A stretch of DNA of 64,000 nucleotides. Source: Octopus vulgaris. Its lineage: Eukaryota. Made by a program: the position numbers and the translations under genes. The stretch is from assembly GCA_951406725.2 (NCBI GenBank), contig OX597836.1:1736001-1800000 (forward strand). The letters are read 5' to 3'. The notes beneath the pieces are model-generated. The model did no database searches and was not told the origin of the DNA. It saw nothing but the letters and a program-made list of their open reading frames with translations. This document shows, piece after piece, positions 1-64,000 of the stretch (positions are counted from its first letter, which is position 1; each line of letters begins with the position of its first letter).

Positions 1-687
1 GGAGTGGAGATGTAGCAAGACATAAATATCGGATTCCGAGCTCAAAGATGGTCACGCGCTCAAGATGGATTCCGCGCTCAGTTTTGGAGAGACACGGGCC
101 ATGATTCATTGTGAGTTAATTAGTAATAACTGGAGAGTTTGGTCTCCTAGACAACGATAATTGAGTGTTGTACGCGTGTATGTGTGTATATGTGTGTGTA
201 TGCGTGTGCACATATGTGCATGTGTGTGTATGTTTCTAGGTATATATGTGTGTGTAATTCAGCAAATAAGTTTCTCGAAGTCTCAGTGATTCTACAACAT
301 CGCAAGAAATGTGTGTCTACTCGCTTAAATATCAATAAATCTGTATTATATTCTCTCTCCTTGCATATATTTGTGAAAGTGCGTGTATACGTATGCACAT
401 ATATTCTCACACATCCAGTATATTAATATACGTAGCGTGAGGCAGATCGCACAGACGTATACTCTCAATGGCCGCCACAGACTGACACAGGCGCCCCTTA
501 AGAAGACGATGCAGACAAAAATACACGCGCGTACACATAGTGAAGCACATATAAATATTTTCAGTATTACACGCAGACATTGAGAGATACCTCCACAGAT
601 ACATAAACAGAAGGACACCCGCCTATTTATACAATAAACACATATTCAAATATACTTCTTTGACCATAATATGCAGGTGTGTATATG

Positions 688-993
<306 letters not shown>

Positions 994-1552
994 GAAGTGG
1001 TGTGTAAATTATAAATTATATAGCGCTGCCAATTTATCATCGTAAGTTCTTTCCACATCAGTGAATTTCGTAGTTAGACCAACGTATTGAGACGTATATA
1101 TTGATAGTCAGCGGTTTGTCAGTATATGAGGCCAGATGGGGTGAGACAGGTGGCAAAGGATGGTGGGTAAATAAATAGAAAGATATATAGATAAATAAAG
1201 GGGTTGATAGATAGATTGAGAGGGAGAGAGAAAGAGAGAGAGAGATAGGAGAGGGACAGAGAGAGGGAGAAATTGTTTATTTGGCTGTTGCAGATTGTCT
1301 GTGTTTGGAAAAAAAGAATGAAAGAGAAATAAGTGGGCGGAGATGATAGAGAGAGGAGATAAGCAGTCGTATTAAGTGTTTTGATAAACGTAAACATAAA
1401 AAGATGAGAGGGAGAGAGAGAGAGAGAAATATGAGAGTGAGAGAGGTAGGGAGAATGTTAGCCGGAAGCTGGCGGTCGAATTGATAGACTTGGTTCAAAG
1501 TTAGACTCCTGTAGCCAGACAGGAAGGTGAATATATGAACGGTTGAAGGGGC

Positions 1553-1740
1553 ATACATACATACATACATACATACATACAAATATACTTACATACATAA
1601 TACCTACATACATACATACATACATACATACATACATACATACATACATACATACATACATACATACATACATACGTACATACATACATACATACATAGT
1701 TAAAACATACTTACATATATACATAAATACATATATGCAT
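1553..1740. repeat. (CATA)n microsatellite
   Basis: Direct reading. Confidence 0.95.
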
Positions 1741-2998
1741 ACCTAAAACGAAAGAAAAGGCAGCAGAGGCTTAACATCAATCCAAAATGCCTTTGAATGT
1801 TGCATCACATCCATTCGGCAACATCTTCTAACCACAAATTGTCGAAGTGTATCCCATGACCAAGTCTGCATACATAAAGTTGATAACCTCATAAGACATG
1901 GGAGGTAGATTCTTGAGCAACACTCTTTGTCTGATAACCTAGAATACACTCCTAATTAAGTCGCACGACTCTACCGCAACGTATCATTAGATGAAAAGAT
2001 GAGTCTATATGAGCAGAAGACTATGCATAGATATGTTACTAGAAAGCTCCGTGATGATAGTAACATCGATCATCAAAGCAGATTATCATGGATGAATAGC
2101 CGGATTGCAACTACTCACTTTGAAGAGTATGCGTTTGCAATCCAGGAACAGGAAATATCAATCCAGTACCTGTTGCACAAAAGGGATAGAGGTGCAGGAA
2201 ATGCCGTAAAATGTAACAACGGATGCAGACTTTGTGGAGTTCACCCTGAAGATATCACTTACATCGTAAGCAGTTCTCCGAAAATGTCACCACGGTATTA
2301 TCTACCGATTAGACATGATGTTGTAGCTAAGACACACTATAATGAAATCTGTTGGAAGGATAATCCCAATGACAAAGAAATAAGAACCCAAAGTATGGTA
2401 GAAACAGTAGCCACTCATAATCAGAAGGAATACTGGTGGAATGTCCCAGTGAAGACCTCAATAAAATGTAAGCACGACTCACATGATATAATGATAGAGA
2501 TATAAGGATTTGGGATAGAGAAGAGAAGCAGTTGTGGAAATTAGATACCCAGCGGATGTTAACATAAAACTGAAGATCAGTGAAAAAGTGAGCACCTATG
2601 CTAAACTATTGAAAAATCTGCAGTTACTCTATCCAGGTTACAAGTTCAGGTTTATACCTGTAACTAAGGGTGCCCTGGGGAATGTAACACACTCCCTAAA
2701 TATTAATCTTGAGAAATTAGACTTCTCAAAACCAGAAAGGTGAAAGCTAATTCGAAGACTACAGATCCAAGCCGTCACTGGAACTGTAAGAATCTGTAAA
2801 ACTTTCCAGATGTTTATCATTTAGATATACGAGCACATCTAGATATGAAACTATATGCATGAGAATACATACATACAAACATACGAACAAAACTACCATG
2901 TTGTTGATTTTGAAATTCCAATAAAGGAGCCTTGCATCTGGGTTAGAAACGGGTTCTTTCTCTATTGGCAAGAAATCTTGAAATAAATTTGAATAATG
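1740..2998 (+). mobile_element. 5'-truncated, inactivated R4/Dong-clade (R2 superfamily) non-LTR retrotransposon: thumb, zinc knuckle, REL endonuclease and 3' UTR
   Basis: Translation across stops and frameshifts: YLKRK-GSRGL (cf. RLYLPRKxGGRGL), KTMHRY, FAIQEQEI, CRLC...EDITYIVSSSP (degenerate CCHC), RHD, HDSHDIMI (cf. HNRPD), EIRYP, EKVSTY, IPVTKGALG; stop at 2821-2823; AATAAA in the UTR; ends at (AT)n. Confidence 0.9.
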
Positions 2999-3000
2999 AC

Positions 3001-3207
<207 letters not shown>

Positions 3208-3886
3208 TCAGCCATAAGTCCCCCGACAGTAAATCAAACATCCATATATACGTAATATTCAATTTTATTCGTTTCAATTATGGATATTTAATAATTGAAT
3301 ACTGTAATTTAACTGGGTTTTTTTTTTGAACGTTTGTTTATTTATTAGCGAAGTCTCATATGAAAGAATCTTGGAACTGTTTTAATCTCGGAACTTTTAT
3401 TTACTGTCAGGCAACATTTGCACAACACTGTGATATATGTATACACACACACATATATATATGTATAGACATACACACACACACACACACATATGGATAT
3501 GTATATTTATATATGTATGCACATTTATATGTAGATTGAAAAAGAGAAAGAACAGCGTGAGTCGATTTTCGAAACCCATTGTGACCTCATCTTGGCTGTC
3601 TTCATCGTTTTTACCAATTCCCAGAGGAATTACCAGCCAATCTGTTCCTGTACTTCTACTAATTTTCATACCGCAAATGTTTCGCATTATATTTCATAAG
3701 AATACGGCTGGCAACAGGAATGACAATCCACACGCGGTTAAGGTATGACATCATGTCTCTAACCTGTCAGCTGGATGTATGATCAGGGCAAATTAAGACA
3801 TCTCTGCAGGTATACAGATTGACGGATTGAGACTGATATAGAAATGCAATACGCGAGTGAATGCACGTTGACATAACACCCACGAG

Positions 3887-3926
<40 letters not shown>

Positions 3927-4102
3927 AGGAGAGAGAGAGACGGAGAGAAAAAGAGAGAGAGAACGAGGGAGAGAGGTTGGGAAATAAAGACATATATATA
4001 TATATAATTATATATATATATATATAAAATTATATACACATCTCTATCTCTCCCTCTCTGCGTGCACACACACACGCATACACACACACACACACATACT
4101 TG

Positions 4103-4262
4103 ATAGGCTTCTTTCAGTCTCCGACAACTAAATCCACTCGTAAGGTTTTGGTCGGTCCAAGGCTACGGTAGAAGCACCTGAACAAGTTGCCACGCAGTGG
4201 GACTAAACACAGGAGCTTGTAGTGGGGAAGTCAACTGCTTACTAGAGAGCCACTCCTGAGCC
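4103..4262 (-). mobile_element. tRNA-derived SINE family A, 5' half
   Basis: Homologous to 52358-52503 and other copies (gcttctttcagt...cgcagtgggact...gccactcct). Confidence 0.85.
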
Positions 4263-4457
4263 TAAATATATAAATATGTATAAATATAAATACTACTAAT
4301 ATAGGATGAATATATAAAATTCCCATTGGCTGGCTTTCCTCGATTTCAGCTCTTCGTGTTTTCTGTAGCAAGTAAATAATATGTGGAAATTGACGATTTA
4401 AAAGTCTGTTATATTGGCATAGAAATAATTTTCTTTAGCCCTTATTTATAAGTTGTT

Positions 4458-4511
<54 letters not shown>

Positions 4512-4513
<2 letters not shown>

Positions 4514-4817
4514 CACACCATCGGTTACGAGTACGAGTGTCCCAGTTGATACGATCGGTGGAGCAGCTTGCTAACGTGCAAGTGGCTGAGCATTCGTCAG
4601 ACATGTGTGCCATTAACGTAGTTCTCAAGGAGATTTATCATGACACACAGGTTGTGACAAGGCTGGCCCTTTGTAATTACAGCTACAACTCATTTTTTGC
4701 CAGCTGGGAGGACTGGAGCAACGAGAAATAAAGTGTCTTGCTCAAGGACACAGTGTATCGCCGGAAGTTGAACTCACGATCGTATGGTCGTGAGCGGAAT
4801 GCCCTATCCAATAAGGC
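4512..4817 (-). mobile_element. tRNA-derived SINE family C with CORE-like central region
   Basis: B-box-like gagttcaacttcc on minus strand, gtgtccttgagcaagacactttatt; homologous to 35260-35555, 53040-53249, 54660-54850. Confidence 0.8.
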
Positions 4818-6020
4818 GGCTGTGTGATGTGTATATATGTATGTGTGTATGTATGTATGTATGTATGTATGTATGTATGTATGTATCTATCTATCTATAT
4901 ATATATGTATATATGTATATTTTAATATTTATATATATATATATATAAGCATAGATACACGCATATATGTATGTCTGTCTAACACATGGGAGATGAAGAG
5001 AAATTGTTATGACAAATGTTACGCGCGCGCGCGTATGACCGGGAGAAGAAGGGAAAGATAGGCAAAGGTAAGAGAGGGAAATTTGGTAAAAGGTGAATCA
5101 ATAGATTCGAAAGATATCAATTAGAATTATATCTGATTAAGTCTGAGAGAGAAAGGAATATATTAATTACAATCTATCGAGTCTGGTTTATGACAAAGAT
5201 CATAATGTGTACCCCCATTCCCACCCCTGTCTCATTATCAACGATCTACGTGCCGTTATAGAAGTGTGTTTAAAGTAGGTTTGTTTACTTCATAATCTCT
5301 TGGGCCGGTGGCCAAAACACTGCGGCTAACCTTGGACACGTAAATGACTTTTAGCTTAGCCCCGTATCGACCGATGCCCAGTTCTGTCGGAGAATACACA
5401 GATACACAAGGCATTTCCGAAGCTTAACATACATACACGCAAGCTCGCACACGCGCACACAAACAGACACACACATATATACACTCGGACACACAGACCG
5501 TGGCATTCGTTCTTCGTCATGTATCGTAGATTTTCAAAACAAAGTCCCCCCGGTCAAGCCCTGCCTCCCCTATCATATAAACCCACTGCCTTACTATCTC
5601 ACAACGCTTTTTTGGTAGAAATATTTTGGGGTGGGTCGCTATTGCCCTCCACAACGAGATCACCGTTTGCCCAGAGAGAACTCATCTGCCCTTCAGCAAA
5701 TATTGTTTTTAGTCCTGCTGCAGATACCTGTCCAGATACCTTCCACATAAGGGTAGAAAGTTGCGACTCACTTAGCCATCCTACTTAGTCGCTGACTACC
5801 CGACCAAGAAACAGTTCGCACCGATCTACAAAATGTTAGCAGCAAATCTCATCTGCCCGTGACATATAGACTCATCTGTTATATGTCTTTCCACTTTCAC
5901 TTCGAACTTACAAAAGTGTTTTAACGTAGTCGCATGACAATGGCAATGTAGAAGTATCCGTGAAATCGAACCTTGGATCTCATTTTTGTGAAGTAACCCT
6001 CAAAACTAATCTGACATTAC

Positions 6021-6068
<48 letters not shown>

Positions 6069-6341
6069 TCACACATACATACATATATATATATATATAT
6101 AATTTACTTAAAAAAATTCCGAAATCTATAGGTGTAAGCGTAAAAACAAGCTAACAGCTTTTATTTTTTTCCTTCCATTTGAAATTGCTTAAACTTTGTG
6201 GTTTAAATATATCTTTTATTGTGATTGTCGACCGATTTCGCTTTCGCTATTCAGATCATTAAAATTGATTTAAATATGTATTTTCCTAAGAAGAAATGTT
6301 TTCGCCCACGTTGTGTGTAAAATCTATGAGTGAATGATTCA

Positions 6342-6413
<72 letters not shown>

Positions 6414-6710
6414 TGTCATAAAGCTGACCAAGTGTATATAGAGTCCTCTAATAGAGGCTTCTATACATTGAGTGTTGTTTAGAAGTTACTCGGAGCCTTA
6501 AGCAATGCATAAAAGAAAATAACGACAGGGAGACCGAATGTATCCACATAAAGGAAGTGAATATTTACCATCATATGCAGAATGTATGCATGCATGTGTG
6601 TATATACGAATGCGTATAAATGAATGTCCCTGTGCGTCCTCTCATACACAAACACATGTTCAAACATACATATACATTTGTGCATACAAATGCACATACA
6701 TAAACATATG

Positions 6711-6743
<33 letters not shown>

Positions 6744-7051
6744 ATGTGTGTGTGCGTCTATGTGTGTGTGTTTGTGGATGTTTGTTCGCGTGGGTGTGTA
6801 TGTATAAATACATATATACACTGAAACATATACCAGCCAAAGTATATATATATCTGTGCGTGTGTGTCTACAAGTGTGTGTGTGTGTATACATATATATA
6901 TATATAAATGTATATATATATATATATATATACGCATGTGTGTATGCAGATTTATATGCATATATATGTAGAATAAAAACATACATTTTTGCACATACAT
7001 TTTCCATGTGTATGTTTGTATTCATCCTTCTGTGCGTATATGTGTGTGTGC

Positions 7052-7107
<56 letters not shown>

Positions 7108-7282
7108 GTGTGCGTGTGTGTATATCTGTTGTATTTTACGGTGGTCTGTAAGCTGTGGAACTGTTTTGAATGTCCAGTTTTCCTTTGAAGTTGTAATGGC
7201 GTCGAAAAGATGAAAGTGATCACTTAGGTTCAATCCTGACTGACGGATGAAGAAACACAATACAACTTTGATGCTAAACCTT

Positions 7283-8110
7283 TGCAGAAACAACAACAAC
7301 ATGAACAAGAACAACAACATGAACAAGAACAACAACATCACCAACGAGAACGATATCAATAGCCACAACGATATCAATAACCAGTAAACACAGCAGCAGC
7401 GACAACAACAACAATATTAATGATAACAACAACAGCAACTACTACTACTATTAATACTGCTGCTGCTGGTGCTGATGCTGGTGCTGCTGCTGCTACTTGA
7501 TCACCAATGGCGACCAAGCTGACGTAAAGAGTAATATTGATAAGAAAGCGCGGAATTACACGAACAACAAAAGCAGTAGTTGATGCTGTGACACCTAACA
7601 ATTACCGCCTCCACCGACAACAACAACGATAAGAAGAACAATGATAACAGCTATAACAACAACAGCAACAACAATATCTATATCGTACATCAATAACCAC
7701 AATGACAGCAGCTATAACTGCAACGACTGCAACAAGAACATTATTGCAACGTAGCAACGCAGCAACCTCCATTGAAGCAACTCGTTGCAATTGCAACGAC
7801 TCTAATAATCTCACGGCTTTAACGACAATGGCCACAATATCATAGCAACTGCAACCGCAACAACAAATACAACAACAAGACGTTCAGCAATGAGAAAGGA
7901 CTATAACAACAAGTGCAACAACAATAACAACAACAACATCTGTAAAACTCTGCGATGACAACAGTTGATGGAACAAGATGAACAACGGCAGCCATACAAC
8001 CACACGGCAAGAAAATAGCGTAAATAAATTTAATGGCAGCTGTAGCAGCAGCAACAACAACAACAATAGCAAGAATATCAGTGACAAAAGATTTAAGAGC
8101 ATCAATAATA
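7283..8110. repeat. Cryptic (AAC/AGC)n low-complexity region
   Basis: Degenerate triplet repeats with scattered stops. Confidence 0.85.
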
Positions 8111-8123
8111 ATGTATGACATAG

Positions 8124-8418
8124 TCATGGGCGTGGCTGTGTGGTAAGGAGTTTGATTCGTAACCACATAGTTCCGGGTTCAGTTTGACTGCGCGGAATTT
8201 GGGCAGGCGTTTTCTAGTATAGCCCTGGGACGACCAAAGCCTTAGTAGAAGGATGCTAAAAGAAGCCCATATATATATATACATATAATATATATATATA
8301 TATGTGTGTATGTGTGTGTGTCTTTGGGTCTGTGCTTGCCCTCACCACCACTAAACTTGTTGAGGGTGTTGCCCCAGCATGACCGCGGCCTTATGACTGG
8401 AAAATAAAATACAAGAAT
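8124..8418 (+). mobile_element. SINE family A, near full length, with internal (AT)/(GT) tract
   Basis: Head gtggctgtgtggtaag...gttccgggttcag; tail ccagcatgaccgcgg...atgactggaaa. Confidence 0.85.
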
Positions 8419-8689
8419 TACCAAAGCATGAACAGTAACGGCTAAAATAAAATGAAATCCAGTAACGTTTCAAAAACAATAGAAAGCTTTGAATCATAGA
8501 TAATTCTACAACGGCATCATTAATAACAACTAAACAGTGATCGATTCAGCAGCAGAATAAAGACCCTCTTTGGTCATGAATGACCATGGAACTGGACCTT
8601 GAAAGTTCCCCTCCGAGGCATAAGTCCAGGCAAGGTTCTTTATAGAAGACCAGCAAGAGAGGCAGATAGAGGGAAAGAGTGGGAGAGAT

Positions 8690-8726
<37 letters not shown>

Positions 8727-8985
8727 AGGTGGGTGTGCGGGAAAGGAAGTGGTATTGGTTAATGCAGTCCATGCTCGGTAATGTTCGAAATGGAAAGAAT
8801 ATATTTTGTTGGGGTTCGCCTTTGTTTTGCTGCTGAGTCAGGGTTGAGCTGGCGCTAAAGAAGAAGATTAAACGAAAATACCAAGAAAACGTAAACAACT
8901 CCCATGTAAATAATACGAAGGGAAAGAACTGTGGCAAAGAACAAACTGGTGCAACACAAACCACAAAAGCAACCAGATCCAAAGA

Positions 8986-9210
8986 ACCTAACATTGGAGT
9001 CGCTTTGTGCCGCTCGATATGCTAGAAATAGTAGCCGTGAAGTAAACTTTCTCAGAGCACAACTTCTCGTTTTAAAAATTCAAAGGACTACATCCTGTAA
9101 TATAGTCCTTGATAATATATGTCTGGAAATAGGATGAGGGGGTCACAACAGGATTGTTTTTGACCATAGGCCTGATTGAAGGAAGCTGGCCAAGAGTTAA
9201 AGAACAAGAA
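8986..9210. mobile_element. Dispersed repeat family D fragment (unclassified)
   Basis: GCTAGAAATAGTAGCC (9021-9036) recurs as reverse complement at 49775-49789 and 55786-55801. Confidence 0.5.
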
Positions 9211-9263
9211 CAATAACTACTACTACTACTACTACTACTACTACACCACGACCACCACTACTT

Positions 9264-9297
<34 letters not shown>

Positions 9298-9335
9298 ACC
9301 ATCACCGCCACCGCCACCACCACTACTACCACCAT

Positions 9336-9371
<36 letters not shown>

Positions 9372-10066
9372 ACCACCACTACTACTACTACTACTACTAT
9401 GGCAAGGTCAGCATTTAGAGCAATAAGAATAATGGTAATATTGCATCAAGAAGTACCGCAGGAAGAAAAATAAGAGCAGTGACGAGAATGGGAACGAGAG
9501 GAGGAACTTCGTGAACAAAAGAAACGCAATAAGATTGGAAACGACGACGACAACAACAACAACAATCAGAACAACAACAACAACAGCTTTTAAAGGAGCA
9601 ATATGAACAAGAACAAAACAAAAAACAAAAGAAACATCAATGAGTAAAACGGAAGTTGCACCATTAAAAATGAACCAAAAACAAGGAATATCAAAAACAA
9701 AAACAAGGAAAGCAGAAAAACAGTCAGAAAACATAATAAAGAATAAAAACAATAATAAAAAAAATCAATAAAAGCAAACAAAAATATTACAAAACACTGT
9801 TGAAAAGTAGCAAAAAACAACAACAAACCACAGCAGCAAATACCCGGATGTTGGTGTTGAGCCAGAACAATGAGTAAAGTTAGAAAGAGATGTATTAATA
9901 AATATTTCATATAAACGTATATTGTGAATGGTAGACTTATATATGTATGCATGGTTGGCTGGATGGCTACGGTTGGATGGCTGGATGGCTGTTTGTATCC
10001 ATGTTATGAATGCATGAATGCACCTATCACCAACTGCGTTCCCTTTCTCATTTCTGCCTCTCTGTT

Positions 10067-10126
<60 letters not shown>

Positions 10127-10744
10127 TATATATATATATGTATGTATGTATAACTTGTATATTTCTTAGACTGCCAAATTAAAGTTTCAGTTATATATAA
10201 TAGCTTTTCACACAGCGACTATTCACAAGAAGAAGACTAAAACAGCCCTTTCAAAGCGGTTGTTCGGAATGTTCTATAAGACATCTACTGGAAAAGGCTT
10301 TGAGATGATCTTGTGGAACTGTCACATGACCATGCTGAGCTAATCAATCTGTACGTTAAACTCATAAGGAAACGGCGTCTCGAAGAACGGCAAAAATGAT
10401 ACAATTCGTGACAAAACTCCACATTCCTCATAACGAACACTTTTGAAAAAAAAATATAGGAAATCAGTTAAATATGTATGTGTATATTCATGTGTGTCTG
10501 TGCATATCTTTTTACAGGATTAAATAAACAGACAGCAAAAGGAAAATATGACATACCTGTGTATATATATATGTATATATATATATAAAATTTTAAAAGA
10601 TAATAAAAAGATGTAACTAAACATACGAACATATACTAAATACACAGACGAACAGAAGGCACCTCTTCATTTATTGGCCAGAGATCAAGCGCAATTTCGG
10701 TCATTATCGATAATATTGCTTCCACTCTGAAATCACCGGTAAGA

Positions 10745-10896
10745 AACTTGCCGGGAATGAGACAAAAACATAACACTTTGAAACTAACAATTTTGATACT
10801 CTTTTTTACGCTCCATCATGTATCCATGTTTCAAATTTCAGCGCGATCAGTTGAACAATGCTCGAGTTATAAGCGCAAAACAGACAGAGAGAACGG

Positions 10897-10899
<3 letters not shown>
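10745..10899 (-). mobile_element. Possible non-autonomous Helitron-like 5' fragment
   Basis: aaatttcagcgcgatcagttgaacaatgctcgagttataagc...acagacaga followed by an AT run resembles invertebrate non-autonomous Helitron ends; 3' terminus not found. Confidence 0.35.
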
Positions 10900-10943
<44 letters not shown>

Positions 10944-11336
10944 CTTTTGTATTTGGTTTGCAAAATTCGTGTGTTGAAGCATATTTTATACAAATAAACA
11001 TATACAGCAAAAAGAAAAAAGAGAAAACCTTACTGCTGCAAAACAAGACAAAAATGGGTAACGCGAAGGAGAAAAGAAAAATGTCCAGAAGGATTATAGG
11101 CATGGAAGTATATATATATATATATACTTGCGTTTTTCAACCACTTCGACGATTATAGAGGTTGCAACACGCAACGCAAATTTCAGAGAACGTAAATAAA
11201 TACATGAGTAGAAATCGAACCAGTGTGTGTGTTAAGTAATAAGACACTAAGAGAGAATGACTCTTCCTAGACACAATAAAATATCCTTAAATACACGAAT
11301 TCACATAAAGAATCTTGCAAACCAAATACAGCATTG

Positions 11337-11420
<84 letters not shown>

Positions 11421-11751
11421 GTAAGTAAGATTCAGCTGAATCAAGTACTTAAGTTGAGGTACATTGTTAGGTCGGAACAATATACGTACACAACAATATT
11501 ACGTAAATATCAACTTTGGTACAGAAGCACCAGCGGATTGATATTCTTGCAGCGCATTCAGACAATTCACACAGATGAGTACATCATCCGATTTTGAGCT
11601 ATTCAGAAATGCTTTCCGTAATACACTTCAGAATTTGCGAATGTCATGTTCCGGGACAAGTGAATGAAATGTAAATACGTAACAATTGAAGGGAAATTTA
11701 TGGGAAAACTTTACGTATCTATGTATATAGGTATGTTTATACGTGTATATA

Positions 11752-11807
<56 letters not shown>

Positions 11808-11817
11808 CACATATATC

Positions 11818-11863
<46 letters not shown>

Positions 11864-11875
11864 TACACATATATC

Positions 11876-11902
<27 letters not shown>

Positions 11903-11913
<11 letters not shown>

Positions 11914-12134
11914 GTATTAGAGGTTGATACGGGGTTAAAACAAACAAGGAAAGACTTAATCAATACATAAAATTTTATATTTATTAAAATTTTATGTATT
12001 GATTAAGTCTTTCCTTGTTTGTTTTGCAAAATAGTGGTTTTGTCTCTAATAATATTTTATAATATTTTACTATAAAATTGGATTTAATAAATCTGATTTT
12101 TTTCCCTGTAAATTTGGATTTATTCCCTAATATT

Positions 12135-12140
<6 letters not shown>
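11903..12140 (+). mobile_element. Penelope-like pLTR-derived element with 5' inverted duplication, embedded in (AT)n
   Basis: 11985-12140 homologous to 15520-15680; perfect 41-bp inverted repeat 11937-11977/11985-12025. Confidence 0.7.
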
Positions 12141-12186
<46 letters not shown>

Positions 12187-12314
12187 ATATACAAACGCAA
12201 CGTGAGTTACTTGTATGAGTTTGATTCCAGTCACTTCCTCAGAATTGTGACTAGAATTCCATACTCGACCCATCTTTATATGCTTGTATGCTGTGACGAT
12301 TATTCAACTTTAGG

Positions 12315-12360
<46 letters not shown>

Positions 12361-13608
12361 ATTCATACATATGTATATATATATGTGTGTGTGCGTGTGT
12401 TTGTGTATGTATAAATGCACACACACATTCACACACACGCATACACACATATATACAGATATATATGTATAAACATAGACACATATAAAATGTCTACCAG
12501 ATACGTATATTTCCGTTAGGCATTACAATACGGCCAGTTGGTTCTATAATTCTCCATTCAATAGTAATGTCGATAAAATGGAGCGTAGGGCTTAGTTTTA
12601 AACCCCGTCTCCGTACAAGCGTCCCGCTTTGATGAACTGCGAATTACTAAACAAGCCATCCTCCATAGCAAAATTGCGAGAAACATACGAAAGTCGTATT
12701 CTCAGATATACACACTCGCAAAAATACACAAACATATGTGTGTGTATATGTATATATATATGTGTGTGTCTGTGTGTATACTCTCACACACATATTTAGA
12801 ATATAGGAGGAGTTTCCGTCGACAGATTTAATGCCAACAGGTATGTTGTATAAGTGCTTATTTTGGATTATCACTGAAACTCCGATTGAACTGTGACTCG
12901 AGGCGTTTGGAAGGGGCGTTCCTTGCGTGGGTGGATAGAGATTAAGAGAAAAAGAATAAAAGAGACTGGAAAAGCAAAACTCGAAGAAAATCATTTTAAC
13001 TCAGGTACAGAATATGAACATATAGAATCTTTTCCAGCTGTTTCTAGAATAGCTTGATACTTTCATATACGTACATACATACATGTATGCATACAAGCAT
13101 CAATTCATACATAGATACACGCACACACACACACACACACACACATACACACACACACACTTCTGTATATTGGCTCATCCAACCGAAGTTGGATGTGTTG
13201 TTTCTAACACTGTAAACCGCAATGAACGTCCCTGAAAGTCAATCAATGTACAGGACAAATGCTGATAAGCATCGAAATTCTCTGGGCCAGTGAATATATG
13301 AACCGGCGCCACATCACGTGGAATACAACGAGAGAGAACTATCTCTCTCTTGTCGGTTCACTGCATTCGTTTTCCGGTTTCTAGTGCAAAAGGGGAGATA
13401 ACCATTCCAAAATGCAAGCGACCACCAGTCTGGTTCGGGGCGCAGCGAAATGACTTGCTTGTTTTTACACCTTTCTCTCTCTACATCGAGAAAATTCCTT
13501 CATGACGAAATACAGCGAATGATTTGTGTGTGTAAGCGCATGCTTGTTTGTGTTTGTGCACACACACACACACACGCATATATACCACATACGCATATAT
13601 ACCACATA

Positions 13609-13780
<172 letters not shown>

Positions 13781-15416
13781 TGAGAAGCGGAAAACCTTTA
13801 ACGGTTTAAGTGTAGCAGAGGGTATATTAACCTAGTTCCTTCCCAGCTAAAGGCTATAACGTTTGCGTATGTGAGTGTTTGTTTGTTTGCGTATATGTGT
13901 GATTGTTTTGCGGGATATAAATATATAAATATATAAATATATCTATAAATCCTTTTGATGGAGTCGTTCTTTTTATCTCTGTTTCTTTTTGGTTTGGTAT
14001 GTTAGTCAAGTGAAATGCTGCGTGAATACCCAAATGGTCAATATATATATATTTTTGTGGATTCTCTGTGCGTGTGTCTTTGTGCCTATGTACTTTTATA
14101 AACCCAAACATACACATGCAAGTACACTCAGACACACACGCGGGCAAACAAACGTATACATAGATTTATGTATAGCTATATAGAAAGACAAACAAACACA
14201 GACACACGCATGAATACGGTGAGTGAGATAAAGATCTGAGTCACTACACGCTACAATTCTATTTCATCTGTTATAAGTTGTCTGTTTTTTCAATCGTTTC
14301 TGGTCGTCATGCTTCGTTTAAACTTTCCTTAAATCTTTTCGCTTCTGAACTCATCTATCGATAGAGAAGACGTCACTCTGACATATATTCAGTTCGTTCT
14401 GCTTCTTTTTCTTTTTTTTTTTCTGCAGAGCATTTATATATCCGATATAATTCGCAGCTGCACATGGAGACGAAGTGTTATATGCAGATACAGAAGCATT
14501 CGTCCAAACATTCGTATACATATACATATACATACACATAGGATCCGACACACGCACATGTATACAAAAGTATAGGTATTGTCTCCCTCTCTCCCGCTCT
14601 CTCCATCTCTCCCCTCTCCCCTCTCTCTATATATATGCATGCATATTGTATACACACACACATATAAATAAAGAAGAAAATGTAGGGATTAGCAACTTTG
14701 ATCAATATATAAAATATATTACATACAAGAAATACAAAAATAAATAGGTTTACATACAAACACTTATACAGAATACAAATCATACCGAGAATCAAAGAGG
14801 TTAAATAAAAGTATTACAAATCCAACAGCTGTTTCTGTCGGTGCTCGGCAGTCCAATATGATATTTGTAGATGCGCGTTTGCGTGTATAAATGTGTGTGT
14901 GGTATGTATGCATATATATATAAGACGCATTCTTGTCTGTCTCCTACCAGACCATGTTCCGCCGCGTTCACCAAGTCAACTCGTTCAGGCTTAGCAGGCC
15001 TTACTGTTTTGTTTTCACCGTCCTGCTTTTGTTACCAAAATTTGGCCCTCCGCAAAATCCCTAACTTTATTTAATTTGGTTTGCGGGAGCAACTGTTTCG
15101 TCGAAAAAGTATCTTGCCGTGAATTGCTCGAAATACGGAGTAGAGAAAGAGCCGACAACTAATGAAGAGTCTTTTTTTTATATTGCTTGTCTTGTGTTCC
15201 ATTTCCATTCCTATTCCATGTTTTCGTATTTCGTTCTTCATGTTGTTTACGTTCTGTGGTGTCCTGTGCCCATATATGCATGTCTATACTCATATATATG
15301 TATGTACATATATGTATGCATGTACGTTTATATAATATTTATATTATATATATATATTTATAAATGTATGTATGTATATATATGTGTGTGTGCATTGTAT
15401 GTATATATATATGTAT

Positions 15417-15680
15417 AATATTCATAACTTAAAATTGAATAGAAGGTCTGAAAACCACCTGATGAATGTCCTTAGAAGTGACAAGAAACAATTGTAGTGG
15501 ATAACTTAATCTAATTTATATAAAATTTTTTATGTATTGGATTAAGTCTTGTTTGATTTGCATAATAGTGGTTTTGTCTCTAATTAATATTATATAATAT
15601 TTTACTATAAAATTGGATTCAATCCTAAATCTGATTTTTCCCTGTAAATTTGGATTTATTCCCTAATATTTATTATTATA
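15417..15680 (+). mobile_element. Hammerhead-bearing Penelope-like pLTR or retrozyme-like element between AT-rich arrays
   Basis: Contains the hammerhead motif; downstream part shared with 11985-12140; both copies end ggatttattccctaatatttattat followed by (AT)n. Confidence 0.7.
15455..15500 (+). ncRNA. Minimal type I hammerhead ribozyme motif
   Basis: CCAC-CTGATGA-A-TGTC(cttagaagt)GACA-A-GAAA-CAATTG-TA-GTGG: conserved core, stems I and II, palindromic stem III, GUA triplet; A.A mismatch at the base of stem II. Confidence 0.75.
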
Positions 15681-15682
15681 TA

Positions 15683-15766
<84 letters not shown>

Positions 15767-18283
15767 TATATATTCACATATATATACATATATATATATA
15801 TACACAAACATATATATATATACATACATTCATTTATATATGTATATATATATACATATCACACATGCATACACAAACACACATATACATATATACATAG
15901 ATATATATTTATATACACAGGTGCCTACATATATTCACTTGACATGTGCCAGTCGTTACTCACGTGTTGATATACAGAAACCACTGTTTTTGATTTAAGT
16001 GAATTACATCGAGTTTTAATGTAAAACCTTTTGTAGGTAATTATATCAGCATATTTTTCGTAATTCTATTGTAGAACGCTATCTGATTTTGAACTTTTCC
16101 AAGTCTCCATAATCTGCGAGTCTTATGAGAATCTGTTTTCATATAATTTAATTTTGTCTCTTTGTCTTTTCCTGCATATATTTTCTAGTCATTCTAAATT
16201 GATATACATCATACAAAACCAAAGCATTTCTTGTTAGCGTGTATGTTATTCAACAAAAGATCTTGGATAGAGAGTATTTCTTGTTCGCTTTTCGGTACGC
16301 TGACGGAAAATGGATTTCCAGTCCTTACATTTGAAAATGCTGTATAGAATACTGGCGTTAGAAAATCACGGTCTACATTCGAACACCAAAGCATTCAGTC
16401 TCAGACTTGTTGAGACTCCCAAAAATGATAGCATCTTTCGAAACTGAAGGTGCTTCTCATGGAATGGTATATTTCAAGTGGAAGAAGTTTCCTTTGAAGA
16501 GTCCGATCAACCAATCAGTAGGTGTTCAATTTATGAAGTTAAATGAAACCGAAATTGATCTAAACAAGGAAATCAAAACTGAATAAATTTCCCAAATATT
16601 GCATCGGGTTCACTTACATTCAGGTGTGTATTATCCGAGACTGCAAGAGAAAGGAGAAATCGTAGCTACAAGCGTTTTGAAGCGGACCTGTTGTATTCAC
16701 GTTTGTGAGTCTGTTTTAAGATTTATTGACCTTGGTGTCAAAACCTTTATGCCTGACATTGAATTTTCTTAGGGAATAATACAATGGTAAATTCTTCTTG
16801 CTACCTTTTGGTGAGAGATGTTTTTATTTTAACAAGACACGCTTTGTCAGCAAAGGGGAAAGTGAGAAGGAGAGAGCTAACGAAAGAGAGTAGGGTGCAG
16901 CTTTGTCTGCTACATATGGCTTGGCATTTCTGTTGCATGGCCATCTGAAATTATCTGACCAAGTGTGCGTTTAATTGGATTACATGAAGAGAAAAATGTG
17001 TTTGATTGGTGCTTTGGAAGCCAGTTAGCAAGTGATGAAGAGAAGTGGAAATTGATTGGAGGCTGCGTGAGAAGTGATGAGTGAAGATATAAAGGGCTTG
17101 ATCAAAGAAGCCGTAATTAGAGCGGAAAGAAGGGTCCAATGCCTCACACCCGATCGGAAGAAGGGGTAGCCTAATTCAAAGATAGAAAGAAGACTCAGTG
17201 AGAGGAAAGAAAGAGAGTGGAGAAGAAGGCGCAGAACTGGGATGCAATTTATAGATGTGTAATGAAAAGCCACCAAGAATGGTTTGATTAACTCTGAATG
17301 TGATGATGGGAGTGTTAGGGAGAAATGGCTTGAAATGGAGGGGAAGATGAAGAAAGAGGTTAAAAGTGAAGGAGAGAGTGAGGGAATGAAGGAGGACGAG
17401 AAGGAAAATTGGAAGATAGAGAGAGATGAGAAATAAACGGTCGAAAACAATCTAAAAAAAAATTGAAAGAATAATGCCCGGTCACATAAAACAAAGCAAT
17501 ATTAACAGCTTCAGTGATAGGAATATAAACATAGAATCCAGAGCCGTGTTGCTCGGTCTTTTGACAAAGAGTTCTAAGAGAAAATGTCATAAGCAACCGA
17601 TTAGCTGGATGTATATATATGCTGATAGGAGTTTAAAAAAAGTTTGCGAGTTAGAAGCGGTGAATGGGTAGAAAAAAATAAATACAAGTTAAATCGCTTA
17701 TTCAAACGTGGGAGTGTCAAACTGTGGGAATGAAAATCAGAGTATTATTTGTAAATTCGCGAGTCAGATTTAAAGAGAAAATTGGATATCAGGTGAGAAA
17801 TATGACGTCGCTAAATGACAAAGGTAGGCTTTTGCTTGAGTCGCAATTAATTATTAATTAAATATGTGTTATTCGCTTTTTATTTCGGCGTCAAGTGGTT
17901 TACTTAATATCCCTTGGAAACAAACTTTATCCAGTTAACGATTGAATCGTATGGAATCGATTGCTTCAATTTGATTCAGGATATTAAAGAGAGCAGAATC
18001 AGCTGAACTAAAGTAAGTTGCAATGAGACTATGTACAGGGTGTGTCAGGGTGGGGCCCCGCTGTGCATGAATTGTGCTCATGATGTGAAGGCCGCCTTCG
18101 TGGGGTGAGTTCCACGTTCTCTATATTGCGCTAATCATGTAGTATTGGGGTGACCGTGCAAAAGAAGGAAGGAAAACAGTCTGATAGCACCGAGCTTCCT
18201 ACACCGGAAATTTCTGATCATCCAACAGCTTGTGACCCACAATAAATATAATGAACTTTTTCATATCAGAGCTAGTTTATATA

Positions 18284-18353
<70 letters not shown>

Positions 18354-18510
18354 ATATATATATATATATCCATCCATCCATCTATCTATCCATCCGTCCA
18401 TCCATCTATCTATATACCTATGTATGTATGTATGTATGTATGTATGTATGTATGTATGTATGTATGTATGTATGTATGTATGTATGTATGTATGTATGTA
18501 TGTATGTATG
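18284..18510. repeat. Compound (TCTA)n/(TCCA)n/(TATG)n microsatellite
   Basis: Direct reading. Confidence 0.95.
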
Positions 18511-19196
18511 ACTCTATCTATCTATGTATCTATGTGTGAGAGAGTGTGTGTATACATCTGCATGCGTATTGTATATTGTATATGTATAGATATGTATGTG
18601 TATATATATGTGTGTGTGTAGATACAGATAGACATATACGCAGGGATGTGTGTGCGTGCATGTGTGTATGTGTGTATGTAAACTCATACCTATGCAACCG
18701 CGTAAGCATTTAATGCGTGCGTGTTAAAAAAGGACATTGATGTATGGATTTATTATGAGACAAAATAAATTATAGACATGACAATAGGTGAATATAGAAA
18801 TGTGTAACGGCACCCATTCATATTGGGCTGCTGTAGGTGTGTAGAGGCTTATAGTCAGGTATGAATGTAAATGCGTTCACATAAACATACTCTGGTGGGT
18901 GTATAAATAATCACGCACACACATGTATATGAGTATTAATGTAAGTTTGAATATATGCGTATATATGCATATGTATGGACAGAGACATATATGTATGCAT
19001 AAAGCATTACACATGCACATATCAACACACATACACTCGCAAACACACACATGCACACACACACACAGGTACGCCCACACGCATATACGTATGTATATAA
19101 TCTGTATTATGTATATTCATTTATATATCAGTTATATGCGTGGAGAATGTTTATAATGAATATACGCATATGAATATTATATTATACTCAGACATC

Positions 19197-19265
<69 letters not shown>

Positions 19266-20025
19266 ATATGTATGTATATATACATCTATATATATATACA
19301 TATACATAAATATATATATATATGTATATATGTATATATATATGTATGTATAAATATATATCCGTATATATTCACAGGCATGCATACACTCACAGAGGCT
19401 TATATATGTATATATATACATGGTTATTCATGTGTGCATATACATGCATAAATGCATGCATACAGTCATATGAATACGTATTTTATCTATGTATATTTAG
19501 CATAGGAAGCAAAGGTTAGAAAATTTGGCTGGCAGCCATTGTAAGTGTCTTTGAAATATAATCTAATACTTTGATAAATGATCCGTTGGATCGACAACAA
19601 AGGAATCCATAGCCTCGATTTGAGGTAATGCGCAAGTTCAAAGACGCCATTTTCCCTTCATTTGACAACATCATTGCATTTCGTTACGATATCTATGTTT
19701 CATGATAAATGCCGAATTGTCGTCGCTGCAGGTCTTCGTGGCACATATTTGACCTGAGATGGCACATCGTACCTCCACACAGTAGAGAAAAGAAGAACAC
19801 AGCCGTACACATGTGAACACATGGACGCGCACACAAACACACACATATACATCTCAAACCATCTTGCTAACACACTTGCACACACACACACATGCACTCA
19901 CAGACATTTATATACAGCTTTATACATACATATATAAATGAAGGTATATGTATGTATATGTACGTGTGTATATATATGTATATGTATATATATATAATAT
20001 GTATATATGTACATATATATATATG

Positions 20026-20061
<36 letters not shown>

Positions 20062-20666
20062 CATATATATATTTTTAAATATATACATATAGACACACGC
20101 ACATAGATACGCACACACTCACAGATATACACAAACACACAAACATATATACATGAATATAGATTTACATAATATATCTTTCAACATAATAAAATAATGG
20201 CAGGATGCATCTATGAAGCTTACTGCGATTGCCGTATGATTCTCTGAACCCATATCTTATGCTTTCCATTTACATATATATCTATATCAATCTATCTATA
20301 CGTACACACACACACACAAAAAATACACACACACACACACAAAAATACACACACACACACACACACATATATATATGTGCCTTGTATATATACAAACATA
20401 TATATGTTTATGTATGTATATATATATACGCAGGCATATGTATCATAATGGAATAAAATACCTGTTCTCTTAAATTCCTTCATATGCTCACACACCTTCA
20501 TACCTACATACACAGATCGAATGTTACACACCCCAACATCCTATTTCTCTGCCACATTTTGTCTATCTTCCCTCTTCCTCTTTTGCTATTTCTCTCTCTT
20601 TCTCTCTGCATATCTATTCATCAATTTGTGTGTGTGTATATACCAACATTCATACTTACATAAATG

Positions 20667-20765
<99 letters not shown>

Positions 20766-20819
20766 TTATATACATATTTTTTTCTAGTTTTAGCTCAGAG
20801 CTGCGGCCATGCTGATGCA

Positions 20820-20875
<56 letters not shown>

Positions 20876-21475
20876 TACCTTCTCTATCCATATATGTTTT
20901 GAGCAGCAATTTCAAAATGGAAACCTAATTAATATTCCTGACACTGCCACGACGACCACCAGCATGACCACGACTACGATGACGACGACGACGACGACCA
21001 CCACCACCACCAGCACCACCACCATGCTTACTATCAACAACCTACCCTTTGTACTCAACATCATCATTAAAGCTATATCATGCACGGACACCACTGGCAC
21101 CAGCTGCAGCAGCAGCAGCAGCAGTAACAACAGCATGAACCGCAACAACAATGAGAACAACTGCAGCAGCAACAACAACGACAACAAGAACAACTGATAG
21201 AAACTCTCATCCCCGAATATAAGAGAATGATGCCTGTCAACAGAGCTACTCTGAAAGTGCGGACCTGATCCGAGAGCGAACCACACAACGGCATCAACGC
21301 CAGCAACAACAACAACAACGGATTTCAAAATCCATTTCACAGTAAATCTGTTGACACAATGGAACGTCACGTCAATGGAAAAGGCCTAAAATTGGAATGG
21401 CCGCCATTCTGGCTTTAATCCAGCATCACTTGGAAGTCTCTTATTCTATTCACTCGTTCCCGACTCTTCCGTCCT

Positions 21476-21538
21476 TCCTTTCTTTCTGTCTTTCTTTCTT
21501 TCTTTCTTTCACTCTTTCTTTCTTTCTTTCTTTCTTTC

Positions 21539-21569
<31 letters not shown>

Positions 21570-21573
21570 TCAC

Positions 21574-21605
<32 letters not shown>

Positions 21606-21632
21606 TCATTCTTTCTTTCTTTCTTTCTTTCT
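21476..21632. repeat. (TTTC)n polypyrimidine tract
   Basis: Direct reading. Confidence 0.95.
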
Positions 21633-22106
21633 CCATTCCACACATTTATTTCTCACCTTATTTTCTTCAACATCGATCACGTCTCTTTTAAACTCCTTCT
21701 CTCTCCCCCCTCTCTCTCTCCCTCTCTCTCTCTCGCTCTTTTATCAAGTAACACCTCCTTTGGATGTTCTGCCAACTCATCTCATTCCGATAACATTTCA
21801 CTTCTTTCAATTGAGGAAGCAAAGACAAGCGCGACAGTGAGGCTTAACAGTCAGCGATAGAAATACACATCGTGATCGTATTATTTGACATTTGTATATA
21901 GGGAAATTATTTTTCCTTTCCATTTAATCTTTAATCTCTTTCTGTTGATACTCAAGAATAGATAGAAAGAGCGAAAGAAAGATAAATAGATAGATAGATA
22001 GATAGAATGCAAGATAGATAGACAGATATATAGATAAAATGAAAGATAGATAGATAAACAGACATATAGATACATAAATATATACATAGTTAGCTAACTA
22101 GATAGG

Positions 22107-22162
<56 letters not shown>

Positions 22163-23185
22163 CAGGTAACTAGCTAGATAGATAGCTAGATAGATAGATA
22201 GATTGATAGATAGGTCGCTAGCTAGCTAGCTAGATAGATACATACATGCATTCATGCATGTATACATACATTCATACATAAATACATAAATACATACATA
22301 CATACATACATATATACATACGTACAGTACATACATACATACATACATACATACATGCATACATACATACATACATACATACATACATACATACATACAT
22401 AGAGTTGCGTAGATATAGTTTGACAAGTTCTTTTGTGTAAAAGTGAAGAAAAGATTACTCACTACACGAAGTATATTTTGTACTTCATTATTACCAGCTG
22501 AAGCTTTTTGATTCGTTACTTTGAGTTTCACGTTGCGCATTATTCGAAAGACTGGAGTAGGGAAAGTGAGTGAGTGAGTGTTTATAAAATATTTTTAGTC
22601 ACTTAAAAATATGATTGATTGCAAAGAGAAACTCGCTATATAGGTAGCATATTAATCTATTTAAGTGTCATACAGAGAACGCGTGATATCGTAATATGTC
22701 AATATAATAGATATGTTGAACATTCCCACATATTCCATATTGAAAGTGTGAAACATACCAAAACGCAAGGAAACCGGATAATGTCAATAAAGATTTAGAG
22801 TCGATAAATAATTGAATGATTATTTTTTTTTATTGTCGTGCCACAATTTCCCGCAGCACGAAATGTCCATTAGAGGTGCAGACGCTGGTGGAAACCGATT
22901 GGTAGTTGGAGATCTTCCAAAGAATATTATCGGAAATGCTTGTAAGAATCTAGCTCTATGGTTAGTTACATTATGAACTTAGCCCCTCATTTCAGCAATG
23001 AAAACATGCAAGTTTACATATGACAACCTACGTAGAGGACATACAAACATACCAAAACTACTGTTTCTCCACAGAGTGAAGAAATGATGTTTCCGAACGA
23101 ACCTCAGCGGACTTTCACTTAACCAGTCTCACATAAAAAAGTACCTAATAGACACACACACACACACACACACATACACACACAC

Positions 23186-23216
<31 letters not shown>

Positions 23217-23248
23217 AATATATATATATATATGTATGTATATATGTA

Positions 23249-24208
<960 letters not shown>

Positions 24209-24489
24209 ATATACGTGCATGTATTCTTCTTCAGCATTCTCTATATGACCTCCGAGAGCCCGTATCCCCCTCTCTTATATTTAGTAGATTACTAGAAAAA
24301 TAACCATCCATGACTAGCCTTTACATGAATAATGGAGTGATTTACTGCGGCAGTCTCCAGACAGGATTTGAACTCTGAAATCACAAGGCCGGAAGAGATG
24401 TTGTAACTTATCTCTGGTAACGCACTAAGGTGTCTGGCGAAACATTATCCACAGAGCGACTTAAAATAAAGGTTTTTGCTGAAAAACTC

Positions 24490-24562
24490 TCGAACCAGGA
24501 ATCGAACTCATGATCGACTCATCGGGAGAGAAACACCGTAACCACTATGCCACGAGACTTCA
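24490..24562 (-). mobile_element. tRNA-derived SINE head (family C-like)
   Basis: Minus-strand A-box TGGCATAGTGG and B-box GAGTTCGATTCC; no intact cloverleaf. Confidence 0.65.
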
Positions 24563-24879
24563 CTGCATACGTCGTTCTTATAATTAGACTCTTATACACA
24601 AACACATAAACATACACGCATGCTTATTACACATCCGTGACAAAGGACTACATAATTATAAATATATAATATATGCAAAAGTATGGAATTAAACTTTTAA
24701 AAACGTACGTATATACACATATTCGTACTGATAACATGCATATATGTACACATACCCATACATTTATACACACATATACATAAATATATATGCACATACA
24801 TATTTGTGCATATATTTGTTTGTGTATGTTTGTGTATATATATATATATATATATAAGCATTAATATCCCAATATGAAA

Positions 24880-24910
<31 letters not shown>

Positions 24911-25142
24911 AATATATATACATACATATATATATACATACATACACACACATATATATATATACAAAAACATAGCATCAATCAGAAAACCATTAGCAAC
25001 ATTGCAATAATGTCATAGAGTTTAATTGCAGTCCATTTCGAAACATCGGAGAATAAGGAAAGAATTGGATAAAAAACCGATCGAAAATATCTATAAGAAA
25101 CCCCAAAATCAAACCTCGCCTTAACCAAATATATATATATAC

Positions 25143-25179
<37 letters not shown>

Positions 25180-25225
25180 AGTGTCTGGGTGTTTGTGTGT
25201 GTGTGTGTATCTGTGTGCGTTTGTG

Positions 25226-25295
<70 letters not shown>

Positions 25296-25582
25296 TATGT
25301 ATTTAAGTATGTATTCGTGCATATATGTGTTTACAGAAATGGAGGAATAAAGGGGAGAATGTAAGGGACGCAGAGAGGAAAGTAGCGAGGAAAGAATTTA
25401 GAAAGATTCAAAGTCTGAGAGGAGTCAAATAAATACAAAGGAAGCAATAAAACTACAAAGAGAAAAACAAAAATAAATGAAGAAACGAGAATCATTGAAG
25501 GGAGAAAAGAAAGTCGCTTATTTAAAAACCGACTCAAGTAATTATATATATATACATACATACACACACATATACAAATATA

Positions 25583-25640
<58 letters not shown>

Positions 25641-26287
25641 CACACGCATATATATATATGTACATATATATGTATGTATATTTTTTTGTGTGTGTTTCTC
25701 TCGCTGTATTATGTTATCAGTGTGAGCGTCTTCAATAAGAAACTACTACAACAAGAAAAACAACGGCAGTCGATCCAACAAGAACAACAATTACACCAGC
25801 CACAACAACAAAGGCAAGGAAACAAAGTCCTCAGAAATGAATTGTAACAACAATAACGATGAAGACAACAAATGGAGAAGAAGAAGAACGGGAGAAAGAA
25901 GAACAATAACCGCCTCGAGTACAAAGAGATCGAATACAACAACAGAAACACGAATTGCCAACATAAAGACAGCCATAATAAGGATGGAAGTAAAAACAAC
26001 AAAAACAACAGCAGTCGCATCAGCGATAACAATAACAATAATTACAACTTTGCGAGCAACAACCAGAATAAAATTCAAAATAACGAGGATAAAACACCGC
26101 CATCAAATGCGAACAACAACAAGTAGAAAAAAGTGCAACTTGTGGAATTTTGGTTGCAAGGAACAACGAAAAGAACTTCGTCCATAATGGCAGTGACATA
26201 ATGCCATTAATAACGACCAGTAGCAGAAACGGCAACAACAACCGCAATAATAACGCCAAGAACAACACAAACAACATCATAATATAT

Positions 26288-26304
26288 TGCTGCTGCTACT
26301 ACTA

Positions 26305-26342
<38 letters not shown>

Positions 26343-26428
26343 ACTACTACTACTACTACTACTACTACAACTGTTGCTACAGCTACTACTGCTACTACTA
26401 CCACCACCACCAACACGACCACCTTCGT

Positions 26429-26520
<92 letters not shown>
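26288..26520. repeat. (TAC/TGC/CAC)n compound triplet array
   Basis: Direct reading. Confidence 0.95.
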
Positions 26521-26521
<1 letters not shown>

Positions 26522-26675
26522 AGTAAGAAGAGTAACAACAACTGCAAGATGAAAGACAGCAGCAGCAGTAGCACCAGATGGAGCCACATCAGCAAGAACG
26601 ACAATAACAACTCTTAGAAACCTCTCTGTCTCTCTTTCTTTCTCTCTCTTTGTTCTCCCCCTCTCTCTCTGTCTA

Positions 26676-26712
<37 letters not shown>

Positions 26713-26739
26713 GGGCATATATACGCATATCTATACATA

Positions 26740-26956
26740 GAAGGAGGTGTTGAAAAGTTCCTGGGTTTGTGTAAAAGAAAATACAAGGGGATCCCTTAAT
26801 TCTGGTTGTATTTATCCCATTCCTGCCTCAGATTCTCCCCCTTATTGGAGTGGTCCTTCAGATTTTCTAAGCCCTGAAAATAAACTCGGAAGCATCGATC
26901 TCCAGCTAGACCTTTCACGACACCCTTCAGGCCAGGAACTTTACATGACAGCGTCG
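26740..26956. mobile_element. Mariner-type MITE relic
   Basis: TA flanks; degenerate terminal inverted repeats sharing AAAGTTCCTGG; a related end occurs at 40514-40541. Confidence 0.6.
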
Positions 26957-26992
26957 TATATATGTACATATACACATCTAAATGCATACACA

Positions 26993-27044
<52 letters not shown>

Positions 27045-27326
27045 CGTACACACTCACATACACACACATATTTAAGCTTCTCAGTTCATCGATTTTGTAA
27101 CTTAGATTGTGTATAACTATAAGAATATACGTACATAGACACGCACGTTTGTGTGTAAGTGTGTGTGTGTGTGAGTGTGTGTGAGTGTGTGTATCTGTGT
27201 TTGTGTGTATGCAAATTTATATACATGTATATAATTGGATCTAATCCTCATCTACTGCTTCGCAAAACTCAGAGTAACGCTGTGTGAAGATTCAACTACC
27301 AAGTATATATGTATATATATATATAT

Positions 27327-27451
<125 letters not shown>

Positions 27452-27632
27452 AATTAATAATAATAATTGGGTTTCATCTTTTTTATAAGCAATATAATGG
27501 TAATACTCTTTCGCGTCTTAATCATCATCATTATCATACCTTCCTTATTGATTCTATTTGCTTAACAACATCAACAACACCAACGCCATCATTTCTATAT
27601 TATGTACTGACTGTTGTTCATGCATTAAGAAG

Positions 27633-27640
27633 TCATCATG

Positions 27641-27680
<40 letters not shown>

Positions 27681-27895
27681 CCACCACCATCACCACTACC
27701 ACCACTACCACCACCACCATCACCACTACCACCACTACCACCACCACCATCACCACTACCACCACTACCACCACCACCATCATCATCACCATCATCATCA
27801 CCCCCCATCACCCCATCATCATCATCATATTATTATTGTTATTGCTACTGTTCTTACTTTTATCAATATTGCTATTTTTCATTTTATTATTATTA

Positions 27896-27956
<61 letters not shown>

Positions 27957-27965
27957 TATTATTAA

Positions 27966-28037
<72 letters not shown>

Positions 28038-28040
28038 TAC

Positions 28041-28074
<34 letters not shown>

Positions 28075-28115
28075 GTTGTTGTTGTTGTTGTTATTGTTAT
28101 CATTATTATTATTGT
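27633..28115. repeat. (CAT)n/(CAC)n/(TAT)n compound array with a 30-bp higher-order unit
   Basis: Direct reading. Confidence 0.95.
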
Positions 28116-29269
28116 CATGATATTTTAAAAGATAGCGAAAAAAACAAAAACAAAACAAACGTATAAAAACGAATCACTAAAATGCAAAACAATAGAAAAA
28201 GGAAAAAAAACAGTCTTTTTTTCTGTTGTGCTTCGTTTGTTGTTCGATTTTTCTCTCTCCCTTATAAAATGTCTGAAATTATGTTCTTTAAGATCACTTC
28301 CATTAAAAATGCACAAATATCCCAGATTTTATCCGTTCTTTTCTTTTTTTATTCTATATTTTTCTCGTTGTTCTTCTTCTCATTATTCTTGTTGATTTCT
28401 CTCTTGTTTATTCATATATTCTTGCTTCTTCTTCTTCTCATTCTTCCTCACCGCGGGTTTCTTAATGTATTTCATATTCATATCTATCGTTATTGCGAAT
28501 ATTGTTTGTTTATATTTCTTTTAAAATCTCTTCTGGTGTATCATGTATTTCACATTTGTATCTTCTCCACCGATAAATGAATGCTATTCCTTGACCCTTA
28601 ACGATAGAATTTCATACACAATACCAACAACTCAACGAGATACATTTTTTCTGCTTGAGTTTTGCTATGCTTTTCTTTCCGAATGACGTGACTGAGATTT
28701 ATTTTTTATGAAGAATTTACATTTATCATCGCAAATGCACTCGATGTTCCTAGTTCTGTGTTAGGAATCCATAAAAGACTAAAGAGCAAGAAGGGATTTA
28801 CCGTTCTGTGAGAAGTTCAGGGTGTTGACGAAAAAGTGAACTTGATGCTCCCTTCTGTAAGTCTTTCATATCACAGATTAATGATATCCTTCAGAAATCT
28901 TTACCCTGCAACTACCATTTTGACAGAAACTCTGCAAGAATGTAAGTGCCAACAGTAAATATCATCCGGAACGCGGACCTAGCAACAAATCCGTTGTATG
29001 CTCTCCACGTCCAATGTTCGGACAATACTGGCTCGTGGAATTATTTCAACAACTGCTGCAGCGTGTATAATGCATCCGTCGAGTAACAGAGCTTTTCATG
29101 AAGAGCGACTACCGCCCACCTGTAATTATGGAGGTAGACGCCGTTCTTGCCTTAGATGTTTATGGTAAGAAAGCTTGAGATAAAGTGCTAAAAGGAGACA
29201 CATTCTTGTGTATTTGAGTATAATATTTGAACGATTGCTGGTGTACTTGGAGATGCAAATGATCCTGAA

Positions 29270-29705
29270 TCCTGTCGTTGTTTTCCTTGTCTTTCTGTCT
29301 ATTTTGATTAGTTTATTTAGAGGCCAGGTAAGGATATTGTAGCTGTAACTTACAACTCTCATCAAGTGAGCTACCACTGCTCCTTTCCTCTGCTATAAGA
29401 TTACTCTCATTATTAAGGACTGTATTTTCATTCTTTTCTATGCTGTAATTGTCCATGATCCGTCTTTTGATAGCTTCGAGCTCTACTTCTGTGAAGCAAC
29501 ATTGCTTCTTATTGCTCTAGCTTGAGCACATAGTCTCTGCTCCGTGAGTTGAAACAATATCTTTTCTCTCCAATGAACAGACATACGTTGTCGGTAACAC
29601 CTAATTTGAGCACCATTTTCATCTACCGGGTTGCTCATGTAGTAATACTCCATGACCACAGCATTAATTTATTTGCTCCATCTAAGCCGTGTGTGGTGGT
29701 CCCTT
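29270..29705 (-). mobile_element. Internally deleted R4/Dong-clade fragment: N-terminal Myb-like domain fused to the thumb region
   Basis: RLRWSK*INAVVMEYYYMSNP...YRQRMSVHWREK..FQLTEQRLCAQARAIRSN/FTEVELEAIKRRI, then VVSYSYNILTWPLNKLIKIDRKTRK. Confidence 0.85.
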
Positions 29706-29714
29706 TCTGAATAT

Positions 29715-29746
29715 ATTATTATCATCATTATTATTATTATTATTAC

Positions 29747-29813
<67 letters not shown>
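29715..29813. repeat. (ATT)n microsatellite
   Basis: Direct reading. Confidence 0.97.
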
Positions 29814-30294
29814 GAGTGAGAGAGCAGTTCATGCCATCAAAGTGACACTGGGGTAAAATATACGAAGCCCAATATACCCATCATGACTACCCGTCTGATA
29901 AAGGTACACCAGGCACATGCATCACAACCATATGTGCGCGATATGGTGATCTCATATCAAGATAAACAGCACATGACCTTGCAGGTGGGGCCCAGTTAGA
30001 ATTTTCTTCAGGTTGAGTAGCCCATCCCGCTCAAACGGTCTCTGAATAAGGTTTATTTAAGGATGTTGAAAGAACCACCCATGTTTCCAGAGGTGAATTA
30101 TTCAAACCCCAAAGAATCCCTCTCAACACATGGCTATGATGCTCCCCCACTACTTCTGCTCGTGATCAGATATGCACATATCGTCAGCCACTAAGGGACA
30201 TGCTCAACTGGTTAAGGTCAAACAACTGACAAGCAAATCTGTGGTATTGAGCAGAATATTTGCTGTAGCCCATCTTTTGAGCAGAATATTTGCT

Positions 30295-30297
<3 letters not shown>
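29814..30297. mobile_element. Non-coding insertion flanked on both sides by (ATT)n; probable non-LTR 3' end or non-autonomous derivative
   Basis: Sharp boundaries against ATT runs; 21-bp terminal direct duplication. Confidence 0.6.
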
Positions 30298-30326
<29 letters not shown>

Positions 30327-30344
30327 TTCTTTATTAATCTTATT

Positions 30345-30472
30345 CCACCAAGCTCGACTTCGCCTGCCGTCACTCTATAGTACATAAATTAAGTACCAGT
30401 TGTGCATTGGGGTTGATGTCATCGGCCAGCCCACTCACTAAAATCTTCGAGTTTTTTGCTTGCAGCAGAAAT
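30345..30472 (+). mobile_element. SINE family B fragment
   Basis: ataaattaagtaccagttgtgcattggggttgatg matches the 52770 copy. Confidence 0.7.
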
Positions 30473-31230
30473 TATTATTATTATTGTTGTTGTTTGTGTT
30501 GTTGCTATTTTTGTTTCTGTTGTTTTCCATTTTGTTGTAGTTTTCACTTCACTTTCATTTCTCCACCTATGACAATGTTGAATTTTCTCAGTCTAGACAT
30601 TTTTAACACATGCTTAGTCGCTAAATTTGGCCGAATCACAGACTTGCAATTTCCCACACCTTTGACACTGTACCTGCCATTTCACATGTCTATGCAAAAA
30701 TATATATCACAAACTTATATAATACTATATGCTTATATATATTTTGGTTTTACTAAGATAAGTTTTATTACATTTCTTTTGAGAAATATACCTGAGTAAC
30801 CATTGCTCGTCTCGTAACTAGAGTCACGTACCAGCTTCTCCACAAGTCTGCGTGCCTGTCAGAATAATTCCTAAAATTTCTTCTAAAAATTGTATTTGTC
30901 TTCGGTATGCAAATGTAATTTTTCTAAGAAATAGCTCACTAATGTTAATTTTCAAAGCTTTATAATTCCACTGATTTCGTTCCAGAAGCCAAGATTCGAA
31001 TTTAACAGCAACCAGCCAAATACCATTTGAAGCTAGCAGCCAATTTCTGATGACCTGCTAGGTTTTGCGTAACTCACATATAAAGCATGTTATCTAACAA
31101 CGAACTAATTACCAAGTATTTTTCTACAAGTATTGTCAGCCATTTTCCTTTCAGTATTATTGATCGTTGACCCTCTAAGTTCTGCAGCATTTTGTAATTT
31201 TTTTTTTACATTATATGAAGGTACTGGTAA

Positions 31231-31300
<70 letters not shown>

Positions 31301-31302
31301 TA

Positions 31303-31334
<32 letters not shown>

Positions 31335-31391
31335 GTGTGTGTATGTGTGTGTGTGTATGTGTCTGTGTGTGTGTGTATGTGTGTGTGTATA

Positions 31392-31528
31392 CGAGGAGCG
31401 TCTTTCAGTTTCCGTTTAGCAAATCCATTCACAAGGCTATAGCAGAAGACACTTGCCCAAGATGCTACTCATTGGGACTGAACCAGGAACCATGTGGTTG
31501 GTAAGCAAGCTACTTACAACACAGCCTC
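31392..31528 (-). mobile_element. SINE family A, 5' half
   Basis: tctttcagtttccg...gacacttgcccaag...accatgtggttggtaagcaagctact. Confidence 0.88.
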
Positions 31529-31626
31529 ATATGTATTTTCATATATATATATACTTATATATATATATACATATATATATATTACTCTTTTACTATATAT
31601 ATATACATACATATATATATATATAC

Positions 31627-31689
<63 letters not shown>

Positions 31690-33149
31690 CATATACATAT
31701 ATATATATATATATATATGCATATATATATATATACTTATATATATAATGTATATACATATGTAAATACACCCCCCGACACACACATATAACACGTATTC
31801 ATATTTAGGTTTTTGTTCAATGTGTTATAACAATTTGATTTATAACTTCGTATCCTGTAATTGTATTATCATTGTTTCCTCGTTTCTGTGACGCACGTAA
31901 GGAATGGCTGTCGCTTTCTGCTGTTCGGAATCTAAACATTCAAACATATTTTTCAATTCTTAGTTTCTTTTTGCAACCGCAGAATACGTTCGTTTGATTT
32001 GTTGTTTTAGACTCATAATCTTCGAGAAATTCTCTGCATTATTTAAGTATTTTATAGAGATACGTTGTATTTTCGGGATTTGTTGTCAGTTTATAAATCG
32101 TGTTAATTCGGGAAAAAGAAAATTAAGAATAGAATTTCAAAAAAGAAACAGAACGAACAGCGATTCCAGTGGAACGTGTTCTGACAATGTGGATTGCGAA
32201 TTTCAATAAAATGCGCATTGGCTTTAAATGAAATGACAATCAAACGAAGGCTGTCAATCTGTTTGCAGTAATCTAAAGAAAGCAGAAAGAAAGAAACGGA
32301 AATAACATGGAAACTAACGAAATATTTTCGAGTTTTGAATGGTTCGGTAGTTTTGGAGCCTGTTCGAGAATCCATATCGTGTTTTTGTTTAGAGAGTACA
32401 AGTACAGAATTTGGTACAGCAAACAGATATCCTGCAGAAAGGAAAAACAACTGTTTGTAGAAAGTGGTGGTTCGTCTTGTGATAAGAATTAAAACTTAAG
32501 GAATCGAATATATTTTGGAAACGAATCTGTAGAAAATGAAAATTACATCAAGAGTTCAGTTCGGTAAATGGTTGTGTAATGCTTTTAGTCGCTAAGTATA
32601 ATGTTGGGGATTTATTCATCAAATGATTCACTTGTTCTTTAGGAGACCTGCAAGATGTCTTAAGCAGATAATTGAAAACAGAAAAGAAAAGAAGAAAAAA
32701 GGTCGGGCTAGGTTAAAACATAAATATTTGAAAATTGGTTCAAGAATTGTTTCCGTCCTGAGGAGAAAAGTCTTTAAAATTACTCCCTAAATCTTTAAGA
32801 ATTCCAGGGCGATGTTCCAGGTAAGACAAATGAACTTGGGGAAATGCCAAAACTTTAAGGTTCTAGCTTAACCATTGAATACAACATGGTTATCTAGCAA
32901 CGTTCAAGGCCAACTGATTGAAGCAAAAACTTTGCCTGATTCATTTGAAAAAAAAAATGGAAGGAGAAAACAGTCTCAAATACATTTGGAAGTACTTTGA
33001 AACGCGTATACACACGTTCACACCGAAGTATACATATATACACACACTATACACACATACATACATACATACATACATACATACATACATACATACATAC
33101 ATACATACATACATACATACATACATACAAGTATATTGTAAAATATTCC

Positions 33150-33338
33150 GTTCTACTCTAGGCGCAATGCCCGAAATTTTGGGGAAAGAGGTCACTCGAC
33201 CCCAGTACTTAAATTATCCACCCCAAAGGATGAAATGCAAAGTTGACCTCGGCGGAATTTGAGCTCAGAAAGTAAAGATAGATGAAATACCGCTATGCAT
33301 TTCGTCCGGCGTGCTAACGTTTCTGCCAGTTCGCCGCC
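33150..33338 (-). mobile_element. SINE family B (Meta/MESC-like central domain)
   Basis: Reverse complement of ggcggcgaactggcagaaacgttagcacgccgg...ccgccgaggtcaactttgcatttcatcc. Confidence 0.88.
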
Positions 33339-35259
33339 TTGTATACTGTAAAATATTAATGATGCGAAGCGTGAGGGGATATCACGCAAAAGTGGGAGCA
33401 GCTTTTAAGGATATAATTTCCGACGGCGGAGCAGAAAATAACAGTGACAGATTCAGTGGTGGAGTTACAAGGAAGAGAACAGAAATTATGTAATGTGGTT
33501 TATGACAGAGAATGTGTGGAATGGATGACAGTAATATCAGGCAGCAGGCCGTGTGATGGAGACCGCGATGGGGATGAGAGTTTAAGTGTAGAGGACGCTG
33601 GGATGTAGAATGAAAGAATTGTCAATGAAAGTATTCCATGCTATGTTTAGGAGGAGGAGGAGGAGGATGGAAACGAATTCATTTGTATTGTGTGTGTACG
33701 TGCGTGCCAGTGTGTGCGACTGAGTGTGCTTGTGTGTGTGTGAGAGCGAGAGAGAGAGAGACTGATGCAAGCCATAAAACGAGCTGAACATCCTCTTCCT
33801 TGTTATAATGGCATCATACAAATAAATAAATGAAGATCTACAGAAATACACTCGTATAATACATATACAGTTACCCCCCCCACACACACACATAAATGCA
33901 AATACCCACATTCACTGAGAAACAAACACACATATACACACACATATAGAATTGAAAGGCAGCATAACTCTGGTTGATCTTTGTATGTAACTGAAATCAA
34001 ACTCCCTCCCACCCCGGGGTGTTATAAATTTTTTGGATTCTTAATTCCGGAATTCTGTTACTTTCGATTCATAACAAGTCATTATTTATTCTTCGGTCAT
34101 TTCGTTCCATTCCAATTTTGATTTCAATGGATATATATTATGGTATGTTAAGTGGCACTTTCATTATTTTTCACCTATAAAGCCTAATTGATTGTTAGAA
34201 AGCATTCAGTTAGTATTTTGCTCCCCAAATCACTGATTTGCTGTTGAAAAACGATTTCACAATTAAAATGTTTATATCGTGTTTTAAAAAACACAACAAA
34301 TCAATGTTTACATAAGCGAGGTTTATGAAAAACAAACCAGAATTCATTTTAAAATTAATTTAGCAACAATTTAATTACTCCACTCTAATTCAAATAATTC
34401 TCTTTATTTTCAGTACATCAATCTCATCTTTCATTTTTTTAATAAATTTTCGAAAATTTCAGGGAAGACACTTTCAAGATTTTGAAACGTTATAGCAAAT
34501 TTTGTTTGAGTTCTTCCATTATCTAAAACTGACGACCTTCCCGACTTACAGCTGCGCCAAAATGTTGCTGCTAAAATTTACGCACAAACCGGTGCGTTGT
34601 CGCTGTGTGCTATCCAGGTTTTCTCTGCGCATGCTTATTCGCCAAGTCTGTTCCTTCTCGTTGCTTCCCTTGAACGCCTTCAGACATCCAAGTCACACCA
34701 CCATTATATATGAACGCCTCTGACATCCTTTCGTTTCAATCGCGGGGCTGATCATCTAAACCACTGCATTGGGTGCCACTTTGTTTCCATGGTTTACACG
34801 TACACACATGCTTTGACTCGTACTATTTAACTCGTGTTAATGATTTGAGCGTCAAAACAACTCATCATTAACTCCTATTAGATTCATTACAAGTTCACTT
34901 ACCAGCAGACGTGGCGCAAATTACGCGCATCAAGAGGCATGATCAAATTTTGCTTGAAAACCAATATAAAGGGAACGTTCATAGATACTTCATGGATTTT
35001 CATGCGTCAACTGTCAAGAATAACTGCAAGTTCTGTGGCAATGTGATCGCAATGTTGTCTTTGTATGTCCGCAAGTTTTGAAATGATATCTCGTGGCTTT
35101 ATTCCGTGGATTTGAAATCTTTGTACGAAACAAGCCATAGACATAAAACGAAGCACACACACACGACAAGAAGATGCACTCTCACACACTCACACAAACA
35201 CATAGACGCAAACAAAATATATATGTAAAACTACATATGTTTATATAACTATATGCATC

Positions 35260-35555
35260 ACGGCTCTCCGTCGTTTACGACGATGAGGGTTCCAGTTGAT
35301 CTGACCAACGGCAAAAGCCTGCTCGTGAAATTAACATGCGAGTGGCTGAGAACTCCTCAGACACACATACCCTCAACTTAGTTCTGAGAGGGATACAGTT
35401 TGACACAGAATATGACAAGGCTGGCCCCCCTTGAATTACAGGTGCTGTTCCTATTTGCCAGCTGAGTGGACTGAGGCAGCGAGAAATAAAGTGTCCTACT
35501 CAAGGACGCAAATAACCACGCGGTATCGAACTCCAGGATACCATTTAGTCAATGC
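35260..35555 (-). mobile_element. SINE family C
   Basis: Colinear with 4512-4817. Confidence 0.85.
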
Positions 35556-35807
35556 CTTCAAAACATATTCATACATACGTATGCATACATACATACATAC
35601 ATACATACATACATACATACATACATACATACATACATACATACATGCATGCATACATACGTATACATACATATATACATATTTACCTACATACATATAT
35701 TTACATACACACACATCATACCTAAACAGACATATTTATTTACACACATCACACATAGAAATATATATGTATGTAAGTATGTATGTATATATATGTATAT
35801 TCGCCAT

Positions 35808-35996
35808 GATAGATCGTTAGTCACTACACATTCTTTATTGTCTCTCCTTGTTTCTTTCTGTGTTCCTTTCTGTGGAAGAGCATAGGCTTGAAACGTTAAA
35901 GACTTTTTCACTTCCTGAGTGTTAAACTACTACATCTGTTTGTTGTCTACACCACCTGTATTCGTCTTATATATATATTTTTTGTGAATTTTCCCT
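35808..35996 (+). mobile_element. Short element among AT-rich repeats with a degenerate hammerhead-like motif
   Basis: CTTT-CTGTGGA-AGAGCATAGGCTT-GAAA-CGTT-AAAG at 35866-35901; ends ttttccc followed by (TA)n. Confidence 0.5.
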
Positions 35997-36073
35997 ATAT
36001 ATATGTATATGTAAATAAATATGAATGTCTATTTATAGAGACACATACGCAGCCACAGTCACCTAAATGTATA

Positions 36074-36876
36074 CAAATGGTGCGTAAAATAATGGAAACA
36101 AAATTTTCATCTTAATTTTCGTTTCTACAATCTTTATGTCAACTTTAATCTTTCTTGTCTGTATTTATACGTTCCTATTTATTGTGTGAGCATTATACTT
36201 CATGTTATATACCTGTATTTGTTTTCTTTTCCATTTAATTATATTTGAATACACTAAAATGCGTGATGCATCTGATTTCTAAAGAGGATAAATGAATGGA
36301 GCGCTGACAGTAGGAGCTTTAATCAGGAAAACCGCTGAATTATTTAGCATTTCGAGAGGTGCATTCTGTTTCAATCATGCTTGCCTTTCAGAACCAAGGT
36401 AAATCCAGCTCTGGCAAGGTTAATCCATGCTGGGATCCAAAACTCAAAGAGGGAGCGAGCAGCTGAAAAGTGAAATATATTGTGACAAAAGCATTAGATT
36501 GCAAAAGTGATAGTAAGCGCTGTGCCACAACCAGGCCAAAATTTTGTCAATCAGAACGGTTTGGTGTGAGCTCCATTAAACTGTTAATTATGGGAAGGCT
36601 AAACCTTTCCTCTCGCCGATCAATATTGATATAAAGAGAAAAAATCATGACGTTTAAGCTATCAGAAATTGTCAGAAATTTCATGGAAAAACATCATCTC
36701 TGACAAACTACCATTCATCCGGTTTTCTCAATTCGGAATACGTTTATTTTTGCAGAAAAAATCAAATGTTTGGCTTTTTGATCCTGAAACTTGAAGGTGG
36801 CTTGAAACAATTGTGCTATTAAATTCGTAAACTTCTATTTCAAACGGTGCTTCCATTATTTTCACTAACACCAACA
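36074..36876 (+). mobile_element. Decayed, internally deleted Tc1 transposon
   Basis: From ATG 36259: MRDASDF*RG*MNGA..GALIRKTAELFSISRG/VSIMLAFQNQGKSSSGKVN..PKL (Tc1 helix-turn-helix), WKNII-SDKLPF (cf. WKNVIWSDES); inverted-repeat core aaaataatggaa at both ends with TA flanks. Confidence 0.8.
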
Positions 36877-37576
36877 TATTCTCAAATATATTTTCACATG
36901 ACTGAAATAAAATATATGGCACGTGTTGCTTTCCGTTGCGACCTCAAACACTGAATGCGTGGGTCATTTTCAATCTTGGGTTGGCCAAGTCCAGGTGTAA
37001 TTATAAAAAGACACAGGTAGATAAATAGATAAAGTGTAAAGAGAGAGAGAGAAAGAGGGGGGAGATAGAGAGAAACAGGCTGATGGAGACAGAGAAAAAT
37101 TGAAGGCTCGCCTCCAGAATGATATTTTATCTATGGAAAGTAAAGTCGGTGCTAATTGAACTAAGAATGTAGACATCGAAAACGAACACGGAAATACCGT
37201 TTAATACAGGCTCAGAGATATCTATGCACACACAAATGCACAGATACAGACAGATACACACAAAAACACAAATACACACAGATACTCACTTTTTCGGGCA
37301 CACATACTTACTATCATGCACACACATTCCGATATGAGAGCGTATGTCTTTATGGATATATTTTATATACACAAATGATAATGATGATATTCAGCATTTA
37401 TCCATCCATATAATAATAAACATATGTGTGCAAGAGTGTGTATATATATATGTATGCGTGTGCGTATTCGTATGTTTATAAATATATCAATATATATTAT
37501 ACGACTATCTGTCTGTCTCTATCTATCTATTCGTACATACATACATAGATACACACACATGTACACACATACACAC

Positions 37577-37755
<179 letters not shown>

Positions 37756-38043
37756 CATGGATGGATGGATAAAAAGAGAGACAGATATAGAAATCGAGTG
37801 AGAAAGAGAGAAAAAAGAGAGTGAGAGAGGGGTATAGAGAGTCGGAAAGAGGAAGAGAGAGAAATATATTGTATATCTCTCCATAGATATCAAGATAAAT
37901 GTGCTGAGCATGCTTGTGTGGTATGTTGATATTCTTTATCAAGTGTTTCTCAGATGTGTGCATTTCACATATACACACAACAATCAGCTTGGCGCTCACC
38001 TGCTTCCTGCCATCGTGCTACATACATCTACTTACACACTTAC

Positions 38044-38092
<49 letters not shown>

Positions 38093-39073
38093 CATGCATG
38101 TGTGTATATATATATATATATATATACATAATACATATACATATTTGTATATATGTATACATGCATATATATATATATATATGCATACATATATATACTT
38201 ATATATATATATGCATACATGTATATATATATACATATATACATATATATATATACATGCATACATATATATATACATATATATATATATACATAAATAT
38301 ATACATACATACATAGATACATACATATATACATATATATATGTTTGTGTATAAATATATATAGGTATGCATATGTATATATATATAAGTAGATATATAT
38401 ATGTGTGTGTGATGGGTGTGTGCGTGTGTGTGATTGTGAGTGCGTGTATTGTGTGTATGGATATTGCAGCATATGTGCTTCTATATGTATGTGAAATATT
38501 GAATATTCTTGTTCTTGATGTGCTTGCCAGCTTTTTAATATCTCGACAATATTGAATACAATAATGTGGTAACAGAAACTTCACATGTGGCAGGGTAGGG
38601 GAGATAACCTCCCTCACCACCTTAGAACATTATCTGCAACACGTGACCAGTGTTTCTACCCCTCCGCCACCGATCACATCGCCGCTCTCCTAACCTGCAA
38701 CACAAACCAGCACAACACGGCAATAAAACAAATATAATTTATACAAAAGCGGTCTTTGATCTTCGAGGCCATAAAGGTCGCCCTTAAAAGCATCTCGGTA
38801 AACAAACACCCTTCTGATCTTGTGACGACCAGCTTTAGGCTTAATGGTGGCATATAGCTGCGTGGGTATTTGTGTGTGTGTGCGCGAGCGAGTGTGTGTA
38901 CGAGTGCCCGCGCATGTATGCGAATGTGTGCGCTTACATTCATAGATATACACATATATATGAACACTTATGACAAACATTGATACGTATTCATGCGTAT
39001 GTATGCATAGACAGCAACCACATACACACAAACACACACACACACGCACAAACACACATGCACAAACACACAT

Positions 39074-39105
<32 letters not shown>

Positions 39106-39452
39106 GAAGTACACACATGAATGAATGTGTGTAAGTGTATGTATATATGTATCTATGTATGTTCTTATATAATATCAATCCATTCTCTTCTCCTTTCTCC
39201 CTATATTAATTCTGGCCCCTCCCTCCTGCTCCTCTCGCCATATATATATATATATATATATATTTATACATACATTTATACATATATATACATATAGACA
39301 TATATAGAGAGATATAGAGAGAGAATGAGAGAGAGAGAAAGATAGAGAGAGAGAGAGAAATTCATATACATATATACACACATTTGTATATAAATGTACG
39401 TACACACACACACACACATATATATATATATGTATATATATATACATATGTT

Positions 39453-39484
<32 letters not shown>

Positions 39485-40236
39485 CATATATATAAATATA
39501 CATCAAACAATTTAATTTTGTGGAGAGAATGAAAATCGAAGCAATATTTACACATACATTCAAGCATTCATACATACATGCATACAACCATACATACATA
39601 AACAGAACGTATATATTCACATACATGGAAAACATATCTCAAATACTATCACCGATACATACAAGTGAATGCATCCATACACACATATATACACTCCTAT
39701 ACATGCATGTCTATAAAACGTTAAATGTACGTGATGTGTAAGTGAAATTTTTAATGGCTGTGAGAATTGCATATCGTGTCTTTGCCCTGTTTTGTGTTTG
39801 TGTGTGTCGCTTTGCCTGTGCAGTTCTGCCATTTTATGTATTAAACGAAAGGGTCACCTTCTTTTTTTTTCTAATTATTATCACTATTGTTGCTGTTGTT
39901 GTTGATAACGCTGCTGTTGCTGCTTCTGTTGTCTTTGTTATCGTGGTTCATATTACGTTTGATCAAGTTGATGTGAGCTTCTATGACATCATAAAATAAT
40001 GTTGCTCACACACCTCCGTCTTCCCGTGGTGTGTTCAACATTATCTTATGGAGGTGTCTGTTTCTTGTATTATGTTAATGATTCTCGTATTGCATATATT
40101 CTTTATAAAATGTGTTGAGTTCTTTGGTTGGATGCTGTTTATGGTCGAGTTGCGCGCTTTGTGCTTCTTTTTGTATTTAAATGACTGGCCATTAAATAAC
40201 GTATTTTCTTTATGGGTTGCGTAATAATAAAGCTTT

Positions 40237-40444
40237 AAAATTTTGGAACAGGGGCAGTGGTTCGAGCACGGAGAGGTAAGTCGATGTCCTCGACCCCAGT
40301 GCTCCATTGGTATTTATTTCATCGACCCGGAAAGGATAAATTACAAAGTCGACGTCTGCAGCATTTGAACTCAGAACTTAAAGAAGGACGAAATACCGCA
40401 AAGCATTTTGTCCGGCGTGCTAACGATTCTGCCAGCTCGTCGCC
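40237..40444 (-). mobile_element. SINE family B
   Basis: Colinear with 33150-33338. Confidence 0.88.
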
Positions 40445-40552
40445 TTAGATTTTCTTATAAGGAAAATATGTGAAAAATATGAGATATACCAGTTATTTTA
40501 AGTTATACTGGTGTACGAGAAGATGCTGGAAAGTTCCAGGCTTAGCTTTCCG

Positions 40553-40731
40553 AATTATAAACTTTTGATATCACGACAAATTGTTTCGTAAATTATTTTG
40601 AAAAAAAATTCACATTTTACATTAATGCAGGCTTGTAAGTAATTTATTTATTATTAATTATTTTTAATATAAATTATTTGCTTGCATTTATGTTACGAAA
40701 CAATTTGTCATAATATTAGAATTTACTAATT
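40553..40731. repeat. Fold-back inverted repeat
   Basis: Perfect 17-bp core 40575-40591/40693-40709 within longer imperfect arms. Confidence 0.8.
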
Positions 40732-40959
40732 GTTAATAAAATTTCATCAAAATATTTCTCCATCATTTATGACTTTAAACACTCCTTTTCATTTTCTCTC
40801 GGATCCTGCTATATATTCTATATGTTTCCTAGAATGATACATTAAGGATCATTTTTAGGAGTAATGTCAGATTACTTGAATCCACATGTTGTAACATATA
40901 TATATATATACATATGGCATAGTTACTATGAAGCATTCCGTAGAATATGATGTATGAAG

Positions 40960-41254
40960 GATCGTGGGTAAGGCCAGAACAATGTGAAGTAAATCAAGAA
41001 AGAAAAATATATGGATTTATGTAGACTTACCTTGCATTCAATATTTCGGGTTTATAACCCCATCTTCAAGAAACTTGCGAATGTTGCAGATGTGCGTGTG
41101 CGTGAGTTTGTTGATTAGATATTCGTTAATTTCTTGAGGATGGGGTCTTAATATGAAATATTGACTACAAGGTATGTCTACATAAATTCATATAAATGTG
41201 TTCTTGTGATTTGCCTTGCATTTACTTCACATTGTTCTGCCCTTCCCTACGATC
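40960..41254. repeat. Fold-back inverted repeat with arms of about 115-125 bp
   Basis: Perfect 20-bp core 40975-40994/41220-41239; arms alignable inward to 41073/41130. Confidence 0.88.
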
Positions 41255-41274
41255 TATTATACTATATATATACT

Positions 41275-41405
41275 GCCCACGTCGAATTTGCATTTTATCT
41301 ATTGAAGGTCGATCAGATGGGTACCAGTCAAGTATTGGTGTCGATGTAATCGACTAGCCTCCTTCCTTACACTTCCTGGCCTCGTGCCCCAATCCGAAAC
41401 CAATA
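41275..41405 (+). mobile_element. SINE family B fragment
   Basis: gtcgaatttgcattttatc...ggtcgatcagatgggtaccag...gtcgatgtaatcgact. Confidence 0.75.
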
Positions 41406-41472
41406 TCTATATAAATTAATTAAATATGAATGTCCACACGTATTCAAAATAAACCAATTGCTTACATTTGGG

Positions 41473-41509
<37 letters not shown>

Positions 41510-41544
41510 CATATATTTACATACACACACACACACACACACAT

Positions 41545-41583
<39 letters not shown>

Positions 41584-41691
41584 TACGTAAGGGTATAAAC
41601 CTTCATCTCTATGTATATAAGCAACTCTCTATCTCACGAATATATACATATCTGTGTATATATTTATATATATATATATCTTTACATACAT

Positions 41692-41729
<38 letters not shown>

Positions 41730-42360
41730 GTGCATATCATATATATATATATATATATATATATGTGCATATATGCGTGCGTGTGTGATGAGGGGCTGGG
41801 GGTCGCGTTTCTGTGCTCGGTTGCGTATGTATGTATGCTTGTTTTTGTTGTTCAAACCTGAAGAATTTATTGCACGTTTCTGCAAATGCAGTCAGTGAAC
41901 GAAACGCATAATTTCCTCCCTCTCTCTCACTCTCTCTATTTCCCCTCTCTCTCTTTCTCTGTCTCTCTGTCCATCTCTTTTCTTCACACACACGTGCCCG
42001 CACATGCACGCACACCCACAACAAATCCAACTTGTCCTCATCTTCCGCCATCTTCCGCCATATTCTGGAAAATGTAACAGCAGCAACAACAACAACCACA
42101 ACAGCTACAATAAGAACACCACCAACAAAAACACCAACAACAACATTCACAACCGCAGTAGCAGTAATAATCTCATACCGAAACCAATAAAATCACATAC
42201 TGAATTTTTCTGTGTTTTTTTTTTTTTTTACGTGAATAGCTTAGCGACATTGAATATAACGAGATTACGCGAGAAATCTAGAAAAAATAAAAATAAAAAT
42301 AATTGAAAATATCAAATAAAAAAAAACGCTACAAAAACAAGCAGAGAAGTAAATGTGTGG

Positions 42361-42580
42361 GCGGAAGTGAATCAGCACATTTTACAAATATTGGCATATT
42401 TGAATCTATGTAGCGTCGTCAGGTGATAAAACACGGCTTAGTAAATAGTTGCCCGATGGAATTCTACAGTTGATATCGTGGATTTTACTTAACAAAGAAA
42501 ATTACCCATTTCCATTTTGGCAAGCCATTATGTGGACAACTCCATTCCGATGTTTCAGTAGAGCGCATGCGCATGTTTGA
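42361..42580. repeat. Diverged dispersed duplicate, copy 1
   Basis: Colinear with 43668-43888. Confidence 0.7.
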
Positions 42581-42756
42581 TTAAAATGTAGGAAGTCGTT
42601 CAGTTTTTTTTTTTTTTTTTTACTCCCTCATTTACTCTTTTTTATTTTTATGGAACTTTATATAAAATGGTATATCAGTTGCTTGGATACTAACACTGCA
42701 ATATTCATATACACACCACAACTTGATATATAGTACACACATGTATATACGTACTC

Positions 42757-42827
<71 letters not shown>

Positions 42828-43667
42828 AAAGAGAGAGAGAGATAGTTAGATAGATAGATAGATAATCAGAGATCGGCAGATAGAGAGATAAACAGATATA
42901 TCGATATATACAAGTTTATATGTATGTATGTATGTATGTGTGTTAATAATGTATATATATATATATATATATAATTGCGTATATTATTATAGATAAATAT
43001 GCTTTCATATATATATATATATGTATTTATAGTTATACACACACATGCACATACACGCATGTGCATGCAAACACTCAGTCACACGCACATATTGGTATGT
43101 TTGTACTACACACCCTCGTGCACATATACACACTTTTATATATAAAGATGTGAAATTCTGGCTGGATTAGGTTTTGTTTATTCGAGATATTAGTCACTTT
43201 TCGGGGGCTGTAAATGAAGGACAACTATACGTTTTTATACGCGATTCTATGGGCTTGTATATGTGACTGTATGAACAGTAAATACATACATACATACGTA
43301 TATATATATGTATATATATATATATACGCACAAACACACACATATATATATATATATATATGTATATGTATGTATATATATATATATATATATATATTAT
43401 GTATATATATAGAGAGAGAGTGAGAGATAGATAGATATATAGATAGATAGGCATGTATGTTTAAGAGTATTTGTGTGTGTGTGTGTGTATGTGTGTGTGT
43501 GTGTGTGTGTGTGTAAATGTGTGCGTGTGCTACTATTGCCATTCTGGGTACGTTTATATTCAATAAGATTTCAGTTAATTCACCAAATCTTTCACCATCC
43601 TCATCTGGAAAAGAATATAGCTCGAAAAATAAATAAATAAAATATAAAAAAATAAGAAAAAAATATA

Positions 43668-43888
43668 GCGGAAGTGATTCAGCACGTTTTGCAAATAGTG
43701 CTATTTACGAAAGTATGTCGTTTCATCACGTGATGAAATGCGGTTTTTGCAAATACTTGCCTAGTTTAATTCTGTTGTGGATTGGATGGTTTTCAGTTAA
43801 GAAAAAACACTTTGCTATTCCCTCGTCGTATGTATTTTCATCGCCATTTTCATTTCGATGGAAATGTTCAGCGCATGCGTATGTGTAA
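43668..43888. repeat. Diverged dispersed duplicate, copy 2
   Basis: Colinear with 42361-42580. Confidence 0.7.
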
Positions 43889-44716
43889 TGTAAACTACAG
43901 CCTATTTTTCGTTTCCTCTACATTGTATGAGAAACTCTACTGATGTAAACACGCACACACATCTTTGTATTTGTTTGTGGATGTATGGGAGTGTACGTCT
44001 CTCTGTTCGTGCTTGTTTTCGCTTGTTTGGCGATATTCCTCTGTTTACCTCCCTAGAAGTTGACAATTCGACGAAAAGTAGACCACAAAAGTATTACACC
44101 TTAGCAATTACACCTTAGAAATACGGAATGGTATTGATTTGATTGAGAAAATTCTAAACCATTTTATACATATGGACCATTTTGGTACTTGTTTTATCCT
44201 GGTTGATCCCTATGCGAATTTTCATTTCATTTCATTTCATTTGAGTTTGAGTCCATGCTCAGGCCAAGTCGAAGACTCCACCCTCAGAGTCTGGTGTGGT
44301 TGCCAGGTTGTATTCTCTGTTTAATTTTGACATGTGTAGGAGCGAGTTTGAGTCAGTTTGTGCTCGTTGTGTATATCCTGGGAGATGGGGTTCATCTCAT
44401 TTGATTATTAAAATCTAGTCTTATCGATATTTCTTTCAAAATTGCTATTTTGTTCATCGCACATTAACTTGTGTAGACTGACCTATGATAAACAGAAAGG
44501 AAAGGAACGTAGCTGCTTCTTGCAATAAACACATATAAATCAAATCACTTTTTTGTGGAATCCATGAAATAAAGCTTGAACCTCGATTTACTATTTTATA
44601 TTTTTTTTCATATGCATGTGTTTAAAGTGTCCTTACATATATGCATGCATATGTATAGAAATATATAAAACACATACAACTAAGATATATACATACATAT
44701 ATATATATATATACAT

Positions 44717-44778
<62 letters not shown>

Positions 44779-45356
44779 CCTGTTATATTTGTATCCTGTT
44801 AAATCTTATATCGATCCCCAGGGTTCCTATAGACACTGGTTGAAAACCAGTGGTTTAAACCACTGAAGATGGTGTTCCATCACCGCAATTCAAACACACA
44901 AAAAAAATTTTTTTTTATAAAAAAAGAACAGAAAAAAACAAGGGACCGGGGATCAACATGCACATCTGCACACGCGCAAATACATACATACATACCTAGG
45001 CATACACAAACGCATGGATGTACTGGCGGGGTGGTAGGCATTATGTAGCTTCAGTACTTCGTTATTGAGGGCTTCACACTGTCACACACTTGATATAAGT
45101 GGGTTTGACCCTTTAGTTAATAATCCGGAATTTGTAAAAAGATGGCGGATGACATGTTCGTTGCTACGACGTCGGGGAAAAATCCATTGAGAACATGCAT
45201 GAGGTAAGAAATATATTGAATAGAAGATCTGCTGAGCATTCACATCGATACATTTACATTAGTAGCAGCAGCAGCAGCAACATCAGCAACAGTAGCCGCA
45301 ACAATAACGGCAGCTGCAGGAACAGTAGTAGTAGTAGTAGTATTAGTATTAGTAGA

Positions 45357-45406
<50 letters not shown>

Positions 45407-45556
45407 GTAGTGGTGGTAGTGGTGGTGGCAGTGGTAGTTAATTTTGCTGTTGTTGTTGCGGCAGCATCACCGTCAGTAGCATCGTCGTCGTTGCCATCAT
45501 CATCGTGGTCGTCGTCGTTGCCATCATCATCATCATCATCGTTATGAATACCAGCA

Positions 45557-45587
<31 letters not shown>

Positions 45588-46407
45588 TGGTAATCATAAT
45601 AGTAACGCTTCCCTATTTTCAATGGAGCAGGAGAGTAAATATTGGAATTAACGTAGCAATGGAGAAACTGAATGTCTAAAACGAATGTAAAAAAGTAAAT
45701 GAGGAATAAATAAATAAATAGAAAAAATGACGAAAATCAAAAACAAAAAAGAAAAAAAAAGAAAGGAAAAGAAGAAACTAGAAAAGAAAACCCCAAAAAC
45801 ATGGCGCAATCAACGAGAAAATAAACACTAAGAAATAAATGAAAATATGAACGCGATTCGGAATTGGTTTCAAATGAATTCCACGAAGAAATTAAACTCT
45901 CCTTCCCAAACACACAAATATATATATATATCCATGGCCATTCAGCTAGTTAGACATGGATTCCTAATCCAATAGACACTGGTATACAGACATACCCTCC
46001 GAAAGGAACGGTTAGATGTCATTTTTAATTTGCTTATTCGATATTCCTAAAGATTGGCACTTTTCTGTTTGGCTATCGGTTATCTGGAAGCCAACCACTG
46101 GATCATTGGATTTCTCACGGTGAGAGTAATAAGGGATTGTCCGTAAACAAATGCAGAACTAATATTGCAAAGGATTTCATCTGAAAACAAATTATATCCG
46201 TATGCTAGTATGTAAGTATGAATGTATACACCTATGTATGTATGTATGTATGTATGTATGTATGTATGTATGTATGTATGTATGTATGTATGTATGTATG
46301 TATGTATGTATGTATGTATGTATCTGTCAGTCTATCGCTCTGTCTGTCTATCTATCTCTATCACTCTCTATATATTCTATATATATATATATATCCCTCT
46401 CTTTCCA

Positions 46408-46455
<48 letters not shown>

Positions 46456-46458
<3 letters not shown>

Positions 46459-46618
46459 GACGGGCTTCTTTCAGTTTCTGTTACCAAATCCACTCAGAAT
46501 ATTTTGGTTGCCCCAAGGCTATAATATAAGACACTAGCCCAAGGTGCCACGCAGTGAGACTGAACCCGGAACCATGTGGTTGGGAAGCAAGCTTCTTTCC
46601 ACGCAACCACCCTTGTGC
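46456..46618 (-). mobile_element. SINE family A, 5' half
   Basis: cgacgggcttctttcagtttc...cccaaggtgccacgcagtgagactgaacccggaaccatgtgg. Confidence 0.9.
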
Positions 46619-46665
46619 CTATATGTATGTATGTATATACTGTATATAAGCAATAATAAATCTCG

Positions 46666-46698
<33 letters not shown>

Positions 46699-47229
46699 GT
46701 ATTATATGTATATATATATATATATATACATGCATACATGCATACATACATACAAATATATATATATATATATATATCTGAGGACGTGTGTACGTATATA
46801 CGTATATGTGTGCATGTGTGTGTGTGTGTATGTGTGTGTGTGAGAAATTATATGTTATAACCTTGCATCTGTGCAATATTCATTTACAAAGCATCAATCG
46901 AGATTATTGTTGCAGTCACAAAACAAAAGTCATTCTTCAAACTGAAGGATTATTAACTCGTTGGAAAATTTTAGATTCACCGAAGGAGAAGCCTGTTGCG
47001 CTCTCCGTCAAACTACATCTACTTTCTGTGTATGTGTGTGTATGTACGTACGTATGAGTGTATGTATATATATGTAATACGTTCCATACATTAATACACA
47101 CATATCAGTATACGTATATGTAATTGCAAGTGCAAATGTACGTACTCTGTGTGTGTTTATGCATGCCTGTATATGTACGTGTGTATGAATATGTATGGGA
47201 ACACGTGCGTGTATGTCTCTTGTCTTTGC

Positions 47230-47261
<32 letters not shown>

Positions 47262-48006
47262 TTGTGCATGTGTTATGTATGTGTGTGTATGTGTTTGGGT
47301 GTATACGTTTTAAAGACAGATATCTAGTCGATATCCAGCAGCTGCAAGAAGCGAAATATTAATTAAGACGAATTCATTCTATTTCTGAATAGAAACAAAC
47401 CTCCAAGTTAATTACTACTAATGAATGTGGATGGTCATCACTTAAATGATACGAATTCCCCGATTGTTCATCCTAAAGCGTTCTCTACATTCATCATATT
47501 AACTGTACGAGCAACGAGATTTTCCTGTGAATATGTTCATAGAATTTACCGATCGGTTCTGTAAGCATGTTTTGCGAGTTAAACAAAGGCTAGCTTTATT
47601 AATGCAACATTTTGTTGGTTTGGTTTTGATGTTGTTGCAGTTAAAGGATTTATTTTAACTGTTATGAGTTTGATCTGTGAGAGAAAGTATTCGAAACATG
47701 ACCATCCCGACATAGGGTATCTAGGATTTCATTATCGAATCTATTCCTGCATGTGATACAGCAGAAATATCAGTAGTTTTTGTAGTTGTAACAACAGAAA
47801 CAGTAATAGACTGAGGGCAGCAGCAGTAGCAGCAGCAGGTGTAGCACCTACAGCAGCAGCTGTTTAACCCTAGGTCAACTCAAAATGGCAGATTTCAGAT
47901 GGAAATTGTTTCCAATCACGACAAATGTGCATTGCCTTATTCAGGCGAAATGCTTTTTCGGAGGACAACATCCAGCATGCTTTTCAGCAACAACAACAGC
48001 AGCAGC

Positions 48007-48064
<58 letters not shown>

Positions 48065-50052
48065 ACAGTAGTAGTAGTAGTAGCAGCAGCAGTAGTAGTT
48101 GTGGTGGGTGTAGTTGTATTCGTTGGTATTAAAGATGACGTCATCCCTAATGAAGCAATCTTGCGATCCCAAGCCTTGATTGATCCACCATTAATCCGGT
48201 CACCAGATCCTATTCCTGACTACATCCAATGTGTTGTTCCATATACAGAAGAATATACAGCGATTGCGAGGATGTTTGGTCGCTATTTCTGGATGAAAAA
48301 GCTACATAAATGCTCTCAAGATGGCGGTGGGGAGGAGGGAGGTTTGCTGCTTTTTCCCAGTCGCTGACCACCTCTGACGGGGAAAGCATATTATCAAATA
48401 TGATCCACCATGGAATGCTATGCCACCTTTAGATTATTTCGGAATAGCAAATAAATTTCCCACAACAGGTTTCCATCATTAAAAGGACGGACACTTTCGA
48501 TTACTGTGTAGACCTGGCCAATATCGCATAATGGTCAGTGAATACGTTTATACTCTACGTTTACTTCGAGGGAGATGCCCTTGCGCTCAACAAGTTTTGG
48601 GCACAGAGTTCCTCAACCATTGTTTTGCCTATCGACCTGTTTTTATTTTGTTCGGGTGGACCATACTGTATTTTTAAACGTTATTAGGAATAGTATAAAA
48701 CAACTTTTTAAAATATTCGTGTATTATAGAAATGTAGATTTCAATAACAAAATCTTACATGGCCTCCTTAGGAGCTACATGGACGCTGATTGAGAAGCAC
48801 TGCTCAAGTAGAATGTTCTGTACCCTTGATGCGTGCGCAATGACACAAGAAAGGAGTTGTGTATTGCTTTCTAATAAACACGAGTTGTTCGTCATATCAT
48901 TGTTAAAGGATGTCGTTGATGTAAAGATTGTTTGACAACATAACATGGCAGTCCTGATTTAGGACGAATGTTGCGGTAATTTAGCCCCATGAGACATCAC
49001 CCACAGTTGGCTATGCGACACGATCTGTGTCCTTATATTTTCGAACAAGGGAACCTAGCACCCCCACTCAGCTCAAAACAATATCTGTGTATCGCTATTC
49101 GTCTAAAACCAGGATTCGTCCTAAACCAGGACTGCCATGTTATGTTGGCAAACAACCTTTACTCCAAAGTACTGTTGCTGAATATCTCACGTTGTGAGAT
49201 TTAGAAATAGTAATTTTCTGATGTCGTTGATGTTGAAACTCTCTAAATGGAAGGAAACTTTCATTGTGCAAGAATACGCAGAATTGTTGACTCGGTAAAA
49301 GGAGTGCAAGAGGTGATAGAGTACATCGTGAATTTATTTTGAAGTTTCAAAGAAAACGTTTCGAATATCCTACTAAAAAACTTGTTTGAGCTGATTTGAA
49401 ACTTCACTTTACCATTATTCACTTGATTGATGTAGAAATATAATTCCTGATATATTATTTCCACCTGTTTTTGTTTTGATATTAAAATTGAAAAGAAATC
49501 CACTTTGCTCTTTTAATAACTGTATTAACCAATGCTTTTTTTAAAATATATTTTTATGGAAGTGTTACATTTGAGGGAGACAATTTCTAATAGCTCGAAC
49601 TGCACTTAAGATGCCGGTCAACTAACTGAAGAATTAGATGCCTGGTTGAAGTCGTAGACTCTGTATGCAAACATGGCTTTTTTGCAAGAGTCTCTTGTTT
49701 TATAAACAACGGACAAGATTTTTCAGCGCAGCGTTTCCTATTGAATACAATCCACTTAAATCTAAACTTGGTTTGGCTGCTATTTCTAGTAAGTCTAGTG
49801 AATGTCTTGTTATTGTTTGTCATCAGACGATCCCGCAAAAAGAAACTACGTAATGGAAGCGGAGCTAGAAATTGTCATCATTTTCTATATCATATCATCC
49901 ATCGAAACTTTATGCATTCCCTTCTCTTAAAGTCACCGGTAAATCACATGGCACAGAAGAAATATTCTCATTATTATTCTGAGTTATCCATCAGAATACA
50001 ATGTAAGCGCAATATATATACACAGTTACACACAATCGCACACATGTATATA

Positions 50053-50107
<55 letters not shown>

Positions 50108-50348
50108 TTGATTGTGTGAGTGCATATAACACGTGTTCATATGTGTATAAATCAAATCTGTTTCGTAAAATTTTCAACTGTATCTTAAACTGCCAGAGTA
50201 ATGAACAATCTATTTAGTTTCAATATGCCCTTCTACTTGCGAAAAAATAAATTATGAGATGCACACACACACACACAGACACACACACACATGCAAAGAG
50301 ATATATATATGCATATTTATACACACGTGCATACATAAATATATATTC

Positions 50349-50406
<58 letters not shown>

Positions 50407-50730
50407 ATGTGTATATATGTATATAAATATAACTATATATATATATATGTATGTATACGTACAATAAAATATCGTTTTATATCTTTGCATATAACATACA
50501 CACCTGTGTATATATATTTATGTATATGTATGTTTGTGTGTGTGTTTGTGTGTATGTGTGTGTGTGCGTGTTGTGTGTGTGAATGTGTGACTGTATGAGT
50601 ATGTGTGTACCGATATTTACATACCTACAATACAATGCAGACAGATGGATTCGCTCAATTTCTCTAAATTATACAACGACTTACAAATTCAATTATCTCG
50701 CTTTGCCCAATAAAATAATCTAATATTTCA

Positions 50731-50785
<55 letters not shown>

Positions 50786-52117
50786 ATAATAATAATATCA
50801 CTACGAATAATCTTAATAATATAATATGAATAATTGAAGAAAAACACAAAGGCAAAATAATGATAATAATGTGTTTCCTAAAGAGAAACACACGGAATTG
50901 TAATGACTAATTAAATAAGAGTTGATTCATTAACAACTCAAGTTTCACAGTTAATATTTAATAATCACAGGCCAAGCTGTCTAAGAAAGCAATATCGATA
51001 AAGTATGGGTCAGTAATGATTTGTGTTATGTAGTTACGTCTTTGTGTGCGTATTTACGAGTTCGAACCCTACTGAAATAGGCTCGTTTGAGAATCAATAT
51101 CTCTTATTAATCACAGAACAGGTAATCAAACAGGTGGTGGATTGTGGAAGAGAAAATATTCACGTGTTCCTTCAGTTCGATCCTTACTGATGTCAGTCTA
51201 ATACATCCTAGTATGTCCTCTTCTTATTGTTGGATTTGGGGGAAGTGGTTGGGCACATGGCCCTCGCATGTCCACCGAGACCTGAGAGATTAATGGTGTT
51301 AATATTGCTTCATAAAACGTCACAAGCCAACGACTACGGGAAAGGCATTCGATGGAGGTTTTTGAACTGGAAAGAAAAACGGTTGAATTATAACAAACAC
51401 CAACAAAGTGGATAGTGTTTTGTCCACTAGAACTGGCAGCTAAATCTTCTATTTACATTCAGCTGTCTTGAGAATAGAAGGTCACATAAGATTTCTTCAT
51501 CTAAACATTTAAAATACACATGCACACTGATTGCTTATCTCCTATCTTCTTTATTTATCTCTATCAATCTGGGTCTGTCTATTTCAAGCCATACACTCCA
51601 TGTGTCCCTTACACGTTACTCTCTCCCTGTCTCCCTCTCTCGATTTGTTCTATCTTTGTTCGTTTTTCTTTATCTTCCCCTCATACAAAACTGCTGAAAA
51701 ATGCCTTTGATCAAAGATTCGCCCGAACTGTGCTGCTGATACGGCGAAACGCCGTTATCAAAACCGGCAGCAGCTGCAACAGAAGCAACAACTGCAACAA
51801 CAATCATCACCACAACAACAACAGCAACAACGACCTCGGCAGCAGCAGCAGTGGAAGCTGCGAATGTATCAGCATCTACTGTAATAAAAACAACAACAAC
51901 ATCAACAACTACAACTACGGATTCTTGAGATTTTTAAACAACGTTCAATTATCTGTCAAATACCTCGGTGAATATCCATGTTCAATCCCTGCCTTCGCTT
52001 CTTTTACAAACTCTGATTTTATCTTCAGACTGCGAGTGTTCATAATGGAAACTACCCACCCACTCCCACCAGCTCACCTTATTCTCCAGACAAAGTCTAC
52101 ATTAAATTTATACCAAA

Positions 52118-52503
52118 TCTTTACTCTTTTACTTGTTTCAGTCATTTGACTGTGACCATGCTGGAGCACCGCCTTTGGTCGAGCAAATCAATCCCAGGAC
52201 TTATTCTTTGTAAGCCTAGTACTTATTCTATCACTCTTTTTTGCCGAACCGCTATGTTACGCGGACGTAAACATACCAGCATCGGTTGTCAAGCGATGTT
52301 GGGGGACAAACACAGACACAAACATATACACACGCATACATATATATACATATATATGACGGGCTTCTTTCATTTTCCGTCTACCAAATCCACTCACAAC
52401 GCTTTGGTCGGCCCGAGGCTATAGAAGAAGATACGCAGTGGGACTGAACGCGGAACCATGTGGTTGGTAAACAAGCTACTTACCACACCGCCACTCCTAC
52501 ACC
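52118..52503 (-). mobile_element. SINE family A, full length
   Basis: Head, internal CA/TA tract, body and tail (tactcttttacttgtttcagtcatttgactg) all present. Confidence 0.92.
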
Positions 52504-52769
52504 TGAGAATTTTGCAATTCAATTGGCTATATTTTTGCTGTTTTCCCTATAATTCGAATTTAAATCTGTTTTTAAGTTCAAAGTATTACAGTAATACTTC
52601 AAAACTGTTGACGACCCTTGGATATTACTGGTATTAGAAATTTCCTCATTTCTGTGTGAATAACTTCATAGATGTTCATATACTTGTTTCGTTATACTTA
52701 TTCAACAATATGTCAGTGTTAAATGTAAAATACATTACTCGTCTTCTTACAATGTTGTAACAAACGAGA

Positions 52770-53001
52770 GGCGGCGAGTTGGCAGAGACGTTAGCACGAC
52801 GAAATGCTCAGCAGTATTTCGTCTGCCACTACGTTCTGAGTTCAAATTCCGCCGAGGTCGACTTTGCCTTTCATCCTTTCGGGGTCGATAAATTAAGTAC
52901 AAGTTACGTACTGGGGGTCGATGTAATCGACTTAATCGGTTTGCCTGACCTTGCTTGTCCTCTCTGTATTTAACCCCTTGTGGGTAGTAAAGAAATAGGT
53001 A
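52770..53001 (+). mobile_element. SINE family B, full length
   Basis: B-box gagttcaaattcc; central gtcgactttgcctttcatcctttcggggtcgataaattaagtac. Confidence 0.92.
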
Positions 53002-53039
53002 ATTCGAAATAGGCGAACCCTGCTGTACTCTTTCACTCA

Positions 53040-53249
53040 CTCTTTCTTCCTGTTTCTATAATACCTGTATTTTAAATGGCCAGCCTTATCACACTCTGAG
53101 TCATGCTGAATCTCCCAGGGAACTAAGTTAAGGATGCACGTGTCTGTGGAGTGCTCAGGTACTTACACGTTAATTTCACGAGCAGGCTGTTCCGTTGATC
53201 GGAATCGGATCTAATGGAACCCTCGTCCCCCGTCATCGACGGAGTGCCA
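53040..53249 (+). mobile_element. SINE family C, 3' part
   Basis: Reverse complement of the 35260-35440 segment. Confidence 0.85.
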
Positions 53250-53334
53250 TGATGTACAAATATATATATATATATATACATATATGTATATGTATGTTCA
53301 TATATAGGCGCAGGAATACCTATGCGGTAAGTAC

Positions 53335-53457
53335 TTCTTTTATCAACCCCTAGGGATGAAGGGCAATGTGGGCCTCAGTGGAGTTTGAATTCAAAACGTG
53401 AAGGTGGACGCTAAACAATTCCTCCGGCCAGCTAACGGTTCCTCCGGCTCGCAGCCG
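53335..53457 (-). mobile_element. SINE family B, degenerate, abutting a family A head fragment at 53307-53333 (+)
   Basis: tttatcaacccctagggatgaagggcaatgt...tttgaattcaaaacgt...gctaacggttc. Confidence 0.7.
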
Positions 53458-53956
53458 TAAGGTTTGTATATAATACCACATAAATTCGTAACATAGGAAA
53501 GATTTATGATGAGATAATCTAGATAAGCCTTAAGTTTATGAAGACGGGCAGTCTAGTGACAGCAAGCCTTAACTGTATAAGAGGAAAGACAATTTGATCA
53601 CAACAAGCACGTGATAGACTTCCATTAATCACTTCTGTTTATCTCTTAAAACTACCTCTAACAACGGGATTTCTTTTCTATCCTCAATTAATTTCATTAA
53701 TAAAACTTTATTTCATGTTTTATATATCACACCTTCACTGAATTTTAAGTAATTACTTGCAGGTATTTATTCCTGGAAGTGATTTCACTATTTTTTTGAT
53801 ATCTTGTGGAAAAACATCTTCGATAAAAAACAAAAGGGGAAACTAAAGGTGTTCAGTTCTACGAAGGAATCTTCTGATTGTAGTCTGTGAGGAGTGTTGT
53901 AGATATTCTGTGCACGTCTATACATCTATAAACATATATACACATATATATGTACG

Positions 53957-53988
<32 letters not shown>

Positions 53989-54397
53989 TGTATGTATGTA
54001 TGCATCTATGGATGTATGTGTATATATATATGCATACATACATATGTGCATACATAGGCACACACACACACACACACAGATACACACACACACGCACAGA
54101 CACATATATCGAATTACTCCAAATGCCACATGTTCTCAGTGCCACGACTAAAGTTTTGTGCATATCAACAGAGCATACACTTACATGCACACACATATAT
54201 AAAGGTGTAATGACACTCACACATAATCATATATATATATATATATATGTATCCGTGAATTCACATATAGGTAGACGGACAAATATATGTGTTTGAGCCT
54301 ATTTATAAATAAGTTTGTGTGTGTGTGTATGTGTATATATATATATATATATATATAGATATATATATATATATATATATATACATACATACATACA

Positions 54398-54547
54398 AGG
54401 GGCTTCTTTCAGTTTCCGTTTACAAAATGCATTCACAAGGCTTTGGTCGGCCCGAGGCTATTGTACAAGCAGGAAGGCAAGCAGTGGGACTGAACCTAGA
54501 ACCAAATGTTTCGGAAGCATGGTTTTTACCACACAGCCACGCCTGCC
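54398..54547 (-). mobile_element. SINE family A, 5' half
   Basis: gggcttctttcagtttccg...ggctttggtcggcccgaggcta. Confidence 0.88.
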
Positions 54548-54584
54548 TCGATACACACACACACACACACAAATATGTATATAC

Positions 54585-54649
<65 letters not shown>

Positions 54650-54659
54650 TGTACATATA

Positions 54660-54850
54660 CCTCCACAGACACGAGTACGTTTAATGTAGAAGTCAAGAGA
54701 ATATGACAGGGCTGCACCTCTGAATTACACGCACAATTCAATTTTGACAGGTGCGTGGATTGAGCGACAGAAAATAAAATATCTTGCTGAAGGACACCAC
54801 GTACCAGCAGGAATCGAACTCATGATGTAAAGTTCGTGAGCCGAACTTCC
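54660..54850 (-). mobile_element. SINE family C, degenerate
   Basis: ctccacagacacg...aaataaaatatcttgctgaaggacac...ggaatcgaactcatga. Confidence 0.75.
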
Positions 54851-54869
54851 CACACTTTGTATATATACA

Positions 54870-54921
<52 letters not shown>

Positions 54922-55451
54922 GATAATAAGAAAGAGAGAGAAGTGTGGGTGTAGAAAGAAAGTGACAGAGAGAGAGAGAAAGGCAGATTAAGAGAGGAAG
55001 AGAGAAAATGAGAGAATGGTTGTTTTGTTTATGTTTTTTGATGCTATTCACCTCGGAATGGTTCATCAGAGAGAAGAGAGATGATCAAAGGTTTCCAGGC
55101 ATTTAGAACGGCAGGGAGCAGAGTCTGGCTGGAGATACGCTTACTAATACTAGCAGACCGAGGTTCCGAAGCCGTTTAGTACATTGCGTGTTGTGTTGGT
55201 GTCGGCGTTGGCGTTGGTTTTGGTTGGAGCGAAGGAGTCTGGTGGTGGGGCCTATTCTTTTCCGAGGTAACGGTGTACATGCATCCAACACTGGAGGTTC
55301 CCCAACCTGTCTGTTAGTTCTTCTGCTTTTCGTTCACTGATTTTCGTTTGTGTTTCTACTTTGTGGTAAATGAATAGAAAAATATCTGCAGGATTCAGTT
55401 AACGTTGTTCATGCATATCGGAGATTTATAACAAACACGCATACATACACA

Positions 55452-55537
<86 letters not shown>

Positions 55538-55956
55538 ATATATTTAGTTATTATTCAGTTTCTGTGGATGTAAATTTGCATATAATTACACACACATACT
55601 CACACACTTACACACACACATACACGCACACACAAGTCGTGTTTCTCCTTACAAACACAGGTCTGAGCTTCCATCCCTGGCGCTCGCTTGTATTCCCGAC
55701 TCAGTACCGCAAATCCACGCTTGCTTAACCTGCAAAAGTAATCGTTTATAAGACAGCAGAGGAATGCAGAATTCTTCGACAGACTGGCTGCTATTTCTAG
55801 CAGGTGGAGAGACAACAATATAAATTGAAGTTTCTTGTTATTGTTGTTTAGCCCAGGGTCAGTATTGATCAAGTGATCTCAACTATGACCATGGATTCAA
55901 TGTATGGTGTCAATAACGATAATAGCCAACGCACATCTTACTGAGATAACACGGTA

Positions 55957-56563
55957 CAGTTATCCCTCGCCCGATCGCGCTTCACCTATCGCGGTTTATT
56001 ATTTAAGCTTACGTCGATTCCTCCGTAGTGTTGTTTTGATTTTATTATAAAACTAGCTGTATCGCCCGACGTTGCTCGGGTTTGTAAGGGAAATAACTAT
56101 ATAAGCATTTTTAGAGAGTTATAGCCAAAAATAGCAAAAAAATGGAAAGAAAATGATGGTAATTTTTTAAAAAATCGTTGACTCATCGTAGATATTTTTA
56201 GAGAGTTACTTCCCTTATATAATAGCGAAAAAATGCATTCAAATGAAAAAAATGATGGTAATTTTTTTTTTAAATCGTAGACTCATCGTAGGCGCGCGCT
56301 AATACCCAGAAGGGCTCGATATGAATCACGACTATAAGATACCCGCTTTTGGTTAAACTGCACCGCAAAATGTGGGAGTAGTTAGGAATCTAAATCGTAG
56401 GAGACAGACACACAACTTGACTTTTATATATAAAGATAAATATATACAAATTATAAAAATAATGTTAAACAATATACAGTAGAGTCCTGTTTCTACTTTA
56501 AAGATTTTGACCCATCGCGGGTGAATTTGAAACATAACATCCGCGATAGTCGAGAGTTCACTG
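55957..56563. mobile_element. pogo/Tigger-type MITE interrupted by a Helitron
   Basis: TA target duplications at 55955-55956 and 56564-56565; inverted termini CAGTTATCCCTCGCCCGATCGCG / CAGTGAACTCTCGACTATCGCG. Confidence 0.75.
56053..56436 (-). mobile_element. Complete non-autonomous Helitron (384 bp)
   Basis: Minus strand 5' TC, 3' CTAG, subterminal hairpin CCCGA-GCAACG-TCGGG (56065-56080), inserted between A and T without target duplication; internal duplication of about 100 bp. Confidence 0.9.
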
Positions 56564-57360
56564 TATTGTGAGATTTGAAGAAGATTGCGCTGTTGCCTCT
56601 AAGCGATTATGTAAAGCGTCTCTTATACAAAACCCATACAAAATACAGAAATCATTGAAAAATATCCGGACAAATAAGATTGTCAATAAAAACAAGTTGA
56701 TGACGTCATTTGCTTTAATTGTTCTGTCTCACCGTGATTGACATCATTGAAAATAGAATACTAATGATTTTGTGTTAATAATTGGTAAGTAAAAGAAGTG
56801 GCGAAAAGTATTAGTAGACAAAGAAGCAGAGAATTCGGTGTAGACAGGGGGTGGGGATGTGAGAGGGGGAGTCGTCGAGATGTTGGGAAATATATTTAAT
56901 ATATTTAGAAATTTTATTTTCTATTATTGTACCTATTATTTAAAAGCACCAAAGTTAGAAATAAAATATAAAAATATTGAAATTAATGTCTCTTATTCAC
57001 TTTATCTCTCACTTCCTTTCACACACTCACTTCCAATACCTGCGAGTGTGTATATGTATGTGCATAACATATATACATATCACCTGTATATATATACATA
57101 CACACTTTTGTATTGCTTGTGGAAGGTGTTGTTGTGTCTGTTTTTACTTATATTATTGATAAAGACGACGAATTACAATAATCATTGTTAATTTGATTTT
57201 AAAACTAACGATATAACTAAATTACTGCAGCCGAGCAGGATATGAAAAGTTTATTAGAAGAATAACTCTATTACGTGTAATAGTCATCTAGAATTTTTAT
57301 GATAGATTAGTCTGGACAAAGAACAATATTTATGGCTGTCGATATAGGTGTCATTCGTCG

Positions 57361-57407
<47 letters not shown>

Positions 57408-57441
57408 ATGTATTTATATATACATACTTATATATAGTAAC

Positions 57442-57498
<57 letters not shown>

Positions 57499-57569
57499 CG
57501 TATATACATACACACACACATATACATATATATGTATATATATATATATAAATATATATATATACACAC

Positions 57570-57625
<56 letters not shown>

Positions 57626-58329
57626 AAGGTGTGTGCGTTTCTGTACCCAGATGCACACTGATGCATATATGTGTGCGGTGTGTATGTGTGCATTGTTTAT
57701 TCATAGCCGCACACATCTACACTTTTTCCCATATATAGATATATAAATATATATTTTGTGTATGTTCACTACTTCTCACTCTCTCTCTCTCTCTCTCTCT
57801 CTCATTCTTGTTCTCTCTTTTATTTCATAATTGCCCTCTGTAAAATTAGTCACGAACTACAAGTCTTTATGATACTTCTCATTGTCTTATCGTTGTATAT
57901 TTCATATACACGGTAACATATTCTCAGCACATATTTAACAGATGTAGAATTTAATTTTCTTAAAATATACATAAAAACGGAAAAAATGTAAAAGACTTTT
58001 ACAATGATAATCTACTAAAAATATTGTCATTCAACACATTTCAAAATTAATAATATTCTTCTATTCATAAGTGGTTTAGTAGAAAAACCGTTGAAGATAT
58101 TCTGAGGAATGTGGGTTTGAAACCATAATGCGACGTCGAATTAGAAGTCTACATGCATATTTGATTACTTAATAAATTGGCGCAGCAGGTAGAGTATTTA
58201 AGATTGCAAAACCTTACGCATGGCTGGTTGGCAGAGTGTCTTACGAAGACAGATACGCACATTCAAAATATACATTGGTGAGTGTATACATATATTTCAT
58301 AGGTAAGTATATTATTCTACACTGAACGA

Positions 58330-58753
<424 letters not shown>

Positions 58754-58754
58754 A

Positions 58755-59025
58755 CTCATTTTACTCTTGTACCTGGTTCAGTCATTTACCTGCGGGAATG
58801 GTAGAGCACCACCTTTAATCTGAAAAAATTGATGCCCCGGACATATTCTTTGAAATCCAAGTACTTATTCTGTCAGTTTCTTTGGCGGAACCGCTACGTT
58901 ACCTGGAAATACACCAGCATCGGTCGTCAAGCAATGATGGCGGAAAAACATAGACATACAACGAAACACAGACACACAGAGACACAGACACAGGCACACA
59001 CAGACACGCATACATACACACACGC

Positions 59026-59066
<41 letters not shown>

Positions 59067-59228
59067 GACGAGCTTCTTTCAGTTTCTGTCTGCTAAATAC
59101 AATCACAAGGCTTTGGTTGGCTCGTAATTATAATAGAATAGACACTTGTGCAAAGTGCCACGCAGTAGGGCTGAACCCGGAAACATATGGTTGGGAAGTA
59201 AGAGTCTTACCTCACAGCCACTCCTATG
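58755..59228 (-). mobile_element. SINE family A, full length with expanded internal microsatellite
   Basis: Colinear with 52118-52503. Confidence 0.88.
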
Positions 59229-59244
59229 CATGCATACATATGTG

Positions 59245-59281
<37 letters not shown>

Positions 59282-59753
59282 TATGTATGTAACTACATAC
59301 ATATATGTATATATATAAATATATATATATACATACAAATACATTTATATAAACATATATATATATATATGTGTAGGTACATACGCATATATGGGTACAT
59401 ATGAAAAGGCATTCTTTATCTCCAAATAAACTTGGGCGCCAGGTTAGAACACTGGATGCTGTATTTTTTACCTTTAGACGGTGCGTTATATTGACTCTTG
59501 CTACATTAAAGTAGTTGCCTTCATTTCGTTGACAAAACTGCCAAATCACAGGACTTCATCTGACGTTGACCCGTCAGTTACAGAGGTCCAGTAGCGGTAT
59601 AATAATCGAAATCCCGATTGCTATACGTGCAATATCGGTGGCCTTATTAAGTAAATTAATAATTAATCAATTATACATACACACACACGTATATATATAT
59701 TTATGTATGTATATATATACACATATATATATATGTATGCATACATACATATG

Positions 59754-59784
<31 letters not shown>

Positions 59785-61978
59785 GTACATATATATATAT
59801 ATTTGTATATATATATATATGTATACATATATATATATATATACATGTGTGTGTGTGTATACAGAGAGAAAGAGAGAGAGAGGAAAAAATAAGTGAGAGA
59901 GAAAATTACGACGTATGTTCTGTATACACGCTTATAAATTTACACTCATACATACCTTTTGTATACTTGTGTGCGTGTGTGTATATATATATGTATGTGT
60001 GCGTATAAAGTATGTTTATACTGGCGTGTTATTGGTCTTTAGTTAGAAATTGCTACACTTAGTAGAAATTGCAGTAATTAAATGATTACCTATGGGGGCA
60101 TTATAGTTGAACAGGATATTAAATTTAAAATCGATCGGTCTGTGCCCAGCAGAGGTGAGATCTATAAAAGGAACAAGGAGTTTGTCGGCGAAAATACTGC
60201 AGGAACGAAGAAAAATATAAACGTTGACATCGCCTCAAAATGTATTATATAGAAGAAGCAAACATCTTAAATAATAATGTTGCGAGAAAATATAAAGTTA
60301 ATGGCTAATACAACAATGAAAAAGGAAGAAACTCCAGTCTGCAATAAACTGGTGAAACCACAGCAAAAGCCGCTTCATACGAATCATTTAAAACTCTACA
60401 ACGGAAAGAAGAGAGGAGAACTAAGAGAATCGTACATACAATGGATGTCTCCTCGAAACGCATTAAAAATACTTTAGTAAGACTTTATATGTGAAATTGA
60501 TGGAGTATTCAAGCAAAGAAGGTGATGCAAAAAGTATATAAATAACATCGATGCTGATATTGAAAATCATTGAATTCACTTCGGAAACATTGAGCTAAAT
60601 TCACAGATAGATCTCAAATATACACACGACTCAACACTTGACAAGGAGCAGAGCAACAACACATTCTGACAATTCAACCAGTTTTAATGTTGAGCGATTC
60701 TGTAAAAATCGCAAGAATGAAAACTGGAAATGATACAGAATATACCTGAGCTACTACAACTAGTCACCTTCTGGGAAGAATGGAGCAATGTATCACGACT
60801 CTGTCAGAAATTCTGTCCATGAAGAAAGATATTACGAATATCACCAGACAGCAGTTTTACAAAACAATAAAACATTTGAGGGACACCAGAAACGTTTTAT
60901 TTTCCTGAATATACTGTTGTATAAAAAACCCATTTCAGGACAAATTTCTTCCTTGGATAAATGTCATTTGAAAGGGAAATATATCATCATACTAAAAGAC
61001 CCATTTGATTGTTATTAAGGGGCATATGGCAGCTATGGAAGGTTTGGGCCTGTTGTTAGACATCGTCAGAGATCAAGCACATATTTCTCAGTCAGATTTA
61101 AACATGTAATATTTGCTTCGGGGAATGTGTGTTTAAAGTGCTAAGCAGACCAATAAAAGAAGTGTATTTTGTTGACAAGACCTAAATATATCGAAACATT
61201 CTCATAGTTCACGTCTACACAGTGAATAACCAAAGCAATTTCTTCGAAATATGAACACATTTTTCTTTGACATTAATTTTTAATTGCTAGGAAATATCTC
61301 GCCTTCATTTTTCGGATAACTCAATAATTGCCGCTAAGTTTTTGTTTCCTTCCCCTTCAAAAAGGCATATCTCAATTCATTATGAATTCTTCTACTAACG
61401 TTATTCAGTCTTACCGTCACCTACATTAATTATTTAACTACATAACCTGTACGCCACCTGAGAAATTTCCTTCTACTTAAATTTTCCAAACCTCAACATG
61501 TGTGTGTTTGTGTGTTTCTGAGTATTCATGTGTGCGTTTCTTTGAAGATGGGTGTGCGTGTTTCGTTGTGTGTGAATGTGTGTGGGACTGGGTTTTTTCT
61601 AAATTTTTATTACATCCTTTTCTATTTTAAAAATTTCGTTTCTTTTCTTTGTTTTTCTTCTTATGTTCGTGTTTGGTTTTGGCATTATTTCTAGAGCACT
61701 AAAATTTCCTTATTTTGCTTGGCAATATGCCACTGGAATATCAGAAGTAAAGACGCAGACAAAAGCCCAGACGTAACACAAAAAAAAAGAACAAAAAATT
61801 AAAAACAAACACAAGAAAATTATACATAAATGTTTTCACTTTTTATTACACTGCTATATGAACACATCGTAGACATATTGATTGGAAACATATAAAAGTA
61901 AAAAAAAAAACGCAAATAAGGTAACAAATCGTAAAGAAACAATACTATACAGCAACAGGAACAACAACAACAACCAAT

Positions 61979-62009
<31 letters not shown>

Positions 62010-62136
62010 TTAATTCAAATTGCAAAACCGCAAACAAAAGGTAAACAAATATACGCACAGAGGAAGACAGACAATCAGATATACACACGCACATATTTGT
62101 ATGTATACATGTATGTGCATGTATGTATGGATGTAA

Positions 62137-62214
<78 letters not shown>

Positions 62215-62300
62215 GTACACATATATACATACATATATACCTATACTATACATATGTGCGTGTGCGTGTGTGTGTGTTTGTACGTATGTATATATATATA

Positions 62301-62345
<45 letters not shown>

Positions 62346-62656
62346 GTATGAATGTATATACGTAAGTGCAGATAAACACGGAAAATAAACTCTAAAAATT
62401 TGATGTTGATCACTTACTTGAGAAAATTCTAGACTTCCGAACTTTCGAACATTTCAGTCCATTGATATTAAGGTAAAACAACAACAACAACAACAACAAC
62501 AACATCATCTTATTTTTAGAGCAATCTGTTTTTTTTTTATTGTTTCAATGATTTCTTTAAATGAGGTTTGATTTGTCTTTCGTTTCGATTTTCTGAGACT
62601 CTTTTTCTACGTTTGTCGCAGAGAGTATAGGTGAACTGCCATTTCTCTGAGAAACA

Positions 62657-62771
62657 ACTACTACTACTACAACTAACACCACCACCACCTACTACTACTA
62701 CTACTACCACCACCACCACCACCACCACCACCACCACCACCACCACCACCACCACCACCACCACCACCACC

Positions 62772-62827
<56 letters not shown>

Positions 62828-62902
62828 CACCACCACCACCACCACCACACCACCACCACCAACACCACCAACACCACCAACACCACCACCACCACCACCA
62901 CC

Positions 62903-62971
<69 letters not shown>
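62657..62971. repeat. (TAC)n/(CAC)n compound array
   Basis: Direct reading. Confidence 0.97.
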
Positions 62972-62972
<1 letters not shown>

Positions 62973-62983
62973 TTGTTATGAAA

Positions 62984-63195
62984 GGCGGTGTGGTAGCGGA
63001 ATCGTTAGCAACACCATACAAAATGTGCTGAGCTGGTAAAATCGTTAGAAGCATTTCGTCCGTCTTTACTTTCTTACAACAAATTCCGCCGAGGTCGCCT
63101 TTGCGTTTAATCCTTCGGGGTCGATAAATTAAGTAGAAGTGTAACACTGGGATCGATGTAATCCACTGGTCCCCTCCCACAAAATTGCACGCCTA
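62984..63195 (+). mobile_element. SINE family B
   Basis: ggcggtgtggtagcggaatcgttagca...aaattccgccgaggtcgcctttgcg...ggggtcgataaattaagta. Confidence 0.88.
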
Positions 63196-63208
63196 CCTGT
63201 AAGGATTT

Positions 63209-63241
63209 TTATTACTATTATTATTATTATCATTATTATTA

Positions 63242-63304
<63 letters not shown>

Positions 63305-63373
63305 GTTATTATTATTATTACTATTATTGTTATTATTATATTTATTATTATTATTATTATTATTTTATTATTA

Positions 63374-63405
<32 letters not shown>

Positions 63406-63552
63406 TTTATTATCATTATTATTATTTTTATTATTTTTATTATCATTATCATCATTATTATTGTTATTTTTATTATCATCGTCATCGTCATCATTATTAT
63501 TATTTTTTTTTTTTTTACTATTTTTTGTTATCATCATCATCATTATTATTAC

Positions 63553-63611
<59 letters not shown>
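63209..63611. repeat. (TAT)n array
   Basis: Direct reading. Confidence 0.97.
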
Positions 63612-63613
<2 letters not shown>

Positions 63614-63629
63614 CAGGCTCCGTGCTGAT

Positions 63630-63795
63630 ACTTGTGTCTGTATGCCTTTAGAGTTCACATCCTGCAGAGGTACCGTTGCCCTTTATCCCTCTAAGGTTGA
63701 TAAAATATTGTACCAGTCAATATTAAGAGTAATTATATCGACTAACCCCTCCCCGCAAAATTACTGGCCCCTGCCTAAATCGGAGACAATTATCA
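63630..63795 (+). mobile_element. SINE family B, degenerate
   Basis: gagttcacatcctgcagagg...ttgccctttatccctctaaggttgataaaatattgtaccag. Confidence 0.6.
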
Positions 63796-64000
63796 CAATC
63801 ATTATTGTTATTTTTCTAGGAGGCGGTGTGCGGTGTTTGCATTGGAACTGCACCTATTACAGAATTCAGTCAACGCACGAACAAGATTTATCACGGTTAC
63901 TTTGAAAGGAAACATTTCTACCATGTTGTTCACGAATGGCTTTAGAAAGTTTGGTCATCAATCACGCCCAATTAGCCAGAGCTGAAGCTTAGTACTTTCA

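Follow-up and report, generated by a model that had tools for sequence, protein, structure and literature searches.

Copy A of a high-copy repeat, 252 bp long with a GC content of 24% (15421..15672, plus strand), is probably the 5′-truncated 3′ end (pseudo-LTR plus tail) of a very abundant (TA)n-targeting Penelope-like element (PLE); at 15455..15500, copy A bears a minimal type I hammerhead ribozyme motif that is conserved in the family. All coordinates refer to the window, i.e., the whole 64-kb stretch of Octopus vulgaris DNA that has been analysed. The repeat has been recognized from contig depth, from a second copy within the window and from its GC content. It is an element of a known kind, to which the family adds a member; hammerheads in PLE terminal repeats have been described as near-universal, thousands of them as solitary remnants, and the present case goes little beyond annotation in this respect.

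The Hammerhead Motif

The first-pass annotation had claimed a hammerhead with a complete core, two short stems, a palindromic third stem and a GUA triplet, and every one of these parts has been confirmed in the sequence. Stem I (4 bp, 15455-15458/15497-15500) is followed by the first box of the catalytic core, CUGAUGA (15459-15465), by the stem II region (15466..15484) and by a segment (15485..15496) that holds the GAAA box (15485-15488), the 8-nt palindrome of stem III (15488-15495) and the GUA triplet (15494-15496), with the predicted cleavage site between 15496 and 15497. All of these lie on the plus strand. Stem II consists of a 4-bp helix (15467-15470/15480-15483) with a variable 9-nt loop, and underneath it A15466 (position 10.1) stands opposite A15484 (position 11.1, A or C in the family) as a 1x1 mismatch. 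The core boxes CUGAnGA and GAAA, a NUH triplet and three helices in type I order are thus present, and the usual base pair between 10.1 and 11.1, which is mostly G-C, is absent, its place being taken by A.A or, in part of the family, by A.C.

The two strands of the window together contain 24 CUGAnGA cores, of which the motif at 15455-15500 alone satisfies a descriptor for type I hammerheads that asks for the core, a stem II of 4 bp, GAAA, a stem III pair, UH and a stem I of 4 bp. Dinucleotide shuffles of the 64-kb window contain a match in 5 of 1000 cases, a frequency of 0.005 that is a lower bound on chance, since the descriptor was drawn up after the motif was known and tolerates a 1-nt mismatch. 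The Rfam scan has given no hammerhead match at E<=10, its only output being microsatellite-driven miRNA and snoRNA noise.

Structure of the Repeat and Its Ends

The motif sits 34 nt inside copy A, near the 5′ start. Tandem Repeats Finder marks a (TA)n-rich microsatellite on the left (15292..15420) and a (TA)n microsatellite on the right (15666..15915), both of which are regarded as insertion target. Just 3′ of the cut site, an imperfect AU-rich hairpin is predicted on the plus strand (15504..15547, fold z -4.26) that none of 200 shuffles equals in stability, and its apex is the fold-back point of copy B as judged from the alignment. The 3′ terminus of copy A is formed by an optional tail of ~76 nt (15597..15672, plus strand), in which two related ~37-nt units follow each other (repeat family D11, spacing 37/36, supported by the alignment).

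To describe the family as a whole, we have used contigs from four public runs (X1, X4, X15 and X16), in which contigs of the repeat span 50-280 letters and variants are listed at at least 4% of depth. The repeat stretch or part of it is contained in 20 of 24 listed public runs with five organism codes, and 1,679 (X1), 1,859 (X4), 154 (X15) and 33 (X16) related contigs have been placed on it. Among the contig ends listed, beyond which there are 122 more loose ends, 30 in X1, 40 in X4 and 7 in X15 pass from the element into (TA)n at 15596, and further ones run into AT-rich repeat or (TA)n at 15670. The two 3′ ends, 15596 and 15670, correspond to family members without and with the 2x37-nt tail ahead of (TA)n. 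The original proposal that the motif resides in a microsatellite-dwelling retroelement is supported by these data, as copy A lies between (TA)n tracts and the ends of its family enter (TA)n.

Family depth begins at 15421 and is strongly biased towards the 3′ end, being 38-fold (X1), 43-fold (X4), 43-fold (X15) and 24-fold (X16) higher over 15556-15654 than over the ribozyme; summed contig depth is a proxy and not a copy number, and the four runs agree in the direction of the bias. The step in depth appears at 15547, partly as an alignment effect caused by 5-nt indels at 15505-15508 and 15548, and it may truly lie anywhere within 15497-15547. Strong 5′ truncation of dispersed copies, a PLE trait, is accordingly visible in the 24-43-fold bias and in the truncation of both window copies, and insertion into (TA)n, a trait of the Hydra clade, in both window copies and in the loose ends of contigs.

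Further PLE traits have been found in copy B (11904-12140), which is 5′-truncated and carries a perfect 42-bp inverted arm. Its forward arm (11979..12140, plus strand, 89% identity over 195 columns of the alignment) starts within the hairpin at the equivalent of 15514, has no ribozyme, retains the full tail and ends in (TA)n. The inverted 5′ arm (11904..11977, minus strand, fold -55.3 kcal/mol, z -17) begins with 42 bp that mirror the forward arm perfectly, continues with 14 unlike bases and then with family sequence that stops, tailless, at the equivalent of 15596 and gives way to (TA)n. The other strand of the 14 unlike bases (11922-11936) loosely resembles the segment that they replace, perhaps as the result of a micro-inversion. 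An inverted, 5′-truncated copy adjoining the 5′ end, together with a tail at one end only, is how the description of PLEs in Craig et al. (2021, PMC8557442) reads, and copy B displays both, with the difference that the tail measures ~76 nt in the octopus repeat as against 30-40 bp published for PLEs. Inverted arm, one-sided tail, 3′ bias and (TA)n ends are hallmarks of PLEs and not of retrozymes.

The boundary at 15421 is the point on which the leading alternative turns. It holds that the repeat is a self-contained, non-autonomous element of ~250 nt derived from a PLE end, with the ribozyme at its head, which would depend on read-through for its transcription and on a PLE enzyme acting in trans for being copied into (TA)n. 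The boundary indeed recurs, both as the start of family depth and in one X4 contig whose joint to 15421 contains 15 inserted letters mirroring the first bases of the element, i.e., an inversion apex at the 5′ boundary; moreover, no ORF has been found in or beside copies A and B. However, the reference sequence stopped at the boundary of copy A, so that longer copies would be invisible in the contig data, and an X16 contig with 89 extra letters 5′ of 15430 as well as an X1 contig with 30 extra letters 5′ of 15443, both unlike the window, indicate that some family copies have a different upstream sequence. Solo truncated ends are, in addition, the usual state of PLE hammerheads according to Cervera and De la Pena (2014, PMC4209133). 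We consider a self-contained unit unlikely on this balance, the truncated end of a longer PLE being the simpler reading of copy A. The same low expectation attaches to the more elaborate proposal that the 252-nt unit is a hugely amplified, hammerhead-headed octopod mini-element which borrows a Penelope enzyme, cleaves as a dimer despite A.A/A.C, and in which the hairpin sets the stop of reverse transcription and the fold-back. If true, a mini-element of this kind would be a tractable model for the building of PLE inverted ends.

A metazoan non-LTR retrozyme, which the first-pass annotation had mentioned beside PLEs, would be made of short tandem repeats from which hammerheads release monomers that circularise and re-insert. 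Its size range of 150-450 bp at low GC accommodates the 252 bp and 24% GC of copy A, weak helix III and a helix II base mismatch are common to both (Cervera and De la Pena, 2020, PMC7229834), and the axolotl ribozyme HHR_Amex2, whose stem III is 2 bp long and which combines a tetraloop with a mismatch at the helix II base, is reported in the same paper to cleave. The octopus repeat, in contrast, has been found without tandem arrays, and its contigs, which can show presence but not absence, contain no 3′-to-5′ head-to-tail joint in the four runs. Its 3′ ends run into (TA)n, its depth is biased to the 3′ side, both window copies are single, and the inverted 5′ arm, the optional tail and the 5′ truncation are traits of PLEs; the 4-bp stem I without evident contact between loop 1 and loop 2 furthermore makes for a minimal and not a canonical ribozyme. 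The retrozyme reading is largely refuted by the contig joints, and we give it very little credence. A joint of 15493 to 15447 in X16 (one contig, depth 2.8) has been set aside as a possible error. Contigs that span the cut site are present in X15 and X16, the RNA nature of which is presumed only, and they are uninformative on cleavage or expression; none of the listed runs that contain the repeat is recorded as RNA.

Family-Wide Variation of the Motif

Six positions of the 46-nt motif are variable in the four runs: three in loop II (15472, 15474 and 15479) and the single positions 15484, 15490 and 15493. None of the six falls among the 29 constrained positions of the core and of stems I and II (rough P 0.0013), and thus the first box is free of variants at at least 4% of depth, and the stem II region varies only in its loop and at 15484. 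A family consensus that fails to conserve core or stem pairing had been named, together with a lack of cleavage by consensus monomer and dimer, as evidence against a ribozyme; what the four runs contain is a core and stems I and II without listed variation. These family data support the motif more strongly than the descriptor and the monomer fold do. No variant is listed for the preceding 34 nt either, and the invariance of the motif may therefore be due in part to little divergence or to variants being missed towards the ends of contigs.

Within the palindrome, 15490 and 15493 co-vary at identical depth, with 9 contigs in X1, 8 in X4, 1 in X15 and 0 in X16, and the coupled change preserves the self-complementarity of stem III. 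It is one event that has been inherited by a subfamily, not many events, and it could alternatively have originated from template switching at the DNA level within the palindrome. Read as compensation, the coupled change provides evidence from nature that a dimeric stem III is under selection, with template switching as the alternative.

The mismatch underneath stem II had originally been taken as a defect that may weaken this particular copy. No variant of A15466 is listed in any of the four runs, and 15484 is A in ~99% of the depth in X1 and ~60% in X4, otherwise C (<1% in X1, 40% in X4, 35% in X15 and 85% in X16), and never the pairing U at 4% of depth or more. Since A15466 is invariant and 15484 is A or C, A.A is the main state of the family with A.C as an alternative, and it is not a decay of copy A; the suspected weakening of copy A relative to its family does not hold. 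If cleavage is real, the presence of A.A/A.C at 10.1/11.1 across the family would widen the range of mismatches known to be tolerated next to the core.

Predicted Folding of Monomer and Dimer

The 46-nt monomer has a predicted energy of -4.3 kcal/mol and a folding signal no better than that of shuffles (z 0.56). When two 46-nt copies are co-folded without constraints, a double hammerhead results at -18.8 kcal/mol, as compared to -4.3 per monomer, and the pairs of stem I (4/4), stem II (4/4) and stem III (8/8) are recovered, with -6.4 kcal/mol predicted for the intermolecular 8-bp stem III duplex. The palindromic helix III thus forms the double hammerhead in silico, as is characteristic for PLE minimal hammerheads. 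The fold is retained with 5 flanking bases per side; stem I is lost (0/4) with 15 or more, and all three stems are lost with the full flanks. The double change at 15490 and 15493 strengthens the predicted double hammerhead to -22.4 kcal/mol, and of the two single changes, one makes it less stable (-18.2), and with the other the fold no longer forms. Co-fold and compensatory change together support, on the level of prediction, the initial idea of a PLE-type minimal type I hammerhead that works as a dimer through its palindromic stem III. A chance look-alike or decayed relic without selection on RNA structure, to which the lack of an Rfam match, the unremarkable monomer fold, the equally invariant upstream 34 nt and the misfolding of longer contexts would be congenial, is highly improbable in view of the few shuffles that match the descriptor, the variation that spares the 29 constrained positions, the compensatory change in the palindrome and the location of the motif near the 3′ end, in sense orientation, of a retroelement with PLE traits.

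Comparison With Known Hammerhead Systems

Among the systems described so far, the minimal hammerheads in the pseudo-LTRs of PLEs (Cervera and De la Pena, 2014, PMC4209133) share with the octopus motif the type I topology, the 4-bp helix I, the palindromic helix III that is predicted to need a dimer, and the occurrence mostly as solitary truncated copies. According to that work, motifs of this type are inactive as monomers and weakly active as dimers, and are mostly solitary remains of truncated PLEs; the dimer model is summarised in a review (PMC6765202). The minimal hammerheads depicted there (PMC4209133) differ, however, by a 9a bulge and G10.1-C11.1, neither of which is present in the octopus motif, and by a helix II of 7-8 bp as against 4 bp over A.A/A.C; a further difference is that no linked ORF has been found for the octopus repeat.

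The resemblance is closer to the hammerheads of the Hydra clade of PLEs (Craig et al., 2021, PMC8557442, Files S1 and S2), which likewise combine (TA)n targeting (24 of the 27 Hydra rows listed in File S1, or all but one, are marked (TA)n) with a sense-strand ribozyme near the 3′ end, GUA or GUU triplets and, in 15 of 25 families, a 1x1 mismatch beneath a helix II of 4 bp. As counted from File S2, the mismatch at 10.1/11.1 is U.U in 14 of these 15 families and U.C in one, and A.A occurs in 0 of the 25, in contrast to A.A/A.C in the octopus family. A natural U10.1-U11.1 has been reported as the best-tolerated mispair (Perreault et al., 2011, PMC3088659), and together with the absence of A.A from the 25 Hydra families this suggests that the activity of the octopus motif may be low. 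The hammerhead of Hydra-1_Obim from Octopus bimaculoides is a different sequence (PMC8557442). The likeness to Hydra is drawn from the motif and from (TA)n and makes membership in this clade, whose protein marks are RWK, DKT, a CxCX5C linker and the lack of CCHH, no more than a possibility, as Neptune and Naiad favour microsatellites as well; an origin from Naiad has been dropped, as Craig et al. describe Naiads as being without canonical hammerheads. In O. vulgaris, 190 PLE families have been reported, which together account for 6.83% of the genome (PMC13282606).

Proposed Origin of Copy A and Copy B

Following published PLE biology, a master element with reverse transcriptase (RT) and GIY-YIG domains would be transcribed from tandem pseudo-LTRs. 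In the tandem precursor RNA, two hammerheads could swap strands via the 8-bp intermolecular stem III, and the paired hammerheads would cut after GUA, by which unit-length RNA would be freed. The master enzyme would nick (TA)n and prime reverse transcription at the 3′ end of the element, and synthesis would mostly stop within ~130-170 nt, such that perhaps a few percent of the copies reach the ribozyme. Copy A would be one of the few that extend past it, and as its sequence continues across the cut site, its template would have been uncut there. For copy B, the mirror arm suggests that the cDNA folded back or switched template at the AU-rich hairpin. The predicted cut takes place only when two copies pair via stem III, and the nearest ribozyme of the same family lies outside the window, so that the ribozyme of the solitary copy A is probably inert and silent.

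Search for a Coding Partner and Longer Copies

An autonomous partner with RT and GIY-YIG, as anticipated in the first reading, has turned up neither among the window ORFs scanned nor in the DNA scans for a longer copy. Within the 145 of 267 low-repeat window ORFs that were scanned against Pfam, there is no relevant match to RT or GIY-YIG and one sub-threshold match, and the six-frame translations beside copy A contain no remnant of either domain. Viral contigs yielded 0 longer copies (14 loci shared only a 16-mer and were unrelated beyond it), prokaryote genomes likewise 0, and a phage BLAST gave 7 weak chance matches. In metagenomes 2 loci were retrieved, one of them bacterial-looking with only 21 bases in common. 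This stretch (L001 50-130 and L002 5021-4940, minus strand) is intergenic, lies upstream of an ORF, shares the 21 bases with the head of the element and then has a G-C-closed long stem of its own, GAAAC and GUA, similar to a hammerhead core; neither a stem I nor an Rfam match has been found for it. The resemblance is taken as chance, and the stretch could be an unrelated hammerhead variant.

On the plus strand, an open frame of 25 codons (15420-15497) runs through the ribozyme with a stop codon straddling the predicted cut site, and it includes a hexapeptide resembling the terminal LN[K/S]R motif of the Hydra endonuclease. The possibility that a PLE ORF end overlaps the ribozyme has been rejected, for in this frame each of the six variants that the family has within the motif would change an amino acid or introduce a stop codon; a protein search with a 40-residue stretch of the frame gave no candidate, which is weak evidence. 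The family sequence has not been found in print in full texts or supplements, where FASTA line breaks can hide a text match, and the family may already be present in Repbase, in Dfam, in the repeat library of O. vulgaris, in the supplement of Cervera 2014 or in the alignments of Lunse et al. 2017.

Among the parts of the window that were searched, the best of 4 protein matches is to an Octopus bimaculoides protein at 67% identity. It belongs to an open frame of 181 aa on the plus strand (1960-2505), which is 67% identical to LOC106878562 and has no Pfam match. Its CxxC..H and RHD-like words may be akin to the C-terminal region of non-LTR retrotransposons with a restriction-like endonuclease.

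Other Features of the Window

A second hammerhead-like half has been noticed on the minus strand at 14730-14851, with GAAA, an 8-nt palindrome and a GUU triplet at 14835. Its first box, at 14851, is degenerate, neither stem I nor stem II is paired, and an AT-rich tail comes thereafter; it is possibly the decayed end of another PLE family. On the plus strand at 44780-44900, a CUGAAGA core at 44863 is followed by a short hairpin without GAAA, with two short palindromes upstream and (TA)n adjoining, which is possibly another decayed PLE end. The segment 40952-41262 is an imperfect inverted repeat of itself over ~310 bp (70% identity, E 5e-30) and resembles a MITE-like or fold-back insertion. Dispersed repeats of at least three further families, with SINE-like sizes of 130-190 bp and identities of 70-84%, populate the window: the first at 33205-33340, 40277-40446, 52769-52934 and 63039-63167, the second at 4106-4257, 8111-8243, 31391-31536, 46458-46618, 52120-52499, 54400-54544 and 58760-59239, and the third at 4572-4752, 35256-35533 and 53062-53254.
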